Shown: positions 1 through 64,000 of the stretch, piece by piece | How positions within the stretch are numbered: the first letter of the stretch is position 1 | Layout: each line of letters opens with the position of its first letter | NCBI GenBank assembly: GCA_022793655.1 | Contig: JAAWDG010000011.1 | Location: forward strand, 115,135-179,134 | Length of the DNA: 64,000 nt | Reading direction: 5' to 3' | Source of the DNA: Clostridiales bacterium | GTDB lineage: Bacteria > Bacillota > Clostridia > Oscillospirales > CAG-272 | Made by a program: the position numbers and the translations under genes | The notes under the pieces: model-generated | Database searches by the model: none | Told to the model about the DNA's origin: nothing | What the model saw: only the letters and a program-made list of their open reading frames with translations

Positions 1-1
1 T

Positions 2-283
2 CATATTTATCATTCGATCAATCGGGATGTATTTGAAAAAGAACTGATGAAACTTTGCGATTATACGGTGTGCACGTATTTAAAAACCGCGTTTACAGAG
101 CCAATCAATGAAGCGGATCGGCTTATTTTACAGCGTTTTATTAAATGTGCTTGCTTTGGTCTAATTATTGAATGGCTAAATAGCGGTATGGATGATGAAG
201 CGATTCACGATTTGCTTCGCATAACAGCGCTTTGCAAAGGCATGTCTCAAGAACTCATAGAAAGAAGCAAACATTTACAGTAA
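2..283 (+). CDS. TetR/AcrR-type regulator, C-terminal domain only (5' end outside window)
   Basis: Frame is open from the window edge, with no stop between nt 2 and the listed ATG at 47. Helical C-terminal region FIKCACFGLIIEWLNSGMDDEA resembles Firmicute TetR C-terminal domains. Terminator follows. Confidence 0.4.
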   Translation, partial: HIYHSINRDVFEKELMKLCDYTVCTYLKTAFTEPINEADRLILQRFIKCACFGLIIEWLNSGMDDEAIHDLLRITALCKGMSQELIERSKHLQ

Positions 284-323
284 ACAAAGTAACTCCTTAT
301 CTTTTGTTAAATAAGTGGTTTAG

Positions 324-349
324 GTCAGTCATATGCGGCTGACTTTTTT
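324..349 (+). terminator. Intrinsic terminator
   Basis: Stem gtcagtc/ggctgac (324-330/337-343) followed by tttttt. Confidence 0.6.
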
Positions 350-409
350 CTTTTTTATGAAAAATCGTAATATAAATAGTCGAATCAATAACTGAGTAAG
401 CGAAAAAAT

Positions 410-423
410 TACAGTTAACTGTA
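410..423. promoter_or_regulatory. 14-bp perfect palindrome TACAGTTAACTGTA (possible operator)
   Basis: Perfect inverted repeat in the 320-bp gap between the TetR fragment and the amidase-domain gene. Confidence 0.25.
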
Positions 424-602
424 TTGATAAAGGCGGTTCAATTGGGGAATTTAAGGTCTTGGTGGCACTGGCAAGAAAATGTTTTATGATTATAATGCAA
501 TAAGGGCATTGTGTTTGGGTTTGTATATTGTAAGCGATATCAGTCAAAAACAAGGAAAGCCTTTATTATTTTATAAAGAATGGCAGAGGAGTTAATCAAT
601 CG

Positions 603-1076
603 ATGTATAATCGAGAAGCAGCGGTTGCCTATGCACATGAATGGGCATATAAGCGCAATCCCCGTTATTTGAATTTTACGGGCATAGGCGGTGACTGCAC
701 GAATTTTGTATCACAGTGTCTATTAGCAGGCGGGGCACCCATGAATTATGAAAAAACATTTGGATGGTATTATGCCAATGCATCGAACCGGGCACCAGCA
801 TGGACTTCGGTTCAATATTTATATAATTTTTTAATGAAAAGAGCCTCCATTGGCCCAAGAGGTGAAGAGACAAGCATTCACGAGATAGAAAAAGGAGATG
901 TTGTGCAGCTTTCGTTTGACGGTGTTGTTTTTCATCATTCGCTCTTGGTGGTTGATACAGGCATTAAAAAAAATTCAGATCATTTGTTGTTAGCTACCCA
1001 TTCGTATGATGCGGACGATCGTCCGCTTTCATCTTATCAATATGCAAAAGCCAGATTTTTAAAGATCGATGTGTAG
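603..1076 (+). CDS. Putative amidase-domain protein (Amidase_6 / PF12671-like)
   Basis: YNREAAVAYAHEWAYKRNPRYLNFTGIGGDCTNFVSQC...GWYY...WTSV is the characteristic N-terminal signature of this family. RBS gaggag lies upstream. Confidence 0.7.
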   Translation: MYNREAAVAYAHEWAYKRNPRYLNFTGIGGDCTNFVSQCLLAGGAPMNYEKTFGWYYANASNRAPAWTSVQYLYNFLMKRASIGPRGEETSIHEIEKGDVVQLSFDGVVFHHSLLVVDTGIKKNSDHLLLATHSYDADDRPLSSYQYAKARFLKIDV

Positions 1077-1121
1077 AATTGAAAGAAACGATATGATTTG
1101 CTAATTTTATTAATAAATCGG

Positions 1122-1250
1122 TGGTATACTATGATAAAATAAGAACAAGCCGTATGGCTTGTTCTTAAAAAGATTGACTTGCCACCCATTAGGTGGTGAC
1201 ATTCCGGCAGAGCCGGAAACGCCAATCTTTATGGTAGCAGAAACTTTATA
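1122..1250 (+). repeat. Structured intergenic element copy E1 (hairpin-linker-hairpin-TGACA-hairpin, three-way junction)
   Basis: TGGTATACT at 1122-1130. Hairpins at 1141-1166, 1182-1196 and 1202-1218. Closing helix 1169-1176/1223-1230. 1197-1218 is 21/22 identical to 26208-26229. Confidence 0.6.
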
Positions 1251-1357
1251 ATAAAATAAATTTTATATCATGTAGTTTGCCTGACCGATTCGCTGATGTA
1301 GTTCAATTCTTCGACGGCGGGTATTTTTGTTAGCGTAATGTGAAGGGGGTGTGCACG

Positions 1358-2299
1358 GTGGCGTTAAATCGATGGATGAAAAAAGCCTTAAAAGCGCTTT
1401 CTTTCCCTGATCTTGATATACGAAAATTTTATGCGCTTGATCGATCGGTGCGGTATATAAAATCGCCTCCTATTTTACATGCGCTATATAAACGATATGA
1501 CCATGTAATCACGACCGAAGAAGGGCGAGAGGTACTTACCCGCGTTTATACACCCAAAGAGTGTATCGACCGGCATACGCTGCTCTTTTTTCATGGCGGC
1601 GGCTGGGTTACCGAGAATATTGATACCTATCATCGAGTATGTCGTGCTTTGGCACGGGCAACGAAGAGCCGGGTTGTATCGGTGGAATATCGATTAGCTC
1701 CTGAACATCCCTTTCCGCAGGGATTGGATGATTGTTATGATGCCGCTCGTGAAATCATTTTACATCCCGAGCATTTTGATTTTGATCCAGGTCTTGTAAC
1801 CCTCATTGGCGACAGCGCGGGCGGCAACCTAGCGGCGGCAGTATCGCTGCGTGCACGAGATGAGGGACTCTTTCAGGTGCAGCGGCAAATTTTAATTTAT
1901 CCGGCTACCGGTAATGACCATAGCGAACATTCGCCGTTTCGCTCTGTTATTGAAAACGGGCGAGATTATTTACTGACTTCCAGCCATGTACAGGCGTATA
2001 TTGATCTATATAAGAGAAACGAGAAAGATCTGTATAATCCATATTTTGCGCCGCTTATGGCGGCCGACTACAGCCGGCAGCCGCGCACGCTGCTAATTAC
2101 CGCGCAATATGATCCGCTGCGAGATGAAGGTGAAGAATATGCCAAGCGTTTGCGAGAAGCCGGCAATCAGGTAACGTTATATCGCATGAAGGATGCGCTG
2201 CATGGTTTTATGGGATTAGGGCCGCGCTATGTGCATGTGCGGCGCACACATCGACTGATTAATGAGTTTATTCATCAACAGGAAGATGAAATAAGATAA
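1358..2299 (+). CDS. Alpha/beta hydrolase, HSL-type esterase/lipase (Abhydrolase_3)
   Basis: HGGGW oxyanion motif and GDSAGGNLA nucleophile elbow. GTG at 1358 is preceded by gaaggggg; the track start at 1340 has no RBS. Confidence 0.8.
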   Translation: MALNRWMKKALKALSFPDLDIRKFYALDRSVRYIKSPPILHALYKRYDHVITTEEGREVLTRVYTPKECIDRHTLLFFHGGGWVTENIDTYHRVCRALARATKSRVVSVEYRLAPEHPFPQGLDDCYDAAREIILHPEHFDFDPGLVTLIGDSAGGNLAAAVSLRARDEGLFQVQRQILIYPATGNDHSEHSPFRSVIENGRDYLLTSSHVQAYIDLYKRNEKDLYNPYFAPLMAADYSRQPRTLLITAQYDPLRDEGEEYAKRLREAGNQVTLYRMKDALHGFMGLGPRYVHVRRTHRLINEFIHQQEDEIR

Positions 2300-2317
2300 A
2301 CGAAAGGTGGCTTTGCA

Positions 2318-3568
2318 ATGGCGCAGATTCTAAATTGGTTGCGGTTAGACAATGTGGGGAAAATTTTCCCATCAACCAGTTCTAAACAAGATACAGGTGT
2401 TTTTCGCCTTTCTTGCGAAATTGACAAGTTAGTGCAGCCTGCATTGCTGCAAGAAGCGTTAGACAAAACCTTAGAGCAGTTTCCGCATTTTTTGTATATA
2501 ATGCGCAGCGGTTTTTTCTGGTATTATTTAGAGGCAAGTGAATTAAAACCCATTGTACACATTGAAAATAAAGGGGTATGTGCGCCGCTTTTTCATCGCA
2601 ATAAACATACATTGCTGTTTGACGTGAGTTATTATGAAAATCGAATTCATTTAGAGGTATATCATGCTTTAGCTGATGGTACAGGCGCTATGCAGTTTTT
2701 TTCTTGTTTGCTATGCCGCTATATGGCGGCCATTGATGACAACATTGACAGTACCTTAGCTGACCAGATAGTGCCGTCGCCGATTACGGCACGGGCGGAG
2801 GATAGCTTCCGCAAGTATTATCGGCATATCAGGACATCTCTTATGGAACCGAATGTGCGGGCCTATCATTTTTCGGGCATTAAAAGTGATGATTTAATCA
2901 TTACCGAGGGGCGTATGCCTTGTCATGAGGTTTTAGCCTTGGCGAAAGCAAATGGAACGACACTGACAGTTTTTTTGTGTGCATTAGTGTTGTTTGCCGT
3001 ATATGAAGATATGCAGCGCTTTCATCAAAAACGTCCGGTTGTATTGACCGTGCCAGTCAATTTGCGCAGTTATTTTCCTTCGGATACAGCGCGCAATTTT
3101 TTTGGCAATATACGGGTTGCCTACCGTTTCGGCGATAAAAAGCCTGCTTTTGAAGAGGTAGTCAAAGCTTTGGATGCAGCTTTTAAAAAAGAATTGACAG
3201 AAGAAAGGCTTAATGAACGCATTAGCCGTTTTACAGCTTTAGAAAGAAATCCGGTCGCAAAAGTTGCACCGTTATTGTTAAAAAACTTTGTGTTGCGTAT
3301 AGCAAGACGGTTTTCAGATGCCGGTGAAACGATGGTAATTTCAAATGTCGGTATCATTAAACTGCCAGAGGTCGTTCTTCATCATGTCAAGCATATGTCT
3401 ATTTTTACTGGGACGAGCCGCCAGCAAATTTGTATTTGTACCTGCGGTGATGTATTATCGGTTGCATTTAGTTCTAAATTTGTCAATCAAGAAATTCAGT
3501 GTCGATTGTTTCGGAGGTTGGCTGAATTAGGCGTTGATGTGGAAATCAGCAGTAATTTGCCGGATTAA
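2318..3568 (+). CDS. HxxxD-motif acyltransferase (condensation / alcohol-acetyltransferase-like)
   Basis: HALADGTG catalytic-type motif. RBS aaaggtgg. 18-nt gap after the esterase gene. Confidence 0.6.
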   Translation: MAQILNWLRLDNVGKIFPSTSSKQDTGVFRLSCEIDKLVQPALLQEALDKTLEQFPHFLYIMRSGFFWYYLEASELKPIVHIENKGVCAPLFHRNKHTLLFDVSYYENRIHLEVYHALADGTGAMQFFSCLLCRYMAAIDDNIDSTLADQIVPSPITARAEDSFRKYYRHIRTSLMEPNVRAYHFSGIKSDDLIITEGRMPCHEVLALAKANGTTLTVFLCALVLFAVYEDMQRFHQKRPVVLTVPVNLRSYFPSDTARNFFGNIRVAYRFGDKKPAFEEVVKALDAAFKKELTEERLNERISRFTALERNPVAKVAPLLLKNFVLRIARRFSDAGETMVISNVGIIKLPEVVLHHVKHMSIFTGTSRQQICICTCGDVLSVAFSSKFVNQEIQCRLFRRLAELGVDVEISSNLPD

Positions 3569-3580
3569 TGTGGAGGAGAT

Positions 3581-4246
3581 ATGTTATATTGCGAGGCTTG
3601 TAAAGTGAAAATTGCGGGTATTCATGCACATTGTCCGCTCTGTGGAGGAAATATAACTGGCGAACCACAGGAAAAAGCGTGCTATCCAGTGCTTGCGCCG
3701 TGCAAACCAAATTTTACGAAAAAATTGATGCAGATTAGCGCAATCACGGCGCTGGCCGCGCAAATTATATGCACGGCAGTCAATGTATTAGTGACGCCGG
3801 AGATTTGGTGGTGTCTTTACACCTTGTTTGGTTTGCTATGCGGTTGGGTGTGGTTTGCAATTGGCCTATCTAAAAAAGCGAATATGAAAAAAAGTATCGC
3901 ATGGCAGTTAGTGGTTGTTTCTGTTTTTTCGCTTTTATGGGATGTTGGCACTGGTTGGCGTGGCTGGTCTGTTGATTTTGTGTTTCCTTGTATGTATACA
4001 TGTGCGTTATTAGTACTTTTATTTCTTGCCCATTTTTTGCATGTACCAATTCGAGATTATATTATCTATGCTGGCCTTGGCGCTATATTAGGCATTATAC
4101 CGGTTGTCTTTATGGCAGTGGGGTTGGCGCATGTACTGATTCCATCGGTTATATGTGTTTCGGTTAGCTTGCTTGTCATTTGTATGCTTCTTTTATTCCA
4201 TTGGAAGGCCGTTCATGGCGAGGTGACGAAAAAGCTGCATTTGTGA
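3581..4246 (+). CDS. Zinc-ribbon N-terminus plus polytopic membrane protein (DUF6320-like)
   Basis: CEACKVKIAGIHAHCPLCGG (CxxC...CxxC) followed by about 5 hydrophobic segments. RBS ggaggag. 12-nt gap after the previous gene. Confidence 0.6.
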   Translation: MLYCEACKVKIAGIHAHCPLCGGNITGEPQEKACYPVLAPCKPNFTKKLMQISAITALAAQIICTAVNVLVTPEIWWCLYTLFGLLCGWVWFAIGLSKKANMKKSIAWQLVVVSVFSLLWDVGTGWRGWSVDFVFPCMYTCALLVLLFLAHFLHVPIRDYIIYAGLGAILGIIPVVFMAVGLAHVLIPSVICVSVSLLVICMLLLFHWKAVHGEVTKKLHL

Positions 4247-4277
4247 TTGGCGACAGTTTTTTATTTTTTGGAAGCTA

Positions 4278-4306
4278 TTGACAAATAATGTGCAAACGTG
4301 TATACT
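4278..4306 (+). promoter_or_regulatory. Sigma-70-type promoter of the cold-shock gene
   Basis: TTGACA (4278-4283), 17-nt spacer, TATACT (4301-4306). Leaves a 5' UTR of about 120 nt. Confidence 0.6.
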
Positions 4307-4431
4307 AACAATTGTATTCAGCATAATTGCTCTAAATTTCACATGAAGAATAAAACGACTATTTTGTTTTGTTGATGTGTGATGTTCTGGTTTTATATGG
4401 GTACAAAATATTTTAGGTGGAGGTACCCTGA

Positions 4432-4644
4432 ATGAATAAAGGTACTGTTAAGTGGTTTAACGAAGAAAAAGGATTTGGTTTCATTACCAATGAAAATGGC
4501 GGAGACGATGTTTTTGTTCATTTTTCTGCAATTGTAGCAGAGGGCTTTAAAACGCTGAAAGAGGGACAGACCGTTACATTTGATGTAGAGCCGGATCCCA
4601 AAAACAGCAGCAAGCTAAGAGCAGTGAACGTTTGCGTTATGTAA
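4432..4644 (+). CDS. Cold-shock protein (CspA family, CSD)
   Basis: [15 protein letters not shown] and VFVHFSAI are the RNP1/RNP2 motifs. RBS ggtggagg. Confidence 0.93.
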
Positions 4645-4657
4645 TTTAGGCTTACTA

Positions 4658-4696
4658 AACATGCAGTCTGTCGGAAGATAGACTGCATGTTTTGTT
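4658..4696 (+). terminator. Intrinsic terminator
   Basis: 12-bp stem aacatgcagtct/agactgcatgtt followed by ttgtt. Confidence 0.7.
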
Positions 4697-4905
4697 CATG
4701 CATAGGTTTATATCGATACAGCTATGCTTGTAAAAAACGGGCGTTTGTGTTTATTTTACGACACATTAATGACTGAAAAGTCTTGATATAATAGGTAATT
4801 CAAGTAATACTTGTATTATTTTCAACAGATTTGCAATAGTTTTTGTGAAATGGAACTGATATAATGACATTACACCGGTGAATGATGTTTACTTAGAGGT
4901 CTATC

Positions 4906-6093
4906 ATGGATTTTCAATTTGGTAAGAATATTCGTAAGTTTCGCAGACGAGCGGGTGTAACGCAAGGAACCCTGGGTAATGCACTTGGCCTTAGTGCACA
5001 AGCGATTTCTCGCTGGGAATCGGGCGGTGGTTATCCTGATATGCAGCTGATTCCGGCGATTGCAAATTATTTTGGAATTACCATTGATGAACTTTTTGGC
5101 TATAATAGTGATCAAAGTCTTCGCATTGCAGAAATCTGCAATCAGTATGACGATATGGAGCGAAACAGAACATCGCTTGAGACCATGTTGGAATTTATTC
5201 GTTTGGCCGCGGAGGAGTTTCCCGCGTCTGATGAGATTATGATTCGATATGCTAACGCGCTTTATGAAGCGGGCTGGCAGGAACGCGGCGTGCGTGCTTA
5301 TAATGTCGAAGATAGCGTATATGCGTTTAATGACAGCGAATATGGCAAACAAAACGAAATTTGGCAGGATGCTATATCGGTTTTAAACAATTTGCTGATG
5401 CAAACAGGCGATACAGCGATTCGTGAGCAAGCGGTTTGCTTACTGGTTTATCTTTATCGGAATACGGGACAATATGAAGAAGCAACCATGCTGGCTTGCC
5501 AGCAGCCAACACTCGCTAGCAGCAGAGAATTGCTGCTTTTACAAGGTACAGATGGAGAAGAACGTGCTCGTTTTGCAGGTGAAGCACTGATTTCACTGAC
5601 GCGCATTTTTTCAGATGTGTTGTCTATGACGCTTAGCGGTCGGGTGGATTTACATGGAACGCCCATTTATATTCAAAAAATACAGGGAATTATTGAGCTG
5701 TATTTGCTCATTTATGAAGATGGTGTATTCGGTTATGCGCATTATGAGTTGTGTGAATTATATCTGACCTTAGCCAGAGCGCAGTGGGCGGGTGGTTTTA
5801 AACAAGAAGCCTTTGAAAGTCTTGATTTGGCATTGATACAAGCGCGTAAGTTTGATGCTATGAAAGATGTTGGTGAATATCAGTATACGGCATCGCTGCT
5901 AAACGAGATTCATGATAATACGTATGCATGGCCTGTTGATCGGAAAACAAAACGCACCGAAACATTAAGCGAATCGTGGCAGATTTCTGAGGAGCTTTGT
6001 CCCGGTTTAAAAGCAGATGAGCGATTCCGCAAGTGGAAAAGAAAAACGAAATATCATTGTAAACAAAAGGGAAAGTCTGAGCAAGATGCTTAA
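4906..6093 (+). CDS. XRE-family HTH regulator with long helical (TPR-like) C-terminal domain
   Basis: N-terminal FGKNIRKFRRRAGVTQGTLGNALGLSAQAISRWESG HTH_3 motif. The remaining ~320 aa is a helical-repeat-like region. Confidence 0.7.
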   Translation: MDFQFGKNIRKFRRRAGVTQGTLGNALGLSAQAISRWESGGGYPDMQLIPAIANYFGITIDELFGYNSDQSLRIAEICNQYDDMERNRTSLETMLEFIRLAAEEFPASDEIMIRYANALYEAGWQERGVRAYNVEDSVYAFNDSEYGKQNEIWQDAISVLNNLLMQTGDTAIREQAVCLLVYLYRNTGQYEEATMLACQQPTLASSRELLLLQGTDGEERARFAGEALISLTRIFSDVLSMTLSGRVDLHGTPIYIQKIQGIIELYLLIYEDGVFGYAHYELCELYLTLARAQWAGGFKQEAFESLDLALIQARKFDAMKDVGEYQYTASLLNEIHDNTYAWPVDRKTKRTETLSESWQISEELCPGLKADERFRKWKRKTKYHCKQKGKSEQDA

Positions 6094-6207
6094 GCGTAGA
6101 GCGGCTTTTTTCTTTTTGTCAGCGTATGAGGTTTAAAATATAGGATGTCTGGCGTTTGTTGCACGCGGTAGGAACTATGGCAACGTTTTACGTTGGACTT
6201 TCAAAAT

Positions 6208-6241
6208 AAAATAAGAGCAAGCTTTTGCTTGCTCTTATTTT
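6208..6241. terminator. Bidirectional terminator (XRE gene / vanT)
   Basis: aaaataagagcaagc tttt gcttgctcttatttt, with A/T runs on both sides. Confidence 0.6.
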
Positions 6242-8354
6242 ATTGAATAAATCGCTCTAATCGACTACCGAGACGACTAAGAATTTCATTTGTGATGGTA
6301 TGTGTTTTTTCGGCTAGTTCATAGGCAGAAATTTCTTGATTTTCGGAATGACCAATCAAAACAGCTGTATCGCCAGCAATTACTTGTTCGGGAATCTTGC
6401 TAATGTCAACTATGGTTAAATCCATGCAGATTTGCAAAATGGGCGCTTCATAACCATGCAGCAGCACGCGCCCGTGCGACTCACCAAGCATACGCGGCAG
6501 ACCGTCGGCATAGCCAATTGAGAGAATGGCTATTCTTTTTTCACCGTTTGCTGAAATTTGATTGCCGTACCCGGCTGTTTCGCCGTTTTGCAGTGTTTTA
6601 GTCGACGCCACACGTGCCTTTAAAGATAACACAGCCTGTAATGGTATCGGACAAGTTTCGCTGTCTTGTCGGCTGCTAAGGAGGCCGTATAGCGCAATGC
6701 CAATGCGCGCATAGTCTCCGGTGCAGTCTGGGAAATAGAGCAAGCCATAGCTTGCCTGCAAATGTGTTTTAGGAATTTTATATCTTTCTTCTCGAAGGTG
6801 TTGTAACAAATGCTGGAAGTGCTCGTTTTGTGCCAACGTTCGTGTACGGCCCTCTTGCGTGTTTTCTGCCATGCTGAAATGAGTGCATATTCCTTCAATT
6901 AACAGGTGCTTCATATTAAAAATTTGGCGGATTTCCGATCGGTTTTCAGCTGGTTCACCGAAGCGATGCATGCCTGTATCAATGCCTATGTGTACATGAT
7001 AACGTCGGCCATCTTGGTTTAGGATATGAGCATATGAGACGTCAACGATTGTCTGTATGAGCCGATAGCGCCGTAAAAGTATAAAATCTTTCGGATGGGT
7101 ATAGCCAAGTACTAAGATTTTCCTTCGAAAGCCTTGTTTACGCAGTTCTGCGCCTTCGGACGCGGTGGCGACGCAGACAATAGCGATTTCCTGCTTTTGC
7201 AGTTCTTTGGCAATCAGTGCTGCACCATGACCATACGCATTCGCTTTTAATACGGGCATAAGGGCACAATTGTCAGGCAGTTGTGCGCGAAGCGCTGCTA
7301 TGTTATGAAGCAGGGCGGTGCGGTCGAGCTCAATCCATGCCCTGCCTTTTGTCAGGACAGGTTTTGCCAGCCTTATACAAAGGTAGCTTATAGCCACAGA
7401 GAACCCGAAAGAGACAACACAAACCGCTATAAAATGAATCAAACTATTTTGAATCAATAGGTTTTGAAGCGCGGATCGTTTCGCAAGGGCTCTGACAAAG
7501 AGAATGGCAAGTGGGTGCAAAATATAAATCCACATGGACAGCAGACGGCAATACGGCAATGGTCTCACAGGAAGAGCGCATAAAAATGAAAAGAGAAGAA
7601 ACAAGACAGGAATCAAAAAAAGATACATACTGTCATGCCTTGTCTGGTGAAATTGATGCAGAAGAAGTCCCTCGCTTATTAAAAATAAAACGGAAAGAGG
7701 GAGGAAAGCGGCGCATTGCCGGATGGTAAGCGTCTGCCGATTACGAATCGCCGCGCCGAGGGTTATAAAAAATGGGGCGAAAAACAATCCGTTTCGGGTG
7801 TATGAAAAGATACGAAAGAGTGGTTGATAGAAATAATGATCAATGGGCGTACCCCTTACAAAGCCAAAATAGCTATCGCCCAATAGTCCGATCAGATAAA
7901 GGCCAAAGGTAATGAGAATGACTGGTTTTAACGGGAGGTGTTTGCATAAATAATAAACGAACAATATACCGGTTATGCAAGCAGGCAGATACCATAAATG
8001 ATAAAATGTACCGTCCCACAAAAGCATTTGAATGGCTTGGGCGATTGTCATGGGATCGAAATGACCGGCGTAAATACCAATCGGCAGATAGAGAAGGATA
8101 GCCGCGATATAGAGCAGTAGATTTTTGCGGATAAAATGCCAAGGAGAAGGGGCGCACAGGACAAAGAAACCGCTGATCATAAAAAAGAGGGGCACCGCGA
8201 TTCTTGCTATGATACGTGTCAGAATTAGATCGACAGTTTCGCCAAAACAGAGAAGCGGGCCAGTGTGAATAGCGACTACTAAAAACGCGGCAACGAGTCT
8301 GGCAAGGTCTAAAGCGCCGTAGTTTTTTGATGGATTAACGGTGCAGTGCGTCAT
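6240..8354 (-). CDS. vanT: VanT-type membrane-bound serine/alanine racemase (acyltransferase_3 membrane domain + PLP racemase)
   Basis: N-terminal LVAAFLVVAIHTGPL polytopic domain fused to an alanine-racemase-like C-terminus (VLKANAYGHGA). Last gene of the van cluster. Confidence 0.85.
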   Translation of the reverse strand: MTHCTVNPSKNYGALDLARLVAAFLVVAIHTGPLLCFGETVDLILTRIIARIAVPLFFMISGFFVLCAPSPWHFIRKNLLLYIAAILLYLPIGIYAGHFDPMTIAQAIQMLLWDGTFYHLWYLPACITGILFVYYLCKHLPLKPVILITFGLYLIGLLGDSYFGFVRGTPIDHYFYQPLFRIFSYTRNGLFFAPFFITLGAAIRNRQTLTIRQCAAFLPLSVLFLISEGLLLHQFHQTRHDSMYLFLIPVLFLLFSFLCALPVRPLPYCRLLSMWIYILHPLAILFVRALAKRSALQNLLIQNSLIHFIAVCVVSFGFSVAISYLCIRLAKPVLTKGRAWIELDRTALLHNIAALRAQLPDNCALMPVLKANAYGHGAALIAKELQKQEIAIVCVATASEGAELRKQGFRRKILVLGYTHPKDFILLRRYRLIQTIVDVSYAHILNQDGRRYHVHIGIDTGMHRFGEPAENRSEIRQIFNMKHLLIEGICTHFSMAENTQEGRTRTLAQNEHFQHLLQHLREERYKIPKTHLQASYGLLYFPDCTGDYARIGIALYGLLSSRQDSETCPIPLQAVLSLKARVASTKTLQNGETAGYGNQISANGEKRIAILSIGYADGLPRMLGESHGRVLLHGYEAPILQICMDLTIVDISKIPEQVIAGDTAVLIGHSENQEISAYELAEKTHTITNEILSRLGSRLERFIQ

Positions 8355-9123
8355 GGGTATTCCTCCATTCTGTTAACACAAAACCGTCGATGTTATTGCC
8401 AGAGATAATATATGGCTTGTCAGTGCGAACAACGATTTTTGTGTTTTGGTTTTTTGATGCCGGTATATAGGAAATGAGAATTGTTTCATGCAAATGCGTA
8501 TTGTAGATAAAGGGTTTGTTTCTTGCATCGTTTTTTAAAAATTCCATATATTCTTCAAGTGTGAATCGGTTTTGCGTTATAATGGCCGCATGCGGAATGC
8601 CAACATAGCGAAAATGCCAAGGTTCATAATCAATGTGTGTAATGAATTGCTTTTCTTTTGGATAGCGTTCAATAAATCCGAACCAGGGCGCTAATTTACG
8701 AAACACTTGACAAAGACCAGTATCAGGAAAGGCGGGACGAATGAAGTCAATAGCGCCGTCTATGGGTGTTCCAAGGTCAATGGCAAGACCTGTGTGATGT
8801 TCGCTTTCACCGGGGGCCGCTACATAGCGTTTGGTAAATGCTTCACCATGTTCGGCAACTGATTGTTTATAGAGAATCGTTTGTTCTTGGATCGAGCGCC
8901 AAGCGCTGACAGGCACAATTTCTTGCCAGCCGTTGATTTGCTGCATAAGGCTGTTCAGCAGAGCAGCCGCTCTCTTTTCTAAAAGGATGGAGGAAGCGTC
9001 TGCTGTTACAGGAACTAAGGCGGACGGATTTGAGGTAAAGGGAGTACCTTGACCAACGACAATCAAAAATCCGGTGTGTACTTGCTGGGGTGTAAGTTCA
9101 ATGATCTTTTTGCTTTCTTTCAT
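8335..9123 (-). CDS. vanXY: D,D-dipeptidase/carboxypeptidase VanXY (peptidase M15B)
   Basis: SEHHTGLAIDL (SxHxxGxAxD) and EPWHFRYVG (ExxH) zinc motifs. Overlaps vanG and vanT. Confidence 0.8.
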   Translation of the reverse strand: MKESKKIIELTPQQVHTGFLIVVGQGTPFTSNPSALVPVTADASSILLEKRAAALLNSLMQQINGWQEIVPVSAWRSIQEQTILYKQSVAEHGEAFTKRYVAAPGESEHHTGLAIDLGTPIDGAIDFIRPAFPDTGLCQVFRKLAPWFGFIERYPKEKQFITHIDYEPWHFRYVGIPHAAIITQNRFTLEEYMEFLKNDARNKPFIYNTHLHETILISYIPASKNQNTKIVVRTDKPYIISGNNIDGFVLTEWRNTHDALHR

Positions 9124-10181
9124 GACTGTGCCCCAAGCGCGGTTTCAATTACTTTTGTGATGATTTCTGTGTAGGAGTATCCCGCGGCTATCATCATTTT
9201 TGGAAAACGGCTTTTGTCGGTAAAACCAGGAATCGTATTGATTTCATTGAACAAAATGTCACCGTCAGGCGTGAGAAAAAGATCAATTCTGGCAAATCCG
9301 CGGCAGTCAAATAATTGATATAGGGCGATGGCTGTTTGCCTTATTTGTGCGGCTTGCGATTTAGTGAGGCGGGCAGGCACATGAATTTGGGCATTTTTAA
9401 GTGAATATTTGGTCTCGTAATCAAAAAATGATTTTTGTATCTCAATTTCATCGATTTCGCCAATCGTAAGAGAACATTCTGGATTCCCCATGATCGCACA
9501 GCCTAATTCAACTCCTTCTATATAAGATTCAAACACCGCTTCACAATCATACGAAAAAGCAAGTTTAGCTGCACTTGGCAAATCACGTCGATATTCCACT
9601 TTTGTGATGCCGAATGAAGAACCAGCACGAAGGGGTTTAACCATAAGGGGGTAGCCAATTTCTTCTCCGATTTTAAAAAGAGATGTTTCGTTGGTGCTTT
9701 GATGAATTAAATGGGTCCTTGGCACTTTAATGCCATGTGATAAAGCGAATTGATGGGCACGATACTTGTCCATACATAGGGCTGAACAAAGAGTGCCGCA
9801 GCCAATTAACGAAATGCCTGTTAATGCTAAAAGCCCTTGCACAGTGCCGTCCTCACCATTTTGGCCGTGCAGCAGCGGTAAGGCTGCGTCAATTTCAATC
9901 AATTGTGTTTGTTTGGCTTCTTGAACCATAATCTTATTTTGCTTTATGCCAGGCATAATGCTCACAGGTTTACAGAAAGCTGACTGCTGCCATTGATCTT
10001 GGCTGATTAGATCGATTGGTCCTGTGTATAAAAACCATTCGCCTTGTTGGGTTATTCCGATGCATATGGGATGGTACAATGTTTGATCAATATGAGAGAT
10101 GACTGAAGCAGCCGAGCTAAGAGAGACTTTGTATTCAGGCGAAGCACCGCCGAACAAAATCGCAATATTTCTTTTTTTCAT
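9120..10181 (-). CDS. vanG: D-alanine--D-serine ligase, VanG-like (ATP-grasp Ddl family)
   Basis: MKKRNIAILFGGASPEYKVSLSSAASV Ddl N-terminus and ATP-grasp C-terminus. Lies between vanRS and vanXY-vanT. Confidence 0.8.
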   Translation of the reverse strand: MKKRNIAILFGGASPEYKVSLSSAASVISHIDQTLYHPICIGITQQGEWFLYTGPIDLISQDQWQQSAFCKPVSIMPGIKQNKIMVQEAKQTQLIEIDAALPLLHGQNGEDGTVQGLLALTGISLIGCGTLCSALCMDKYRAHQFALSHGIKVPRTHLIHQSTNETSLFKIGEEIGYPLMVKPLRAGSSFGITKVEYRRDLPSAAKLAFSYDCEAVFESYIEGVELGCAIMGNPECSLTIGEIDEIEIQKSFFDYETKYSLKNAQIHVPARLTKSQAAQIRQTAIALYQLFDCRGFARIDLFLTPDGDILFNEINTIPGFTDKSRFPKMMIAAGYSYTEIITKVIETALGAQS

Positions 10182-10273
10182 TTTTATTCACCATACTTTC
10201 TATCTGTTTTTATGAAGCAGATTCATATTCTAAATATCTGTTTCGCTATTTAGCTTATTTTGAGTATAAGAAA

Positions 10274-10301
10274 AACCTCTGGTACAATCATACCAGAGGT
10301 T
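10274..10301 (-). terminator. Hairpin after vanS (terminator-like, overlaps the vanG promoter spacer)
   Basis: 11-bp stem aacctctggta/taccagaggtt. On the minus strand it is followed by tttttcttatact. Confidence 0.5.
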
Positions 10302-10350
10302 AAAAGAGAACGCTTTTTGATTTTTTCAAGGTTTTCTATTTTTTTTATTC

Positions 10351-10372
10351 TGAAATTCTTACAATTTTCTAA
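10351..10372 (-). promoter_or_regulatory. Tandem 11-bp direct repeats, candidate VanR (OmpR-type) boxes
   Basis: Minus strand reads TTAGAAAATTG TAAGAATTTCA, contiguous with 11-bp phasing, between the vanS stop and vanG. Confidence 0.35.
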
Positions 10373-10402
10373 CAAATATCGTTTTTTAGACAAAGAACCC
10401 TT

Positions 10403-11461
10403 TCAAAGGGGCAGCCGAACGGTGAAAGTGATGCTTTCGTTTTCGCTTGCCGCCGTGATTTGGCCGTGGTGCAGTTCTACAATTTCTTTGGCAATCGCAA
10501 GGCCAAGACCGGCGCCCCCGGTTGAGGTGGCGCGCGCGGCGTCTAATCTGAAAAACTGATCAAATAATCGGCCTAATTTTTCAGACGGAATTGTTTTGCC
10601 TGTGTTCTGCAGAGTAATTACTGCTTGTTCTTGTTCAGTTGTGGCTGAAAGCGTAACCATGTGATTGGCATAACTATAGGCAACCGCATTGCGTACTAAA
10701 TTATCGAAAACCCGGCCTATTTTATCTGGGTCACCGAGAATGTATAACGACTCCTCAATGTCGAGCTGCCATTGCAGACCCTTTTCGGCTAAAATAGGTT
10801 CAAATTCGCTGGCTATCTGTTTTAGCATAAAGCTGAGGTTAATGCGGCTGCGCTCTATCGTGAGATGCGTTAGGCTAAAGCGGGTAATGTCAAAAAATTC
10901 ATTTACTAAATCTTCTAATCGTTCGGCTTTGGTGAGTGCAATGCCGATATAGCGTTCCCGCAGTTCGTCGGATATTTGTTTTTCGTCCCGTAGAAGGGAA
11001 AGGTAACCAATAACGCTGGTGAGCGGTGTTTTTAAATCATGTGCTAAGTAGACAATTAGATCGTTTTTACGCTGTTCGGCCTCTTTGGTGCTGGCGGCTT
11101 GTTTGATCGCTTGTTCTCTGACTAAATTAAGCTCATCCTGCACCTCTTTTAATTCTTCAGATAAAATAATGGGCCTTTGCGATGGCTCTGCTAACTGATC
11201 AGAGGCGTCAATAATTTCGTCTAAATAGCGAAGAGGCTTTGCAATGAAGATGTAAGAGATGACGGCGCCGCCGATCAGCAAAAAGAAACTGCCCCATAAA
11301 AGAATGTTTTCTTCAAACCATTTTAGCAAGTGATAAAGGGGATTTCTGTCATGCCAGATAAACATCCTGAAAAATACGTTAGCTAACCAATAGCATACAA
11401 TAAACCCCACAACCAGCAAAAAAAGGGATAAGAGAAAGCGAAACAAAAGTTTGCGTGCCAT
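10403..11461 (-). CDS. vanS: Sensor histidine kinase VanS
   Basis: H-box YLAHDLKTPLTS and G-boxes GGAGLGLAIAKE. Start is uncertain: ATG at 11461 gives MARKLLFRFLL..., and the track GTG at 11524 overlaps vanR. Confidence 0.8.
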   Translation of the reverse strand: MARKLLFRFLLSLFLLVVGFIVCYWLANVFFRMFIWHDRNPLYHLLKWFEENILLWGSFFLLIGGAVISYIFIAKPLRYLDEIIDASDQLAEPSQRPIILSEELKEVQDELNLVREQAIKQAASTKEAEQRKNDLIVYLAHDLKTPLTSVIGYLSLLRDEKQISDELRERYIGIALTKAERLEDLVNEFFDITRFSLTHLTIERSRINLSFMLKQIASEFEPILAEKGLQWQLDIEESLYILGDPDKIGRVFDNLVRNAVAYSYANHMVTLSATTEQEQAVITLQNTGKTIPSEKLGRLFDQFFRLDAARATSTGGAGLGLAIAKEIVELHHGQITAASENESITFTVRLPL

Positions 11462-11498
11462 TTTGCTTTGCAGCTTACGCACATTATTTGTCTTTATT

Positions 11499-12188
11499 TT
11501 ATTGTTCAATCGTATACCCCACACCCCATACGGTTTTGATGTATTTTGGTTTGCGCGCCGGTTCTTTCATTTTTTCACGCAGTCTGGCGATATGAGCCAT
11601 CACGGTGTTATTGCTGTCTAGGTATTTATCGCCCCATACGGCTTCAAAGAGTTCTTCTGAGGAGACAACATGTCCTTTGCGTTCGCAAAGATACCAAAGA
11701 ATATTGAATTCAATCGGCGTTAGTGACAACTCTTCGCCGTTTAACAGGCATTTGTGGTTATCTTGACAGATATAGAGTCCTTTATGGTCATATTCAGTTG
11801 GTTGAGATTCGGTTTTGTTATAACGGGTATAACGGCGAAGCTGAGTTTTAACTCTGGCCACTAATTCAAGCGGATTAAAGGGTTTGGTCATATAATCATC
11901 GGCGCCCAGTGTGAGTCCGGTGATTTTATCAATGTCCTCAATTTTCGCTGTCAGCATAATAATAGGGAAAAGATATTTCTCTCTAATTTGCTGACAGAGT
12001 GTGAACCCGTCCAAATCTGGCAGCATGATATCTAACAGCGCTAAATCAATTGTTTCTTGCGCAAGACAGGCAAGAGCGCTTTGCGCGTTATAAAACTTAT
12101 ATACGTTAAAATTTTCATTTTTAAGATAGACTTCTATTAAATCAGCGATTTCTTTTTCGTCATCTACAACAAGAATGTTCTGGCTCAT
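11499..12188 (-). CDS. vanR: OmpR-family response regulator VanR
   Basis: Receiver LVVDDE...DLALLDIMLPDLDG plus winged-helix C-terminus TVWGVGY. RBS aaaggaa. Confidence 0.85.
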   Translation of the reverse strand: MSQNILVVDDEKEIADLIEVYLKNENFNVYKFYNAQSALACLAQETIDLALLDIMLPDLDGFTLCQQIREKYLFPIIMLTAKIEDIDKITGLTLGADDYMTKPFNPLELVARVKTQLRRYTRYNKTESQPTEYDHKGLYICQDNHKCLLNGEELSLTPIEFNILWYLCERKGHVVSSEELFEAVWGDKYLDSNNTVMAHIARLREKMKEPARKPKYIKTVWGVGYTIEQ

Positions 12189-12265
12189 AGCATGTTCCTT
12201 TCATTCATAGATGGTGTGTCTTTTGTGATAGCACATTATTAAAAGTATGGCGTTTCGGCGGGGAT

Positions 12266-12362
12266 AACATTCGGACGTTTTTAGCTATGTCAGCAGGCAG
12301 CCCTATTGGCTGCAAGGTAAACTTTCTAAGAATAACCAGATAGGGTTATTCTTATTATAGCA
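12266..12362 (-). repeat. Structured intergenic element copy E4 (in the vanR upstream region)
   Basis: Minus strand: TGCTATAAT, hairpin aagaataacc/ggttattctt, linker AGAAAGTTTACCTTG, hairpin gcagcc/ggctgc, CTGCTGACAT. 16-mer ATTCTTAGAAAGTTTA is identical to 26405-26420. Confidence 0.55.
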
Positions 12363-12587
12363 TATGTTGCAATAAATTTCGAGTTTATGTTTGCATGCTT
12401 TGCTCTTGCTGCAATAATGTTCGATTTGTTTTGGCAGTCACCAAGTAATTGATCGTATGAAAAAGAACTTGGTATGAAAATTTGCATCATGGTTTTTCAA
12501 AATCTTTTGTAAAAATACCATATCAAAAAAATTTTATAATAAGAGCGCTAAGTAAGGCATTCAGTTGATTCAAAAAACTGGATAAAA

Positions 12588-12640
12588 ATAGAAAAACCGA
12601 GTGTTCTTAATAGAATCCCAAATCCTATAAGAGCACTCGG
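12588..12640 (-). terminator. Intrinsic terminator of tRNA-Pro
   Basis: About 16-bp imperfect stem (12597-12613/12625-12640), followed on the minus strand by tttttct. Confidence 0.7.
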
Positions 12641-12642
12641 CA

Positions 12643-12718
12643 TGGTCGGAGTGACAGGATTCGAACCTGCGGCCTCAACATCCCAAATGTCGCGCGCTAC
12701 CAACTGCGCTACACCCCG
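12643..12718 (-). tRNA. tRNA-Pro (anticodon UGG), CCA encoded
   Basis: Reverse complement CGGGGTG...TTTGGGA...GGTTCGAATCCTGTCACTCCGACCA. Cloverleaf with 7-bp acceptor stem; anticodon loop is TT-TGG-GA. Confidence 0.95.
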
Positions 12719-12740
12719 ATCTATTTATATGCTACTATTT

Positions 12741-12769
12741 AGTATATCAGATTACATAAAAAATGTCAA
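12741..12769 (-). promoter_or_regulatory. Promoter of tRNA-Pro
   Basis: Minus strand: TTGACA (12769-12764), 17 nt, TATACT (12746-12741). Confidence 0.65.
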
Positions 12770-12919
12770 TACACAAAAGTGCAAGTAATTTTTGATTTGT
12801 AAAAATGAAATTATAACACGAATAAGGCAGTCCGATTAGGCCAGATATTGTAAAATATGCGGTCTTGTGGTATACTTAAACGAGAAATTGATTAAATATA
12901 AGTGATTCATGAAGAATTT

Positions 12920-13010
12920 GTCAAATATGGTCGGCGTTTCTTGCGAAATGTCAGTGATTATGTTAACATAAGAATAAATCTAAAAGTTTCATCTTAGAAA
13001 ATTTGTTTTT
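12920..13010 (-). repeat. Degenerate element copy E5
   Basis: Minus strand: TTAGATTTATTC linker, ttatg/cataa hairpin, TCAC TGACATTTCG..GAAACGCCGACC. Compare E1: TGACATTCCGG...GAAACGCCAATC. Confidence 0.35.
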
Positions 13011-13167
13011 TCGCTTATATAAGCAAAATTCCAGCATAGCTGGTTGGACGAAACGCTATAAAATGATAGCATTTAGGGAAATACTATTATATTCAATTTG
13101 ATCGAATCACTTGTGGTCAAATCTTAATTTGCTACTAAGCTTTAAAATTGAATTTGGCGGAGAAAAA

Positions 13168-14664
13168 ATGATTTGTAAAAAATGCGGACAAGAAACGAAT
13201 AGCAACGATGCTTTTTGTGCTCACTGTAAAGAGCCTTTAAAAAAGAATATGATGAGTCGGGCGTTGGATACACTTAAACAAATGCCGCTTCGCAATTGGC
13301 TGTGTGTTATCATTTTAGTACTGGCGCTTGTAATTGCCGTGTGGGTTTTAGCTTATAGTTTTCGGCCAGGACCTTTTTCATCCAAAACAGTCACAATTAC
13401 TTGTGTTGAAGATGGAAAAGATACAGTGTTTTTTTATAATGATAAGCTGTTAGAGGGAACTTTTTCGGGCGTCATGGTAAATTCATCTACTTCTATGTAT
13501 GGTGATTTGCTGGTGTTTATGACCGAACAGGACGAGTTATATATGGTCAATAAAAAAGGATTGTACCTCATATCCAATAATGTAGCCGCCTATCGAATGG
13601 CTTCTTATGGCGGCGGTCTTGCTTATGTCAATTCAGAGGGAGAGCTTTTCCGTTTTACTTGCAAAAACAAAAAAACAAAACAAATTGATACAGATGTGCT
13701 CGATAGTCATATCAGCGTTTCTTCGGGCGGCGATGCAATTGCTTATCTAAAAAAAGAGGCTGATAGCGAAGTTATGTATTGCTTTTCTGGTAAAAAGACT
13801 GAGCGGTATGCTGAGGATCGAACGCCGGTGGCTGTGTCGGATGGATTAAAGCATCTTTATACAGTTGATGGATCTATGAATTTATATTATACATCCGGCG
13901 GAAAAGAGACAGCGGTTTTTCGTAACGTAGCTAATACTTTTGCATTTGATAACGATTTTTCAGATATTTTGTTTTATGCTGATTCAGGCAGTTATTTGTT
14001 TAAGCCAGGAAGTGAAGCTACACTGGTATCAGATGCAATGGTTGATTTAGTTTGTAGCGTAGAATTGGCCAGTTATAGAAGTAATCCTTCATTTTCGATG
14101 GATACTATTATCGTGTCTTATGGCATTCGTACCTTTGCTAATAAGTTTTATGCAGACATTAATCAGAATTTGCATTATGTAGGAAGAAAATATCAATCAT
14201 CTTTAATCGATACCTTGGTTTCAATGCCAATGGTCAATGATAAAGGCAGTCGTGTTTATTACGTGAAAGACTTTAATTTAGTTTCTTCCACATCAAAAGG
14301 AAAGACCAGCGTATTAGCTAAAGGCATTGCCAGTTATCATATGACAGGAGATGGCCGCTATCTATATTATATGGATCAAAACAGTGTTTTATGGGGAAAA
14401 CGAGGCAATCTGAAAGCTAAGAAGATAGCCGAAGCAATCAATATCGTTCGCCAAAGTGGCCGTGATTATTTGTTTTACACGATACAACGGGATGGTGTAA
14501 ATGACTTATATGTCATTCGCGGTGTCTCAAAACCCAAGCTCTTGTGTGAAAATGTGAGCAGTTTTTCGGCTGCTGCAGGCTCGGCTTATTATGAAGAAGC
14601 GGGCAGTTACTATTTTAGTAGTGGAAATAGTAAATTCAAAAAAATATATGCCAAAGCAAAATAA
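13168..14664 (+). CDS. Zinc-ribbon / single-TM / large extracytoplasmic repeat (propeller-like) protein
   Basis: MICKKCGQETNSNDAFCAHCKEPL, TM WLCVIILVLALVIAVWVLAY, then ~410 aa of Y/G-rich strand-like repeats. ATG at 13168 follows ggcggag; the track start at 13111 is unsupported. Confidence 0.65.
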   Translation: MICKKCGQETNSNDAFCAHCKEPLKKNMMSRALDTLKQMPLRNWLCVIILVLALVIAVWVLAYSFRPGPFSSKTVTITCVEDGKDTVFFYNDKLLEGTFSGVMVNSSTSMYGDLLVFMTEQDELYMVNKKGLYLISNNVAAYRMASYGGGLAYVNSEGELFRFTCKNKKTKQIDTDVLDSHISVSSGGDAIAYLKKEADSEVMYCFSGKKTERYAEDRTPVAVSDGLKHLYTVDGSMNLYYTSGGKETAVFRNVANTFAFDNDFSDILFYADSGSYLFKPGSEATLVSDAMVDLVCSVELASYRSNPSFSMDTIIVSYGIRTFANKFYADINQNLHYVGRKYQSSLIDTLVSMPMVNDKGSRVYYVKDFNLVSSTSKGKTSVLAKGIASYHMTGDGRYLYYMDQNSVLWGKRGNLKAKKIAEAINIVRQSGRDYLFYTIQRDGVNDLYVIRGVSKPKLLCENVSSFSAAAGSAYYEEAGSYYFSSGNSKFKKIYAKAK

Positions 14665-14688
14665 ACCGCTGGTAGCGGTTTATTTTAT
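14663..14688 (+). terminator. Intrinsic terminator
   Basis: aaaccgct ggt agcggttt followed by attttat. Confidence 0.55.
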
Positions 14689-14738
14689 CGATTTTGGTCT
14701 TACAATAGAAATAGAGTAAGACGAATATCGAGGTATAT

Positions 14739-15539
14739 ATGATGAATAAATATTTGTGTCTTTTTATGGGGTTGCTTGTTTCTTTGTCGTTTTGTGCTTG
14801 CAGTCAAGATGATAATGTTGTAGAAGCGTCAATCTTTTCATTTGACAAATCGTCGGCTTTGTTGTTAAATATAGAAGATCAAATTATTTTGATTAATACC
14901 GGCGGACCTGAAGAGGCCAAAAAGATATTGCAATATTTGCATGAGCAAGAGATTAATCGAATTGATCTATTGATTCTCTCTTCTTTTACCAGCGATTGTA
15001 TGGGCGGCGCTGAGAAAATCATTAAAAACATTGACATTGGCAGGGTGTATGAACCGGTCTATAGCATGGGCAACGAATATGTCAAAGAGTATTATTTTGC
15101 GTTAAGCGCCAAGGATATTATGCCAATTGTAGTCAGAGAAGATCTCACCATTTCGATAGGGCATGAAAGTCTTTGTTTGTTCGTTTCCGGTCAGGAAAGT
15201 GAAAAGGAAACATCCAATCAAGTGCTTGCCGTAAAGGCGGACTGTTCAGGACAGCAATTTTTATACTGGCCGTCTATGGACGATTCTTCCATTCTTGTAG
15301 ATGGACATTGTGATTTGTTCTGCGATTATCTTTATGTGCCCAATTATCATGATTGGCAGGCTTTTGCAAATCTGCTTGCTATGACCAAACCCCGTATGGC
15401 ATTTATTTCAAAGCAGACAGTACAAATGAAAAAAGAAGCAGAAAAAGTTTCACAAGAGGCCGGCTGCACGATATATTTTATCAATCAGGAATTTTTATCC
15501 GTTCGGTATGAGAATGGACAGGCAGAAATAGGATCATGA
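14739..15539 (+). CDS. Probable lipoprotein with degenerate metallo-beta-lactamase (ComEC-type) fold
   Basis: Signal plus Cys (LVSLSFCAC). ILINTGG...IDLLILSSFTSDCMGG aligns to the MBL ILIDxG...THxHxDHxGG region but lacks the His ligands. Confidence 0.5.
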   Translation: MMNKYLCLFMGLLVSLSFCACSQDDNVVEASIFSFDKSSALLLNIEDQIILINTGGPEEAKKILQYLHEQEINRIDLLILSSFTSDCMGGAEKIIKNIDIGRVYEPVYSMGNEYVKEYYFALSAKDIMPIVVREDLTISIGHESLCLFVSGQESEKETSNQVLAVKADCSGQQFLYWPSMDDSSILVDGHCDLFCDYLYVPNYHDWQAFANLLAMTKPRMAFISKQTVQMKKEAEKVSQEAGCTIYFINQEFLSVRYENGQAEIGS

Positions 15540-17017
15540 AAAGCAAAAGACAGACAGTGAAAAAATTAACGAGCATTATATTATCGACGTTGTTTGCGCT
15601 GCAAACAATTGGCATGCCGGTATTGCAGGCAGAGGATGCGTGGGTGTGGCCGGTTCCAGGCAGTTATGTGATCAATTCACTTGACTATTATCAAGATGGA
15701 TCACCACATAATGAAGGACAATGTGTGGATATTGGCCACAATGGTTTTAATGGCAGCGAGCGTCTTGACATTGTTTCGAGTACGTCGGGTATTGTTGAAC
15801 GCATAGTGACTTCCTATGGTGATTATAACATTAATGATGGATCATGGGGCAATTATGTCATGATTCGCTATAATAACATATATATTATCTATGCGCACTT
15901 AAAATCGGTCAGTGTAAAAAAGGGACAGCGGGTATCGGCTGGTACGGTGCTGGGTAAAATGGGTACATCTGGCAACAGCACCGGCGTGCATTTGCATTTG
16001 CAGGCTTTTCCGGTTGGTGCCTCATCCAGCGATACAAGCATTAAGGTGTTTGATAAATTCATCAATAATCCCGATTACATACCTAAATTTCGATTTTTGA
16101 AGGGTTTAGCAACGCATAGCGAGCGATATGGCAGCCTGATTCGCAGTCAGTATAAAAATCTTTCAGGCAGTTATTATGGTTACTCAGGACAGTGGATACA
16201 GGACACGGGCGTTAAACTGGATCGTACCACAGCGGTCTTGCAGTTAGGGGAATCGTTTGTGCTGAAAGCGTCTGTTTTGCCTGATAATGCATCCAACAAA
16301 CAAGTGACTTTTTTTTCAGAGGATGAAACGATCGCTTCCATTGACAAGAATGGCACCGTTCGGGCTAAAGGATATGGTACAACGTTTGTAGGCGCGAGAT
16401 CTTCTTCCGGTCATGTGGCAAAATGCAAGGTAACTGTGGAGAGCCCCTATTTAACGTATGATGGGAAAACATATACCGATGTCAGGTTATCAGACTGGCA
16501 TGTGAATGCGGTAAAAGGCGCTTTAGCAAATCATTTGTTTTATGGTACGTCGGATTCTACATTTGAACCTGATTCTTTGATGACAAGGGGCATGCTTGCG
16601 GCGGTGATTTGTCGCATGGCAAATGCAGATATCTCGGAAAATACAAGCAGCCGCTTTTTGGATCTTGATATGAGCCAGTATTATGCAGGCGCCGTGGTAT
16701 GGGCTGATAAAAAGGGCTTTATGAGCGGCGTGGGGTCCGATATGTTTGAGCCTGATGAACCGTTGACCAGAGAACAGCTTTGCTCAGTGGTTGTTCGTTA
16801 TTATGAATTAACAGGCAAAAGTCTGCCGCATGAAAAAGAAAAAACTGAATTTGCAGATGAAGAGGATATGAGTTCTTGGGCGATAGCGTCTATTTATAAA
16901 GCGCAGCAGGCAGGCTTTATGACAGGCCGGGGCCAAAATCGTTTTGTACCGCAAGATTATGCAACCAGAGCAGAGGTTGCCATGGTGCTTTTAAAGGTAC
17001 AAGATAGCATGCGTTGA
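15536..17017 (+). CDS. Secreted M23 peptidase with Big_2 and three SLH domains
   Basis: Signal peptide. M23 motifs HNEGQCVDIG and TGVHLHLQ. Big_2-like LKASVLPDNASNKQVTFFSEDETIASIDKNGTV. C-terminal SLH-type repeats. ATGA overlap with the upstream gene. Confidence 0.8.
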   Translation: MKSKRQTVKKLTSIILSTLFALQTIGMPVLQAEDAWVWPVPGSYVINSLDYYQDGSPHNEGQCVDIGHNGFNGSERLDIVSSTSGIVERIVTSYGDYNINDGSWGNYVMIRYNNIYIIYAHLKSVSVKKGQRVSAGTVLGKMGTSGNSTGVHLHLQAFPVGASSSDTSIKVFDKFINNPDYIPKFRFLKGLATHSERYGSLIRSQYKNLSGSYYGYSGQWIQDTGVKLDRTTAVLQLGESFVLKASVLPDNASNKQVTFFSEDETIASIDKNGTVRAKGYGTTFVGARSSSGHVAKCKVTVESPYLTYDGKTYTDVRLSDWHVNAVKGALANHLFYGTSDSTFEPDSLMTRGMLAAVICRMANADISENTSSRFLDLDMSQYYAGAVVWADKKGFMSGVGSDMFEPDEPLTREQLCSVVVRYYELTGKSLPHEKEKTEFADEEDMSSWAIASIYKAQQAGFMTGRGQNRFVPQDYATRAEVAMVLLKVQDSMR

Positions 17018-17083
17018 CATAAAATGAAAGTAATGTTACAATATACAATATATTTTGATAAAATAAAGAGTATAGGTTGAAGA

Positions 17084-17125
17084 GGTTTTCTGTGTAAACA
17101 GAGCACAGAAAACCGTTTCACATTT
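17084..17125 (+). terminator. Intrinsic terminator
   Basis: ggttttctgtg/cacagaaaacc stem followed by a T-rich tail. Confidence 0.65.
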
Positions 17126-17223
17126 TCTTCGTTGCATGGTTGACAACCATGAATACAGTGTGTGCTCTTTATGGCACCGTTTGGAACCAGTCAATGATTT
17201 CAAATGGTCAGAATGGAGTTGCT

Positions 17224-18339
17224 ATGATAGAAAATCGCTCAGTTACCCGAAGCATTGAGGCGCTGATGAAGCGCTACGGCATAGAGGGAGAGATTATTCT
17301 TTGCCAGCGAAATGAAACCGGTCATATTAATGATACTCATTATGTGGTTGTTTTTACGCCGGAGGGAACAAGGCGGGAGTTTATGTTCCAAAAAGTCAAT
17401 ACCGCTGTGTTTACCGAACCGTTAAAGATTATGTATAATATTTCTAAGATATCCAATCATTTAGTGGAAAAGTACGGGGCAGGCAGTAAGGAAACAACCG
17501 AAATTATGTCTTATCTGCTGAACGATGAAGGAAAAAATTATACCATTTTAGAAGACGGCAGCTTTTGGCGGGTCAATGAATTTGTCGTGGGGGTGTCGTA
17601 TGATCAGATTGACGATCCTTCGGTATTACATGATACAGGCTATATGTTCGGCCATTTTCAAAATATGCTTTCAGATCTCAAAGCGGATGAGCTGCAATAT
17701 ACGATTCCAGATTTTCATAACACGGCCAAGCGTTTTGAAGCCTTTGACAAAAAGGTAAAGGAAAATCCAGCTGGGCGTGCCGCCGGTGTTGAAGAAGATA
17801 TACGATTTTTCTATGACTATAAGGAAATAGCCGATCGCTTAGTTCGTTTACAAAATCAGGGACGTTTGCCGCTGCGGGTAACGCACAACGATACAAAATA
17901 TAATAATATGTTAGTGAACGCGCTGACCAAAGAGCCAATTTGTGTGATTGATTTAGATACAGTAATGCCGGGACTTGCCGCGCATGATTTTGGCGATGCG
18001 ATTCGCTGTGCGGCGAATAAATCAGTAGAGGATGAAATTGATTTATCAAAAGTCGGCTTAGATAAAACCTATTTTGAGGCGTTTACCAAAGGTTTTGTGG
18101 GCGAAGCCAAACAATTTTTAACAGAAGATGAGGTAGATTCGTTAGCGCTTGGCGCATTGACAATTACATATGAGCTTGCCTCTCGTTTTTTGGCCGATTA
18201 TATTGATGGAGATAATTATTTTAAAATTACCAGAAGGTTTCATAATTTAGATCGTGCGCGCTGTCAGATTCAGTTAGCCAAGGATATGATGCATAATTAT
18301 GACTATATGTGTGCAACGGTAAAAAAATATTATCAATAA
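17224..18339 (+). CDS. APH-fold kinase (N-acetylhexosamine 1-kinase-like phosphotransferase)
   Basis: HNDTKYNNML catalytic loop and DLDT metal-binding motif. ATG at 17224 is preceded by ggag; the track TTG at 17140 is unsupported. Confidence 0.6.
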   Translation: MIENRSVTRSIEALMKRYGIEGEIILCQRNETGHINDTHYVVVFTPEGTRREFMFQKVNTAVFTEPLKIMYNISKISNHLVEKYGAGSKETTEIMSYLLNDEGKNYTILEDGSFWRVNEFVVGVSYDQIDDPSVLHDTGYMFGHFQNMLSDLKADELQYTIPDFHNTAKRFEAFDKKVKENPAGRAAGVEEDIRFFYDYKEIADRLVRLQNQGRLPLRVTHNDTKYNNMLVNALTKEPICVIDLDTVMPGLAAHDFGDAIRCAANKSVEDEIDLSKVGLDKTYFEAFTKGFVGEAKQFLTEDEVDSLALGALTITYELASRFLADYIDGDNYFKITRRFHNLDRARCQIQLAKDMMHNYDYMCATVKKYYQ

Positions 18340-18486
18340 ATAAGATTTGCCGTGTTGAGACAAACATGGTTTCGACAGGTGCAGCCGCCAATAATGAAAA
18401 AGGCAATATGCCTTTTGTCATGTAACAATTTTTAAATATAAGGATTAAAAATAGGGTGATTGACTTCACCCTATTTGTATATAAAA

Positions 18487-19251
18487 ATGAAAGACAATCA
18501 GCGTTTTGAAGTTGCAAGAGAAAAGGCCGCATGCAGTCGGTTTTCAAGCTATAATATTGGTACCTATCAGGAAAAAACGCTGCACAGTGTGCTCAAATAT
18601 TATTATGAGCCGGCTATCGATTATCATGAAGTAAAATTAGGTCGATATATAGCTGATATTATGAAAGATGATGAAATCACGGAGATTCAAACCGGCTCTT
18701 TTACGCCGCTGAAGCGCAAACTCTCGTTTTTTTTGCCGAATTATCCGGTGACTATTGTATATCCAATTGCTCATATTAAATGGATTCTATGGGTAGATCC
18801 TGTCACTGGTGAGGTCAGCAAAAAGAGAAAAAGCCCTAAGGAAGGGTCGCCATATGGCTTGTTTATGGAGCTTTGTCGTATTAAAGATTTTGTGCTTCAT
18901 GAACATTTGCATATTAAAATTGCTATGTTGGATCTCGAGGAATATCGATATTTAGACGGCTGGAGCAAGGACCGAAAAAAGGGATCTCACCGTCACGATC
19001 GTATACCGATTGCATTTGACAGCGAAATTATTTTGCATGCACCAGAGGATTATTTGTTTTTTGTTCCCGAGGAGTTATATAATTCGGAATTTACCGTTTC
19101 TGAGTTTGGAAGATGCTGTCATATTCGGCCAAGACTGGCTTCGACTGCGGTACGTATGCTGCGTCATATCGGTATTCTTGATTTTGTAAGCAAACAAGGC
19201 AATGCCTATGTTTACAAAGTGAACAAGTCGTTGGTAAATAAACGAGATTAA
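18487..19251 (+). CDS. Conserved hypothetical, PD-(D/E)XK nuclease-like core
   Basis: YIADI...ITEIQT resembles the D...(D/E)xK/Q motif. Start ATG at 18487. Confidence 0.4.
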   Translation: MKDNQRFEVAREKAACSRFSSYNIGTYQEKTLHSVLKYYYEPAIDYHEVKLGRYIADIMKDDEITEIQTGSFTPLKRKLSFFLPNYPVTIVYPIAHIKWILWVDPVTGEVSKKRKSPKEGSPYGLFMELCRIKDFVLHEHLHIKIAMLDLEEYRYLDGWSKDRKKGSHRHDRIPIAFDSEIILHAPEDYLFFVPEELYNSEFTVSEFGRCCHIRPRLASTAVRMLRHIGILDFVSKQGNAYVYKVNKSLVNKRD

Positions 19252-19257
19252 ATATGA

Positions 19258-19293
19258 AAAAGAAGGACTTCGTTTTAATCGAAGTCCTTCTTT
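19258..19293. terminator. Bidirectional terminator
   Basis: aaagaaggacttcg / cgaagtccttcttt with flanking A and T runs. Confidence 0.7.
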
Positions 19294-19302
19294 TATTTTT
19301 AC

Positions 19303-22300
19303 TTATAAGTTGATTGCTTGTCCTAAATCGAACGAATAAATGATGATTTCTGATACCTTTTTGCCGGTCATTTTTTCGCAAGCGGTGCGGTAATAAGAGA
19401 GTTGGTTTTGATGACGCCGGCGAAGAATGGTCACGCAGTTTTCTGGATCTGCCTTTTGTGCGGGCGTAAAAGAATCGGTTTTATAGTCTATGATCTTAAT
19501 GGTATCTTCTGGCGTGATGAAAAAACAGTCGATCACTCCTTGCACGAGAACTTGTTCTTTTGCAAGTGCCGCTTGTTGTTCTGGCTGTTCGGTAAAAGCC
19601 GCGGCGGGCAGGTTGATATTAAATCGTATTTCTCGATATAGCTTTTTTGCCCTTTGCATTTCGTTAAAAAGAGAAGAGCGGAAAAAAGCATGCAGGTGAT
19701 CACGATTGATTAATTCGCCATAGCGAGTGGTAATAAATTTTTGAGCGATCAATCGTTCAATTTCGGCATCAATTCCTGTTTGTTGAACCGCATCAAAATC
19801 ACAAAATTGCATAAACACATGGGTGGCCGTACCACGGTCTGCCGGTGTATATAGTGTTGTGGATTCTAAAAATTTCGGTCCGTTGATAAAATAAGCGGGG
19901 ACAGGCTCCTCTTCTTCATCCAAAATGCCAGGATAAAGATGGGAGACAGACAACTTAGAGGGCAGGCGAGAAAGAGCCGTATATGGATACATGTAGTCAA
20001 ACTTTTCTTGGAGTATTTGAAGGCATGTTTCATAATCAGGCATCGGCGCCAGAGGCGGTGCCTCTTTTTCGCCGCTGCTCTCTTCAGTCGAAATAGACGA
20101 TAGCGTATCACCTTGCTTGATGATTTGCAGCGTCCAATCATCGGTAGCATTTGGTTCTTGCAATAGCGTGGTTAGCATCAAAGAGATGAAATTACGGCAA
20201 GAAAGGAGGGTGAATTTAGAATAAAGCGAAGCATTTTGCTGACATTTTTCAAAGAGCGTTTTTACACTTTGCGGAGAAGCGGTGATGAATAAACGTTCTT
20301 TCGCGCGGGTTAAGGCAACATAAAGTACTCGCATTTCTTCTTCGGTGCGGTTTGCCTCTAATTTAAGCCCGACTGTTTTGCGAACAATTCCGTTGATTTT
20401 TGCAAATCCGGTAGAATCGGGCGTGTAAAGCCCTAAGCCGAAGTCTTTTGCCATTAAGATGCCATCTCGGCTTTCCTCGCTTTTGGGGGTGTATTCACAA
20501 GCGCATAAAAAGCACACCTTAAATTCAAGCCCTTTTGAGGCATGAATTGACATGATTTTAACCGCCGGCATGGAATCATTTTGCGCTTTGGCTTCTTCTA
20601 CTGTTGCATCGCTTTGCATAATTTGATTCATATATAAAATGAAATTATAGAGTCCTTTAAAAGAACCTGCTTCAAAATGCCGTGCGTGTTCATAGAGCAT
20701 CATTAAATTGGCTCGTCTTGCCTTTGCTTCGTCGGCATTATGATGATATACACAGGAAAGCAGGGCGGTCGTGGTGTAAATGTGCCACAGTAGTTTGTCA
20801 ATCGGTTTTGTTTGTGCATATGAGCGCATATTGGTTAACCAATCGAAAAAATAAGTGAGTTTCGGTTGCGGTGTGTTCTCGTGGAATAATAAAACCGCAT
20901 CATAGAGAGAAGTCGGTTTTTGCGGTTCGGCGAACCGTCTAATTCTTGCTAATTCCTCTAATGATAACCCGAAAATGGGGCTTTGCAAGGCACCAGCCAA
21001 ATAAATATCCCGTCTTGGATTGTCAATGATATTTAAAAGACACATGGCTAATAGCACCTCTGCATTTTCAAAGAAAGAACTTGATTCATTGGAAAAACAG
21101 GGAATGTGCAGTGCGCTGAGCGCTTCTTCAAAGGGTTTGGCGCTTTTTTTAGGCGACCGGAACAGAAGCGCAATTTCATCGGGCGCATAACCTTCGGCGA
21201 TGAGTTCCTTTACTTTTTGGGCCACCCATTCCTCTTCTGTTATGTCGGCTCGTTCTTTAGCCGATTGATCAAACAGCGTTATGGTGACAGGGGCTGTTAT
21301 TTTTTCCTCTTCTTTTTTTGAATAGACTAAATTATCTTCGGGCAGATAGGCGGCTTTTCCATAAGTATTGTTCATCAATGCGGAAAACAGGCAGTTGGCA
21401 AAGCGGACAACTGGTTCAGCGCAGCGGAAATTGTTAGCTAAAAAAATGGTGAAGCAGTCTTGTTTTAAATCTGCATGATAGAGCGGGAAACGGTCTCGAT
21501 AGGAGGCAAAAATATCCGGTGCTGCGCCGCGAAAGCCATAAATACTTTGTTTCATGTCACCAACCATAAAGATATGAGAGGTGGTCGAAAGCATCCGGAA
21601 AATCGTATCTTGTACTTCGTTGATGTCTTGGTATTCATCAATATAGATTTCATCGAAACAAGCCCCGTATGTCATGGCAAATTCGCTTGGTCCGCCGTCT
21701 TTTTGCAGTAAATTTAGTGCATATCGCTCAATATCTGGATAATCAAGGATACCGCGATTTATTTTTTCTTCGGTGAAGGATTTTTCAAAAATCGACATCA
21801 TTTGATGCAGCTTAAAAAGCATAGCGGCAGTGTCCCTAAAGCAGGCAGCGATTTGCTCTTTAGTATGGCAGAAAAAACGCTCATGAATCTGCGATATATC
21901 TTTTTTAAAAGCAGTTCGTACCGCTTTGATGGTTTGCTCTTCAGGGCCGCTGCCAATACGGGCGCCTGCTAACGAAAGTGAAGAAAAGGAAAGCGCGGCT
22001 GTTTTGCTTGCCTCAAAGTCATGACGCTCTAATGCGTCTTGCATTGTTTGAAGGCATAGCGCTATATTTTCAAATTCTTGTTTGTATCGCAGCATGCTTT
22101 TGGTGTTTGCCTCAGCAAAATAAGAAAGGGCATGGCGTACAGGTCTGCTGTAACAGGCGGTGAATGAAGTAAGATATGTATGAGCGAATTGACCGTATGT
22201 AGATTCAAAAAAAGGTTTTTCCGCCTGCGTGAATAATTCTTCGGCTGTCGTTTTAATTGATTCGATTCCGCTTTCATAAGAGGAAAGTTGGTTGTATAGA

Positions 22301-22839
22301 GAGATAAAAAGATCTGGCAGTGAATCGTCTCGATCGTTAATAAATGGTTCAGTAAAAGCGGAAAAATCGTCAAATGCAATGAATCCGCTGTAAATATCAT
22401 CTAAAAGAGAATTCATGAGCTTGGTTTTTAATAAAGAGATTTCCGCTTCTTCAGCGATGCGCATGCGACAGGGAAGCCCCAATTTCTCATAATTGCGTTT
22501 TACCATCTCATAACAAAAGCTGTCAATGGTTGCAATGTGAGCACTGGAAAGAGAAGAAATCTGCTTTGACAAATGTTTGTTTGTAGGATCTTTTTCTAGT
22601 GCCTCTGTTAATTTGGCAGACATGCGTGCTTTTAATTCGCCAGCCGCCGCATTTGTAAAGGTGACAATCAACATGCGCGAAAGATCAGCATTGTTTTTTA
22701 CTTTTTCGATAATTCGTTCGGTTAAAACAGCGGTTTTTCCGCTGCCGGCGGCGGCAGACACTAAAATTTTGCTTGCTTTGCCGTGACCGACCGCTGCGAT
22801 GGCTTGCTGTTGTTGTTCTGTCCATGTAACTTCTGCCAC
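19303..22839 (-). CDS. addA: ATP-dependent helicase/nuclease subunit A (AddA)
   Basis: UvrD-type Walker A SAAAGSGKT and a C-terminal RecB-type nuclease (GVIDCFF...IIDYKTD). GTG at 22839 follows gaaaggag and the addB stop. Alternative starts at 22860 and 22911. Confidence 0.85.
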   Translation of the reverse strand: MAEVTWTEQQQQAIAAVGHGKASKILVSAAAGSGKTAVLTERIIEKVKNNADLSRMLIVTFTNAAAGELKARMSAKLTEALEKDPTNKHLSKQISSLSSAHIATIDSFCYEMVKRNYEKLGLPCRMRIAEEAEISLLKTKLMNSLLDDIYSGFIAFDDFSAFTEPFINDRDDSLPDLFISLYNQLSSYESGIESIKTTAEELFTQAEKPFFESTYGQFAHTYLTSFTACYSRPVRHALSYFAEANTKSMLRYKQEFENIALCLQTMQDALERHDFEASKTAALSFSSLSLAGARIGSGPEEQTIKAVRTAFKKDISQIHERFFCHTKEQIAACFRDTAAMLFKLHQMMSIFEKSFTEEKINRGILDYPDIERYALNLLQKDGGPSEFAMTYGACFDEIYIDEYQDINEVQDTIFRMLSTTSHIFMVGDMKQSIYGFRGAAPDIFASYRDRFPLYHADLKQDCFTIFLANNFRCAEPVVRFANCLFSALMNNTYGKAAYLPEDNLVYSKKEEEKITAPVTITLFDQSAKERADITEEEWVAQKVKELIAEGYAPDEIALLFRSPKKSAKPFEEALSALHIPCFSNESSSFFENAEVLLAMCLLNIIDNPRRDIYLAGALQSPIFGLSLEELARIRRFAEPQKPTSLYDAVLLFHENTPQPKLTYFFDWLTNMRSYAQTKPIDKLLWHIYTTTALLSCVYHHNADEAKARRANLMMLYEHARHFEAGSFKGLYNFILYMNQIMQSDATVEEAKAQNDSMPAVKIMSIHASKGLEFKVCFLCACEYTPKSEESRDGILMAKDFGLGLYTPDSTGFAKINGIVRKTVGLKLEANRTEEEMRVLYVALTRAKERLFITASPQSVKTLFEKCQQNASLYSKFTLLSCRNFISLMLTTLLQEPNATDDWTLQIIKQGDTLSSISTEESSGEKEAPPLAPMPDYETCLQILQEKFDYMYPYTALSRLPSKLSVSHLYPGILDEEEEPVPAYFINGPKFLESTTLYTPADRGTATHVFMQFCDFDAVQQTGIDAEIERLIAQKFITTRYGELINRDHLHAFFRSSLFNEMQRAKKLYREIRFNINLPAAAFTEQPEQQAALAKEQVLVQGVIDCFFITPEDTIKIIDYKTDSFTPAQKADPENCVTILRRRHQNQLSYYRTACEKMTGKKVSEIIIYSFDLGQAINL

Positions 22840-22841
22840 TT

Positions 22842-25800
22842 TTACTGCTCCTTTCGACATATTGGTTTCATATCGCAATAAGCGCATGGCTGGGCGGGAT
22901 CGCCGTTCCATTTTGCATTGGCGGTACCTGATTTTATTTGAGAACCAAGCTCACAGATGTTGTTTTCAATTAATGAAACCATTTCCCCGAATTGCTCTAA
23001 TGTTCTTACTTCTTTGCTTAGGTACTGGCCGGTGCCCGTTTTGTCCATTGCGAAAAGGATGTCGTCATCTTTTAGGAGAATGCCGTTTCGAATGATTTTT
23101 TTCTTTGCTTCTTCATAAATATCTTGAGCGTTTTGCGGATTGTCAAGTTTCAATGAAGAAGCTTTTGCGATATAGTATTGTACACCCGCGGGCAGTATAT
23201 GGCCCTGTGCGGTGCCAAGCTTATCAAGAAAGGCTTGATCCTTGGTTTTCCAAATAGCAAAGAGGTAAAGGAGCATCTGCATCTCCTGTCCCTTTTCGAT
23301 TAAATCAAGCGAAAGATTCTTAACGCCTGTTTTATAATCGACGATTCGTATGTACACATTTCCGTCTTTCTGGTAACAATCTACCCGGTCGATTTTACCA
23401 TAGAGGTATATTTGTTTTCCATCGGGCAGAGTGACAGCGTAAGGCGAGACACAGAGTGCTGCTTGCGATTTAGGCTCAGAGATAGCTAATTCAAAAAAAG
23501 CGGGTCTAAAATCGCTGTGGCGAAATTCATCTAAAATATTTTCAATCAAAAGCAGCGCGGTCCGGCGCAGGCGTTTGATTAAGGTTTGCAGTCTGGCGCT
23601 GATTTGCTGTTTGTCTCTTAGAACTCGCCGTAGATATTCTGTGATAATTTCATCTACCATGTGTTTGCAATCAGAAAAGCTAATGGTAAGATCCATATGT
23701 CCGTCTTGACAGATCTGATTCATAAAACGCTCGAGCAGCATGTGCATAAAGTTGCCAATATCTACGCTTTTAAATTCGGGCGATTTAGCACTTTGCAGCC
23801 CTAATGTGTATTTGCAGTGATAGGAAAATTCGCACTTAGCAAACGTATCAAGCCGGGATTGCGAAACGTGCAGATTGCCGCCATAAAGTTCTTCAGCAAA
23901 AGATTCTGAAAGGTGGTTTTGAATATTCGATATAGGCGTGTTTAGCGACTCGATACGTGCCGTATAGGCAGGATCAGATTGATAAAAATGAAGCAGTGCA
24001 TTGCCAAACGGCGTTCCATGGTAGTAAGCGGCCCATTCAAATGCGGAATCGTAATCTTCGATTAAATCAAGCGCCGGCTGTTTGTCCGCATCGAGTGCAG
24101 TAAGCTTTGGAAATAGTTTTTCCAAGCGGATAACGCCAAGTGAAGGGGATAATCCCTTACCGGCAAGAGTCGCTTTTGGATAACTAACCGTTATATTTTC
24201 AGAAGCAGTGCTGATACTTTTGTAAAAAAAGAATAACTCTTCTGCATTTTTGATATCGCTGGGATCGCTGAGTGTGATTCCTAACGATTTGAGCGTTCTG
24301 CGTTCACCATCGGAAAATATGGAGCTTTCTGTGGCCGCTTTCGGAAAGCTGCCTTCGGTAGCACCGATGACATACACGTCCTTTACATCGTGTAAACGTA
24401 GCAGGGAGGCATCACCAATAATGACCTCGTCAACAAAGAAAGGGATTTTGCCAATGGTAGCTTCTGTTAATATAATTGTTAAAAGATCACGATAAACCTC
24501 TGGCGTGGCTTTGGTGTCTTTAGCGCAGTATACGAGCCGATCAAGGCAATGCATCAGTGCGTTCCACACCTGGGTGCCTTCGGTCGAGGATTTTGACTTG
24601 TCCCGCAGACCTGCGGCAAAGTCAATCTGATTTATAAAAGCGTAAAGCTGTTCGGTAATGCTTTGTACGGTAGCGTCTTTATCAAAACAGGCAAAAAAAG
24701 CAAGCAATGGTTCGCGTACACGCAACCGCAGTTCGTTCACTTTTTGCAGCTGGGACGCGCCTTCTTCGGTTAATATTTCCGTGTAACCGGCCGGGTTCAT
24801 ATTCCATTCAAATTCATCAATCCAGCGCCGTCCGGTGATCCCCCAGGTCACTGCATAATTTTCTAAAAGATCACATTCATCCGGCGCAAGACCGCATACG
24901 CCTGTTTTGATATAGGTAATGACATCGTCTAAGCGCCAGTTATATATACAAATAGAGAGCGCGCAAAGAATCAGTTTGACCGACGGCATCAGCGTGATAT
25001 CAATACGTTTTGAAAGAAACGCAGGCAAGCAGTGTTTTTCAAAAACAGCGTCAATTACGCCAGTGTAATGCTCTAAATCGCGGGTAATAACGGCAAAATC
25101 ACGATATCGTTTGCCTTGCCGTACCTTGCGTTTTATATCAGTGGCTATAAATTCAGCTTCTTCATACAGATCATTAGCACGGATCAGCTGGATGTGGTCG
25201 GGCGACTTTTCATATGGCAGGGCAGCAAAATGCCATAGATGCTGTTCTAAAAAAGCGAGTTCTTCGTTTTTAAATCGAGGGTGCTGGTTTAAGAGTATAT
25301 CGGGCCGAATTTCCTGGCCAGAGGCTTTGGCTGCTCGGCGCAGTGTCAAATCCGTTTGGCGCAGGGAATGGTACATAATATTTTCGGTGCGATCGTAAGG
25401 TAGTGTAATAAAGCAATCAGCGCATTGTGTAAAGAGAGTTGCAATAATGGCAAATTCCACACCGGTGAAGCCATAAAAAGAATCGATCATAATGGTGTAG
25501 GAGGAGAGAAAATCAGCTTGCGGCAGTTTTTCTAAAAGCAACGTTAGATCGTCGGCGGGATCGTCAAACTCATTTTGCATGGCGCTTTGGTAAGCAGCAA
25601 AGAGCAAAGAAAGATCGCGCAGTTTTTCGGCAAGAGGGGTGTGTACCTCGGTCAGCGCATCGGCGGCTTCTTCTAATTTTGCCGGCGTTACGCAGTAAGC
25701 TTTGCACTCATCCATACAGGCCACCATTTCAGTAAAAAAAGAGCGTTCCTTTAGCGTAACGCCGCGGTATTTTTGTAAAAACGGCGCGATGGTGGTAAGA

Positions 25801-26084
25801 GCGCGCCACAAGATAACTGCTTTTTCTCCATTGGTTACATAATCGTATTTTAGTCCGCCTACGGCACGGAACACGGTATTGGCTAAACGGCGGAAGCTAA
25901 GCACCTGTACATGCAAAGAAAGACTGTCGTTGCATTGCTCTGACAGTCTTCTCTCACAAGAGAGTACAGCTTGTTCCGGCACTAAAAGAAGAACATTCTT
26001 TCCCTCTTCGGTGCAGGTTTTTATGGTTTGATCAATCAGTGTGCTTTTGCCCGAGCCGCTTGATCCATAAATAAACTGAATCAT
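22842..26084 (-). CDS. addB: ATP-dependent helicase/nuclease subunit B (AddB)
   Basis: N-terminal GSSGSGKST. C-terminal nuclease IVDYKTG and Fe-S cysteines C...CAYCDMKPIC. ATG at 26084 (MIQFIYG) follows agaaagg. Confidence 0.85.
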   Translation of the reverse strand: MIQFIYGSSGSGKSTLIDQTIKTCTEEGKNVLLLVPEQAVLSCERRLSEQCNDSLSLHVQVLSFRRLANTVFRAVGGLKYDYVTNGEKAVILWRALTTIAPFLQKYRGVTLKERSFFTEMVACMDECKAYCVTPAKLEEAADALTEVHTPLAEKLRDLSLLFAAYQSAMQNEFDDPADDLTLLLEKLPQADFLSSYTIMIDSFYGFTGVEFAIIATLFTQCADCFITLPYDRTENIMYHSLRQTDLTLRRAAKASGQEIRPDILLNQHPRFKNEELAFLEQHLWHFAALPYEKSPDHIQLIRANDLYEEAEFIATDIKRKVRQGKRYRDFAVITRDLEHYTGVIDAVFEKHCLPAFLSKRIDITLMPSVKLILCALSICIYNWRLDDVITYIKTGVCGLAPDECDLLENYAVTWGITGRRWIDEFEWNMNPAGYTEILTEEGASQLQKVNELRLRVREPLLAFFACFDKDATVQSITEQLYAFINQIDFAAGLRDKSKSSTEGTQVWNALMHCLDRLVYCAKDTKATPEVYRDLLTIILTEATIGKIPFFVDEVIIGDASLLRLHDVKDVYVIGATEGSFPKAATESSIFSDGERRTLKSLGITLSDPSDIKNAEELFFFYKSISTASENITVSYPKATLAGKGLSPSLGVIRLEKLFPKLTALDADKQPALDLIEDYDSAFEWAAYYHGTPFGNALLHFYQSDPAYTARIESLNTPISNIQNHLSESFAEELYGGNLHVSQSRLDTFAKCEFSYHCKYTLGLQSAKSPEFKSVDIGNFMHMLLERFMNQICQDGHMDLTISFSDCKHMVDEIITEYLRRVLRDKQQISARLQTLIKRLRRTALLLIENILDEFRHSDFRPAFFELAISEPKSQAALCVSPYAVTLPDGKQIYLYGKIDRVDCYQKDGNVYIRIVDYKTGVKNLSLDLIEKGQEMQMLLYLFAIWKTKDQAFLDKLGTAQGHILPAGVQYYIAKASSLKLDNPQNAQDIYEEAKKKIIRNGILLKDDDILFAMDKTGTGQYLSKEVRTLEQFGEMVSLIENNICELGSQIKSGTANAKWNGDPAQPCAYCDMKPICRKEQ

Positions 26085-26143
26085 TTGAATGATTATGCCT
26101 TTCTTTGCATCTGTGTCAACAGACACAAAATTTTATACGTCTT

Positions 26144-26312
26144 TGGTGTAATGAAACAAAATAAAATAGAGATTTGTTTCTAAAATTTATCTTGTCCCCA
26201 TAAGGAATGACATTCCGGCAGAGCCAGAACCGATAAACTTTGAGGTATTGGACTTTTTGTGATATAACGAAGACACCATGAAACGAGTGCGAACATAGCA
26301 AGGTGTCTTTTT
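26144..26312 (+). ncRNA. Element copy E2 with its own -10 box and terminator (candidate ~155-nt sRNA)
   Basis: TGGTGTAAT at 26144-26152. Hairpin 26153-26180. Linker TAAAATTTATCTTG. TGACATTCCGGCAGAGCCAGAA. Closing helix 26182-26191/26232-26241. agacacc...ggtgtct+ttttt at 26271-26312. Confidence 0.45.
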
Positions 26313-26352
26313 AAAAATTTACCGGCAAAGTGCGCATTTTCTTATATGTTAC

Positions 26353-26460
26353 GGTGTAATACAAGGAAATCCACGGGCTATCTATAAGAATAGCCCTCAC
26401 GGGCATTCTTAGAAAGTTTATCTTTTGGCTTTGCCAATTTGACGGAATGTCGTGCTGTGA
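26353..26460 (+). repeat. Element copy E3
   Basis: GGTGTAAT at 26353-26360. Hairpin aagaat(a)gccc/gggcattctt at 26386-26410. AGAAAGTTTATC. Hairpin ttggc/gccaa at 26425-26437. TTTGACGGAATGTC. Confidence 0.5.
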
Positions 26461-26510
26461 GAAAACTGAAAAATTATGGAATCATATGAATTGCAGTGTT
26501 TAAAAGTCAA

Positions 26511-28502
26511 TTAAATATCCGCATTAGATAAATATTCATGGCCATGCAGGGTAATAAACTCTTTACGGCCGGGTAGGTCGTCGCCGAGCAGTGTATCAAA
26601 AATTTTCGCTGTCTTTTCTGCATCCGCTTCAGAAATTTGAATTAAGCGTCTGGTGGCGGGGTTCATCGTGGTTTCCCACATCATGTCCGGTTCGTTTTCA
26701 CCTAATCCCTTGGAGCGCTGCAAAGTGTATTTTGCTTTGCCCAATTTATCTGTAATTTCTGTTTTCTCCTGTTCGGTGTAAGCAAAATAAATATCGTTTC
26801 CGCAGGTGATTTCATAAAGCGGCGATTCAGCAATGTAAACGCGGCCTCGTTTAATAAGTGTGGGCAGCAGTCGATAAAACATGGTCAAAATTAATGTTCG
26901 GATCTGAAAGCCGTCTTCGTCGGCATCGGTACAAATAATAATTTTATTCCATTTCAGCATATCGTAATCGAATTTGGCTATGTCCGCTTTTATTTTTTTG
27001 TCGAGCTCTACGCCGCAGCCAATGACACGAAGCAAATCAACAATAATGTCGCTTTTGAAAATGCGATCGTAAGAACTCTTTAAACAATTCAGGGTTTTTC
27101 CTCGAACTGGGATGATCGCCTGAAATTCGGCGGCTCTGCCAAGTTTACAAGAGGTAAGGGCAGAATCTCCCTCTACGATATAAAGTTCTCTTTTTTCAGG
27201 ATCTTTAGAACGGCAGTTGACGAATTTTTCAACCTTGTTGGCAATATCCATTTTGCCGGTAAGGTTGACTTTCACCTTGATACGGGCGCTTTCGGCCGAT
27301 TCACGTGAGCGTTTGTTAATTAGCACTTGATTGCCGATTTTTTCGGCCTCTAACGGATTCTCAATAAAATAAATTTCTAATTTTTCCTTTAAAAAGGAGG
27401 TCAGCGCTTCTGCGATGAATGTATTGGTAATTGCCTTTTTCGTCTGGTTCTCATAAGAGGTTTGGGTAGAAAAACTGTTCGTTACTAAAATCAGACAGTC
27501 CTCGACGTCTGCAAAGGTGATTTTGCTTTCGTTTTTGTTGTAACGGCTTTGTGCCTTGAGATATTTATCAATGGCGAATACAAAAGCGTTTTTAACCGCT
27601 TTTTCAGGTGCACCGCCGTGCTCCAAAAAGCTGGAGTTATGATAATATTCCAGCATTTTAGCTGTGTTGGAAAAACAAAAAGCAACCTCTGCCTTTAACT
27701 TATATTCTTTTTTATCGGCACGGTCTTTACCTGCGGTTTCTAAGTTCCATAAAACAGGTACAGTGAGCGCTGTTTCCCCCGCGGTCTCTTGCACATAATC
27801 GCCAATGCCGTTTTCGTAGAAAAATTCGTAGTTCTCAAACCCTTTTGCGGTTTCAAAGCGCAACACAAAGGTAATGCCTGCGTTTACAACTGATTGGCGC
27901 TTAAGTATGTCTAAAAAATATTCTTTGGGAATGGCAATGTCGGTAAATACCTCAAGATCTGGTTTCCAATTGATCATGGTACCGCTTTTTTGCTCAGCGC
28001 CAATCGCTTCTTTTTTGGCAAGTTCACCTTTGGGTTCGCCTTTTTCAAAATTCATTTCATAGACAAAACGGCCGTCTTTTGAGACGACATGCATATATTC
28101 AGAAGAGTATTGGGTCGCGCAAGCACCAAGACCATTGAGCCCTAAAGAATATTGATAGGAAGCACGGTCCGAATCATTGTTGTACTTGCCGCCTGCGTAT
28201 AATTCGCAGAAAACAAGTTCCCAGTTATATCGTTGTTCTTTTTCATTGTAGTCAAGCGGAATACCGCGTCCAAAATCCTCGACTTGCATGGAATGATCTG
28301 CATAAACGGTCATAATCACCTTGCTGCCAAAGCCCTCTCTTGCTTCGTCAACTGCATTGGAGAGGATTTCAAATGCCGAATGCTGGCATCCCTCAAGACC
28401 GTCTGAACCAAAAATAACGGCGGGGCGTTTTCGGACACGATCGGCTCCTTTTAACGAGGTGATACTGGTATTGCCATAATTGTTATTGGGGATAGATGAC
28501 AT
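26511..28502 (-). CDS. Type IIA DNA topoisomerase subunit B (GyrB/ParE family, divergent)
   Basis: GHKL ATPase FEILSNAVDE, LGLNGLGA, Toprim ELYIVEGDSA, and C-terminal KGLGE. No A subunit in the window. Confidence 0.8.
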   Translation of the reverse strand: MSSIPNNNYGNTSITSLKGADRVRKRPAVIFGSDGLEGCQHSAFEILSNAVDEAREGFGSKVIMTVYADHSMQVEDFGRGIPLDYNEKEQRYNWELVFCELYAGGKYNNDSDRASYQYSLGLNGLGACATQYSSEYMHVVSKDGRFVYEMNFEKGEPKGELAKKEAIGAEQKSGTMINWKPDLEVFTDIAIPKEYFLDILKRQSVVNAGITFVLRFETAKGFENYEFFYENGIGDYVQETAGETALTVPVLWNLETAGKDRADKKEYKLKAEVAFCFSNTAKMLEYYHNSSFLEHGGAPEKAVKNAFVFAIDKYLKAQSRYNKNESKITFADVEDCLILVTNSFSTQTSYENQTKKAITNTFIAEALTSFLKEKLEIYFIENPLEAEKIGNQVLINKRSRESAESARIKVKVNLTGKMDIANKVEKFVNCRSKDPEKRELYIVEGDSALTSCKLGRAAEFQAIIPVRGKTLNCLKSSYDRIFKSDIIVDLLRVIGCGVELDKKIKADIAKFDYDMLKWNKIIICTDADEDGFQIRTLILTMFYRLLPTLIKRGRVYIAESPLYEITCGNDIYFAYTEQEKTEITDKLGKAKYTLQRSKGLGENEPDMMWETTMNPATRRLIQISEADAEKTAKIFDTLLGDDLPGRKEFITLHGHEYLSNADI

Positions 28503-28625
28503 GTTTTTTCCTGCCTAACTTCATTTCTCTCCTTAAAGAATACCTTTTTTTTCGCATTTTGTCAATAATCAGACTGATTGCTGTATCTTAAAGCAGGGCG
28601 GGATTATGATTTTTGACCCATATAT

Positions 28626-28654
28626 GAAAAAACGCTGAAATTCAGCGTTTTTTG
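28626..28654. terminator. Bidirectional terminator
   Basis: aaaaaacgctgaaattcagcgtttttt. Confidence 0.65.
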
Positions 28655-28675
28655 TGTCTTGAAAAGTGGAATCTA

Positions 28676-29014
28676 TTATTTGTATTTTTGCTGTACCTTG
28701 GCGGGCAGTTCGTCATATTGAACCTCCTCCCAGCGATGAACGCCAAGGGCCCGGACCTCTAAGAGAATATAGGCATCTTCTCGTAGCTCTCTTGAAGTTT
28801 TAAACTTTAATTTTTTTTTCTTTCCTTGTTTGTTATAGCATTCCAAAGTATATTCAAATTTCATATTATCGCTTGTGGAAAGCTCTTTCATCTTCGTATT
28901 GTCAATTTGTGAGTAGTAGATGCCTTTGTGGTTTTCAAAATAGTAAAAACCGCCTGCGATGCAGCAGATTACGAGCAAAATACTTCCCGCCAAAATTAAA
29001 CCTTTTCTTTTCAT
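28676..29014 (-). CDS. YxeA-family small exported protein (DUF1093)
   Basis: N-terminal TM/signal followed by YYSQIDN...KFEYTLECYNKQGKKKKLKF, typical of the yxeA family. Confidence 0.65.
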   Translation of the reverse strand: MKRKGLILAGSILLVICCIAGGFYYFENHKGIYYSQIDNTKMKELSTSDNMKFEYTLECYNKQGKKKKLKFKTSRELREDAYILLEVRALGVHRWEEVQYDELPAKVQQKYK

Positions 29015-29135
29015 TTTCTATTTCTTCCTTTCATATGAACTGAGACTATTATAACGAATAAAAGGGAGCATCACTATAGTTCTGACTTACATAATGCGCT
29101 TTGTTCTTACACTTTTGTAAGACAGGTATATGAAA

Positions 29136-29164
29136 ATGAAAAAGCACTGATTTTCAATCAGTGC
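29136..29164 (-). terminator. Terminator of tRNA-Gln
   Basis: gcactgatt/aatcagtgc stem, followed on the minus strand by ttttcatttt. Confidence 0.6.
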
Positions 29165-29168
29165 TTTG

Positions 29169-29244
29169 TGGCTGCGGCACTAGGATTCGAACCTAGGAAA
29201 TGACGGAGTCAGAGTCCGTTGCCTTACCGCTTGGCGATGCCGCA
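29169..29244 (-). tRNA. tRNA-Gln (anticodon CUG), CCA encoded
   Basis: Reverse complement TGCGGCATCGCCAAGCGGTAAGGCAACGGACTCTGACTCCGT...GGTTCGAATCCTAGTGCCGCAGCCA. U1-A72 pair and a D-arm near-identical to E. coli tRNA-Gln. Confidence 0.93.
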
Positions 29245-29272
29245 ATATGAATTTGACTTGAACACGGTGCTT

Positions 29273-29301
29273 ATTATAGCAAATTCGTCTTGTTTTGTCA
29301 A
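29273..29301 (-). promoter_or_regulatory. Promoter of tRNA-Gln
   Basis: Minus strand: TTGACA, 17 nt, TATAAT. Confidence 0.65.
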
Positions 29302-29487
29302 TATTATTCTTTCCCTTTTTCAAAAATAATTCCAATTGTTTTTGTTATATGCTGTATTGGGGAAAAAACAAACTTGATTCGTCAAAAAACGCGGGAATGT
29401 GCAATGTTTTTTGCGTATTCATGAAAAAAGAGAAGCAATAAAAGAAAAAACGCAGATGTTTTGACGAAGAAAAATTAGCCAGTAGTC

Positions 29488-29516
29488 TTGAACAACAGGG
29501 CATAATGTAGTACAAT
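29488..29516 (+). promoter_or_regulatory. Candidate murD promoter
   Basis: TTGAAC, 17 nt, TACAAT. Confidence 0.5.
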
Positions 29517-29624
29517 AAATTGGTTTAGAACATACTTTATAGGAGGCGAAGAGAGGAAAACAGTCTCAGTTAAAATTTAGTTTTTTTAGAAAATAAAACG
29601 ATTTGTTTTGGAAATGAGGGTATA

Positions 29625-30989
29625 ATGAATCCACGTTATCTCGCTTTTAAAGAGTATGTCAAGGGTAAACGAGTCGATGTGATCGGTATGGGTGTTTCCA
29701 ATACGCCGGTGGTCGATATGCTTCTTGACATGGGTGCCAAAGTGTGTGCCCGGGATGTGAAAAAAAGAGAAGAGAAGGCCGACTTAGCCGATATGTTAGA
29801 GCAAAAAGGCGTGCGGGTACTTTTCGGCGAGCATTATTTAGAGAATCTTGATACAGACATGATTCTCAAAGCGCCAGGCATTCGCTTTGACCGGACAGAG
29901 TTTGTTAAAGCCGTGGCCGATGGTGCCGTGTTGACCAGTGAAATGGAACTTTTTTTTGCGCTTTGTCCCGCCACGATTTTTGGGGTAACCGGCAGTGACG
30001 GCAAAACCACGACGACTACATTAATCTATGAGATGTTAAAACGTCAGCATGGTCGGGTCTATGTGGGCGGTAACATTGGGCAGCCGCTCTTGCCGCTGGT
30101 ACATGAAATGAAAGAAGAAGACTTTGCGGTTGTAGAACTTTCCAGCTTTCAGCTTCATACCATGAAGCGCTCGCCTGATGTGGCGGTAATCACCAATGTG
30201 AGTCCGAATCATTTGGACTGGCACACCGGTATGCAAGAATATATCGATGCAAAGAAAAATATGTTTCGTTATCAAACAGCGAGAGGCCGGTTGGTGCTCA
30301 ATTTTGAAAATGAAGGGACCAGGGCTATGGCAGACGAGGCGCCAGCACCAGTGACCTTTTTCTCCTCGAAAGGGCAGCCTAAAGGCGCGCATGCGGTTTA
30401 CGAGAGAGAGGGTGCCATTTATCTTGATCAAGAAAAAATCTTAAATACTGATGATATTCTGATTCCCGGCCAACACAATGTGGAAAACTATATGGCGGCG
30501 ATCGGCGCCGTACAAGGATTTGTGGATAAAGAGAATATCAGAGAGGTAGCAAGAACTTTTCCGGGTGTCGAACATCGTATTGAGTTTGTTAGAGAACATA
30601 AAGGCGTGTTGTATTATAACAGCAGCATTGATTCCAGTCCAACCCGTACAGAGGCGGCGCTTCGCTCGTTTAAGCAAAAAGTCATTGTTATTTTAGGCGG
30701 TTATGATAAAAACATTCCATTTGAACCATTAGCCGTGCCGGTGAAGGAGTGCGTCAAAGCGGCCATTTTAACTGGAAAAACAGCTGACAAAATCGAGAAC
30801 GCGTTAAAGGATACCGGTGTTCCGCTCTATCGTGCGTCCGATTTGGCCCATGCGGTACATACTGCGTCTGATTTAGCAAGAGAAGGCGATATTGTCTTGC
30901 TTTCACCGGCTTGCGCCAGCTTTGATGCATTTGCTAATTTTATGGAAAGAGGAAATATATTTAAGGAGCTTGTAAAGGAACTATCATGA
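29625..30989 (+). CDS. murD: UDP-N-acetylmuramoylalanine--D-glutamate ligase
   Basis: GVTGSDGKTTTTTLIYEML P-loop. Mur ligase middle and C-terminal domains. 454 aa. Confidence 0.9.
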   Translation: MNPRYLAFKEYVKGKRVDVIGMGVSNTPVVDMLLDMGAKVCARDVKKREEKADLADMLEQKGVRVLFGEHYLENLDTDMILKAPGIRFDRTEFVKAVADGAVLTSEMELFFALCPATIFGVTGSDGKTTTTTLIYEMLKRQHGRVYVGGNIGQPLLPLVHEMKEEDFAVVELSSFQLHTMKRSPDVAVITNVSPNHLDWHTGMQEYIDAKKNMFRYQTARGRLVLNFENEGTRAMADEAPAPVTFFSSKGQPKGAHAVYEREGAIYLDQEKILNTDDILIPGQHNVENYMAAIGAVQGFVDKENIREVARTFPGVEHRIEFVREHKGVLYYNSSIDSSPTRTEAALRSFKQKVIVILGGYDKNIPFEPLAVPVKECVKAAILTGKTADKIENALKDTGVPLYRASDLAHAVHTASDLAREGDIVLLSPACASFDAFANFMERGNIFKELVKELS

Positions 30990-32233
30990 ATTCACAAAAA
31001 ACAAAGGATTTAATAAAAGAAGCAGAAGAAAAATTAAAAGATTCGTTTGAAAGATTTGATGAAATTGCTTTTTTAAACACGCAAAAAGTGATGGCGGCGT
31101 TTCAGCATAATCGGGTAGGCGATGCCTGCTTTATGCCTACGACAGGCTATGGTTATGATGACAAAGGGCGCGAGACGTTAGACGCTGTGTATGCAGAGGT
31201 GTTTGGTGCGCCGGCTGCTTTGGTGCGGCACAGCATTGTCAGCGGCACGCAAGCGTTGACTATTGGCCTTTTCGGCCTGTTACGGACGGGGGACACGATG
31301 CTTTCCATTACAGGAAAGCCTTATGATACGTTAGAAGAAGTGATTGGTATAGCCGGAACGCCTGGGAACGGCTCGCTGCGCGATTTTGGCGTTAAATATC
31401 AAGAAATTGATGTGTTAGAGAGCGATGGTTTGGTATTGGCGCGTATCGATCAGGCATTGGCAGAAAACACAAACGTGAAAGTTGTCTTTATTCAGCGTTC
31501 TAAGGGATATTTAAATCGCCGTACTCTGTCGGTAGAAGAAATAGGCCGTATGGTGGCCTATGTAAAAGAGCGCAGTGACGCTTATGTGGTCATTGATAAC
31601 TGTTATGGTGAGTTTACTGAAATTATTGAGCCAACAGCGGTGGGGGCCGATTTGATCATTGGTTCGCTGATTAAAAATCCAGGCGGCGGCCTTGCGCAAA
31701 GCGGCGGCTATTTAGCCGGCAGCGAACGGGCTGTTGAGCTTTGTTCTTATCGTTTAACCAGTGTGGGTATCGGTGCTGAGGCTGGCGCAACATTAGGGCA
31801 TAATCGCGAACTGTTCCAAGGCTTTTTCTTTGCGCCGCATACCGTGGCGCAGGCGCTTAAAACAGCGGCGCTTGCTGCCTATGTTTTTGAGCAGTTGGGC
31901 TTCGAGGTAGAGCCAAGACCTTTTGATCGACGCTATGACATTATTCAATCGGTAAAATTGGGCAGTGCCGAGAAATTGTGCGCCTTTTGTCAAGGCATAC
32001 AGCATGGTTCACCAGTGGATTCGTTTGTCACGCCTGAGCCATGGGCTATGCCAGGTTATCAGGACCAGGTCATTATGGCGGCGGGCACTTTCACACAAGG
32101 TGCTTCGATTGAGCTTTCAGCCGACGGCCCTTTGAGAGCGCCTTTTACGGCTTATTTCCAAGGGGGACTCACCTATGAAAGCGGTAAAATTGGTATTATG
32201 AGCGCGGCTGATGCTGTGTTGAACAGCAAGTAA
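30986..32233 (+). CDS. Methionine gamma-lyase-family PLP protein (YnbB / aluminium-resistance-like)
   Basis: TTGYGYDDKGRETLD...SGTQAL...GSLIKNPGGG family signature. ATGA overlap with murD. Confidence 0.75.
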   Translation: MNSQKTKDLIKEAEEKLKDSFERFDEIAFLNTQKVMAAFQHNRVGDACFMPTTGYGYDDKGRETLDAVYAEVFGAPAALVRHSIVSGTQALTIGLFGLLRTGDTMLSITGKPYDTLEEVIGIAGTPGNGSLRDFGVKYQEIDVLESDGLVLARIDQALAENTNVKVVFIQRSKGYLNRRTLSVEEIGRMVAYVKERSDAYVVIDNCYGEFTEIIEPTAVGADLIIGSLIKNPGGGLAQSGGYLAGSERAVELCSYRLTSVGIGAEAGATLGHNRELFQGFFFAPHTVAQALKTAALAAYVFEQLGFEVEPRPFDRRYDIIQSVKLGSAEKLCAFCQGIQHGSPVDSFVTPEPWAMPGYQDQVIMAAGTFTQGASIELSADGPLRAPFTAYFQGGLTYESGKIGIMSAADAVLNSK

Positions 32234-32260
32234 AGAAATGGTTATCGTAAAATAGAAAAT

Positions 32261-32304
32261 AAAAAAATCCCTGATAGATTTTAAGTTCTATCAGGGATTT
32301 TTGG
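32261..32304. terminator. Bidirectional terminator
   Basis: 14-bp stem aaatccctgataga/tctatcagggattt. Confidence 0.75.
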
Positions 32305-32348
32305 TGTTATATATGTCCATGCAATTATATCTTATTCTAATGGCATTT

Positions 32349-33461
32349 TTATGCATGTTTGCTATGCATTTGAATAAAAGTGCAAATGTCTTGCGATGCA
32401 TTTGAATTGACATATGCCTTTTGTTTTTTCATCATTGCCAGACGACGATTATTATCTGCAATCAGGTCTAACACATTTTGCATGTCTTTATTGTTTTTAT
32501 AAATGATAGACATGCCTCTTTCCGAAAAGAAGCGCGCGTTTTTTGTTTCACAGCCGGGAATCGGTTTGGTATGAACCAACGGAACACCCAAAACGGCTGC
32601 TTCGGTAGAGGAAAGTCCGCCAGGTTTGGTAAAAACAATATCGGCTGCCCTCATATAAAGGTCAGCTTGATTGGTAAATGTGATCGCATGTATCTTGTCG
32701 CCAAAAAGACGTTCTAAACGCATTTTGAGTTTTTCGTTATGGCCGACTAATACGGTATATTCAAACGAATCGTCTAAATGTTTCATGATATGATAGAGAA
32801 TCATCTCAATTCGTCCAAAACCCATACTGCCGCACATAATAAGCGCCTGTTTTTTATGGCGAGAGAGTCCTAATATATCTCTTGCCTGTTCTTTTTCATG
32901 AGCTGAGGGATGAAAAGAAAATTTTTCCGAACAGGGAATCCCCAGCGCAATGCGCTGTTCGGGCGAAACTCCACGATATTCATGCGCGATATCCTGATGC
33001 GGTATGAAATAATAATCCGGCTTTGTCTCTTCATTGAAGGGAGAACAGGTATAATCAGTGGCTACAAAATAAAAAGCAAACGAATCATCACAGGTACGCC
33101 GTATGCGCGTTAATGCTTCGGCGGGGAAAAGATGTGTACAGATAACCGTATCAAAGCCGCCGGCTTTCATATATTCGCGAATTGGCTTTGCGTATTTCAG
33201 ATTGAAAAGATAGACAGGCGAGCGGCCGCCCGGATGGCTGATCCATCCGGCCAGTTTGTATACAGCACCAAATAATGTGCTCATATTGACCGCCACAAAA
33301 CTGTATAGAGCCGCTGCTTGTTTGGTTCGTTTTCGTTGAATTAAGGAATGCATATCGCGCAGTTCGCAAATAATTCCTTGTTTTTCAAATTGCTCTTTTA
33401 GTGCAAGACCTGCTGAGTTATGACCGCCTCCGGTAGAACAAGATAAAATCAATACTTTCAT
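32349..33461 (-). CDS. MGDG-synthase-family glycosyltransferase (GT28, diacylglycerol glycosyltransferase-like)
   Basis: MKVLILSCSTGGGHNSAG N-terminus and C-terminal GT-B motif KPGGLSSTEA. Confidence 0.75.
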   Translation of the reverse strand: MKVLILSCSTGGGHNSAGLALKEQFEKQGIICELRDMHSLIQRKRTKQAAALYSFVAVNMSTLFGAVYKLAGWISHPGGRSPVYLFNLKYAKPIREYMKAGGFDTVICTHLFPAEALTRIRRTCDDSFAFYFVATDYTCSPFNEETKPDYYFIPHQDIAHEYRGVSPEQRIALGIPCSEKFSFHPSAHEKEQARDILGLSRHKKQALIMCGSMGFGRIEMILYHIMKHLDDSFEYTVLVGHNEKLKMRLERLFGDKIHAITFTNQADLYMRAADIVFTKPGGLSSTEAAVLGVPLVHTKPIPGCETKNARFFSERGMSIIYKNNKDMQNVLDLIADNNRRLAMMKKQKAYVNSNASQDICTFIQMHSKHA

Positions 33462-33466
33462 TAATT

Positions 33467-34495
33467 TTAAATAAGATCGGCAATCTCATAAATCAATTTT
33501 TGCGATTTTTCCCAACCTAAGCAGGGGTCTGTAATTGATTTGCCGTATATGCCTTCACCAATTTTTTGACAGCCGTCTTCAATATAACTTTCGATCATAA
33601 AACCGGCTAACATTTTTTGAATGTCTTGGTTGTGTCTTGCTGAGTGCAGCACTTCTTTGCAAATGCGTATCTGCTCAAGCGGTTTTTTGCCGGAATTGGC
33701 ATGGTTAGCATCAACTACTAAGCTGATATTTTCAAGGCCAGCTTTGCAATATTGCTCATGTAAAAATGCTAAATCCTCATAGTGATAGTTGGGCAGCGAT
33801 TCACCATGTTTATTGACATAGCCACGCAAAATCGCATGAGCGTGGGTATTACCAGTGGTGTTGACTTCCCATCCTCTGTAAACAAAAGAATGGGGATGTT
33901 GGGCTGCTTTAATGGCATTGAGCATGACTGAAAGGTCACCACTGGTCGGATTTTTCATACCTACCGGAACGTCAATGCCGCTGGAAACTAACCGATGTTC
34001 TTGGTTTTCCACTGATCTTGCACCAATGGCTACATAGGACAAAAGATCAGAAAGATAACGATGATTCGCGGGGTAGAGCATTTCATCCGCGCTGGAAAGA
34101 CCTGTTTCAGTCAGACACCGTGTATGCAGTTCACGAATCGAGAGGATGCCTTTATATACATCAGGTTTTCCTTCTGGATCGGGCTGGTGTACCATGCCTT
34201 TATAACCGTCACCTGTCGTACGGGGTTTGTTGGTGTAGATTCGGGGAATGAGCACCAATTTATCAGCTACCTCATCCTGTATTTTTTTCAGACGATAGAT
34301 ATAGTCCATGACAGGCGCTTCAGCGTCGGCTGAACAGGGGCCGATGACTAAAAGCAGCTTATTTGATTTACCTTCAATGATTTCCTTGATTTCATCGTCT
34401 CTTTTTTTCTTAGCGGCGATTGCCTTTTCGCTAAGAGGATATTTTTCTTTGGTTTCCTTTGGAATCGGCAATTTCCTTAAAAATTCCATAGACAT
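33467..34495 (-). CDS. 3-deoxy-7-phosphoheptulonate (DAHP) synthase, class I
   Basis: LLLVIGPCS, KPRTT, GARSVENQEHR and IMIESY motifs. Confidence 0.85.
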   Translation of the reverse strand: MSMEFLRKLPIPKETKEKYPLSEKAIAAKKKRDDEIKEIIEGKSNKLLLVIGPCSADAEAPVMDYIYRLKKIQDEVADKLVLIPRIYTNKPRTTGDGYKGMVHQPDPEGKPDVYKGILSIRELHTRCLTETGLSSADEMLYPANHRYLSDLLSYVAIGARSVENQEHRLVSSGIDVPVGMKNPTSGDLSVMLNAIKAAQHPHSFVYRGWEVNTTGNTHAHAILRGYVNKHGESLPNYHYEDLAFLHEQYCKAGLENISLVVDANHANSGKKPLEQIRICKEVLHSARHNQDIQKMLAGFMIESYIEDGCQKIGEGIYGKSITDPCLGWEKSQKLIYEIADLI

Positions 34496-34543
34496 CGATC
34501 TTTCTCCTTTCTTGCGCGGGCGTTAAAGCAGCCACCCGCATGC

Positions 34544-35755
34544 TTACTTAGCTTTGGTTACGATTTCTTTTGTATCAGAAGCAATCATAAATTCCTCATC
34601 AGTGGGAATTACATATACTTTGACTTTTGAATCTTTTGTAGAAAGTTCTACAATATTGGGCTGACGAAGTATTTTCTGGTTGAGTTCTTGGTCAAATTGA
34701 ATGCCAAAACAGTCCATGTCGGTGAGTACCCGTTCACGTAACTGCGGATTGTTTTCGCCAAGACCTGCCGTAAAGACAATGGCGTCAAGTCCGTTCATAG
34801 CAGCAGCATAGGAGCCAATGGTTTTCTTAACTTGATAAGCTAATATTTCGGCTGTTAATAACGCTTGGTGGCTGCCGGCTTCGATGGCAGCTTCAATATC
34901 ACGGCTGTCGGAAGAGATTTCAGAAACACCAGCGATGCCGCACTGTTTGTTCATATAATCATTCATTTGGTCAGGTGTAAGCCCCTCTTTATCCATAATG
35001 AAAGTAACGATTGCAGGGTCGATTGAACCGCAGCGCGTACCCATTAACAAGCCATCAAGCGGGGTAAAGCCCATCGAGGTGTCAATTACCTTACCGTCTT
35101 TGACGGCAGAAACAGAAGAACCGTTGCCAATATGGCAGGTGACAATATGTGTGCCGGCTGCTTCACCACCTAAGAGTTCGATCGCTTTCATAGAAACAAA
35201 ACGATGTGAGGTACCATGGGCGCCATATTTACGGATATGATATTTATCTGCAATTTGTTTAGAAATGCCATAGGTGTAGGCATAATCCGGCATAGTTTGA
35301 TGAAAGGCAGTGTCAAAAACCAATACCTGTGGTACGTTTGGCATAGTGGCTAAGCAGGCTTCAATGCCCATGATATGGGCCGGTGTATGAAGGGGAGCAA
35401 ATTCGACGCATTTTTTTAACTTGTCCATCACTTCGTCAGTGACAAGGCAGCTCTCAAAAAAGTAAGGACCGCCATGTACAACCCGGTGACCTACTGCTTC
35501 AATTTCACTCATATCAGAAAGGCAGCCCATCGATGGGTCTGTCAGGGCATTGATCACTTCTTTCATTGCCTCCGAATGATTATTCATGCTGACATTCGAT
35601 TCGATCGAAGAACCATCTGCATTTTTGTGTTTAATAAGACTTTCGTCAAGTCCAATTCTTTCGCAAATTCCTTTCGCTAACACGGTGTTGTTATTCATGT
35701 CGAAAAGCTGATATTTTAAGGAGGAGCTCCCGGCGTTTACAACGAGTACTTTCAT
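34544..35755 (-). CDS. ackA: Acetate kinase
   Basis: MKVLVVNAGSSSLKYQLF, VGHRVVHGG, HGTSH, TAGLGEN. Confidence 0.93.
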   Translation of the reverse strand: MKVLVVNAGSSSLKYQLFDMNNNTVLAKGICERIGLDESLIKHKNADGSSIESNVSMNNHSEAMKEVINALTDPSMGCLSDMSEIEAVGHRVVHGGPYFFESCLVTDEVMDKLKKCVEFAPLHTPAHIMGIEACLATMPNVPQVLVFDTAFHQTMPDYAYTYGISKQIADKYHIRKYGAHGTSHRFVSMKAIELLGGEAAGTHIVTCHIGNGSSVSAVKDGKVIDTSMGFTPLDGLLMGTRCGSIDPAIVTFIMDKEGLTPDQMNDYMNKQCGIAGVSEISSDSRDIEAAIEAGSHQALLTAEILAYQVKKTIGSYAAAMNGLDAIVFTAGLGENNPQLRERVLTDMDCFGIQFDQELNQKILRQPNIVELSTKDSKVKVYVIPTDEEFMIASDTKEIVTKAK

Positions 35756-35978
35756 TTTTATTTATCCTTTCTGTTTGTTATTCAAATAAGCGGCCGCTTG
35801 GCGTTGCTTATTTCATTGACAATGATGATTGAACATGATAAAATAATTTATCTTAACCATAATGCCGCACGGATACAATTATTTTATTTTGTTGCAATTT
35901 CGTTTTTTATTATACATGAAGAAACCAATATTTTCAAGGATAAAACCATAATTTACGGCATTTTATTAGGAGGTGGGC

Positions 35979-37115
35979 ATGGCGGTTGTTGCAGTGATCT
36001 GTGAATATAATTTGTTTCATAATGGTCATGAGCGTCTTTTGGCCCATATTCGACGTCAGTTTGGTGAAGAAACGGTTATTCTTTCATTAATGAGCGGCCA
36101 TTTTACCCAGCGCGGCCTTTTTGCAGCAACCGATAAATATACCAGAGCACATGCAGCTTTATTGGGCGGCAGTGATTTGACATTAGAGCTGCCTATGCCG
36201 TATTGCTGCGGCGTAGCAGAGCAGTTCGCCTTAGGCGCTGTACGATTGTTAGAGGCGCTTGGGGGGGTGGATGTACTCGCGTTTGGCAGTGAATGCGGTC
36301 AGATAGAGCGGCTATCAGCTATTGCCCAAAATCGCCAGTCTGCTGGATTTAAAGCGGCTCTTGCCAAAGAGCTGGCCGTAGCACCGGCAGATGAATCGTA
36401 TCTTAAGACACAAGACAGGGTATATGCTATGTTGTTTGGCCCTGCATCTTTAGGCGCTAACGATATATTGGCTGTCGAATATCTTAGCGCGTTGCATCAT
36501 ATTCATAGTACCATTGTGCCGTATATATGTAAGCGTGAGGGAAGTGAAACGGCTACCGAGGCCCGGCAGATTTTTTTAAACCAAGGGGCGGCAGGGTTAA
36601 CAGACCTTGTACCGGCGGCGGTTTTGCCTGTTTTCAGACAGGCGGAACGTTCTTTGCCCCAGTGGGTGCAAAGCGCCATTTTATGGACGCTGCGAACAGC
36701 TGATCCTGTTTATTTGGCTTCGCTTGCCGATTTTAATGAGGATTTAGCGCATCGATTCGTTTATCAAGCCGGGCGGGCTAACAGCCTTTCTGATTTTTAC
36801 GACCGCTGTGTAGCTAAAACATATACCAGAGCACGCATCCGGCGCTGTACCCTTTATGCAATGCTTGGGATTACAAAGAAAGATTTTTTGGATTTACCAT
36901 CTTATACTTTACTGCTTTCAGCGAATGCGCGTGGACGAGGGCTTTTACGCGTACTAAAGAAATGTTCACGCATCCCCATTTACATGAAAGGTGTTCAAGC
37001 GCAAACACCGTTAAGCATAAGAGCGGACGCGCTGTATACGCTGTCTTTAGAGGGAAGCAAGAATCACGGCGGGATTTTGCAAAAAAATCCAGTGCTTTTG
37101 TTGGATGATGAATAA
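35979..37115 (+). CDS. tmcAL: tRNA(Met) cytidine acetate ligase (TmcAL / UPF0348 nucleotidyltransferase)
   Basis: VICEYNLFHNGHERLL HxGH-type motif. ATG at 35979 follows aggagg. Confidence 0.7.
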   Translation: MAVVAVICEYNLFHNGHERLLAHIRRQFGEETVILSLMSGHFTQRGLFAATDKYTRAHAALLGGSDLTLELPMPYCCGVAEQFALGAVRLLEALGGVDVLAFGSECGQIERLSAIAQNRQSAGFKAALAKELAVAPADESYLKTQDRVYAMLFGPASLGANDILAVEYLSALHHIHSTIVPYICKREGSETATEARQIFLNQGAAGLTDLVPAAVLPVFRQAERSLPQWVQSAILWTLRTADPVYLASLADFNEDLAHRFVYQAGRANSLSDFYDRCVAKTYTRARIRRCTLYAMLGITKKDFLDLPSYTLLLSANARGRGLLRVLKKCSRIPIYMKGVQAQTPLSIRADALYTLSLEGSKNHGGILQKNPVLLLDDE

Positions 37116-37208
37116 AGAAAAGGTTTTTGCTTCAATTATAAAATAGGTATTGCAAAATGATTAAAAATAAGGTATGATATAGAAAGATATTACGACGGAG
37201 GTGCTGGT

Positions 37209-37526
37209 ATGCCCGAGATTGAAAACGGCAAAGGAAAATACCTGGTATATAAGGGGAAACCGCTTGTCCGGGAAAATAATTTTATCTGTTATGGCAATAT
37301 GGAGGATGAATATATCCTTTTTTTGATGATTCTTTCACAAAAGGCAATTGAGACGTCAAAAGGAAAAGAAGAAGTGCCGGATATGATTTTGGTTCAAGTG
37401 TTAGGGCGCGAACCAGGCAAACCAGGGCACACAAAGATTGCAAAGCAGTGGAATAAGAACGGCTTGTATGAAGCACTTGACATTGGCATTGTTGCTATGG
37501 AAAGATTGAACGCCGAAACGAAATAG
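37209..37526 (+). CDS. Hypothetical small protein
   Basis: RBS ggaggtg, own promoter (TTGCAA-17-TATGAT) and a strong terminator. No family recognised. Confidence 0.5.
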   Translation: MPEIENGKGKYLVYKGKPLVRENNFICYGNMEDEYILFLMILSQKAIETSKGKEEVPDMILVQVLGREPGKPGHTKIAKQWNKNGLYEALDIGIVAMERLNAETK

Positions 37527-37564
37527 AAAAAAGAACTTTCTGCTTTTGCAGAAAGTTCTTTTTG
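37527..37564 (+). terminator. Intrinsic terminator
   Basis: 13-bp stem aagaactttctgc/gcagaaagttctt followed by ttt. Confidence 0.8.
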
Positions 37565-37705
37565 TTGGTAGTTCTATGAATAAAGTCTTGTGATGGGCTT
37601 TGCCGTAAACTGTGCAACGAAGTTTATTTCGGATGAGTAAGCGGTTTCGTTGATTTTATTTTTTGTGCGGTTCTGTTTAGCGAAAAATTTGAAGGAGGTA
37701 TCAAT

Positions 37706-38455
37706 ATGAATCAGGAAAAAAAAACGGCAGACAATAGGAATCATTCTCTCCCGGAAAACAGTTTTTATGTTGGCTTAAAAGACGGGGTGCCAATTGCGCT
37801 TGGCTATCTTTCGGTTTCTTTTACCTTTGGCATTATGGCGGTTGGCGCGGGACTTCCTGTTTGGGCGGCTGTTTTGGTGTCGATGCTCAATCTTACTTCG
37901 GCAGGGCAGTTTGCAGGCCTGCCGCTCCTTCTTTCCGGTTCTTGTATTGAAATGGCTTTAACTCAGTTGATCATTAATATGAGATATGCGCTGATGTCCC
38001 TCTCTCTTTCCCAAAAACTTCATCATTCTGTGAATATTCTTGATAGACTGCTGGTTGCATTTGGCAATACCGACGAAATTTTTGCCGTTGCCAGCAGCAA
38101 AAAAGGTGAGGTTGGAAAGCGTTATCTGTACGGCTTGATTTTAACTCCCTATTTTGGTTGGGCCTTTGGTACTTTGATTGGGGCCGCTGCCAGTAGCCTG
38201 TTGCCGCCGATGATTCAGTCGGCACTTGGCATTGCCATTTATGGTATGTTCCTTGCGGTTATTATTCCGCCTGCCAAACATTCTCGCCCTGTTTTAACGG
38301 TTGTGATTTTTTCTGTTGTTCTTAGCTGCATGTTTCGTTTTGTTCCGGGATTAAAGGAAGTTTCAAGCGGCTTTGTTATTATCATTTGTGCCGTTATAGC
38401 TGCTGGACTCGGCGCTGTGTGTTTTCCAGTGCAAACGAGAAAGGAGAAGGATTGA
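37706..38455 (+). CDS. azlC: Branched-chain amino acid exporter, large subunit AzlC
   Basis: GVPIALGYLSVSFTFGI...QLIINMRYALMS AzlC signature. RBS gaaggagg. Confidence 0.8.
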   Translation: MNQEKKTADNRNHSLPENSFYVGLKDGVPIALGYLSVSFTFGIMAVGAGLPVWAAVLVSMLNLTSAGQFAGLPLLLSGSCIEMALTQLIINMRYALMSLSLSQKLHHSVNILDRLLVAFGNTDEIFAVASSKKGEVGKRYLYGLILTPYFGWAFGTLIGAAASSLLPPMIQSALGIAIYGMFLAVIIPPAKHSRPVLTVVIFSVVLSCMFRFVPGLKEVSSGFVIIICAVIAAGLGAVCFPVQTRKEKD

Positions 38456-38778
38456 TGAAACCGTTATTTTGGCTTAATCTGCTTGTGATGGCCGGTGTGA
38501 CCTATTTGATCCGGATGGTGCCGCTTGTCGTATTTAAAAGTAAACTGGATAACGAGCGTATACAGTCTTTTTTGTACTATATTCCTTTTACTGTGCTGGG
38601 CGCGATGACGTTTCCGGAAATTCTTTTTTCTACCGGAAATATCTGGTCGGCCGCCGTTGGTTTAATGGTTGCGGCTTTTCTCGCCTATTTTGAAAAAGGA
38701 CTCGTAACAGTGGCACTTTCCGCCTGCGGCGCTGTCTTGTTAACCGAGTGTGTTCTTCAGTATTTTTTCACAGCCTGA
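38455..38778 (+). CDS. azlD: Branched-chain amino acid exporter, small subunit AzlD
   Basis: MKPLFWLNLLVMAGVTYLIRMVPL. ATG overlaps the azlC TGA (ATGA-type coupling). The track start at 38386 is unsupported. Confidence 0.75.
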   Translation: MKPLFWLNLLVMAGVTYLIRMVPLVVFKSKLDNERIQSFLYYIPFTVLGAMTFPEILFSTGNIWSAAVGLMVAAFLAYFEKGLVTVALSACGAVLLTECVLQYFFTA

Positions 38779-38872
38779 AGAAGCGGGGGAACGCTTGTTT
38801 TAAAGAGCGTGTTTGTAATGATATTAGTTTTGCTCGATAAATAGTTGAATCGAAGGATCGTTCATAAAAAAT

Positions 38873-38951
38873 CTTACAGTATAAAAGACGCGGCAATTTG
38901 CCGCGCCCTTTATACTGTAAGAAGAGATTCCCTCAATAATGGGAATCTCTT
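38873..38951. terminator. Two adjacent strong hairpins between convergent azlD and purA
   Basis: cttacagtataaa...tttatactgtaag enclosing gcggcaa/ttgccgc, then aagagattccc/gggaatctctt. Confidence 0.7.
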
Positions 38952-38985
38952 TATGAAGCTTTGCTCTTTTACAGAGCTTTCCGAT

Positions 38986-40260
38986 TTAAAACATAGTGAG
39001 ATAAGCATCTCGATCGGGTCCTACCGAAACGTAGCGAATGGGGCAGTTTACTGCCTTTTCAATAAATTTAATATAGTCGATCGCCTGTTTAGGTAGATCC
39101 TCAGGCCGTTTGGCGTGGCTGATATCACATTGCCAGCCTTCTAAATATTCATAGACTGGTTTGGCTTGATTGAGTGCTTCGCCAGATGGGAACAGGTCAA
39201 CCTGTTTGCCGTTAATATCATAAGCAACACAAACGGGAATTTTGTCCATGCAAGATAATACATCTAACTTTGTCAATGCCAATTCATCGGCACCTTGGCA
39301 AAGTACGCCATATTTGCTGGCTACCACATCAAATCCGCCTACTCGTCTGGGGCGTCCGGTAGCAGCGCCGTATTCACCGCCGGCTGCCCGGAGTGTTTCG
39401 GCCTCACTGCCGAACATTTCTACGGTAAAAGGACCTTCGCCCACACAAGTAGAATAAGCTTTCATAATACCAAGAGAACGATCGATTTTTAAGTGCGGCA
39501 CCCCAGCGCCAATCGGTGCATAAGCGGCAATGACATTCGAGGAAGATGTATAGGGATAGATACCAAAATCAATATCCCGCAAAGCGCCAAGCTGCGCTTC
39601 AAACATGATTCGTTTGCCAGCTTTGTTAGCTTGGTCAAGAAAAGCGGTGGTATCAATAATATAATCGCGCAGCGGCGCCCCATATGTTTCAAACCAATTG
39701 AGCATATCGTCCAGCGTATAGCCAGGAGCGTTGTAGATTTTAGTAATCGTGAGGTTTTTATACTCCAAAATGTTGGCTAAACGCTCTTTTAGATAGTCCA
39801 TATGCAGCAAATCGCCCATGCGAATGCCTTTTTTCATATACTTATCACCATAAACAGGCGCAATGCCACGGTTTGTAGAGCCAAATTTTTTATCACCCAG
39901 TCTGGCTTCTTCTAACTTATCGCAAGCAACGTCATAAGGAGGGCAGATAATTGCTTTATCGCTTATTTTTAGGTTTGCAGGCGAAATTGTTATGCCAGCC
40001 TCTCTTAGTTTTTTGATTTCGTTTACTAAGTGTTCAATGTCAATAACCATACCGTTGCCCATTACACAGGTAACTTCCGGACGCAGAATTCCAGAGGGCA
40101 GCAAATTTAAAATGAATTTGCCTTTGTTGTTAATCACTGTATGACCGGCGTTGTTGCCACCTTGGTAACGAACGACAATATCCTGCTCTTCACTGAGCAG
40201 ATCGACCATGCGTCCTTTGCCTTCATCACCCCAGTTGATGCCTACAATTGCTGTTAGCAT
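38986..40260 (-). CDS. purA: Adenylosuccinate synthase
   Basis: VGINWGDEGKGRMVD, GGNNAGHT, TNRGIAP. 424 aa. Confidence 0.93.
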   Translation of the reverse strand: MLTAIVGINWGDEGKGRMVDLLSEEQDIVVRYQGGNNAGHTVINNKGKFILNLLPSGILRPEVTCVMGNGMVIDIEHLVNEIKKLREAGITISPANLKISDKAIICPPYDVACDKLEEARLGDKKFGSTNRGIAPVYGDKYMKKGIRMGDLLHMDYLKERLANILEYKNLTITKIYNAPGYTLDDMLNWFETYGAPLRDYIIDTTAFLDQANKAGKRIMFEAQLGALRDIDFGIYPYTSSSNVIAAYAPIGAGVPHLKIDRSLGIMKAYSTCVGEGPFTVEMFGSEAETLRAAGGEYGAATGRPRRVGGFDVVASKYGVLCQGADELALTKLDVLSCMDKIPVCVAYDINGKQVDLFPSGEALNQAKPVYEYLEGWQCDISHAKRPEDLPKQAIDYIKFIEKAVNCPIRYVSVGPDRDAYLTMF

Positions 40261-40315
40261 TTTTGTGCCTCCTTCCTCTCTTAGAGAGGGCTCTATATGA
40301 TATAAATTTGTTTAT

Positions 40316-41254
40316 TTATTGAACATTCGGCGTGGGCCGCTCTTTCTTTTTTAGCAAAGAACAGGCGATTACGCCGTTTGTAACAAGTGCTATGATACTG
40401 CATAAATTGCTGAACAGCACGATTTTACTATATAACGATGCTTCGGGCAATGCCGCGGCAGCATCCAAAAGCTCAGTATAGTTACGAAATCCGAACGAAA
40501 GAAAAGCGTTCAGTTGAGAAAGAGCGGTTTGTATGCCAGGTGCAACCGCCGCCGCTAAGTTTACAACCACAGTCAATAAAATGCGCCCAAACAAATTTAA
40601 GGCGAAAAAACCAAATACGGTCGCTAATACAGGATGCTCTTTCCCGATACGACAGAACGAAATCGCTGCGTACAATAGGATGACAAAACGAAAATAAGAG
40701 CAAATCATATTGAAAATAATGGTTGTGCCAAATAACAAGTTAATATATCCTTTTTCTTTTACAATCTCAAGAAAGTCAGAAAGAACCTGTGTTTGTTTTT
40801 GCAGTTCAGCAGCGGTATCTTCGCCATAAATTTCTTCAATGCGCGGATCAATTTCTGTTGACAGAGAAGTATTCGCCATATCTGAATAATAAGGAGAGAG
40901 CAGCACACCGCCGGCCAAAAGAAGAAATACAAATAATTGTAAAAGAAGATGTGCTCCTATAGATTGTCCAAAAAAGGAAAATGGTTTTTCAAACCCTTCG
41001 TCTGCCTTCTTTTTTACTTGGTTATAATAGGCGGCTATATTGATGATGAATATGCTGATTAAGCAAACGATGCCAGAAATAATCATGCCTGCAAAAGCAA
41101 AGAGACTAAACGCAGCATACGAAAATGAAAAGCAGGCAGCTAAGATGGTGACGAGCGCAAAGCAGATAAAGAGAATAAGCTGTATTTTGCATTTTTTAAT
41201 GGTGACCCGTAGCTGAGACGAGAATATCTCCGAAAATATCTGCTGCATTATCAA
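40316..41254 (-). CDS. Polytopic membrane protein, unknown function
   Basis: At least 6 hydrophobic segments. No recognisable motif. Confidence 0.5.
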   Translation of the reverse strand: MIMQQIFSEIFSSQLRVTIKKCKIQLILFICFALVTILAACFSFSYAAFSLFAFAGMIISGIVCLISIFIINIAAYYNQVKKKADEGFEKPFSFFGQSIGAHLLLQLFVFLLLAGGVLLSPYYSDMANTSLSTEIDPRIEEIYGEDTAAELQKQTQVLSDFLEIVKEKGYINLLFGTTIIFNMICSYFRFVILLYAAISFCRIGKEHPVLATVFGFFALNLFGRILLTVVVNLAAAVAPGIQTALSQLNAFLSFGFRNYTELLDAAAALPEASLYSKIVLFSNLCSIIALVTNGVIACSLLKKKERPTPNVQ

Positions 41255-41418
41255 AATTCATCTTTCTTTCACAGTATAGTGTGTAATATTTTGGCATTTC
41301 GCCGCACAACCTTTATTATACCAAATAGCAGGTTTGCTTGTCAACCAATTTAAGAATATGATTTGTATCCTGAATAAAAGGGCTTTATGAAACTTTTGTA
41401 AAAAACAGAGTTAAATTC

Positions 41419-41447
41419 TTGTAATTTGGGAACAATCCGAATATACT
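41419..41447 (+). promoter_or_regulatory. Promoter of the marR-ABC operon
   Basis: TTGTAA, 17 nt, TATACT. Confidence 0.55.
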
Positions 41448-41449
41448 AT

Positions 41450-41471
41450 AAATTAGTTTTAAAACTAATTT
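41450..41471. promoter_or_regulatory. 22-bp perfect palindrome (candidate MarR operator)
   Basis: AAATTAGTTTT|AAAACTAATTT starts 3 bp after the -10 and covers the expected +1. Confidence 0.5.
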
Positions 41472-41490
41472 TAATAGGAGGAGCCCTAAT

Positions 41491-41988
41491 ATGAATGAGT
41501 GGGAAGAGAAAGAGCAAACACCGTTTATGGTGATTCACGACTTATCTAAAATATTTCATTGCCGATTGAGACAGTCAGCAGAGGAATCTGGTTTAAATGA
41601 AAGTTACCGTCATATCCTTTTTCACTTGGCACATCAAGATGGCGTAACTCAGTTAGCGTTGGCAAAGATGACTCGTTTAAAACCGCCGACGGTCAGCGTT
41701 ACCTTGCAAAAAATGCAGGAGGAGGGCTATGTAGAGCGAAAACGTGATGAAGAAGATCTGCGAAATACAAGAGTGTTTATTACAGAGAAAGGCCGCGCTT
41801 TCAATGAAGAAGCGAAAAGTCTGGTGGAATCATTAGATGCGGCGGCGATTGCAGGCTTTAACCAAGCGGAAATACAACAGTTGATGGCCATGCTTGTCCG
41901 CATCAGAGAAAACTTGGTGCCAAAAGAGTGGGATTTATCTAAAAAACATCGGCCTTGGCATCACACAAATCATGGAGGAATGGAATGA
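41491..41988 (+). CDS. MarR-family transcriptional regulator
   Basis: Winged helix LAHQDGVTQLALAKMTRLKPPTVSVTLQKMQEEGYVERKRD. Confidence 0.8.
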   Translation: MNEWEEKEQTPFMVIHDLSKIFHCRLRQSAEESGLNESYRHILFHLAHQDGVTQLALAKMTRLKPPTVSVTLQKMQEEGYVERKRDEEDLRNTRVFITEKGRAFNEEAKSLVESLDAAAIAGFNQAEIQQLMAMLVRIRENLVPKEWDLSKKHRPWHHTNHGGME

Positions 41989-43760
41989 AACGTTGGTATA
42001 AATACATAAGACCCTATCTTGCTTATTTTATCATTGGGCCTATTTGCATGATTGTCGAAGTATTAGGTGAGATTATCATGCCTAAGTTGCTTGCCTGCAT
42101 CATTGATTACGGTGCGCAAGGCGGGGATAAGCCCCCTTTGCTTGCGTGGTTTTACCAGTTGTTTGGGGCGGATACGCCTTTTATTTTGGCAATCATGGTT
42201 GGTATGATTTTAACAGCTGTACTGATGATGCTCGGCGGTATCGGCGGCGCCTATTTTGGTGCGAAAGCAGCAGTGAATTTTGCCGCCGATTTGCGGGAGG
42301 ATGTGTATGGCAAAGTACAACGCTTCTCGTTTGCTAACATTGATAAATTTTCAACCGGATCATTGGTGACAAGACTGACCAATGATGTCACCCAGCTGCA
42401 AAATTTTATTAATATGATGCTGCGCATGGCGCTTAGAGCGCCCGGTATGCTGATTGGCGCCTTGATTATGGCTGTCGTGCTAAACCCTTCTCTTACGTTG
42501 GTTTTGTGTGTAGCGCTGCCACTACTACTGCTAACCATTTCATTTTTTGTTATGAAAGGTTTTCCCCGATTTTCAGTCATGCAGGAGAAAATTGACCGAT
42601 TGAATTCAACCGTTCAAGAAAATATTACCAATGTGCGTGTGGTAAAATCCTTTGTTCGAGAGGATCTCGAAAAAGAGAAATTTAGAAACGCCAATGGCAA
42701 ATTGAAAGGCGCCGGCATGAATGCGATGATGATGATCATATTAATGTCGCCTGCTATGACCTTTTTTATGAATGCGACAACGATCGCTGTGTTATGGTTC
42801 GGTGGTAATATGGTAGTTGACGGCGGCATGTCAACAGGCGATTTAACTGCATTTGTGACCTACATCACACAAATTTTAATGTCACTTATGATGGTGACAA
42901 TGGTCTTTATGATGCTCTCTCGTGCCATGGCTTCGGGCCGCCGGATTGCAGAGGTGCTTGACGAGCCAATTGATATTGCCGATGATCATATAAAGGATCG
43001 TTCGCTTACCATTCAGCAAGGCAAGGTTGAGTTCCGCAATGTTTCGTTCCGCTATTATAAAAATAGTGAACAAGAAGTGTTAGATCATATTAACTTGACG
43101 ATTAAACCTGGTTCTATCACAGGCATTCTCGGTTCAACGGGAAGTGGAAAAACATCACTTGTGTCGATGATTCCGCGTTTATATGATTGTGATGAGGGCG
43201 AAGTGTTAGTAGATGACGTCAATGTAAAAGACTATACACTTTTTCATTTGCGAGAGGGTGTAGGCATGGTTTTGCAGAAAAATGTTCTGTTCTCGGGTAC
43301 TATTGAAGAAAACCTGCGATGGGGCGATCAAGACGCTTCGGAAGAAGAAATTCAGCATGTGGCGGCTCTTGCCCAAGCAGATAAATTTGTTCGTGCGTTT
43401 ACAGACGCTTATCAAACGGATCTTGAGCAGGGCGGCACGAACGTATCCGGCGGGCAAAAACAACGTCTATGCATTGCCAGAGCGCTGCTAAAGAAGCCTA
43501 AGATTTTAATTTTAGATGATTCCACCAGCGCGGTTGATACGGCGACCGAAACGCTGATTCGTAAGAGCCTGCGCGAAGATTTAAGCGATTCGACTAAAAT
43601 TATTATTGCACAGCGGATTTCCTCTGTCATAGAGGCTGATCAGATTGTTGTGATGGATGAGGGCTGTATTACAGGCATTGGAACGCATGAGGAGCTGTTG
43701 GCCTCAAATCAGACGTATCAGGAAATATATTATTCGCAAATGGATAAAAAGGAGGCTTGA
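41985..43760 (+). CDS. ABC exporter, fused permease/ATPase (heterodimer subunit 1)
   Basis: 6-TM domain plus GSTGSGKTS, LSGGQKQR, ILILDD. ATGA overlap with marR; RBS ggagg. Confidence 0.85.
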   Translation: MKRWYKYIRPYLAYFIIGPICMIVEVLGEIIMPKLLACIIDYGAQGGDKPPLLAWFYQLFGADTPFILAIMVGMILTAVLMMLGGIGGAYFGAKAAVNFAADLREDVYGKVQRFSFANIDKFSTGSLVTRLTNDVTQLQNFINMMLRMALRAPGMLIGALIMAVVLNPSLTLVLCVALPLLLLTISFFVMKGFPRFSVMQEKIDRLNSTVQENITNVRVVKSFVREDLEKEKFRNANGKLKGAGMNAMMMIILMSPAMTFFMNATTIAVLWFGGNMVVDGGMSTGDLTAFVTYITQILMSLMMVTMVFMMLSRAMASGRRIAEVLDEPIDIADDHIKDRSLTIQQGKVEFRNVSFRYYKNSEQEVLDHINLTIKPGSITGILGSTGSGKTSLVSMIPRLYDCDEGEVLVDDVNVKDYTLFHLREGVGMVLQKNVLFSGTIEENLRWGDQDASEEEIQHVAALAQADKFVRAFTDAYQTDLEQGGTNVSGGQKQRLCIARALLKKPKILILDDSTSAVDTATETLIRKSLREDLSDSTKIIIAQRISSVIEADQIVVMDEGCITGIGTHEELLASNQTYQEIYYSQMDKKEA

Positions 43761-43762
43761 GG

Positions 43763-45691
43763 ATGGGAAAACAAAGAACCTTGCAGGATTTACAGCGACA
43801 ATACAGCAAAGCGCCTTCAAGCCAAAGCGGTCCTGTTATGCCAGGACCGGGTCATGGCCCTGGCGGTGGACGCAGAGGGGGCGCGGCGAAGGGACGCCCC
43901 AAAAACACAAAACATACTATACGCCGTCTTTGGCATTACTTATCTGCTTATAAAGGCCGATTAGCGATTGTAATTGTGTGTATGCTGTTTAGTACCTTTA
44001 CTTCGCTTGCCGGTTCCTATATGCTGCGTCCTATTATCAACAACGTAGCCGATGCAGGAAAGACGGTTTCGGCACGTGTAGGTTATCTTGCTATGATTTT
44101 GTTGGTGTTAGGCTGCATTTATGCGGTTGGCGTTTTGTCTACTTATCTACAGGGACGCATGATGCTCACCATTTCACAAAACGCAGTTGAAAAATTACGA
44201 AACGATTTGTTCGATAAGATACAAACACTGCCTGTACGTTTTTTTGACAATAATTCGACGGGCGAGATTATGAGCCGTTTTACTAATGATGTTGATAATA
44301 TCGATACGATGATTAACAATACCATTACCAACCTGATTTCGGGTGCGGTCACGTTGGTTGGTACCTTTGTGATGATGGTGTATACCAATATCATTTTAAC
44401 CTTGATTACCGTGGCTTTTGTACCAATCTATTTGAAAGCGGGTATGGCGATTGCGGCTCGTTCAAGCAAATATTATGGGGCGCAGCAGGCAGCGCTCGGT
44501 GCTCTGAACGGCTATATGGAAGAAACCGTGACTGGCTCCAAAGTGATTAAGGTGTTTAATCATGAAGATGTTTGCAATGAAGAGTTTAAGCTGCTCAATG
44601 AAGATATGCGCGATAAACAATTTAAAGCGCAGTTTTACGGCGGCGTTGTGGGGCCTATTATGGGCAATACTTCGCAAATCAGCTATGCAGTTACAGCAGG
44701 CGTTGGCGGAGTCCTTTGCGTTCTTCGCGGCTTTGATGTAGGCGGGCTTTCGGTATTTTGCAATTATTCACGTCAATTTTCACAGCCGATTAATATGATT
44801 TCACAGCAAATGTCGACGATTTTTGCAGCCTTAGCCGGCGCGGAGCGAGTCTTTTCGGTTATGGATTTATCGCCTGAAGAGATTGACAGGCAAGGCGCGG
44901 ATGGTATTTTGCCTGAAAAAGAGGAGCAGGCTGCTGGGGGTGGTTTGACAGACACAATTCATGGCGATGTTGTACTTGAGCAAGTTACCTTTGGCTATAA
45001 TCCGGATAAAACGATTCTTAAAAATATTTCGCTTTATGCGCATCAGGGGCAGAAGATTGCCTTTGTCGGTTCAACCGGCGCGGGTAAGACCACGATCACA
45101 AATCTTCTCAATCGCTTCTATGATATCGAGAGCGGTAAAATCATGATTGACGGTCATGATATTAAAGAATATGATCGAGATCATTTGCGGCGCAATATTG
45201 CTATGGTACTGCAGGACACTCATTTGTTCACAGGGACTGTGATGGAAAACATTCGATATGGCCGTTTGGACGCAACCGATGAAGAGGTCATGGAGGCAGC
45301 CAAAACGGCGAGCGCGCATTCCTTTATTATGCGATTATCAGAAGGCTATCAGACCATGTTAGAGGGAGATGGAGCCAATTTGTCGCAAGGACAGCGTCAA
45401 TTGCTGAACATAGCGCGTGCTGCTTTGAGCAAAGCACCGATTTTGGTATTGGACGAGGCAACCTCCTCGGTGGATACAAGAACCGAAAGACATATCGAAC
45501 ATGGTATGGATCGATTAATGGCAAATCGAACAACTTTTGTGATTGCGCACCGGCTTTCCACTGTACGCAATGCCAATGCGATTATGGTGTTGGAAAACGG
45601 TAAGATTATTGAGAGGGGCAGCCATGAAGAACTGCTTGCGCTGAAAGGTCGATACTACGAACTGTATACAGGCAAGAAAGAATTAGATTAA
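43763..45691 (+). CDS. ABC exporter, fused permease/ATPase (heterodimer subunit 2)
   Basis: G/P/R-rich N-terminal tail, 6-TM domain, GSTGAGKTT, LSQGQRQL, ILVLDE. RBS aaggagg. Confidence 0.85.
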   Translation: MGKQRTLQDLQRQYSKAPSSQSGPVMPGPGHGPGGGRRGGAAKGRPKNTKHTIRRLWHYLSAYKGRLAIVIVCMLFSTFTSLAGSYMLRPIINNVADAGKTVSARVGYLAMILLVLGCIYAVGVLSTYLQGRMMLTISQNAVEKLRNDLFDKIQTLPVRFFDNNSTGEIMSRFTNDVDNIDTMINNTITNLISGAVTLVGTFVMMVYTNIILTLITVAFVPIYLKAGMAIAARSSKYYGAQQAALGALNGYMEETVTGSKVIKVFNHEDVCNEEFKLLNEDMRDKQFKAQFYGGVVGPIMGNTSQISYAVTAGVGGVLCVLRGFDVGGLSVFCNYSRQFSQPINMISQQMSTIFAALAGAERVFSVMDLSPEEIDRQGADGILPEKEEQAAGGGLTDTIHGDVVLEQVTFGYNPDKTILKNISLYAHQGQKIAFVGSTGAGKTTITNLLNRFYDIESGKIMIDGHDIKEYDRDHLRRNIAMVLQDTHLFTGTVMENIRYGRLDATDEEVMEAAKTASAHSFIMRLSEGYQTMLEGDGANLSQGQRQLLNIARAALSKAPILVLDEATSSVDTRTERHIEHGMDRLMANRTTFVIAHRLSTVRNANAIMVLENGKIIERGSHEELLALKGRYYELYTGKKELD

Positions 45692-45693
45692 TG

Positions 45694-45734
45694 AAAAAGA
45701 GCAGCTTGTTTTGCGAAACAAGCTGTTCTTTTGG
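45694..45734 (+). terminator. Intrinsic terminator
   Basis: 15-bp stem aagagcagcttgttt/aaacaagctgttctt. Confidence 0.75.
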
Positions 45735-45843
45735 TTGTTTAGGAATAGACTGGTAAGGTTAATGGTGCGGTATGTTCATATCAAATTCAAATCATAATGG
45801 TACCATATTTGCAAATCATGATCGTAAAGAGGAGCCGCTCATC

Positions 45844-47664
45844 ATGGCAAAAATGCTGAACAAAGAACCGATTCAAGTAAAAGCGCCCAGTGTTGAAGAG
45901 CAAGATGCTGCCGTAATAGAACCATTAGAATCGGTCTCTCAAGATTTGACAGAAGAAAATCACGTACGTCATAGCCATAAAAAACGAAAAAGTATCTGGA
46001 AAGATCATCGAAGTTATAAAAAGAGATTTCTTTTGTCCGCTTGTCTTTGGTTTGCTGTTGCGTTTACCTTTCTCTTTTTTGGACCAATTGAGATAACAGC
46101 AGGCAGTGGCGATTCGGTGCCTTTTACTATCTGGCAGATTACGCCCTTTATGGCTGGCGTGGCTATGATCGTGTTTATAGCTGGCGCCTTGCTTTTGCCT
46201 TTGCTGCGCGGTCGGGTGTTTAATTATACGCTTTGTGTTCTTGTTGCAGGGTTGATCGGCGGATATATACAAGGTAATTTTTTAAATGGTCAGCTTGGCG
46301 CACTCACAGGCGATGCGATTGATTGGCCAGGGCAAACAAAGAAAATGCTTTTGAATGTGCTGATTTGGCTGTGCATCCTATTTGTGCCTTTTGTGATACA
46401 TTTTTTGAGTCGTAAAGTATGGCGCCGGATGGTGGTTTTTCTTTCAGCAGGCCTTGTCGCTATGCAATCGGTCGCATTAGTCACTCTGTATGTTAGTGCA
46501 GCAAGATCAGAAACAGACGGCTGGTTTTTATCAGAAGATAGTATGTATACCTATTCAAACAAGAAAAATACGCTGTTATTTTTGCTGGATCGACTGGATT
46601 ATGACTATTTAGAGCAGGTGATGGAGACGGATTCCGACTTTTTTGATCGCTTAGATGGTTTTACATCCTATACGAATGCGATTTCTGAATATGCGAGGAC
46701 CATGCCGGCGGCTAATTTTATGCTGACAGGCAGTGAAGAAGCGTTTATGATTCCGCGAAAAGAGTTTTTCATAAAATCATGGGAAAATGAAGGACGCAAC
46801 GTGCTTCGAGCTATGCACAATGCGGGATACGAAGTCTCTATTTATTCGGATATCAAACATATGTTTGGTGATGGTGCATCTGCCAAAGAATATGTTTCAA
46901 ATATTACCACCGCCCATGATAAATTAAACAAACCGGCATTATATAAAAATTTAGTAACCTTATCGGCTTATCGATACACGCCTTTAGCGATGAAACCTTT
47001 TTTCTGGTGCTATACCGATGATGTGGCAAACAATGCGTTTATCGAAAGCAAACGATATGAAATCGATGAAGCAAAATATGCGGCGGGTTTTCGAGAAAAA
47101 ACTTCGATTGCCAATGAAGTAGGGTGTTTTAAGTTTTATCATTTTATGGGTCCGCATGCGCCTTATACTTTACGGGAGGACGGAACAAAAAGCCAAGAGC
47201 CTACATCAGTCATAGCGCAAACAAAAGGTTCTTTTCAAATTTTGTTTGATTTGTTTGACCGCATGAAAGAATTAGGGATATATGAGGACACGGCTATTTT
47301 AATTACCGCTGATCATGGTGATCCTGTCTATGATTCGGAACCAGTGCAGAAAGCAACCCGTATCGGATTGTTTTATAAGCCATCCGGCGTGCAGGGAACC
47401 CCGCTTGTCCGCTCAAAAGCGCCGGTATCGCTCAAGAATATTCCGGCGACATTGCTTAAGTCTATGGATTTAGATTATGAAGTTTATGGACGGCCTCTTG
47501 ATGAAATTGGCGAACAGGAGGCGATAAAACGTACTTTTTATAAATCAGTGACACATAACGGACGCGAAAAAGAACTCTATGTTTATGAAATCAATGGAAA
47601 TGCGGCCGAATTTGATCATTGGGTAATAAAAGAGAAACGAGAGATTGAGTATCCCTTTTATTAA
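45844..47664 (+). CDS. LtaS/sulfatase-superfamily membrane protein (phosphoglycerol-transferase-like)
   Basis: N-terminal polytopic region. Extracellular alkaline-phosphatase-fold motifs LLDRLDYDY and ITADHGDP. ATG at 45844 follows agaggag. Confidence 0.7.
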   Translation: MAKMLNKEPIQVKAPSVEEQDAAVIEPLESVSQDLTEENHVRHSHKKRKSIWKDHRSYKKRFLLSACLWFAVAFTFLFFGPIEITAGSGDSVPFTIWQITPFMAGVAMIVFIAGALLLPLLRGRVFNYTLCVLVAGLIGGYIQGNFLNGQLGALTGDAIDWPGQTKKMLLNVLIWLCILFVPFVIHFLSRKVWRRMVVFLSAGLVAMQSVALVTLYVSAARSETDGWFLSEDSMYTYSNKKNTLLFLLDRLDYDYLEQVMETDSDFFDRLDGFTSYTNAISEYARTMPAANFMLTGSEEAFMIPRKEFFIKSWENEGRNVLRAMHNAGYEVSIYSDIKHMFGDGASAKEYVSNITTAHDKLNKPALYKNLVTLSAYRYTPLAMKPFFWCYTDDVANNAFIESKRYEIDEAKYAAGFREKTSIANEVGCFKFYHFMGPHAPYTLREDGTKSQEPTSVIAQTKGSFQILFDLFDRMKELGIYEDTAILITADHGDPVYDSEPVQKATRIGLFYKPSGVQGTPLVRSKAPVSLKNIPATLLKSMDLDYEVYGRPLDEIGEQEAIKRTFYKSVTHNGREKELYVYEINGNAAEFDHWVIKEKREIEYPFY

Positions 47665-47692
47665 GCACGATATTTTGCATAAGATAGAAGAA

Positions 47693-47725
47693 AATCCCCG
47701 CTGTATACGTTTACAGCGGGGTTGT
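47693..47725. terminator. Bidirectional terminator
   Basis: ccccgctgta/tacagcgggg stem. Confidence 0.65.
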
Positions 47726-47758
47726 TATATCCTGTTTTTTGTCATAAAACAAAGCATT

Positions 47759-48892
47759 CTATAAGAGTTCTTTTACCGCTTGTAAGAGATAGTATACATC
47801 ATCATACGTGTTAAAAGCACCAAAAGAAATGCGTACGGCGCCATGTTCTGGCGTGCCAAGTGCCGCATGCGCAAGCGGCGCGCAGTGCAGTCCGCTGCGT
47901 ACACAGATACCGCGTTCGGCAAGGGCGGCAGCCGTTTCCTCTGATTTCATGCGGTCGATATTAAATAGAAGAATGGAGGAACGTCTAATTTGGCTTGCGT
48001 ACATAGTTAGTCCGTACATTTGTGAAAATTCATTGCGCGTGTATTCATATAGAGCTGATTCTCTTGTAAAAATTTTAGAGGGTCCTTCTTTTTTTACAAA
48101 TTTGAGGCCTTCGCCAAGCCCAACAATGTTAGGAACAGATAGGGTGCCCGCTTCAAATCTTTCAGGCATAAATGGCGGCATGAGCATTTCTCTGGAGTTG
48201 ACGCCGTTTCCGCCTTCAATAAGAGTGGTGCCTTTTTCGGCTCTTTTTGCTGCTTGGTTAGAAAACAGAACAAAGCCGCTGCCTTGCGGGCCATATAGAC
48301 TTTTATGACCGGGCGCGCACAGCGCATCAATATTCATTTTCTCAATATCAATATCATGTGTGCCGGCATATTGCGAGGCATCTACGATGAAAAAAATGCC
48401 GTGTTCCCGACACAGCTTTCCAATTTCAGCAAGAGGCAGAGAAGCGCCGCAGATATTGCTTCCGGCGCTGGCAATGACTGCTTTTGTATCTTGGCTTAAA
48501 TGCGAGGATATATCATGAAGCAGTTCTTCTGTTTCGGAAAAAGCGCTGAAAAGGCTGTAGCGTAACCCGGAGGCAAAAACAGGTCTCACTACTGCGTTGT
48601 GTTCGATATCAGATAGTAAGACATGCCCCTGCGGTACTAACGATTTAATGGCAATATTCAGAGCACTTGTCGCATTGGCTGTAAAAATGACATTCTCTGG
48701 CGACTTTGAACCGAACATCGCGGCGATTTGCTCGCGCACGCCGAAAACAGCTTCAGCGCTCTTTTGGGAAAGCGGATGAGCGCCGCGCCCCGGGTTCCCG
48801 CACCAGCCATCTATGCAATTTTTCATGACAAAGCTAACGCCGGGTGGTTTGGGAAAGGTAGTGGCTGCATTATCTAAATATACATACTGCAT
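47759..48892 (-). CDS. Class V aminotransferase-fold cysteine desulfurase family protein
   Basis: PLP lysine APGHKSLYGP and catalytic loop RSGLHCAPLAH. Confidence 0.8.
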   Translation of the reverse strand: MQYVYLDNAATTFPKPPGVSFVMKNCIDGWCGNPGRGAHPLSQKSAEAVFGVREQIAAMFGSKSPENVIFTANATSALNIAIKSLVPQGHVLLSDIEHNAVVRPVFASGLRYSLFSAFSETEELLHDISSHLSQDTKAVIASAGSNICGASLPLAEIGKLCREHGIFFIVDASQYAGTHDIDIEKMNIDALCAPGHKSLYGPQGSGFVLFSNQAAKRAEKGTTLIEGGNGVNSREMLMPPFMPERFEAGTLSVPNIVGLGEGLKFVKKEGPSKIFTRESALYEYTRNEFSQMYGLTMYASQIRRSSILLFNIDRMKSEETAAALAERGICVRSGLHCAPLAHAALGTPEHGAVRISFGAFNTYDDVYYLLQAVKELL

Positions 48893-49113
48893 TACTCTTC
48901 AACCAATCCTAAATAGTGAATTCCATAAATGTCAAATAGGTTTTCACAGTTTCTTGCTTGCGCACAGGAAATAACAAGGGCATAAGAACAGCCCTTTTGA
49001 CTGTTTTTAGGGTCCTTTTTCACAACTTCCGAATCGATGGCGTTTTGGGCAAGGACCTGCTTGCCTTTTAATGCAAGCGTCAGGGATCGAAATCCCGCGT
49101 AACACCGTCTCAT
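48892..49113 (-). CDS. DUF3343-like small protein (putative S/Se carrier)
   Basis: 73 aa with an alpha/beta pattern and conserved Cys. Its TAA shares one base with the ATG of the desulfurase gene (TAATG). Confidence 0.55.
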   Translation of the reverse strand: MRRCYAGFRSLTLALKGKQVLAQNAIDSEVVKKDPKNSQKGCSYALVISCAQARNCENLFDIYGIHYLGLVEE

Positions 49114-49121
49114 AAATATTT

Positions 49122-49157
49122 AAACCTCCCTTATCATGTTATGCAAAAGGGAGGTTT
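49122..49157 (-). promoter_or_regulatory. Hairpin sequestering the DUF3343 Shine-Dalgarno
   Basis: 11-bp stem aaacctccctt/aagggaggttt. The GGGAGG arm lies 11 nt upstream of the ATG at 49113. No U-tract follows. Confidence 0.35.
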
Positions 49158-49172
49158 TAGATAGCGGAATAT

Positions 49173-50510
49173 TTATTGATAGAAAGCAGGCAGGAAAGAT
49201 TTGTTGACAGCGTCCTTGACTAATTTTAACAGTGTATCATACGTAAAGGGCCCTGTATGCTGAATTTGGGAGCCATGCTGGGCGGCCAAATCATTGTTAT
49301 AATCTTCTAATTTGTATATTTGCAGCCCATCACGATCCATTGAATAATGGCACATCGTTGGAATGAGCGCTGGGTTTTCAATATGCACTTCATCGCCTTG
49401 TTTGATAATATCGAAAGAGGCAAGACCGCCGACCATGCAGTAATACTCATACATGGTTGAAATCATATTGCCTAAGGAGTAATAACAAAGGGTTTTGTGA
49501 GTTCCATCCCCGCTGGTTATCCATTCGACCGGTTGTAGTGTATGTGAATGGGTACCGATAATCACATCGACACCGTTGTCACATAACAGCTGTGCAATCG
49601 TCTTTTGTGCATTCGTTATCGGAATGGCCGAATCCTCGCCCCAGTGCATAGAGGCAATAACAACATCCCCCACTTGCTTGGCGAGCGCTGTTTGTCTTAC
49701 GATATCGGCTTCATCAATATAGGGGACGATCAGTCCGCTTGACGAATCAATGCTGATGCCATTGGTACCATATGTGTATGAAAGCCAGGCAACGGTAATG
49801 CCATTGACGGTTTGTGTGCGAATGGTATCATAGTCGCTTTGTGTGTAAGCGCCTAACAGGGTGATGTTTTTTGTTTGCCAATAAGCGATACTGTCTTTTA
49901 ATCCGTTTGTACCCTTATCCAACATATGATTGGTGGCAATGTTCACCGTGTTGAAACCAAGTGAGACTAAGGCGTCTCCACATGCCTGCGGTGTGTTAAA
50001 GGCGGGATAGCCTGAATAACCGTAACTGGCGCCGGCCATAGGCGTTTCTTGATTCACATAGGCGATGTCTTTGTCTTTAATCAAATCAGCTATGCCGTCA
50101 TACATATCAATAAAATTAAAGCCGTTGCCCTGGGCCCGTTTTTCGGCATCCTCAAAAACCGCTGAATGGACTAAATTGTCGCCCGCTGCAATGAAAGAAA
50201 TTTTGCCATCTTGCTTGGTGGCGGGCGTAGTTGGTTTTGTTGAGTCGGGTATGGCGAGCGAATTTGTTGGGCTCGGCTCACTGCCAGAGCCAAAAACATC
50301 GTCTGGATTTTTATAACCCAGAACGCCAGTAAGTTTTAGACAAGCCAAAACGACTAGTGCTACAAGGGTGATGATCAATACAGTGAGCGAGACACTAACG
50401 ATAAGACGACGTCTTTTCGCTTTTTGCTGTTGCGCTTTGCGTTTGGCCATCATGGCTTCATATTCGGCGCGGGTTATTTGTCGTTTTGATGAGTTTGGTT
50501 GATGATTCAT
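49173..50510 (-). CDS. CapA-family (PGA_cap) metallophosphatase-like membrane-anchored protein
   Basis: N-terminal K/R-rich tail plus TM, then ISFIAAGDNLVH...ATNHMLDKG...HWGEDS...IIGTHSH. Confidence 0.8.
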   Translation of the reverse strand: MNHQPNSSKRQITRAEYEAMMAKRKAQQQKAKRRRLIVSVSLTVLIITLVALVVLACLKLTGVLGYKNPDDVFGSGSEPSPTNSLAIPDSTKPTTPATKQDGKISFIAAGDNLVHSAVFEDAEKRAQGNGFNFIDMYDGIADLIKDKDIAYVNQETPMAGASYGYSGYPAFNTPQACGDALVSLGFNTVNIATNHMLDKGTNGLKDSIAYWQTKNITLLGAYTQSDYDTIRTQTVNGITVAWLSYTYGTNGISIDSSSGLIVPYIDEADIVRQTALAKQVGDVVIASMHWGEDSAIPITNAQKTIAQLLCDNGVDVIIGTHSHTLQPVEWITSGDGTHKTLCYYSLGNMISTMYEYYCMVGGLASFDIIKQGDEVHIENPALIPTMCHYSMDRDGLQIYKLEDYNNDLAAQHGSQIQHTGPFTYDTLLKLVKDAVNKSFLPAFYQ

Positions 50511-50518
50511 AATATACC

Positions 50519-50734
50519 TTATAGTTTGAGTTCATTTGCATCTGGAATAAAAAGTTGTGCCGGCGGGGTGGGTATTCGCTTTAATAGATCATAAGAAAAG
50601 TGCCGGCACCGATATTCTTTATTCACAACACCCTTATGTTTGCATAAAACGTTTTCGCGGTCGGCGATACAGACTGCATGTTCGCAAAAGGCGCAGAACT
50701 GCGGCCGTTCGATAGCTTGCTCTTTTGACATCAT
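50519..50734 (-). CDS. Small Cys-rich protein, unknown function
   Basis: CAFCEHAVC...LCKHKG...YRCRHF. An internal ATG follows aaggaaaaa; the track start at 50758 is also possible. Confidence 0.4.
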   Translation of the reverse strand: MMSKEQAIERPQFCAFCEHAVCIADRENVLCKHKGVVNKEYRCRHFSYDLLKRIPTPPAQLFIPDANELKL

Positions 50735-50924
50735 TTTTTCCTTGTTTTTTCTTTTCATACTTCCTATAAATTGTAATAAATTTTCACAATTTAATTTTTA
50801 TATGTCATTCATTGTTTTGATAAGCGATGTTCCAGCAGAGCTGGGACGATCCAATATTTCGATACAAATCATTTGAATCGATACAATTGCTTTTTATTAT
50901 AAACGATAAAAATGAATATTTCTA

Positions 50925-51869
50925 CTATTTTATAAAAATTAAAAATACTGGAATGCAGATTAGGGCACAGAGTATGCCCTGCAAAGCTTTTCCACCCATA
51001 TATTTGATTAAAGAGAAATTAGCCGGCAGCATAAAAGAAGCTGATTGGGCATGCACGCAAAAACCCGACCAACCAATCGCAAAGGCGGCCAGTGTAAATC
51101 CGCTGATTCCACTCAGCTCAGCGGCCAGAGAAACGCCGGCTGTTACTTCTAATAAACAGCTGATTAGCGTGAGTAAAGAAGAAAGTCCTGCTGCCAGCAG
51201 AATATCGGTTAAAATGCTCATGAGAACCGAGAAAAAAACGACAAATCCACAAACGAGCAGAACGGCGCTTACTGCTTCTTTCACGGCGGCGGAAAAATCG
51301 AGACGATAGCAGACAACACAGCGGTTTATGGGTCTATTTCGCTCTTTTCCAATTGATAAAAAAAGTCCAGTTAAAAGAGCGGCTGCTATTTCAATTAGAT
51401 AAAGAGCGATCCCAATGGCCGGCCTGCCAAAAAATCCTGCGCCAATGGCGCCAATCACAAAAGCAGGACCAGTATTATTGCAAAACGCGCAGAGTCTTTG
51501 AGCTTCTTCCTTTTCACAATAGCCGTCTTTATAAAGAGAAACAGCGGTTTTAGCGCCAACTGGAAATCCAGCAATAAACCCAATGATTACCGCAGCGCAG
51601 CAGCTGCCGTTCATGGCAAAGAGCTTTGAAAAAGGCTTTGATAAAAGACGGCCCACGAAAGAGGCAAGTCCTGATGAGACGAAAAGGGTGGAAATGACCA
51701 TATAAGGAAAGAGAGAGGGAATCACATTATGGACGCACAGAACTAACGCGTCATATACAGCGACCGCTGCTGCATTGGGCTTTTGCAGTACGAAAACAGA
51801 GAAAAATAAGATTGCGCACCAGGTAAATCCGATGGTGACTCTTTTTGCATATGAATTAATTTGAACCAC
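50925..51869 (-). CDS. ylbJ: Sporulation integral membrane protein YlbJ-like (nucleoside-recognition domains)
   Basis: VYDALVLCVHNVIPSLFPYMVIS signature. Polytopic. GTG start. Confidence 0.7.
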   Translation of the reverse strand: MVQINSYAKRVTIGFTWCAILFFSVFVLQKPNAAAVAVYDALVLCVHNVIPSLFPYMVISTLFVSSGLASFVGRLLSKPFSKLFAMNGSCCAAVIIGFIAGFPVGAKTAVSLYKDGYCEKEEAQRLCAFCNNTGPAFVIGAIGAGFFGRPAIGIALYLIEIAAALLTGLFLSIGKERNRPINRCVVCYRLDFSAAVKEAVSAVLLVCGFVVFFSVLMSILTDILLAAGLSSLLTLISCLLEVTAGVSLAAELSGISGFTLAAFAIGWSGFCVHAQSASFMLPANFSLIKYMGGKALQGILCALICIPVFLIFIK

Positions 51870-51920
51870 TCCGCATAATAGTTTTAATACATTATACTGT
51901 GTGAAGAGCGGGGGTATTCT

Positions 51921-52181
51921 GTGAAAAAAGAAAAGGTGAAGGCGGCCGTTGCAGACGCTTTAGGGGCAGCGGGTCTTTGTTCTGAGTTGACAATCAGTGG
52001 CCGAAGAGAGATTATGGCTCATGGCTGTCTGGCTATTTTATGCTATTCAGAAAGCGAGGTGAAGCTCCGGCTAAGCGACATGATTTTGACAGTTTGCGGT
52101 ACAGGCCTTACCATGAAAAGTTATTTTGGCGGTGCGGTGCGCGTGTCTGGCCGTCTTACGGGGCTGCATTTTGAAAGTTAA
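51921..52181 (+). CDS. yqfC: Sporulation protein YqfC (YabP family)
   Basis: ELTISGRREIMAHGCLAILCYSESEVKLRL...LTVCGTGLTM pattern. Precedes yqfD. Confidence 0.75.
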   Translation: MKKEKVKAAVADALGAAGLCSELTISGRREIMAHGCLAILCYSESEVKLRLSDMILTVCGTGLTMKSYFGGAVRVSGRLTGLHFES

Positions 52182-53391
52182 TTTATTAGAGAGAGCCGCC
52201 AATTATTTATACGGCTATTGTCTTATGCGTGTAGATGGTTATGCCGAGCGAGCGCTTACCGCTATGATGCGTTCAGAAATCAACTATTGGGGGCTTACAC
52301 GAAGAGAAGAGACTATCTTTTTCTATATTCCCTGTAGAGAGAAGAGACGGCTGCGCGCGGCATTAGCCGATTGTCGATGCCGCGTTGAGCAAATGCGAAT
52401 TTGCGGGGCAATGAATACGGTAAAGCGCTATAAAGGCCGTCCTGGACTGATTGTGGGCGCTCTTATCTTTGCTTCCGTATTGTGGGCGTCTACTTATTTT
52501 GTCTGGGATATTTCAGTAACGGGCAATAAAGATCTGACCGAATGGCAGATTATTGATTCATTTGCGCCATATGGCGTGAAATATGGGGCGTTTATTCCGT
52601 CTCTTGATTTGGATCGCCTTTGCCATGAATATTTAATTGATTCAGAAGAGATAGGCTGGGTTTCAGTGAATCTTTCGGGAACATGTGCTAATATCGTGGT
52701 ACGGGAAAGAACTGATAAAGGCGAGGTGTGGCAGGATAGCAAGCCTTCCAATCTGATTGCTACGGAAGATGGGCAAATCACGGGTTTTTGTGTTTGGAGC
52801 GGTGAGAGTAAGGTAAGTATTGGTCAGGTTGTAACAAAAGGCGAAGTGTTAGTCAGCGGGGTGAGTGATCGGGTTGAAATGGATGGTACGGTGAGCGGTT
52901 ATACAACCGATCGTTCGTATGGCAGCGTGTTTGCAGAGGTATATAGAGAATATACGGTTGAAGTGCCTTTGCATGGACAAAGCCAGGTGTATACAGGGCA
53001 TGAAGAGACAGAAAAGCATTATCGTTTTTTTACACAAGATCTGAATTTTTTTGGAAAAACCAAAAACAGTTTTGATACATGTGATCAGATTGTTGATTAT
53101 GAACAGGTCATGCTGTTTGATTTTTTAAAGTTGCCTATTTTTGTGACGACTTCGGTTTATAAAGAGTATGAATTAGTTGATTATGCTCTTGAAGAAGAGC
53201 AAGCGAAGCAGATGGCTGAAGCCAAGATGATGAAACTGTTGGCAGATGAATTAAAGGATTGTGAGCTGGTGAGTAAAATAAACGAAGGTGAACTTGTGGA
53301 TGATGTCTATATCCTCACTTGCAAAGTATATTGTATTGCTGATATTGCCAAAGAGATGGAAATAGATTACAGTGTGGAACAAGCAGAATGA
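52171..53391 (+). CDS. yqfD: Sporulation protein YqfD
   Basis: Central TM then WDISVTGNKDLTEWQI...VNLSGTCANIVVRER. Start is uncertain: TTG at 52171 overlaps the yqfC end, and the track start at 52126 is less likely. Confidence 0.7.
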   Translation: MKVNLLERAANYLYGYCLMRVDGYAERALTAMMRSEINYWGLTRREETIFFYIPCREKRRLRAALADCRCRVEQMRICGAMNTVKRYKGRPGLIVGALIFASVLWASTYFVWDISVTGNKDLTEWQIIDSFAPYGVKYGAFIPSLDLDRLCHEYLIDSEEIGWVSVNLSGTCANIVVRERTDKGEVWQDSKPSNLIATEDGQITGFCVWSGESKVSIGQVVTKGEVLVSGVSDRVEMDGTVSGYTTDRSYGSVFAEVYREYTVEVPLHGQSQVYTGHEETEKHYRFFTQDLNFFGKTKNSFDTCDQIVDYEQVMLFDFLKLPIFVTTSVYKEYELVDYALEEEQAKQMAEAKMMKLLADELKDCELVSKINEGELVDDVYILTCKVYCIADIAKEMEIDYSVEQAE

Positions 53392-53420
53392 ATTTTAAAA
53401 CGCTATTTGTAACTGTTTTC

Positions 53421-53449
53421 TTGTATTTTATGTTTTAGTATGCTATAAT
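53421..53449 (+). promoter_or_regulatory. Promoter of the MATE leader
   Basis: TTGTAT, 17 nt, TGC-TATAAT (extended -10). Confidence 0.55.
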
Positions 53450-53493
53450 CAAAATCAAATAAGAGTTATACTCGCCGCCGGGTGAGGCTTTGT

Positions 53494-53551
53494 GCGTTGA
53501 ATTTTGTATCGTTAGGCCATAGAAGATACGAAATTCAGCGCTTTTGTTTTT
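53494..53551 (+). terminator. Leader terminator/attenuator upstream of the MATE gene
   Basis: 17-bp stem gcgttgaattttgtatc/gatacgaaattcagcgc (2 G-U pairs), 14-nt loop, then ttttgttttt. Ends about 90 nt before the start codon. Confidence 0.65.
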
Positions 53552-53642
53552 ATATGGTTTATGATAGCAGTTTATCATAAAAACTTATTTCTCGGGAAAT
53601 GAATTTGAAAATCTTTTGAGTAAGAATAGAAAGGAAAGAAAA

Positions 53643-54977
53643 ATGGAACGGAAAACGATACGGCGCCTTTTTTTGAAATATATATCTCTCAATATTATGG
53701 GACAACTTGCGTATTCCTGCTATACATTAGCAGACACATTCTTTATTGCGTCTGATTTGGGGGCCGATGGTTTAGCGGCACTGAATCTTGCTTTTCCCAT
53801 TTTTTGTTTTATAAATGGAACGGGTTTGATGATCGGTATGGGCGGCGCAACAAAATATGCGATTTTAAAAAGCAAAGGAGAATATTCCAAATCAAATCGC
53901 TTTTTTACACAGGCACTTTTTCTTGTATTTCTATTTTCAGCTCTTTTTGTTATAATTGGCATTTTTGGGGCAGGGGTATTGGTGGAGTTATTGGGGGCGG
54001 ACCTGACGATTTTTCAAATGACGAAAACGTATGTACAGGTTTTATTATTATTTTCGCCTGCTTTTTTAATGAATAGTTTGTTGCAGTGCTTTATACGAAA
54101 TGATGGCGCGCCATCTCTTGCTATGGCGGCCATGATTGGCGGCAGTTTGTCAAATATTATATTAGATTATCTATTCATTTTTCCGATGCATATGGGCATA
54201 TTAGGTGCGATATTGGCGACGGGGTTAGCGCCGGTAATTAGTATTTTGATCTTACTGCCATATTTTTTTAGAGCTAAAAATCATTTTCATTTGGCTAAAT
54301 GTCTGCCTGATAAAAAGGAAATCTTGGCAGTTACGGCTAATGGTTTTCCTTCGTTTTTGGTTGAGGCTTCTTCAGGGATTGTCATGATTATATTTAACTT
54401 TATTATATTGCGGCTTGCTGGCAATACAGGTGTTGCGGCTTATGGCGTTGTGGCGGCCATTTCATTGGTCGTCGTGGCCATATATACCGGTTTATCACAG
54501 GGCTTGCAGCCGCTATTCAGCCGATTTTATGGTTTGTCTGATATCATGGTTGTGCAAGCTCTATGGCGTTATGCATTGGCTGCGATGCTTGTGTTATCTT
54601 GTGTGATTGAATTAATTGTTTTTTATGGTGCTTCTTTTATTGCAGCTGCGTTTAATCATGAACAAAATATCTTGCTGCAGCAAATGGCTGAGGATGGGTT
54701 AAAACTTTATTTTACCGCTTGTCCGTTTGTTGGTTTTAATATGGTGCTGTCGACCTATTTTACCTCGGTTGAACGCCCCATGCTTGCGCATTTTATTTCC
54801 TGGATGAGAGGATTTTTGCTGATTATCCCCACAACATTTATGTTGGCTGCTATTATGAATGTAAATGGCGTTTATATTGCATATCCTGTAACCGAGTTTA
54901 TCGTAGCCAGTATAGGAACGCTTTTTTATTGTATAAATCGCAGACAAAATCATAACTCTTTTCGATTAGATGATTAA
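53643..54977 (+). CDS. MATE-family efflux transporter
   Basis: 12-TM protein. LNIMGQLAYSCYTLADTFFI N-terminal MatE signature. ATG at 53643 follows aaaggaaag. Confidence 0.85.
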   Translation: MERKTIRRLFLKYISLNIMGQLAYSCYTLADTFFIASDLGADGLAALNLAFPIFCFINGTGLMIGMGGATKYAILKSKGEYSKSNRFFTQALFLVFLFSALFVIIGIFGAGVLVELLGADLTIFQMTKTYVQVLLLFSPAFLMNSLLQCFIRNDGAPSLAMAAMIGGSLSNIILDYLFIFPMHMGILGAILATGLAPVISILILLPYFFRAKNHFHLAKCLPDKKEILAVTANGFPSFLVEASSGIVMIIFNFIILRLAGNTGVAAYGVVAAISLVVVAIYTGLSQGLQPLFSRFYGLSDIMVVQALWRYALAAMLVLSCVIELIVFYGASFIAAAFNHEQNILLQQMAEDGLKLYFTACPFVGFNMVLSTYFTSVERPMLAHFISWMRGFLLIIPTTFMLAAIMNVNGVYIAYPVTEFIVASIGTLFYCINRRQNHNSFRLDD

Positions 54978-55049
54978 ATTTTTTAGATATACTTATGAGA
55001 GAGTACGCGACGGGCGAAAATAAGAATAAAAAAGAATGCGTTTTGAATC

Positions 55050-55078
55050 TTGAAAATAAAAAGTGTTTTGATTATAAT
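55050..55078 (+). promoter_or_regulatory. phoH promoter
   Basis: TTGAAA, 17 nt, TATAAT. Confidence 0.6.
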
Positions 55079-55115
55079 AGGTTTATGTAAATGAAAAGGA
55101 GCGGAGGTATCGTAC

Positions 55116-56129
55116 ATGCAACTGGAATGTATACAAATGAGCACAATTGAGCAGCAGCAAGCGGTTTTTGGCACGTTTGATCATTTTGCCAGAATCATCG
55201 AAAAGGCTTTTGCTGTGTCCATTATACTGCGCGAATCGGTTGTTGAAGTGAGAGGCGAACAGGCGGATGATGTATCGAAAGCAGCTTCTGTGATACGTTC
55301 GCTGCAAAAAATAAATGAGCAGGGCGAGAGTGATACTGTGAATGAAGACACCGTATATCGTTTAATTGATCATGCGTCTGACGGTGAAATTGATGAAACG
55401 ATGAAGGCCATGGAAAATATGGTGACAATGACGCATCGTGGGCTTGCTATAAAATGCAAGACTTTGGGTCAAAAAAATTATAGTCAAGCCATGCAAAAAA
55501 ATGCGGTGACCGTTTGCATTGGCCCTGCCGGAACCGGAAAAACATATTTGGCGGTTGCCCAGGCGGCCGAGGAGTTAAAAAGGGGAGAAATTGAGCGCAT
55601 CATTATGAGTCGGCCTGCTATTGAAGCAGGGGAAGAGCGGCTTGGTTTTTTGCCTGGTGATTTATCGCAAAAGGTAGATCCGTATTTAAGGCCGCTATAT
55701 GATGCGCTGTATGATATCTATGGTGCGGAGAAGGCAGAAAAACTGCGCGAGCGCGGGGTGATTGAAATTGCGCCGTTAGCGTATATGCGTGGTCGAACAT
55801 TAAATCGGGCCAGAGTCATTATTGATGAAAGCCAAAATGCCTCCATCTCTACCCTTAAAATGGCGCTGACACGATTGGGAGAGGGGTCAAAGATGGTGCT
55901 CACTGGTGACGTGACGCAAATCGATTTGCCGCATAAGGCCGATTCGGGCCTTGAAAAGTGCGCAGCTATCATTGGTTCGGTCGAAGGTGTTTCGGTGATT
56001 CGTCTTAACAATCGCGATGTGGTCCGCAATAAAATTGTCAAAGATATTGTCAAAGCATTTGAAAAAGCAGAAGCGGGTAAGAAAGAAAACGGAAATCAGA
56101 GTTTTCGAGATGTGAAACGAAAAAGATAA
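55116..56129 (+). CDS. phoH: PhoH-family ATPase
   Basis: GPAGTGKTYLAV, RPAIEAGEERLGFLPGD, IIDESQN. RBS aaaggagcggagg. Confidence 0.88.
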   Translation: MQLECIQMSTIEQQQAVFGTFDHFARIIEKAFAVSIILRESVVEVRGEQADDVSKAASVIRSLQKINEQGESDTVNEDTVYRLIDHASDGEIDETMKAMENMVTMTHRGLAIKCKTLGQKNYSQAMQKNAVTVCIGPAGTGKTYLAVAQAAEELKRGEIERIIMSRPAIEAGEERLGFLPGDLSQKVDPYLRPLYDALYDIYGAEKAEKLRERGVIEIAPLAYMRGRTLNRARVIIDESQNASISTLKMALTRLGEGSKMVLTGDVTQIDLPHKADSGLEKCAAIIGSVEGVSVIRLNNRDVVRNKIVKDIVKAFEKAEAGKKENGNQSFRDVKRKR

Positions 56130-56183
56130 AGTCACAGCATCTACGCATGCTGATCGCGTATCGTCAAGGAAAGGAAACATTTG

Positions 56184-56726
56184 ATGGGCAACGGAATCAT
56201 TGTGTGTGGCTTGAACGGCTGCGGCAAAAGTACAGTGGGAAAAGCACTGGCCGAGGCGATAGGATTCTATTTTATTGATCATGAAGAGTTATGTTTTGGC
56301 GGAATGAGTGAAGATTATATAGCTGGGCACTCTCGCCGTGAAATGATAGATAAATTTAAAGAGATTATAATAGAACATCCGAATTTTATATTGGCTGCCG
56401 TTAATGGCATGGGCGAAGAAGAACTTTGGCCTTGTTTTCAATATGCTGTCTGGATCAGAGCGCCTAAGAGCATTCGAGAACAGCGGGTGCGTGATCGTTC
56501 TTTTCAGCGTTTTGGGAATCGTATGCGCCCAGGCGGCGATTTGTATGTACAAGAAGAAAAGTTTTTTCAAATGGTAAGCGATCGGACCGAACGCGATGTA
56601 GACGAGTGGCTGCAGGGACTTACGTGTCCGATCATACAGATTGATGGCACAAAACCAGTGCGCGAGAACATAACATTGATTATGGATCAGCGTCCGCAAG
56701 GTATGGAGGCTTTTTTTGAAACTTGA
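56184..56726 (+). CDS. Small P-loop NTPase/kinase (AAA_18/shikimate-kinase-like fold)
   Basis: IIVCGLNGCGKSTVGKALA Walker A. About 180 aa. Confidence 0.6.
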   Translation: MGNGIIVCGLNGCGKSTVGKALAEAIGFYFIDHEELCFGGMSEDYIAGHSRREMIDKFKEIIIEHPNFILAAVNGMGEEELWPCFQYAVWIRAPKSIREQRVRDRSFQRFGNRMRPGGDLYVQEEKFFQMVSDRTERDVDEWLQGLTCPIIQIDGTKPVRENITLIMDQRPQGMEAFFET

Positions 56727-57624
56727 ACGATTGATAGGCATTTTATCCATATTGTTACAGCAACAAAAGGTAACAGCCCCCTACTTAGCTGAAAAATTTG
56801 AGGTGTCACGCCGCACGATTCAACGGGATATTGAAGCGCTTTGTCAAGCGGGCATTCCGTTAGTAACTGAACCAGGTACTAAAGGCGGTGTTTCGATTAT
56901 GGAAGGATATACGATCGATCGCACTTTGCTTAGCACCTCGGATATGCAGGCGATTTTGGCTGGACTTCGCAGCTTAGACAGTGTAAGCGGCACCAATCGA
57001 TATGTTCAATTGATGGAGAAGTTGTCGGCGGGCGCTTCTAATTTGTTAGCAGGGGATGCGCATATATTAATCGATCTTTCTTCATGGTATAAAACATCGC
57101 TGGCCCCTAAAATTGAATGTCTGCACGAAGCCATATTATCGGCAAGAAAAGTATCTTTTCTGTATTATGCACCAAAGGGTGAATCGGTGCGGATAATCGA
57201 GCCTTATCATATTATTTTCCATTGGTCGAATTGGTATGTGTGGGGATGGTGCGAACTGCGGGCGGATTTTCGTCTTTTTAAATTGGGACGGATGGTTGAG
57301 CTCAAAATGGACGAGCCTTATACCAAACGCATTGTTCCAGAGCCGGATTTTTCTAACGAACGGATTTTTCCTGCTGTCTATCAAGTGAAAGCGAAAATTG
57401 CTCCTGTATACAAATGGCGGTTGGTAGAAGAATATGGTTTAGAAAGTTTTGTAGAGCAGCCAGATGGCACGTTGCTTTTTTCCTTTGGGTTTACAGATAA
57501 AAGAAGCGTGGTTGGTTGGATCGCGTCTTTTGGAGAGGGGGCAGAGCTTTTAGAACCGGCTGAACTTCGTAAGGATGTTTTGGCGTTTGCAGAAAATATT
57601 CGGAAAAAATATATGCAATCATGA
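56716..57624 (+). CDS. HTH-WYL-domain transcriptional regulator (YafY-like)
   Basis: HTH APYLAEKFEVSRRTIQRDIEAL. WYL region FHWSNWYVWGWCELRADFRLFKLGRM. TTG start 6 nt after ggagg. Overlaps the upstream gene by 11 nt. Confidence 0.8.
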   Translation: MKLERLIGILSILLQQQKVTAPYLAEKFEVSRRTIQRDIEALCQAGIPLVTEPGTKGGVSIMEGYTIDRTLLSTSDMQAILAGLRSLDSVSGTNRYVQLMEKLSAGASNLLAGDAHILIDLSSWYKTSLAPKIECLHEAILSARKVSFLYYAPKGESVRIIEPYHIIFHWSNWYVWGWCELRADFRLFKLGRMVELKMDEPYTKRIVPEPDFSNERIFPAVYQVKAKIAPVYKWRLVEEYGLESFVEQPDGTLLFSFGFTDKRSVVGWIASFGEGAELLEPAELRKDVLAFAENIRKKYMQS

Positions 57625-57686
57625 CAAACAGATGTCATGATTGTTTTGATAGAATAAGAACATCAAAAGAAAGGGTGGTCTTATCA

Positions 57687-58148
57687 ATGAATTATGAAAT
57701 TGTAAATCTGGAAGAAAAAATAGCGGTGGGGATATCGGCTAAAACAAATAATCAATCCCCTGATGCGGGCGCGGTGATTGGCGGACTGTGGCAGCGTTTC
57801 TTTGGTGAGGGCATTTATGCTTCGATTCCTGGTAAAGTAAACGAAAAGGCGCTTGGTATCTATACCAATTATGCCGACGATGAAAAAGCGGATTATACGG
57901 CGCTTGTTGCTTGTGAGACAGATAAAGAACCGACCGAAAGTGCATTAACTGTATGTAAAATACCCGCTGGACGGTATGCCAAATTTGTGATTCACGGTGA
58001 TATGGTGCAGGCGGTGAGCGCTGCCTGGCAAGCAATTTGGTGCATGGATCTGCCAAGATCGTTTCAGTGTGATTTTGAAGAATACCAGGATGACAAAATG
58101 GACAATGCCGAAATTCATATTTATGTAGGACTACGCGCTGAATCATAA
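57687..58148 (+). CDS. GyrI-like small-molecule-binding domain protein
   Basis: MNYEIVNLEEKIAVGISAKT...FEEY... pattern. ATG at 57687 follows aagggtgg. Confidence 0.65.
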   Translation: MNYEIVNLEEKIAVGISAKTNNQSPDAGAVIGGLWQRFFGEGIYASIPGKVNEKALGIYTNYADDEKADYTALVACETDKEPTESALTVCKIPAGRYAKFVIHGDMVQAVSAAWQAIWCMDLPRSFQCDFEEYQDDKMDNAEIHIYVGLRAES

Positions 58149-58178
58149 AAAAACAATCAATGTGGGGAGAATGATCAG

Positions 58179-58511
58179 ATGGCATCTCATTTAGATTTTG
58201 TTGAATATGTTGTTGACCAATTGAGTGAGGCGGGCAATATTACTTATCGAAAGATGTTTGGCGAATATGGACTCTATTGTGACGGAAAAATTGTGGCTTT
58301 GGTATGTGACAATCAGCTTTTTGTTAAAATAACCGATTCCGGCCGGCATGTTTGGCCTGATTTACGGGAAGCACCGCCCTATGATGGCGCCAAGAATTAT
58401 TTTCTTGTAGAAGATGTGGAAAACAAAGAACAGTTAGTGACGTTTGTCAGGGCAACTTGTGCTGAACTTCCTGAGCCGAAACCGAAAAAACATAAAAAGA
58501 CTGCTGATTAA
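58179..58511 (+). CDS. TfoX N-terminal-domain protein
   Basis: YRKMFGEYGLYCDGKIVALVCDNQLFVK is the TfoX_N signature. Confidence 0.75.
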   Translation: MASHLDFVEYVVDQLSEAGNITYRKMFGEYGLYCDGKIVALVCDNQLFVKITDSGRHVWPDLREAPPYDGAKNYFLVEDVENKEQLVTFVRATCAELPEPKPKKHKKTAD

Positions 58512-58531
58512 ATCCATACGTATTTTATAAT

Positions 58532-58562
58532 AAAAAACGCAAGCAAAACGCTTGCGTTTTTT
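58532..58562 (+). terminator. Intrinsic terminator
   Basis: aacgcaagc/gcttgcgtt stem followed by tttttt. Confidence 0.8.
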
Positions 58563-58704
58563 GTATAGGGAAGTGAAAAATACCATTTTAAAACCTTGGC
58601 TTCCTCGAATTTTGAAAAGATTGAGATTGAAATTTCATGTAAGTGTGGTATACTATAATTATATGAATAAAACATGTTTAATTTGCCTTGTAAGGAGGAT
58701 GTTA

Positions 58705-60462
58705 ATGGATTTTTTTGATGGCTTGACGATGATAGGCGGCCTATGCTTGTTTTTGTTTGGTATGAATATTATGGGACAATCATTAGAACGCAGGGCCGGC
58801 GGAGCGCTTCGCAGTATTCTTGGCAAGCTGACGACCGGCAAGGCGGCAGGTCTTGCAACAGGACTCGGCGTGACGGCTGTCATTCAAAGTTCGTCTGCCA
58901 CGACAGTAATGGTCGTTGGTTTTGTCAATTCAGGTCTGATGACTCTAAAACAGGCAATCAACGTGATTATGGGCGCTAATGTTGGTACAACCGTTACCGC
59001 GTGGATTTTAAGTTTAGCGGGCATTGAGAGCGGCAATTTTTTCATACGACTGCTAAAACCATCTGCTTTTACACCTATGTTAGCGCTTATTGGTATTGTG
59101 TTTTACATGTTTACCAAAAGCGCAAAGAAAAAAGATACAGGTATGATTTTGCTTGGTTTTGCTACCCTAATGTTTGGCATGGAAACAATGTCGGGGGCGG
59201 TATCGGGCCTTGGTCAAATGACCGCGTTTCAAAACCTATTTGTTTTATTCAAAAACCCGGTCTTGGGGCTGTTAGCCGGTGCTTTTCTCACGGCCGTTAT
59301 TCAGTCAAGTTCTGCTTCTGTTGGTATTTTGCAGGCGTTAGCGGTGACAGGGCAGGTATCGTATGGGGCGGCTATTCCTATTATTATGGGACAAAATATT
59401 GGTACTTGTGTCACAGCGCTCATCTCGTCTGTTGGCGCCAATGTTCATGCAAAGCGAGCGGCAATGGTTCATTTGTCTTTTAATGCGATTGGTTCAGCTG
59501 TATGGCTGTCTGTCTTTTGTTTAATCGATGCGATTTGGAAGCCGTTTATTTTTAATCAACCGGCCTCTTTATTTGGTATTGCCATAGCGCATACGGCTTT
59601 TAACTTTTTATGTACGATTATAATGCTGCCTATGGCCGGTTTGTTGGAAAAATTAGTTACCAAACTCGTTCATGATAAAAAGAAAAATGCAGATCCAATT
59701 GAATTAGACGAAAGATTGTTAAGCACGCCATCAATTGCGATCCAACGCTGTCAGGAATTGGCGGCGGAAATGGCAAATGCAGCCGTATATGTATTAAAAG
59801 AAAGTATTCTTTCACTGAAAGATTATTCCACGGCGCGTGCGGAACAAATTCGGGAAAAAGAAGCTCTGACTGATCATTATGAGGATATTTTGGGTACTTA
59901 TCTGGTCCGTTTAAGCACAAAACCGATAAGTGAGAGTGACAGTTGGCAAGCGACTAAATTGCTTAAAATTATCGGTGATTTTGAACGAATTGCCGACCAT
60001 GGCGTTAATTTGCTTGAATCTGCTGAAGAACTCCAAAATAAGAGCATGGAATTAAGTGTTGAGGCCCGCGATGAATACGATGTCATAGCAAAAGCAGTAA
60101 GCGAGGTGCTTGATCGGACGCTTTTAGCTTTTCTTAATAATGATTTAAATGAAGCGCAAGAGATAGAACCGCTTGAACAGGTGATTGATACGCTTAAAGA
60201 GAAAATTCGTACCAATCATATTTTGCGCTTGCAGCAGGGTCGTTGTTCCATTGACGCAGGATTTGTCTGGTCTGATATTTTAACCAATTTAGAGCGTACT
60301 TCCGATCATTGTTCAAATTTGGCAGGCTGTATCATCGACATGGCGGCGCATCATATGAACATTCATGAATCGCTTCATGCGATTCGCAGTGACAGCGTTA
60401 TCTTTCGGCAGAAATTTGATTACTACTTGGCCAAATATGCTTTGGCCTCTTCCGTCAAATAA
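58705..60462 (+). CDS. Na+/phosphate cotransporter family protein with C-terminal PhoU-like repeats
   Basis: GLCLFLFGMNIMGQSLE, QSSSATTVM and QSSSASVGI repeats. C-terminal PhoU-type helices. ATG at 58705 follows aaggagg; the track start at 58552 is unsupported. Confidence 0.85.
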   Translation: MDFFDGLTMIGGLCLFLFGMNIMGQSLERRAGGALRSILGKLTTGKAAGLATGLGVTAVIQSSSATTVMVVGFVNSGLMTLKQAINVIMGANVGTTVTAWILSLAGIESGNFFIRLLKPSAFTPMLALIGIVFYMFTKSAKKKDTGMILLGFATLMFGMETMSGAVSGLGQMTAFQNLFVLFKNPVLGLLAGAFLTAVIQSSSASVGILQALAVTGQVSYGAAIPIIMGQNIGTCVTALISSVGANVHAKRAAMVHLSFNAIGSAVWLSVFCLIDAIWKPFIFNQPASLFGIAIAHTAFNFLCTIIMLPMAGLLEKLVTKLVHDKKKNADPIELDERLLSTPSIAIQRCQELAAEMANAAVYVLKESILSLKDYSTARAEQIREKEALTDHYEDILGTYLVRLSTKPISESDSWQATKLLKIIGDFERIADHGVNLLESAEELQNKSMELSVEARDEYDVIAKAVSEVLDRTLLAFLNNDLNEAQEIEPLEQVIDTLKEKIRTNHILRLQQGRCSIDAGFVWSDILTNLERTSDHCSNLAGCIIDMAAHHMNIHESLHAIRSDSVIFRQKFDYYLAKYALASSVK

Positions 60463-60492
60463 TGAATGAATATAAGATAAAAATTATGATTT

Positions 60493-60524
60493 GAATGGCA
60501 GAGATTTTTTCTCTGCCATTTGTT
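60493..60524 (+). terminator. Intrinsic terminator
   Basis: aatggcagaga/tctctgccatt stem followed by a T-rich tail. Confidence 0.7.
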
Positions 60525-60533
60525 ATGCGTTTA

Positions 60534-60562
60534 TATTGACCGTTTATCGCTCTAAATTGACC
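60534..60562 (+). promoter_or_regulatory. Direct repeats ATTGACCG x2 with 21-bp period (candidate LytTR boxes)
   Basis: taTATTGACCG (60531-60541) and ctAAATTGACCG (60551-60562), just upstream of the -35. Confidence 0.45.
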
Positions 60563-60577
60563 GATGAGAGAAGAATG

Positions 60578-60606
60578 ATTGCGAGAGTCACTTGGTAATC
60601 TTATAA
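60578..60606 (+). promoter_or_regulatory. Promoter of the lytTR-DUF3021 operon
   Basis: TTGCGA, 17 nt, TATAAT. Confidence 0.55.
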
Positions 60607-60631
60607 TAAAAATGAAAAGGAGGTGATTGTT

Positions 60632-61072
60632 ATGCAAATAGAAATCAAGATTGATGATTCTTATGCAGAGCCCAAAATTGTCATTTTAACAGCATCCATG
60701 ACCGATGAAATTGACAACTTGATAAAGAAAATCTCAAATGAGTCCCCAAAAATTATTTCTGGCCGCAAGGATCATATAGTAGAAATATTAGAGCCTAATG
60801 ATTTGATACGCATTTATACAAACGCAGGTACAACATTGGCTGTAACTAAGAGAGGCGAATATACACTGCGGTGGCGGTTGTATGAGGCAGAACAACGTCT
60901 AAATCCCAATCAATTTGTTCGAATTTCTCAATCTGAGATCATTAACTTGAACAAGGTTGAAAGCTTTGATTTAGGCCTTACAGGCACAATTTGTGTGAAA
61001 TTATTTGATGGTACAGTAACCTATGTTTCCAGGCGATATGTGTCAAAAATTAAAAAAACGTTAGGAATATGA
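60632..61072 (+). CDS. LytTR-family DNA-binding protein (no receiver domain)
   Basis: IVEILEPNDLIRIYTNAGTTLAVTKRGEYTLRWRLYEAEQRL...FVRISQSEIINLNKV. RBS aaggagg. Confidence 0.8.
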   Translation: MQIEIKIDDSYAEPKIVILTASMTDEIDNLIKKISNESPKIISGRKDHIVEILEPNDLIRIYTNAGTTLAVTKRGEYTLRWRLYEAEQRLNPNQFVRISQSEIINLNKVESFDLGLTGTICVKLFDGTVTYVSRRYVSKIKKTLGI

Positions 61073-61082
61073 GGTGATAAAT

Positions 61083-61562
61083 ATGATTCGAAAAATTATT
61101 TTACGCGCTCTTTTGGGCTTTCCCTTGGGCGTAGCGATTGGCTATTTAATTACGATATTGATTTCTTTTATATGGGCGAACGGATATTACGCCCCTTGCG
61201 TGCCTGAACTGACAGCGTTCATGGGCAATGAAATAAACGCCGTTCTTTTACAGACATTTTTGTGCGGCCTTTTAGGCGCTGGTTTTGGAGTTAGTTCTTT
61301 TATTTGGGAAATCGAGAAATGGAGCATTGTGAAACAAACGGGTATATATTTTACGATTGTTTCGCTTATTATGCTGCCCGTAGCTTATGTTGCTCGCTGG
61401 ATGGCGCATAGCTTCTTTGGGTTTTTGCGTTATTTCGGTATTTTTGTTCTTATTTTTGTGATAATATGGATTATACAGTTTTTGATTGGCAAATACAACG
61501 TCAAAAGAATGAACGAAAGTCTGTCCATCAAAAAAATCAAAATGAAACATTTGGATGAATAG
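61083..61562 (+). CDS. DUF3021-family membrane protein
   Basis: 4-TM small protein immediately after the LytTR gene, which is the usual pairing. Confidence 0.65.
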   Translation: MIRKIILRALLGFPLGVAIGYLITILISFIWANGYYAPCVPELTAFMGNEINAVLLQTFLCGLLGAGFGVSSFIWEIEKWSIVKQTGIYFTIVSLIMLPVAYVARWMAHSFFGFLRYFGIFVLIFVIIWIIQFLIGKYNVKRMNESLSIKKIKMKHLDE

Positions 61563-61602
61563 CAGCAAATAACTTAAAAAGGTAATAGAGGAGCGGTGTA
61601 AG

Positions 61603-62277
61603 GTGCGGGATACAATTTTAATTGCAGATGATGAAACGGATATTGTTTCGACGTTGGCCGATTATTTTATGTATAACGATTATCAAGTCATGACCGCGTC
61701 AAATGGTCAAGAAGCCATTGCGAAGGCGGGCAAACAGCCCGACCTCATTTTATTAGATATTAATATGCCTGATGTAGATGGACTGACGGTATGTGCCCGT
61801 ATTCGCCATTTTGTCAGCTGCCCGATTTTGTTTTTGACAGCCAGAACCGAAGACAGTGACAAAATCAAAGCTTTTGGTTTTGGTGGGGATGATTATATTG
61901 TAAAACCGTTTTCACTCGAGGAACTTGGCGCCAGAGTGGCGGCCCATTTAAGAAGAGAGCGCCGCAGAATCGAATCACATAAAGTTCGCTTTGACGATGG
62001 ACTCGCCATTGATTATACCCAGCGCTCTTTGTTTTGCAATGGAGAAAAACTTTCTCTTGCGAAAAAAGAGTTCGCTATTATTGAACTATTGTCCAGCCAT
62101 CCCGGACAAGTTTTTGATAAAGAACGGATTTATGAACTTGTGTGGGGTTATGATAGTGAAGGGGAAGCGTCGGTGGTGGCCGAGCACATTCGACGAATCC
62201 GGGTTAAGTTAAACGAGGCTGGTGTGAAGCCGTATGTGGAAACGGTTTGGGGCGTGGGATACAAATGGGCAAGATGA
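61603..62277 (+). CDS. OmpR-family response regulator
   Basis: ILIADDE...DLILLDINMPDVDG...KPF plus winged helix ETVWGVGYKW. GTG start after gaggag. Confidence 0.88.
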   Translation: MRDTILIADDETDIVSTLADYFMYNDYQVMTASNGQEAIAKAGKQPDLILLDINMPDVDGLTVCARIRHFVSCPILFLTARTEDSDKIKAFGFGGDDYIVKPFSLEELGARVAAHLRRERRRIESHKVRFDDGLAIDYTQRSLFCNGEKLSLAKKEFAIIELLSSHPGQVFDKERIYELVWGYDSEGEASVVAEHIRRIRVKLNEAGVKPYVETVWGVGYKWAR

Positions 62278-63470
62278 AGCATATATTCGATAAACGCTCG
62301 ATTAAAACTGTTTTTATTATCTATACGCTAGTTTGTTTATTAGCGGCTCTTTTACTTTCGTTAATTCTTTCAAATATATGCCAGATGATGCAAGCACAGA
62401 TTTATCAAACATATCAAGTACGTTATGAGATGGATAATCCTGATAGGATTATAGGGTTTGATAGTTCTGATGTAAGCGAGCAAAAGGGTGTTGTTATTTA
62501 TCAGCAGCCGATGAGCCTTTTTGAACATTTTACATCATTTGATCGAACGGTGTATGAGATTTTTGGCGTTTTGAGTGTAGGGGTTTATCCAATTTGTTTT
62601 TTGATTTGTCTTGTGATTACCAGTTTTTTGTTTTATAAACAGCAGATGCAAAAGCCGTTTGTTATTTTAGATAAAGCGGCGGCCCGCATTGCCGAACGTG
62701 ATTTGGATTTCCACATTGCTTATCAAAAAGAGAATGAATTAGGCAGATTATGCACCTCTTTTGAAAAAATGCGACAGGCATTGCAGGAAAATAATAAAGA
62801 AATGTGGCGGCAAATAGAGGAGCGCAAACGATTGAACGCGGCTTTTTCACATGATTTAAGGACACCGCTCACGGTTTTAAAAGGACAGAGCGAATTATTA
62901 GCGCAATATGCAGACAAGATGACGGCCGAAAAAGTGATTCATACTGCAGATCTGATGCATCGACATATTACCCGCTTAGAGGCGTATGTAGAAACAATGG
63001 GTGATTTGCAGCGACTTGAGGATATTGAAATAAGGCGAGTCTCTATGCCTTTTGCCGAACTTTGCACCCAGCTTAAAGAAGTGGGAATGACTATTTGCGG
63101 GGATAAGCAATTGATTTGTGAACTGCCTGTAGAACAAACAAAGAGAGTGTGTGTAGATTTTGCTGTTGTTTTGCGTGTGTATGAAAATCTGTTGGCCAAT
63201 GCGGTGCGCTTTTCTGAATCCAAGATCATTACGCAGGTGAAAGTACAGGATGAATTTTTATATCTTTCTGTTTGTGATGATGGAAAAGGATTTGCCGAAA
63301 AAGATTTAAAAAACTTGTTAAAACCTTTTTATAAGACGTCAGAGAAAGACGATGATAAACATTTTGGCATGGGTTTACACATTTGTAAGATCCTTTGTGA
63401 AAAGCATGGCGGTTCTATACAGCTTTGCAATCAGACGGGTGCTTGTGTTACAGCGATATTCAGACAATAA
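62274..63470 (+). CDS. Sensor histidine kinase
   Basis: Two TM segments, HAMP-like linker, H-box FSHDLRTPLT, and HATPase NLLANAVRF...GMGLHICK. ATGA overlap with the regulator; 62265 is an alternative start. Confidence 0.85.
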   Translation: MKHIFDKRSIKTVFIIYTLVCLLAALLLSLILSNICQMMQAQIYQTYQVRYEMDNPDRIIGFDSSDVSEQKGVVIYQQPMSLFEHFTSFDRTVYEIFGVLSVGVYPICFLICLVITSFLFYKQQMQKPFVILDKAAARIAERDLDFHIAYQKENELGRLCTSFEKMRQALQENNKEMWRQIEERKRLNAAFSHDLRTPLTVLKGQSELLAQYADKMTAEKVIHTADLMHRHITRLEAYVETMGDLQRLEDIEIRRVSMPFAELCTQLKEVGMTICGDKQLICELPVEQTKRVCVDFAVVLRVYENLLANAVRFSESKIITQVKVQDEFLYLSVCDDGKGFAEKDLKNLLKPFYKTSEKDDDKHFGMGLHICKILCEKHGGSIQLCNQTGACVTAIFRQ

Positions 63471-63481
63471 AAGCAATTGGG

Positions 63482-63515
63482 AAAAGTTTCTGCTTTAAAG
63501 CAGAAACTTTTTTTA
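63482..63515 (+). terminator. Intrinsic terminator
   Basis: aaaagtttctgc/gcagaaactttt stem followed by ttttt. Confidence 0.8.
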
Positions 63516-63574
63516 CTATGTAGATAAAAAGTTGATAAATTGCGATTATGCTGTATTTGAAAGGAGATTTACAA

Positions 63575-64000
63575 ATGAATCATTGCATAGAAATTAAAAA
63601 TTTGAATCAATTTTATGGAAAGAAACAGGCCCTTCGTGATGTGAATCTTTCTATTTCCCAGGGCATGTTCGGTCTTTTAGGACGGAACGGTGCCGGCAAA
63701 ACAACATTAATGAAAACATTAGCCGCCTTGCTCCCTACAAAAAAAGGTGAGATCACAGTATGCGGCGTTTCCATTCAAAACGTTGCTGAAATACGTCAAA
63801 TGATTGGCTATCTGCCGCAGGACTTTTCTATGTATCCATCCATGAATGTGGGAGAAGTCCTGGAATATTTAGCGATTCTTTCGGGATTAACCAAAGATCA
63901 AAGAAAAGAGAGAATCGAAATGTTATTAAAAAAGGTGAATTTATTTGACCATAGACACAAAAAAGTAAAGGCGCTTTCGGGCGGCATGAAACGACGGCTT
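63575..64000 (+). CDS. ABC transporter ATP-binding protein (3' end outside window)
   Basis: Not in the ORF track because no stop is reached. ATG at 63575 follows aaggag. GLLGRNGAGKTTLMK Walker A and LSGGMKRRL signature. Confidence 0.85.
   Translation, partial: MNHCIEIKNLNQFYGKKQALRDVNLSISQGMFGLLGRNGAGKTTLMKTLAALLPTKKGEITVCGVSIQNVAEIRQMIGYLPQDFSMYPSMNVGEVLEYLAILSGLTKDQRKERIEMLLKKVNLFDHRHKKVKALSGGMKRRL

Follow-up and report, generated by a model that had tools for sequence, protein, structure and literature searches.

The element studied here, hereafter c1, lies between an Amidase_6 gene and an operon encoding an esterase, a PapA_C-like acyltransferase and a DUF6320 protein, in a 64-kb stretch of DNA from an uncultured Clostridiales bacterium (the window, i.e., the whole of the sequence analysed, 64,000 nucleotides). 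Gene context was taken from a Pfam annotation of the whole window, whose genes are ordinary chromosomal ones and which contains no annotated transposase, integrase or HUH gene. The components named in the preliminary description (extended -10, hairpins, linker parts, closing helix) were all recovered in place, and the 11-bp hairpin aagaacaagcc/ggcttgttctt (1141-1166) reaches 12 bp when the pair T1140-A1167 is counted. Together with the repeats that flank it, c1 reads as follows.

1122-1130, plus strand: extended -10 (TGGTATACT) of the esterase operon promoter, owned by the host and not part of the element
1134-1142: left copy of a 9-nt direct repeat (ATAAAATAA), a candidate target-site duplication
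1140-1167: P0 of c1, a perfect 12-bp hairpin (TAAGAACAAGCC-GTAT-GGCTTGTTCTTA)
1143-1250: segment of 108 nt gained relative to the closest relative, lying between both direct repeats
1169-1230: three-way junction of c1 (P1, P2, TGACA, P3)
1169-1178 with 1221-1230: P1, including aaagattg (1169-1176) and caatcttt (1223-1230)
1182-1186 with 1192-1196: P2 (ccacc/ggtgg)
1197-1201: TGACA strand
1202-1208 with 1212-1218: P3 (ttccggc/gccggaa)
1251-1259: right copy of the direct repeat (ATAAAATAA)

The minimum free energy structure of the region 1137-1235 (RNAfold) is exactly the P0 hairpin followed by the three-way junction. With P0 included, c1 folds at -44.1 kcal/mol, compared with -20.5 +/- 3.0 kcal/mol for dinucleotide shuffles (z -7.98; 0/200 shuffles as good), P0 alone accounting for a fold of -17.0 kcal/mol. 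Taken alone, the junction is the minimum free energy structure on both strands, at -26.3 kcal/mol (z -5.1) on the plus strand and -29.7 kcal/mol (z -5.25) on the minus strand.

A second copy, c2, sits in tandem with a more degenerate one (c4, below) between a parE-like gene and addB, and is itself followed by a terminator-like hairpin.

26153-26180: P0 of c2 (GAAACAAA, 12-nt loop, TTTGTTTC)
26181-26245: three-way junction of c2 (P1 26182-26191 with 26232-26241; core 26208-26229)
26270-26312, plus strand: terminator-like hairpin 3' of c2 (GAAGACACC...GGTGTCTTTTT)

The 5' hairpin of c2 had been overlooked previously, while what had been reported of the shared core was confirmed: 1197-1218 and 26208-26229 agree at 21/22 positions, and the closing helix of c2 (AAAATTTATC/GATAAACTTT), said to be complementary, does pair, at 9/10 positions. 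An 18-mer expected 0.00 times in the window, TGACATTCCGGCAGAGCC, is found there at 1197 and 26208 and nowhere else. Between c1 and c2, 18/18 core positions are identical, and 30/47 positions elsewhere. The compensatory pattern that had been proposed is likewise there, with two double changes in P1 of c2 relative to c1 and a third added by P2, which brings the pairs altered on both sides to three. In an alignment of c1 and c2 made by hand and N-padded to hold register, pairing holds in 90.7% of the cells and falls to 26-51% once the partners are slid. A two-sequence shuffle control, weak at n=2, reached the observed pairing in 16/500 cases and the covariation score in 64/500.

That the conservation of the core is not protein-coding had been argued from a difference in reading frame between the minus-strand ORFs that cross the two copies. 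The conclusion stands but the argument needs correcting, as a different minus-strand ORF, 26180-26296, reads the core in frame with 1037-1225, and both contain ALPECH, the translated core. Apart from ALPECH, the crossing short ORFs differ in their starts, stops and remainder; the conservation being limited to this peptide, we rejected protein coding as an explanation of the core. Moreover, the short ORFs of 6-12 codons found downstream of each copy show no conservation between copies. As for the hairpin at 26270-26312, it consists of 9 bp with a large loop, followed by TTTTT, both flanking genes being on the minus strand; a simple terminator scan does not list it, its loop being above the limit of the scan, and it was read directly, then folded. 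A plus-strand transcript of ~150 nt containing c2 could be bounded by this hairpin and by TGGTGTAAT at 26144-26152.

Further copies were recognised elsewhere in the window, which bring the family to five copies, possibly six, in 64 kb.

12237-12355, minus strand: c3, upstream of a VanR-like response regulator gene (nhmmer E 9e-23 as a model member)
12976-13056, plus strand: c5, with a degenerate P0, P2, a P3 reading TTCCAGC-ATA-GCTGG (compensatory change), then GAAACGC
26385-26482, plus strand: c4, in tandem with c2, with P0 and P2 retained and the remainder degenerate
50829-50860, plus strand: possible partial sixth copy (TTCCAGCAGAGCTGGGACGATCCAATATTT), with P3, the junction strand and the 3' arm of P1

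The order common to the family is P0, AG/AA, AAAG(A/T)TT, CTTG, P2, TGACA, P3, GAAACGC and the 3' arm of P1. In c3, it takes the form of P0, a weak P1, P2, TGACA, a 33-nt insert replacing P3, and GAAACGCC. The copies c3 and c4 have the 16-mer ATTCTTAGAAAGTTTA in common and both start with a TAAGAAT-type hairpin and linker, a likeness first spotted by eye, while c5 was recovered at E 4.6e-4 by a profile of c1-c4 from which it had been left out. For the sixth candidate, the local alignment to c1 is borderline (z 3.3), and the covariance model of the junction (R1) matches its P3 part at 11.7 bits. What had looked like an inverted third copy at 26413-26460 proved to be the 5' part of c4, oriented like c2. 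A P0-type hairpin with a covarying interior is found in c2-c5 as well as in c1, and preservation ranges from the perfect helices of c1 to the degenerate c4, which has lost the junction fold (z -0.16). Among the window copies, the complete junction is confined to c1 and c2: run over the whole window with filters off, R1 gives them 96 and 79 bits, respectively, and the next best match 15.7 bits. The copies c3-c5 are therefore related to c1 and c2 by sequence and not by the full fold. Their settings differ too, c3 lying upstream of a minus-strand vanG-type cluster and c5 inside the ~285-nt 5' UTR of a 498-aa protein of unknown function, and the genes next to the copies have no evident function in common.

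In a curated table of the four helices, 117/130 cells are Watson-Crick pairs (90%), and no helix is without a double compensatory change. As such changes affect all four helices, self-complementarity is under selection, at least in the lineages giving rise to the copies. The best-conserved parts are the unpaired junction strands CTTG, TGACA and GAAACGC together with the P3 hairpin, while the helices covary, a combination more typical of functional RNA than of neutrally decaying repeats. The same table bears on a purely DNA-level explanation, in which a dimeric transcription factor would bind one of the palindromes, P3 (TTCCGGC-N3-GCCGGAA) or P0 (TAAGAAYA...TRTTCTTA), as its operator. Such sites are palindromic and their orientation would be irrelevant, c1 lies just past a promoter, and c1 and c2 have the same P3 core; yet the interiors of P0, P2 and P3 vary and stay self-complementary (CCGGC/GCCGG vs CCAGC/GCTGG), which speaks for the folding of a strand and against the recognition of an invariant sequence. 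P0-type hairpins also serve as ordinary terminators in the window, and P0 agrees with the published VanR box YCGTANGAAAWT at only 7-8/12 positions, too poor a match for a VanR operator. A CodY operator in P0 (11/15 against the CodY motif) was found unconvincing too. Altogether, we hold an operator to be highly improbable.

Which strand carries the structure is a separate matter. On the minus strand, five A.C mismatches of the plus strand turn into G.U wobbles, and two G.U pairs favour the other strand, a tally (5 vs 2 cells) that is not significant and from which no strand was chosen. The minus strand folds better: P1 has 10 bp there in both c1 and c2, and c2 adopts the junction fold at -19.4 kcal/mol (z -3.4), compared with only -9.9 kcal/mol (z -1.3) on the plus strand. 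Furthermore, the terminator scan accepts P0 of c1 solely on the minus strand, where TTTTATCATA comes after the hairpin, and TGATATAAA at 1272-1264 could be an extended -10. These observations would suit a set of genes for small RNAs encoded by the opposite strand, the junction being transcribed ahead of P0, which would serve as intrinsic terminator; the RNA of c1 would measure ~120 nt and run on the minus strand from ~1257 to ~1135. Against this, P0 of c2-c5 is devoid of a U tract on either strand, hence also in the orientation required, a convincing promoter is missing upstream of c2 and c3 in that orientation, and three of the RNAs would have to start within the 5' regions of divergent genes; we consider such genes quite unlikely. 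The setting of the copies favours the plus-like strand instead, on which c1, c3 and c5 are sense-oriented in 5' regions, ~50-120 nt from the start of a gene, and on which c1 would be transcribed from the conserved promoter. Both trends could be reconciled if a 5' UTR tolerated the element only when turned so that P0 fails to terminate transcription, while the other orientation would be harmless between co-directional genes (c2, c4 and the sixth candidate).

The earlier failure to assign c1 to a known family was upheld by Rfam 15, which gave no family either at gathering score or at a permissive E-value. At gathering score, the whole window yields two tRNAs only, and local searches at E<=10 (c1, c2) and E<=1 (c3, c5) return chance matches of 7-26 bits, against thresholds of 40-115 bits. 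The exact 18-mer core has 13 matches in 185,579 species genomes and 20 in JGI metagenomes, numbers near chance expectation, and 0 in IMG/VR viral contigs; the flanking features are absent from all 13 genome and 20 metagenome matches. As these scans used the exact 18-mer only, diverged relatives would escape them, and it is among the collections scanned in this way that the junction is found in this genome alone. Sequencing run SRR11195283 has a contig identical to the present one. For the 16-mer of c3 and c4, viral contigs give more than 120 AT-rich chance matches, none of which is fitted by the family profile, and a BLAST of c1 against plasmids and phages returns short AT-rich chance matches only. 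The preliminary description had named the lack of further copies or of supported covariation as grounds for abandoning its reading, and half of this applies: no copy of the core was seen outside the window in the collections searched, and the covariation between c1 and c2 is suggestive, not statistically firm.

Conserved junction strands, covarying helices, a very stable fold and the lack of an Rfam family are also what one would lean on to regard the junction core (P1, P2, P3, with the invariant CUUG, UGACAUUCCGGCAGAGCC and GAAMCG strands) as an undescribed class of functional RNA riding a mobile repeat, be it a protein- or ligand-binding domain or a self-cleaving ribozyme. Hammerhead and twister ribozymes often travel on mobile repeats; a hammerhead was rejected by eye, its core CUGANGA/GAAA not fitting the junction strands. 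We rate this class as decidedly unlikely, and a similarly slight part of our total confidence overlaps with the junction as a new functional motif. If it were one, c1 and c2, as the two complete copies, would be the first representatives of a new class.

In the relative L018, whose esterase is 91% identical, a 38-nt stretch (GATTTGCTAATTTTATTAATAAATCGGTGGTATACTAT) is identical through the extended -10, so that L018 carries TGGTATACT without the element; L019 (esterase 80% identical) carries TGGTATAAT, also without the element, its counterpart of the 38-nt stretch being GGTGGTATAAT. The extended -10, which had been counted among the parts of c1, is thus present at 1122-1130 but does not belong to the element: since it is kept in relatives that lack c1, the promoter is that of the host operon. 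The esterase leader of L018 is ~106 nt shorter than here and its structure is no better than shuffles (z +1.7). Once 1143-1259 is removed, the sequence here measures 187 nt, vs 189 nt in L018, where the site holds a single ATTAAAATGA. A flanking repeat as long as the 9-nt ATAAAATAA arises in 8/500 shuffles, with the caveat that the c1 repeat is AT-rich and that the flanks of c2-c5 show nothing beyond chance. On this evidence, c1 looks like an insertion with target duplication.

At the addB locus (tag HFE77_04185), the spacer between the parE-like gene and addB measures 423 bp here, vs 145, 64 and 1 bp in relatives whose AddB is 86%, 68% and 58% identical, the first being the sister MAG (GCA_022791195.1), and the element is absent from the regions upstream of addB in L015, L016 and L017. 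Both c2 and c4 lie inside the spacer gain, antisense to the two minus-strand genes. An interpretation of c2 as an att site (attL/attR) of a 25-kb island was rejected, because the parE-like gene and addB on either side of it keep their synteny in three relatives; c2 does not mark the edge of an island. Altogether, R1 has no match in 86 kb of relatives, and the element is absent at both orthologous sites that allow a clean comparison (esterase and addB). At the c5 locus, the promoter and both flanks are kept in the sister MAG, in which the position of c5 is occupied by a different multi-hairpin segment with a weak, opposite-orientation likeness to the family (E 0.008, z 3.4); the c5 site is old and unstable.

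These comparisons weigh on the function first proposed for c1, a dedicated leader of the esterase operon, which is not supported: the L018 and L019 leaders keep the promoter without the element, and c2 is antisense between minus-strand genes, inside an insertion that three relatives are without. In a broader form, the copies would be cis-regulatory leaders read from the plus-like strand, of recent origin and restricted to this lineage; their 5' UTR hairpin and junction, on binding a protein or small molecule, would regulate the genes downstream, namely the esterase operon, vanRS and the gene of the 498-aa protein. The sense orientation of c1, c3 and c5 close to gene starts, the start of c1 ~10 nt past a promoter conserved in relatives, that of c3 directly past a promoter-like TCGAAA-17-TATAAT with TG before it, the conserved junction strands with covarying helices and the riboswitch-like position of the plus-strand terminator-like hairpin after c2 would all agree with such a leader. 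However, besides the orthologous esterase leaders without the element, there is no plus-strand gene downstream of c2 and c4, the folds of the full c1, c3 and c5 leaders show no shared expression platform, the full junction exists in c1 and c2 only, the neighbouring genes are without evident common function, and the predicted start site for c3 falls within the 5' arm of P0. The leader in this broader form thus seems unlikely to us.

The preliminary description had also mentioned a structured repeat family, an alternative strengthened by five to six copies beside unrelated genes, compensatory changes in four helices and the Rfam blank. With moderate confidence, we regard c1 as a member of a lineage-specific family of interspersed intergenic repeats, bcr1/MITE-like, hairpin-rich and ~100-120 nt long. 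The weight of evidence favours this reading through several copies by unrelated genes, gains at two loci (one with a clean footprint), a range from perfect to degenerate copies, and compensatory changes; as expected of interspersed repeats, dispersed copies occur within 64 kb and two loci occupied here are empty in relatives. Sequence comparison shows that a 108-nt unit (P0, the three-way junction and a 20-nt tail) was gained in this lineage. The esterase promoter was there before it, and the unit lies a few bases past the predicted start site of that promoter, with an apparent duplication of a 9-nt AT-rich target. Related copies were gained between the parE-like gene and addB, and the copies near the tRNA-Pro gene are older and partly decayed.

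Several points weigh against the repeat reading: no terminal inverted repeats, no transposase in the window, a direct repeat at c1 only, a conservation resembling that of functional RNA, and the sense orientation of c1, c3 and c5 in 5' regions. The ends of the insert (GAACAAGCC... and ...GAAACTTTATA) are not complementary, P1 being the only long-range inverted repeat. As neither terminal inverted repeats nor a cognate transposase were seen in the window, the element is not a classical MITE. Its structure might serve its own propagation, the hairpin being recognised by a trans-acting enzyme encoded elsewhere; alternatively, it might serve the tolerance or function of the element once transcribed. 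Judging from its position past the conserved promoter, c1 would be transcribed as the first ~110 nt of the esterase/acyltransferase/DUF6320 mRNA, which would open with a 5'-proximal hairpin of -17 kcal/mol, then a junction of about -25 kcal/mol. With regard to mRNA decay in Firmicutes, such 5' structure is expected to stabilise the message and not to sense a ligand.

If the repeat reading is correct, what looks like a textbook leader RNA can be a recently inserted repeat: the promoter, the stable junction, the compensatory changes and the database blank were all present, and only the empty orthologous sites exposed the insertion. It would also extend the record of structured repeat families to an uncultured Clostridiales lineage of gut type; for this group, to our knowledge, such elements are barely catalogued. 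The insertion would have put ~110 nt of very stable structure onto the 5' end of the esterase/acyltransferase mRNA and split the parE-like/addB pair, so that the expression of those genes may have changed.

On the repeat reading, the element would be of a kind already known (bcr1, BOX, SPRITE, Correia). In the Bacillus cereus group, bcr1 is ~155 bp long, flanked by direct repeats, strain-variable in distribution and transcribed, its branched structure being kept by compensatory changes (PMC3184786). Like bcr1 and the other group A repeats described there (~100-155 bp), the present family is intergenic, exists in many copies and differs in position between close relatives; as with bcr1, a short AT-rich direct repeat is seen at the flanks, stability varies from copy to copy, a transposase is not known, and branched independent stem-loops show compensatory base changes, as the helix table and the slid controls bear out here (PMC3184786). 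The differences are that no sequence similarity to bcr1 is established, that the host is an uncultured Clostridiales, that every bcr1 copy has a 5-bp repeat whereas a 9-nt repeat flanks one copy only here, and that bcr1 is transcribed whereas the transcription of c1 is deduced from its position past a conserved promoter. Pneumococcal SPRITE and BOX and neisserial Correia elements are likewise small structured repeats near genes; SPRITE can carry terminator-like hairpins, and Correia and BOX can join 5' UTRs and alter expression (PMC3184786). The family resembles BOX in being modular with a variable middle, the insert of c3 recalling the variable number of boxB (PMC3184786). It differs from Correia and RUP, which have terminal inverted repeats and TA duplications, none of which was found here, and from SPRITE, which is essentially one terminator hairpin where the present element combines a hairpin with a three-way junction. 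With three-way-junction riboswitches and leaders, it has in common a 5' UTR site, two hairpins enclosed by a closing helix, short junction strands that are conserved, and covarying helices, but it differs from them by the lack of an Rfam match, its absence at orthologous loci, the lack of a shared expression platform in the folded c1, c3 and c5 leaders, its unrelated neighbours and the existence of copies without a downstream gene. Cozzuto et al. (2008) reported 92 families of stem-loop sequences in 40 genomes, two thirds of them intergenic and with a common structure (PMC2267715); ours is likewise a genome-specific set of repeated intergenic sequences with a common predicted secondary structure, from a lineage outside that survey. 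Finally, REP/RAYT palindromes are GC-rich and 20-40 bp long, with a GTAG or CGTC tetranucleotide at their head (PMC3733652); they were rejected as a model, given a unit of ~110 nt with four helices and GTAG/CGTC heading no hairpin consistently across copies.

A few observations were made beside the copies. Hairpins of the form TAAGARC...GYTCTTA, like P0, stand at gene ends at 6212-6237, between convergent HTH_3 and VanT-like genes, and at 12583-12609, just past the tRNA-Pro gene; the hairpin module of the repeat thus resembles the ordinary terminators of this genome. Another perfect hairpin, of 11 bp (AAAGTTTCTGC-TTTAA-GCAGAAACTTT), stands at 63483-63510, past a histidine-kinase gene and followed by TTTTT. 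Its 3' arm has 12 nt identical to the tail of c1 (AGCAGAAACTTT, 1236-1247), probably a coincidence, as the E-value is at chance level.

Directly upstream of addB, a near-consensus promoter (TTGACA-16 nt-CATAAT, 11/12) is found at 26092-26119 on the minus strand. Its counterpart is weaker in relatives (TCGGCA...TATCCT in L015), in which the gap between the parE-like gene and addB is 1-145 bp, and addB may have gained a promoter of its own along with the insertion of c2 and c4. The gene of the 498-aa protein has a long 5' UTR (12848-13168; 9665-10000 in L041, from the sister MAG), with a promoter TTGTAA-17 nt-TATACT preceded by TG; this 5' UTR is mostly conserved in the sister MAG, with the exception of the c5 segment. 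The tRNA-Pro(TGG) gene (12643-12718) has the van cluster alongside in this genome, while its surroundings in the sister MAG (L041 1-9530) comprise two phage-type integrases, a DNA methylase, an NgoFVII-type restriction enzyme and a Z1-domain protein. The tRNA-Pro gene resembles a hot spot for integration, and the cluster beside it may be an island in its own right.

The van cluster, which resembles vanG-type (D-Ala-D-Ser) vancomycin resistance, spans 6240-12188 on the minus strand.

12188-11499, minus strand: OmpR-type response regulator
11524-10403, minus strand: histidine kinase
10181-9120, minus strand: homologue of D-Ala-D-Ala ligase
9123-8335, minus strand: VanY
8354-6240, minus strand: VanT-like fusion of an acyltransferase domain and an alanine-racemase domain

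In the spacer between the kinase and ligase genes (~10375-10350, minus strand), TTGTTAGAAAAT and TTGTAAGAATTT form adjacent direct repeats 11 bp apart, each agreeing at 10/12 positions with the published VanR box cited above as a poor match to P0 (PMC4405338), and this site is probably the inducible resistance promoter.

Follow-up and report, generated by a model that had tools for sequence, protein, structure and literature searches.

Upstream of vanR, in a vancomycin-resistance cluster of the vanG type, conspicuous hairpins stand directly behind a −10-like hexamer, and this raises the question whether they control the cluster or came there for reasons of their own. The initial annotation described the segment 12266-12362 of the window (the whole stretch of 64,000 nucleotides that was analysed) as a copy, E4, of a repeated element. 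It proposed three possible roles for this copy: the promoter and leader of vanRS, a VanR autoregulatory site, or a repeat insertion which had supplied a promoter. Taken as a whole, E4 is in our view best explained as a partly decayed copy of a lineage-specific, structured interspersed repeat of ~117 nt, and we assign this reading a probability of about 65%.

Structure and extent of E4

All statements which had been made about the sequence of 12266-12362 held on re-check. The extended −10 element TGCTATAAT adjoins a perfect hairpin, hp1 (AAGAATAACC/ctatct/GGTTATTCTT; 10 pairs, 6-nt loop, −10 kcal/mol; z = −5.2 for the fold against shuffles), which is followed on its 3′ side by AGAAAGTTTACCTT, by a second hairpin (hp2) and by CTGCTGACAT, the last located at 12296-12287 of the minus strand, 99 nt ahead of the vanR ATG (12188). 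The unit proved to be longer than the span first assigned to it and extends from 12353 to about 12206 (Table 1). A comparison with E1, an intact copy, revealed that hp3 of E4 is disrupted, ~27 extra bases standing in place of its 5′ arm. Hairpin hp1, the 5′ strand of helix P1 and hp2 are retained, P1 is down to 5 bp, and the 3′ box reads TATCAC, its final T being missing. The fold of 12353-12242 has a z of −2.6, and E4 was missed at E ≤ 1 by a covariance model derived from the intact copies. Not all four helices being present in it, E4 counts as a decayed member of the repeat family.

Table 1 Features of the vanR locus and of the repeat family in the window
Feature	Position	Strand	Basis or remark
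vanR, response regulator of the VanR-ABDEGLN family, first gene of vanR-vanS-vanG-vanXY-vanT	11499..12188	−	NCBIfam NF033117, 403 bits
−35 hexamer of the predicted vanR promoter, TCGAAA	12377..12382	−	promoter scan: TCGAAA-17-TATAAT with TG
Predicted extended −10, TGCTATAAT; 5′ boundary of the repeat	12354..12362	−	promoter scan
hp1 of E4	12328..12353	−	first base directly after the −10; family helix with compensatory changes at 10/10 pairs
AGAAAGTTTACCTT, family motif, 5′ strand of P1	12314..12327	−	kept in all copies; pairs with TAAACTTT in intact copies
hp2 of E4, GCAGCC/aatag/GGCTGC, 6 bp	12297..12313	−	z = −3.5 against shuffles; family helix compensatory at 8/8 pairs
Degenerate hp3 region of E4	12249..12296	−	TGACAT and GCCGAAACGCC kept; E1 counterpart TGACATTCCGGCAGAGCCGGAAACGCC
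Remnant of the P1 3′ strand, ATACTTTT	12241..12248	−	5-bp P1 still predicted
3′-terminal −10-like box of E4, TGTGCTATCAC, degenerate	12225..12235	−	other units end in a second TRTGnTAnAAT
143-nt segment missing from the vanR leader of L049	12206..12348	−	pairwise alignment: single gap, both flanks aligned; boundaries ± few bases
E1, intact copy, flanked by genes for an amidase-domain protein and an esterase	1130..1252	+	fold z = −8.1; covariance model 52 bits
E5, degenerate copy, towards ORF 13111-14664, away from E4	12955..13085	+	nhmmer E = 2.5e-6; 2e-5 with the MAG-only profile
E2-E2b-E3, degenerate tandem array of three units, gyrB-like/addB spacer	26143..26500	+	profile and covariance searches
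Possible remnant, hp3 and P1 3′ strand, TTCCAGCAGAGCTGGGACGATCCAATATTTC	50830..50860	+	covariance model match at E = 0.013, weak
Two tandem VanR boxes, TTGTTAGAAAAT and TTGTAAGAATTT, upstream of vanG	10353..10375	−	conserved in L002 and L005; consensus from PMC4405338

A family of structured repeats

The 16-mer ATTCTTAGAAAGTTTA is present exactly twice in the window, at 12318-12333 (minus strand) and, within E3, at 26405-26420 (plus strand). This 16-mer alone is weak evidence, as chance would be expected to produce roughly one such shared string in 64 kb when both strands are considered (an estimate). It is the similarity past the 16-mer that carries weight. A search with three mismatches was uninformative, two matches being reached in 44 of 100 shuffles. 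An nhmmer profile of nine other copies, from which E4 had been left out, matched E4 at E = 1.1e-8, and a profile consisting only of copies from a different genome matched it at E = 1.3e-6; the description of E4 as a copy of a repeated element was thereby borne out.

We found ~18 copies in a small group of gut Clostridiales, six of them in the window, 11 in a sister MAG (ABMPRH_136_2; GCA_022791195.1) and one on a further contig. E5 is separated from E4 by a tRNA-Pro gene and is placed immediately behind the promoter TTGCGA-17-TAACAT. Of 185,579 species-representative genomes, only the one sister MAG contained the family. A genome scan with the 5′ pattern produced 39 loci, and the hairpin was found only in those from this MAG, the rest being chance matches. 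No copy, the intact E1 included, matched Rfam at the gathering score or at E ≤ 5. A scan of the JGI metagenomes with the hp3/P1 pattern gave 0 matches, and none of the 20 loci from a second metagenome scan with the P1 pattern was confirmed by the covariance model, the best of them (L056) being rejected after inspection. Searches of plasmids and phages (blastn) and two scans of viral contigs yielded nothing real.

The intact unit of ~117 nt consists of hp1 followed by a three-way junction in which P1 encloses hp2 and hp3. The hairpins were out of register in the MAFFT alignments A1-A3; the covariance model was built from two gap-free copies, and the remaining copies were re-aligned. In the 13 copies aligned to this model, 90.1% of the cells were paired, compared with 31-53% in slid controls. 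Double changes were found at 29 of the 36 pairs, a level reached by 0/500 shuffles, the covariation being counted on an alignment fitted to the model itself. That the hairpins differ between copies and yet stay paired, as had been noted initially, was thus borne out. Few unpaired positions are conserved across the family. The numbers of G-U and A-C cells in the helices, a test of RNA versus DNA and of strand, were equal (12 vs 12) and hence uninformative. The pairing is therefore not assignable to RNA of the sense strand, and it could act in single-stranded DNA or reflect palindrome evolution. Reading the three-way junction as tRNA-like or as a hammerhead-type ribozyme was rejected: its junction strands are short, the conserved cores are missing and Rfam gave no match. 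The idea that hp2 marks the gene it precedes with an anti-Shine-Dalgarno "address" was suggestive for E1 only and failed in the other copies.

Position of the copies and insertion at vanR

The copies standing first in an array are each preceded by TRTGnTAnAAT, with a −35-like hexamer at a distance of exactly 17 bp in six of the copies checked (spacing judged by eye). The unit is always found directly 3′ of such an extended −10 of σA type, hp1 starting within 0-2 nt of it (0 nt in E4), and the units end in a second TRTGnTAnAAT (TGTGCTAAAAT in L002, TGTGCTGAAAT in L029b, TATGCTATAAT in L035a and TTTATAAT in E1). The −35 hexamers and the sequences upstream are locus-specific; the repeated part is the segment downstream of the −10. 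The copies are often arranged in tandem and point towards unrelated genes, including two for tRNAs. At 10 of 11 loci they have the orientation of the downstream gene and lie in its 5′ leader.

Upstream of vanR we found the features of a σA-type extended −10 promoter, i.e. a −35-like hexamer, a 17-bp spacer, TGn and TATAAT, and all of these are kept in orthologs. The string CTCGAAA-N17-TATAAT is present upstream of vanR both in L002, which has a copy of the repeat, and in L049, which is element-free. The promoter scan detected no other promoter-like site between TCGAAA-17-TATAAT and vanR. The native, conserved vanR promoter is predicted to be TCGAAA-N17-TGCTATAAT, with E4 placed between its −10 and the ribosome-binding site. 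The earlier suggestion of a vanRS promoter and leader is supported in so far as TGCTATAAT is the predicted −10 of the vanRS promoter, which would make E4 part of the leader.

Orthologous loci free of the element provided a direct comparison; L049 and L073-L075 were obtained from ENA/Logan samples. In L049, whose VanR is 95% identical, the vanR promoter has an identical layout and 143 nt containing E4 are absent. In L073 (esterase 91% identical), the left flank is identical up to the −10, and the locus is one unit shorter, E1 being absent. The gyrB-like/addB spacer measures 145 nt in L050 and 64 nt in L051, both without the element, as against ~426 nt with the array in the window. The E5 locus diverges from its ortholog in the MAG exactly after the −10 and becomes alignable again ~80-100 nt later, the segment in between being replaced by unrelated sequence. 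The boundaries of the indels are ambiguous by 3-6 nt because TAT/AAT strings are present at both junctions. The L049 promoter without E4, together with the three further loci (E1, the array and E5), argues that E4 is an insertion behind a pre-existing promoter. The inserted E4 most likely forms the vanRS leader.

The 5′ module of E4 is closest to those of L029c, L049m, E3 and E1 (0.76-0.80 identity). Its identity to L002v, the sister-MAG copy at the corresponding vanR position, is 0.62, and L002v groups with the copies of its own genome. E4 and L002v seem to belong to different subfamilies, which suggests that copies at the vanR site were acquired independently or were converted. Both vanR-bearing genomes with long contigs carry a copy at this site, and a benefit of such a copy is possible. 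The perfect hp1 and hp2 beside a decayed hp3 might point to selection on both hairpins at vanR. An exact look-up of the VanR of the window found no record. The best-scoring VanR homolog (P0001) was dropped, since its gene is rich in A+T, is fused or chimeric and has unrelated surroundings.

How the family may spread

The family may represent a mobile or recombining cassette which enters at −10 boxes; the −10 would be restored by the cassette at its far end, so that the host promoters keep working. Several of its traits are MITE-like: it is multi-copy (~18) and non-coding; three loci have orthologous sites free of the element, and at a fourth the segment is replaced. Inverted repeats were not seen at the termini, and the −10-like strings at both junctions are either a possible duplication or part of the unit.

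The hairpins may also act in DNA. The family would then be non-autonomous, and an enzyme that recognises hairpins (IS200/IS605-like or similar) would move it in single-stranded form and insert it 3′ of TATAAT; E4 would be a dead copy without a role in vanR control. We regard this as unlikely, if still worth considering. It concerns the mechanism of the family and is compatible with the main explanation of E4. Several observations agree with it: the insertion starts at the base after the −10 at vanR and, at the esterase site, no more than a few bases away from the −10, the divergence between the E5 locus and its ortholog sets in immediately behind the −10, G-U cells are not in excess over A-C cells, and copies at one site come from different subfamilies. 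The promoter-proximal unit also looks most intact in some arrays, L040 showing the opposite. However, neither a Y1 (HUH) transposase nor any other mobilising enzyme was found among the ~39 ORFs of the window scanned, and neither terminal inverted repeats nor a clear target duplication were seen. Moreover, hp1 directly abuts the target, unlike in IS608, where ~19 nt lie between hairpin and target, and recombination between direct repeats would account just as well for tandem arrays in which each junction has a −10.

A more general proposal, which we make tentatively and consider unlikely, is that the family constitutes a novel type of non-autonomous element which recognises the σA −10 hexamer and enters there. 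It would insert at the first base after TATAAT with a replacement −10 at the far end and would in this way be able to settle in promoters, among them those of tRNA genes and of a vancomycin-resistance regulator, without silencing them, turning short leaders into long structured ones. The hairpin and the three-way junction would serve its own mobility (as single-stranded DNA) or the stability of the RNA.

Role of E4 in vanRS expression

The initial annotation also considered that vanR had received its promoter from the repeat, which would then resemble a mobile promoter. Each copy starts with a near-consensus extended −10 and the units end in another one, and promoter reuse in prokaryotes is documented (PMC3575422). 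Nevertheless, this origin is improbable, as L049, an element-free relative, shares the −35, the spacing of 17 bp and TGnTATAAT, and their conservation without the element argues for a native vanR promoter. What E4 contributes with its incomplete 3′ box is at most a second −10-like site of poor quality, TGTGCTATCAC.

The vanRS transcript would start near 12347, inside the 5′ arm of hp1, which supports the earlier remark that a transcript from TGCTATAAT would not include the whole first hairpin. E4 would constitute most of a leader of ~160 nt, and the G+C-rich upper 4-6 bp of hp1 would give a hairpin flush with the 5′ end of the RNA. A hairpin in this position protects Gram-positive mRNAs from 5′-end-dependent decay. 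The remainder of E4 is probably passive, its three-way junction being already broken. Where transcription starts, whether the upstream −10 is used and whether the RNA is stabilised are matters of prediction from the sequence. On the minus strand of 12100-12400, no terminator-like site was found, and hp1 is followed by AGAAAG without a U-tract. With no U-tract present, an intrinsic-terminator function of hp1 was rejected for both orientations; moreover, three hairpins of this type precede a tRNA gene in L029. Small ORFs (ATG-nTA-TAA in TATGnTATAA, a 54-aa ORF at 12326-12490 and a 7-codon uORF overlapping the vanR ATG) were discarded, as they have no consistent Shine-Dalgarno sequence and none is conserved across the copies. 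The string TTCTTAGAAAG resembles the boxA of rrn-type boxB-boxA antitermination sites (Firmicute consensus GTTCTTTGAAAA); half of the motif is paired within hp1, and boxA is single-stranded and located 3′ of a hairpin.

It is quite doubtful that E4 works as a cis-regulatory leader RNA (ligand- or protein-responsive, or a processive antiterminator) which tunes vanRS. The fold of the family is well supported, and the gene-oriented copies lie in 5′ leaders (10/11 loci), but the downstream genes, two for tRNAs among them, are functionally unrelated, and there is no terminator or sequestered ribosome-binding site on which such an RNA could act. The broken junction of E4, the few conserved unpaired positions and the lack of an Rfam match speak against it as well, and an otherwise near-identical vanR locus does without E4.

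The VanR(G) box was experimentally derived as (T/C)CGTANGAAA(T/A)T and occurs ahead of the −35 as direct repeats (PMC4405338). In the vanS-vanG spacer, the relaxed box is matched exactly at two sites. A scan with YYGTWAGAAWWT allowing at most one mismatch found the two boxes of the vanG promoter exactly and did not find E4. It is very improbable that E4 is an autoregulatory operator at which phosphorylated VanR, bound to the TAAGAAT/TTAGAAAG strings, controls vanRS. VanR of the VanA type does bind its own promoter (as stated in PMC4405338), and the resemblance of TAAGAAT-type strings to the vanG repeats, pointed out initially, stands in so far as TTCTTAGAAAGT agrees with the box TTGTTAGAAAAT at 10 of 12 positions. 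It does not extend to the consensus, however, since the conserved G of the YCGTA core is missing in E4. E4 offers a single candidate site, ~20-30 nt downstream of the −10, instead of direct repeats upstream of the −35, and the TTCTTAGAAAGT motif also occurs in copies ahead of genes unrelated to van. The counterpart of the motif in L002 reads TTATGATAAAGT, and the 95%-identical vanR locus (L049) is devoid of the whole segment. Furthermore, VanR(G) did not bind the regulatory promoter in E. faecalis (PMC4405338). Judging by these comparisons, E4 does not appear to be a VanR operator, and VanR control would act at the vanG promoter.

That E4 resembles the other copies by chance, as A+T-rich spacer DNA might, can be dismissed for practical purposes: a single exact 16-mer pair is indeed near the chance expectation in 64 kb, but the independent profiles (E-values of 1e-8 and 1e-6) have already refuted this, and the order of modules, the hairpin positions and the −10 junction are common to the copies.

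Significance and comparison with known systems

For the biology of vancomycin resistance, the outcome, though useful, is largely negative. The conspicuous hairpins ahead of vanR in this vanG-type cluster would be neither a VanR operator nor a dedicated regulatory leader, and the VanR boxes (by consensus) lie ahead of vanG. Models of vanRS autoregulation should use the conserved TCGAAA-N17-TGnTATAAT promoter, and the leader should be expected to vary between strains. In terms of genome biology, the family itself is of interest as a structured repeat with strong covariation which is unmatched in Rfam and in plasmid, phage, viral and JGI metagenome collections. Should the targeting prove real, the family would illustrate, in a compact natural form, how insertion can be specific to promoters and yet leave those of the host functional; it would also be a source of rapid turnover of leader sequences.

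The VanR box of van promoters and E4 have an A+T-rich TTAGAAA-like string in common, but the consensus fails in E4, and copy number, position and conservation differ. In Streptococcus pneumoniae, the BOX elements (boxA-boxB(n)-boxC) resemble the present family in that they are small, modular and non-coding, are interspersed in the genome and are predicted to form stem-loops; they vary in the number of tandem modules, are often located upstream of genes inside transcribed leaders and can raise or lower the expression of downstream genes (PMC3049150). However, no sequence likeness was seen by eye, and BOX is built as a boxA/boxC duplex, whereas the present unit combines a hairpin with a three-way junction. 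The unit also begins at the base that follows a −10 box, a placement not described for BOX, and only a few genomes of uncultured Clostridiales contain it.

The Correia elements (CREE/NEMIS) known from Neisseria fold into one long hairpin, carry inverted repeats of 26 bp at their termini and duplicate a TA target, unlike the family described here, in which no terminal inverted repeat or clear duplication was seen and the fold is a three-way junction. In common with it, they are non-autonomous repeats of ~100-150 nt beside genes, with −10-like ends, and are co-transcribed into structured RNA (in part described in PMC3049150). REP/BIME, REPIN with RAYT and palindrome elements derived from IS200/IS605 are similar to the family in being multi-copy and extragenic and in conserving hairpin structure over sequence. 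Members of the IS200/IS605 family insert 3′ of a short specific target without duplication; in our case the target would be the −10 hexamer itself, and no Y1/HUH gene was found among the ~39 ORFs of the window. REPs are G+C-rich palindromes of 20-40 nt with a 5′ GTAG, mostly at the 3′ ends of genes, and in this they differ from the family. Finally, the putative mobile promoters of Nijveen, Matus-Garcia and van Passel (PMC3575422) resemble the family in placing near-identical promoter-proximal sequence ahead of unrelated genes within a genome, whereas in the present family the −35 and the upstream sequence are locus-specific and it is the segment downstream of the −10 that is repeated.

The repeat family

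Profile and covariance-model searches found a family of about 18 copies (table) of a unit of ~117 nt, in which a hairpin (hp1) is followed by a three-way junction (P1, hp2 and hp3). The order within the unit is TRTGnTAnAAT (an extended −10 box of sigma-A type), hp1, (TT)AGAAAGTTTAcCTT, hp2, ATTCCGGCnnnGCCGGAA (hp3), CCG, TAAACTTT, a linker and the next TRTGnTAnAAT. In the predicted folds, AAAGTTTA pairs with TAAACTTT as P1, closing the junction around hp2 and hp3. The covariance model was built from two gap-free copies, and thirteen copies were aligned to it; in this alignment, whose fitting to the model qualifies the counts, 90.1% of the cells were paired and 29 of 36 pairs had changed on both sides. 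None of 500 shuffles equalled the observed pairing and double-change values, and sliding the partner columns by 1–3 positions left only 31–53% pairing. Covariation is visible even without alignment in P1 (AAAGATTG/CAATCTTT in E1 versus AAAATTCAAC/GTTGAATTTT in L040a) and in hp3 (TTCTGTC/GACAGAA in L029c, TTTTGGC/GCCAAAA in L040c and TTCCAGC/GCTGGAA in L002v). G-U and A-C cells are equally frequent in the helices (12:12), and the pairing therefore fits a role in sense-strand RNA or in DNA alike.

The 5′ pattern occurred at 39 loci in 185,579 species-representative genomes, of which only five were real, all in the sister MAG (GCA_022791195.1, isolate ABMPRH_136_2, tags HFE78). This is the nearest available genome to the window (protein identities: AddB 86%, VanR 94%, VanS 88%, VanG 75%). 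Two JGI metagenome scans yielded no real copy, and the plasmid, phage and viral collections nothing real. The family appears to be limited to one small clade of uncultured Clostridiales.

In all copies, 0–2 nt separate the start of hp1 from a preceding −10-like hexamer with the Gram-positive TRTG extension. A −35-like hexamer lies exactly 17 bp upstream in six first-in-array or single copies checked, the spacing having been read by eye except at vanR; no good −35 was seen at E1 or L035a. Ten of 11 loci are directed at the start of a downstream gene, and these genes are unrelated (vanR, an esterase, GNAT, a DUF5662 protein, an AAA-type kinase-like protein, a 517-aa protein of unknown function, tRNA-Val and tRNA-Ser). 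The exception is the E2–E3 array, which has degenerate −10 boxes and faces the 3′ end of a gyrB-like gene in antisense orientation. E5 and E4 diverge and bracket tRNA-Pro, E5 pointing towards ORF 13111–14664. The truncated third unit at L029:6976–7110 (−) consists only of an hp1-like hairpin and AGAAACATTAT, 9 nt before tRNA-Val, which takes the place of the three-way junction.

Features of the van region and copies of the repeat family
Feature	Position	Strand	Remark
TGCTATAAT	12362–12354	−	directly before hp1 of E4
hp1 of E4	12353–12328	−	perfect 10-bp hairpin directly after TGCTATAAT
AGAAAGTTTACCTT	12327–12314	−	between hp1 and the 6-bp hairpin
hp2 of E4	12313–12297	−	6-bp hairpin after AGAAAGTTTACCTT
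vanR	11499–12188	−	NCBIfam
vanS	10403–11524	−	NCBIfam
vanG	9120–10181	−	NCBIfam
vanXY	8335–9123	−	NCBIfam
vanT	6240–8354	−	NCBIfam
tRNA-Pro gene	12643–12718	−	upstream of vanR
E1	1130–1252	+	window
E2/E2b/E3	26143–26500	+	window, tandem array
E5	12955–13085	+	window, far side of tRNA-Pro; degenerate; −35-like TTGCGA (promoter TTGCGA-17-TAACAT)
Possible remnant	near 50830–50860		window
E4			window; −35-like TCGAAA (vanR)
L035a/b			sister MAG; tandem, 118-nt period
L029a/b			sister MAG; L029a −35-like TTGACC
L029c/d and truncated third hairpin			sister MAG, directly before tRNA-Val; L029c −35-like TTGCAA
L040a/b/c			sister MAG
L040d			sister MAG, before tRNA-Ser; −35-like TTGACA
L002v			sister MAG, upstream of vanR
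L049m			third contig (L049), single copy upstream of a GNAT acetyltransferase gene; −35-like TTGCTG

E4 as a decayed copy

All statements of the initial annotation on the sequence of E4, the copy upstream of vanR, were correct on direct checking, including the exact match of its 16-mer to 26405–26420; 99 nt separate the end of CTGCTGACAT from the vanR ATG. One exact 16-mer pair in 64 kb is near the chance expectation, and membership was therefore tested independently. Nine other copies were made into an nhmmer profile, which matched E4 at E = 1.1e-8; a profile made solely from the other genome's copies matched it at E = 1.3e-6. These matches confirmed E4 as a copy of a repeated element. Its hp1, hp2 and 5′ strand of P1 are intact, and its TGACAT and GCCGAAACGCC match TGACATTCCGGCAGAGCCGGAAACGCC of E1. 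The 5′ arm of hp3 has been replaced by ~27 bases, the 3′ strand of P1 is reduced to ACTTT and the 3′ −10-like box reads TGTGCTATCAC. The fold z was −2.6 for the E4 unit versus −8.1 for E1, and −1.8 for the whole vanR leader; the covariance model did not match E4 at E ≤ 1. E4 is a decayed member of the family and, on its own, an ordinary one.

Evidence for insertion behind existing promoters

Comparison of orthologous loci provided evidence that the copies are insertions behind pre-existing promoters. On contig L049, whose VanR is 95% identical to that of the window, vanR is preceded by CTCGAAA-N17-TATGTTATAAT, a 22-nt leader and the ATG. The alignment with the window contains a single 143-nt gap, opposite 12348–12206, with both flanks aligned; its length is accounted for by one canonical unit (117 nt) and the ~27 extra bases of E4. 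The L073 locus, with the same neighbouring genes and a 91% identical esterase, matches the window exactly as far as …GGTGGTATACTAT and thereafter lacks E1 (net difference 115–117 nt; no covariance-model match in this locus), and L074 (80% identical) has GGTGGTATAAT and no element. The gyrB-like/addB spacer is ~426 nt long in the window, where it contains the array; the element-free spacers of the sister MAG and L051 measure 145 nt and 64 nt, respectively. At the E5 locus, the sister MAG and the window are ~85% identical up to the −10 (TAACAT vs TACCAT) and again from GGACGAAAYG onward, whereas the intervening 80–100 nt are unrelated.

E4 and L002v, the copy upstream of vanR in the sister MAG, sit at the same place but are members of different subfamilies. 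Identity of the E4 5′ module is 0.76–0.80 with L029c, L049m, E3 and E1, against 0.62 with L002v, and L002v clusters with L035a/b and L029a. The difference indicates either that copies entered this site independently or that they were converted by others of the same genome. Downstream of E1 (1290–1340, +), a sequence like an older decayed unit is shared with the element-free L073:3375–3430 (…GTCTTGAAACAGTTGACTT… / …GTAGTTCAATTC…), which suggests that units are added at the end nearest the promoter and displace older ones in the downstream direction.

The vanR promoter and probable leader

The vanG-type operon occupies 6240–12188 on the minus strand (NCBIfam). The initial annotation was right in part. 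Its reading of TGCTATAAT as the vanR −10 agrees with the same promoter arrangement in L049, and E4 probably forms the vanR leader, as proposed. The suggestion that the repeat supplied the promoter failed, since L049 has the vanR promoter without the repeat. Binding of VanR to E4 was not supported either. Footprinting has given VanR(G) the consensus (T/C)CGTANGAAA(T/A)T, in 12-bp direct repeats upstream of the −35, and in E. faecalis VanR(G) shows no binding to the regulatory promoter (PMC4405338). A relaxed-consensus scan matched exactly the two boxes of the vanS–vanG spacer (TTGTTAGAAAAT and TTGTAAGAATTT; perfect TCGTAAGAAATT in L002, TTGTAAGAAATT in L005) and missed E4 even at one mismatch; moreover, the E4 motif is common to the family, lies downstream of the −10 and is absent from L049. 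A terminator is contradicted by the lack of a U-tract and by the tRNA gene downstream of three hp1 hairpins in L029, and a known RNA family by the lack of an Rfam match.

Other features of the region were noted. The vanS–vanG spacer contains a 9-bp hairpin (10271–10299, −; CCTCTGGTA/tgattg/TACCAGAGG, then TTTTT), with arms kept in L002 and L005 (CTCTGGTA...TACCAGAG); the likely vanG −10 (TGgTATGAT) takes in the loop and the final part of its 5′ arm. Lying downstream of the two VanR boxes, the hairpin resembles a terminator of vanRS merged with the vanG promoter. A 7-codon uORF (12186–12209, −; ATG AAT GAA AGG AAC ATG CTA TGA), overlapping the vanR start codon as ATGA, is probably fortuitous since it lacks its own Shine-Dalgarno sequence. 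Closely related vanR genes occur in three genomes (window, L002 and L049), with full van operons on the two long contigs. Upstream of the vanR −35, the sequences are unrelated (window 12365–12720, L002:5282–5800, L049:938–1170), the neighbours being tRNA-Pro, a T-box-like leader of an aminoacyl-tRNA synthetase gene and a GNAT gene, respectively; on the vanT side (HTH gene), the window and L002 are syntenic. The van cluster may itself have moved, in which case its left end would lie a short way ahead of the vanR promoter. The top-scoring VanR homolog, P0001 (391 aa; L001, ENA ERZ27307444 k141_71341), joins two response-regulator units. Its gene sits at the end of a contig where the DNA is very A+T-rich, at a locus unrelated to that of the window, and is probably either a true fusion or the product of chimeric assembly. 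A sub-threshold Rfam match to the cspA thermoregulator (4366–4691, +; 36 bits, E = 1e-5, gathering score 78) sits between ORFs 3581–4246 and 4906–6093; a cold-shock-domain gene adjoins the van cluster in L005.

Possible function and related elements

With the −10 at 12359–12354, transcription would start near 12347, inside the 5′ arm of hp1. The hp1 stem of all copies is A+T-rich at the base and G+C-rich near the loop, and the very 5′ terminus of the transcript would thus be part of a 4–6-bp hairpin (in E4, AACC/GGUU or AUAACC/GGUUAU). In Bacillus subtilis and E. coli, such 5′-end hairpins make mRNAs more stable, as in the aprE, ermC and ompA leaders. Beyond this hairpin, E4 would serve as a passive leader of ~160 nt. 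Through the second −10 located 3′ in each unit, the host gene would retain a promoter at the original distance, which may explain why insertions are tolerated even before tRNA genes. Movement of units by recombination between the 11-bp −10 boxes flanking them would fit the data, as would transposition of single-stranded DNA into sites 3′ of TATAAT; no transposase was present among the ~39 window ORFs scanned.

Palindromic elements of the REP/REPIN or IS200/IS605-derived kind resemble the family in conserving structure and not sequence. Together with BOX and Correia elements, they belong to the small structured interspersed repeats that are its closest kinds. Pneumococcal BOX elements are likewise modular and tandem, lie in leaders and alter downstream expression, and Correia elements create promoters and are co-transcribed (PMC3049150). 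The present family differs from all these in its own fold, a hairpin and a three-way junction, in having no visible terminal inverted repeats and, chiefly, in its fixed junction with a −10 box.

Follow-up and report, generated by a model that had tools for sequence, protein, structure and literature searches.

The intergenic DNA considered here raises the question of whether it encodes a free-standing RNA. In the 64,000-nt stretch of DNA that was analysed (the window), an element designated E2 lies between two minus-strand genes, addB and a gyrB/parE-like gene. A database protein of 1080 aa with 100% identity supports the addB start at 26084, the gyrB/parE-like gene stops at 26511, and the spacer between the two genes is 426 nt long. 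A sequence-only reading had described a box, a hairpin, a linker, a core with its closing helix, and a second hairpin followed by a T run, all of which were found at the positions in Table 1. From these parts it had derived a free plus-strand sRNA of ~155 nt, which would run from TGGTGTAAT to the hairpin at 26271-26312 and act in trans. It had correctly placed E2 between minus-strand genes, and its term "orphan" was apt insofar as no plus-strand gene lies downstream. We favor a different answer, to which we assign a probability of roughly 60%: E2 would belong to a small interspersed repeat family of the BOX/SPRITE kind that is specific to this lineage, as a copy in decay that was inserted together with a second one, E3, and it would be no plus-strand sRNA.

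Table 1. Positions of the family copies, their parts, and associated features in the window
Feature	Position	Strand	Remark
Family unit			shared by all copies: ATAAGAAYA, P0, TRTTCTT-AGAAAGTTTAYCTTG, second hairpin
E1	1139..1262		best-preserved copy; P0 1140-1167; junction 1169-1236
E4	12240..12355	-	directly downstream of the conserved vanR promoter
E5	12968..13056	+	degenerate; within the 5′ leader of gene 13111..14664
Direct-repeat copy 1, GAATCATTTGAAT	26078..26090		holds the functional addB start codon
Promoter-like TTGACA-16-CATAAT	26092..26119	-	11/12; directly upstream of addB; site lacking in the sister
Box TGGTGTAAT	26144-26152	+	read directly in the sequence
Box GGTGTAAT, taken as -10 by the sequence-only reading	26145..26152	+	part of the repeat unit; recurs at 26353-26360 ahead of E3
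E2 P0, whole hairpin	26153..26180		46.7 bits with model R1
E2 P0 arms gaaacaaa / tttgtttc	26153-26160 / 26173-26180		12-nt loop
E2 linker	26181-26194
E2 three-way junction core	26182..26241	-	complete pairing on the minus strand only
E2 P1, closing helix	26182-26191 / 26232-26241		9/10 pairs
E2 P2	26196-26199 / 26204-26207
E2 core TGACATTCCGGCAGAGCCAGAA	26208-26229		22 nt
E2 joiner TGACA	26208-26212
E2 P3	26213-26219 / 26223-26229
Long-loop hairpin with T4-5 run, taken as terminator by the sequence-only reading	26270..26312		arms agacacc 26271-26277 and ggtgtct 26302-26308
E3	26353..26470		second copy, in tandem with E2 and in the same orientation; 54.8 bits
E3 parts			GGTGTAAT 26353-26360; P0 26386-26410; linker 26411-26425; P2 26425-26437
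E3 collapsed P3 remnant TGAC-GGAATGTC	26440-26451
Direct-repeat copy 2, GAATCATATGAAT	26479..26491		20 nt from the gyrB-like stop

A dispersed family of structured repeats

With up to one mismatch allowed, the window contained the E2 core at two positions, 1197 and 26208, where 100 shuffles gave an expectation of 0, and the copy at the first site, E1, was 73% identical to E2 across 60 nt. Judged by these counts, the likeness of E1 and E2 is well past chance. Looser searches of the window recovered E3, E4, and E5, and the sister MAG GCA_022791195.1 contributed two further copies, sE4 and sE6, so that the family has at least seven copies. These were counted in ~109 kb from the two sister MAGs, and the statistics on copy number and orientation are thin. 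A covariance model of the shared module, R1, scored the seven copies at 46-60 bits and gave no further significant matches in 167 kb of related DNA.

All seven copies share ATAAGAAYA, the hairpin P0, the stretch TRTTCTT-AGAAAGTTTAYCTTG, and a second hairpin whose sequence varies in nearly every copy, with a conserved linker of 17 nt between the two hairpins. The inner domains are unlike between copies; therefore, the family is modular. The 8-mer GGAATGTC was confined to copies of the family, with E3 and sE4 having it in direct and E1 and E2 in inverted orientation, a distribution that fits a putative ancestral long P3 palindrome that would have decayed differently in each copy. In sE6 (sister MAG, L017 19272-19500), P0 is nearly that of E1 with one compensatory change from G-C to A-U, while the inner domain differs from that of E1 and is closed by a 9-bp helix. 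Like E2, sE6 lies between two minus-strand genes and opposes both neighbors. Both orientations to the neighboring genes were seen in the family (three loci versus two), which is what random insertion of a repeat would give. The copies are dispersed, intergenic, shorter than 200 bp, extensively structured, and of narrow range with presence/absence differences, as is characteristic of small interspersed repeats.

The fold of E1 comprises a 12-bp P0 followed by a compact three-way junction (z = -5.2 to -8.1), in which P1 (AAAGAUUG/CAAUCUUU) encloses P2, the joiner UGACA, and P3 (UUCCGGC-AGA-GCCGGAA). E2 has the same layout with a different P1 sequence, in which two pairs were changed on both sides, from A-U to U-A and from G-C to A-U. 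Across the family, 5/12 pairs of P0 were altered on both sides, and the P0 covariation score of 0.345 compared with 0.143 for shuffled alignments (reached by 0/500), all slid controls being lower as well. The P2 hairpin, 3-6 bp long, has its own sequence in each of E1-E5 and sE4. Every copy folded better than its shuffles (z from -1.4 to -8.1), and the three-way junction was common to two copies only, E1 and E2. RNAalifold recovered only P2 and P3 from the E1 and E2 pair, because MAFFT had offset the two P1 strands by one column.

The ortholog of E4 in the sister MAG, sE4 (L017 6009-6120), carries compensatory changes in P0 and P2. Since E4 is orthologous in both MAGs and differs by such changes, the family is old and its pairing has been under selection; the compensatory changes of E1/E2 and E4/sE4 alike show selection for pairing. 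The family copies are ~65-75% alike with compensatory changes, and for this reason their sequences mark them as something other than recent transposition products. E4 lies exactly at the conserved vanR promoter (TCGAAA-17-TATAAT with TG), next to a vanG-type glycopeptide-resistance cluster on the minus strand (window 6240-12188) that comprises vanR, vanS, a D-Ala-D-Ala ligase, VanXY/VanY, and the serine racemase VanT. An E4-like leader was absent from more distant vanG clusters. The bidirectional vanT terminator (AAGAGCAAGC...GCTTGCTCTT plus ATTTTATTTT; window 6205-6238, L017 12120-12155; d +14 to +27) is nearly identical in sequence to E1 P0, which hints that the repeat hairpin may derive from an ordinary terminator. 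Two tRNA genes, at 12646-12718 and 29172-29244 (minus), adjoin differences in gene order from the sister MAG, one being the E4/E5 region and the other the yxeA-murD gap, in which the sister carries an additional 2061-aa gene.

A chance likeness or an assembly artefact is so improbable an explanation as to be negligible. The source is a MAG and its intergenic DNA is AT-rich, which would favor such an explanation, but the 22-mer was found twice against none expected, and the seven copies have covarying hairpins. Moreover, E1 was identical in an independent assembly of run SRR11195283 (a 961-bp contig) and is therefore no artefact.

Searches for known relatives were negative throughout. Rfam 15 at the gathering threshold returned tRNAs only, with no match at E1, E2, sE4, or sE6, and at E ≤ 10 it gave only noise over E1 and E2 (E ≥ 0.2). 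An exact 18-mer search of one genome per species gave 13 matches in unrelated taxa, mostly in coding DNA, which is the level of chance. A degenerate pattern of P3 plus TGTCA had at least 120 metagenome matches and 6 viral-contig matches, none with the family context, and the linker 15-mer and the P0 pattern gave chance matches or none in viral contigs. Searching E1 and E2 with blastn against plasmids and phages returned nothing meaningful, and no family copies were found in L015, L016, L265, or L266. Among the collections scanned, the family thus appears confined to this bacterial lineage. Several other identities were tried and rejected. Small conserved ORFs on either strand were dismissed by eye since the frames vary between copies; hammerhead, tRNA-like, and group II domain V structures, since their core motifs are missing (by eye) and Rfam was negative; and a sigma-70 promoter formed by the linker (TTGACT) and TGACAT, since the spacing varies between copies. 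The P0 3′ arm with the linker (UUCUUAGAAA) contains a 10-nt motif that presumably recalls the rrn boxA of Firmicutes; no rrn operon was found within the window.

Strand and transcription of E2

Nothing that was computed supported the free-standing plus-strand RNA with its own -10 box and terminator. As a promoter, TGGTGTAAT is only extended -10-like (TGnTGTAAT, a fair match) and has no -35, and the promoter scan called none on the plus strand. The contained box GGTGTAAT recurs 208 nt downstream ahead of E3 and therefore belongs to the repeat unit. Initiation from the box at the usual spacing of ~7 nt would fall in the 5′ arm of the hairpin, and consequently the hairpin that had been counted in the RNA would not form.

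The proposed terminator scored d = -25.6 on the plus strand (d'Aubenton-Carafa) and -42.9 on the minus strand and was not flagged by the terminator scan, whereas two control terminators, the vanT terminators of these genomes, reached d = +14 to +27. Its T run at 26308-26312 has just four T beyond the stem, which are followed by AAAAA. The hairpin at 26262-26322 was more stable than its shuffles on both strands (z = -2.9 plus, -3.4 minus), and the sequence of this putative terminator is not common to E1. Since the comparable hairpin and T run downstream of E1 are host sequence, as in the sister, and lie outside the element, the terminator is no feature of the family.

Pairing within the E2 junction was strongly asymmetric between the strands. 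The E1-type junction of E2 formed 21 pairs without mismatch on the minus strand (-14.5 kcal/mol), as compared with 17 pairs and four A·C mismatches on the plus strand (-5.7 kcal/mol). All four mismatches are A·C and read as G·U on the minus strand, where pairing is complete. The 177-nt E2 region gave z = -0.8 on the plus strand and -3.8 on the minus strand, and the E1/E2 consensus fold gave -4.75 and -11.0 kcal/mol, respectively; this strand call depends on four G-to-A changes, which under neutral decay have a chance of 1 in 8 (two-sided). P0 had the better terminator score on the strand opposite to that of the sequence-only reading in 7/7 copies, with d > 0 in 2/7 copies, E1 (+7.5) and sE4 (+1.3), both on that opposite strand. 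In E2, P0 is an A/U-only degenerate form of the family hairpin and a poor terminator on both strands (d = -30 opposite, -80 on the strand of the sequence-only reading). E1, E4/sE4, and E5 lie downstream of host promoters that are conserved in the sister and, therefore, are transcribed as 5′ leaders in the orientation that the sequence-only reading had proposed. The strand evidence is consequently mixed for the family, and for E2 it points away from the plus strand.

These results leave the plus-strand sRNA quite unlikely. The order of box, hairpin, junction, and hairpin with T run mirrors that of E1 on the same strand, the long-loop hairpin exceeds shuffle stability, and other copies are transcribed in this orientation, all in its favor. 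However, it would have to accommodate a start within a hairpin arm, a four-T terminator of strongly negative score, a mismatched junction, and the absence of E2 from three relatives, where a sRNA gene would be expected to be conserved at its locus. Listeria SreA and SreB are orphan riboswitches that act as sRNAs and come from a proven, widely conserved aptamer class. The plus-strand model would work in the same manner, as a leader-type RNA that ends at a terminator with no gene behind it, but unlike SreA/SreB, E2 has neither a ligand class nor wide conservation, and its terminator is unconvincing. E2 is most likely no dedicated plus-strand sRNA gene.

A related possibility is that the E1/E2 junction is an orphan riboswitch-like aptamer for some ligand; E1 would then govern the esterase operon, and E2, as a spare copy, would serve as a decoy or act in trans. 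The junction is compact (~60 nt), with covariation in P1 and P2 and conservation of P3 and the joiner TGACA, and in both copies it is followed on the plus strand by a hairpin and a T run. We nevertheless regard this as very improbable, as the junction occurs in just two copies and is mismatched on that strand in E2, the genes adjoining the copies are unrelated in function (esterase, vanR, an unknown protein, addB), and neither an Rfam match nor a relative was found in the collections scanned. In addition, the orthologous esterase leader of the sister has no junction, yet keeps an attenuator-like hairpin of its own. This leader hairpin with its U-tract lies just upstream of the Shine-Dalgarno sequence of the esterase operon (window 1276-1330; L017 17040-17100, minus), differs in sequence between both MAGs, and may be an attenuator independent of E1. 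The extended -10 TGGTATACT is common to two unrelated promoters, those of the esterase operon (1122-1130) and of gene 13111 (12868-12876), and both promoters are kept in the sister MAG.

The asymmetry raises the alternative that E2 is, or was, a functional RNA of the minus strand, either a cis-acting leader or attenuator of addB (junction, then P0, then addB) or the worn remains of an sRNA gene of the E1 type (extended -10, junction, terminator). The complete pairing of the E2 junction on the minus strand only favors such an RNA, and TTGACT-18-TATGAT right past the gyrB-like stop could drive E3 and E2. At E1, the minus strand has TGATATAAA upstream (1270-1262), a junction with z = -8.1, and the P0 with d = +7.5 that closely resembles the vanT terminator. 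Furthermore, the P0 of sE6 was called as a minus-strand terminator 49 nt ahead of a gene start, and the P0 loops on this strand read GUGA, GUAA, and GUUA. Against this, the A/U-only P0 of E2 has a 12-nt loop and lacks a U tail, no conserved minus-strand promoter was found for E4/sE4, the inner domains vary among copies, and the sister and two outgroups have addB without the element. The loops on the other strand are of the UNAC type, which is also a stable loop class. We therefore treat a minus-strand functional RNA as a tentative and rather unlikely reading.

Insertion between the gyrB-like gene and addB

The sequence-only reading had suggested checking whether this intergenic region is empty in relatives and had mentioned a repeat insertion as a fallback, and it was this fallback that the comparison supported. 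In three relatives whose AddB proteins are 86%, 68%, and 58% identical, addB is separated from the gyrB-like gene by 145, 64, and 1 nt, respectively, versus 426 nt here, and neither E2 nor E3 was present in these relatives; the 145-nt spacer is that of the sister MAG. Against the NCBIfam models for gyrB and parE, the gyrB/parE-like gene itself (window 26511-28502, minus) scored well under either cut-off. Four genomes (the window, L014, L015, and L016) have it immediately upstream of addB-addA, and such a pairing of a topoisomerase B-subunit paralog with AddAB is unusual as well as conserved.

The E3-E2 block is bracketed by a 13-nt direct repeat with a 12/13 match, which was reached by 4/300 shuffles. 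When read on the minus strand, copy 2 is ATTCATATGATTC, which is exactly the addB start context of the sister MAG. This remnant addB start, followed by CAGTTT after a 10-nt gap (window 26455-26511, minus), would encode just M-I-P-stop, and it has TTGACT-18-TATGAT, just past the gyrB-like stop, as a promoter-like site of its own. E1 is likewise bracketed by 13-nt direct repeats (1130-1142 and 1247-1259; reached by 2/300 shuffles). It separates the esterase gene from the conserved esterase promoter, and it is gone from the esterase leader of the sister despite an identical promoter stretch of 38 nt just upstream. From the short E2-free spacers of the relatives together with the flanking direct repeats, we conclude that E2 is inserted repeat DNA.

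Counting against the favored reading, neither E1 nor the E3-E2 block has terminal inverted repeats at its ends. No such direct repeats flank E4, E5, sE4, or sE6. At 13 nt or more, the flanking repeats are irregular and long for a transposase footprint, and the geometry on the addB side is unlike a clean target-site duplication. The Shine-Dalgarno-bearing 45 nt by the functional addB start are 70% homologous to those of the sister, yet they lie inside the repeat-flanked stretch.

In the reading that we favor, the repeat unit would consist of the terminator-like P0, the conserved 17-nt linker, the second hairpin, and a variable inner domain, the latter closing into the predicted three-way junction in E1 and E2. 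A block of ~390 bp containing E2 and E3 would have been inserted into a very short spacer between the gyrB-like gene and addB, probably duplicating ~13 nt around the addB start codon, and it would have arrived after the split from the sister lineage. The relatives have the two genes side by side and probably on one transcript. If E2 is active at all, it would most likely be passive, on the minus strand and co-transcribed with its neighbors. The block would then add the minus-strand hairpins E3 P0, 26270-26309, the E2 junction, and E2 P0 to the transcript, and its fold may separate and partly attenuate or process the transcript that runs from the gyrB-like gene into addBA. In this case, transcription of addB would start from the strong promoter-like site located between E2 and the addB ATG (Table 1), which could offset the attenuation. 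The TTGACA-16-CATAAT site ends 8 nt short of the addB ATG, and an addB mRNA initiated from it would be leaderless or nearly so, bypassing the Shine-Dalgarno-like stretch AAAGAAAGG.

Comparison with known repeats and meaning of the family

Among known systems, the nearest counterparts are the BOX (modular) and SPRITE (terminator-like) repeats of pneumococci and MITE-like elements. BOX elements combine boxA, boxB, and boxC modules into composite small interspersed repeats (Croucher et al. 2011, PMC3049150). Repeats of these kinds are restricted to a lineage, are highly structured, occur in both orientations, and can change how genes transcribed together with them are expressed (PMC3049150). The family described here resembles BOX in having an intergenic unit of <200 bp in one lineage. 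It is also modular, with P0-linker-P2 in all copies and GGAATGTC/P3 in some, in either orientation, and it is strongly paired when transcribed, with copies in both orientations to genes and often co-transcribed with them. In contrast to BOX, there is no known sequence kinship, the family has no terminal inverted repeats and no candidate mobilizing IS, and its copy number comes from ~109 kb only. Its likeness to SPRITE is the terminator-like core hairpin with a U-rich tract, here P0 and its tail on one strand, as illustrated by the resemblance of E1 P0 to the vanT terminator. However, the hairpin here has 8-12 bp, which is ordinary terminator size, is joined to a linker and further hairpins, and passes the terminator score in just 2/7 family copies.

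MITEs such as Correia elements, RUP, and ERIC (reviewed in PMC3184786 and PMC10969869) share with this family their small size, AT-richness, and structure, the empty sites in relatives, and the direct repeats around the insert, and they can supply promoters, terminators, or RNase sites to adjoining genes. The family differs from them in lacking terminal inverted repeats, in its irregular flanking repeats of at least 13 nt, and in its copies being ~65-75% alike with compensatory changes.

These compensatory changes count against the repeat reading, since it is not obvious why a repeat that is purely selfish and in decay would need selected pairing, and they leave room for a genuine RNA function. 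A more novel account is a mobile RNA gene, in which the E1/E2 unit would have its own -10 box, a three-way-junction RNA maintained by compensatory changes, and a terminator, would copy itself, and would regulate the adjoining gene. It would insert promoter-proximally with target duplications of variable length, and its RNA, from either strand, might be antisense to the esterase or vanR leaders or act as an attenuator before addB. We consider this unlikely.

For the interpretation of bacterial intergenic DNA, the favored repeat reading carries a caution, namely that a tidy combination of promoter box, hairpins, and T run may be a selfish structured repeat and not a sRNA gene. Should complete genomes of this uncultured Clostridiales clade turn out to contain many copies of the family, it would provide a Clostridial case beside the pneumococcal, Neisseria, and enterobacterial repeats, and it would show such inserts splitting an operon, that of the gyrB-like gene and addBA, and sitting on vanG-type and esterase promoters.
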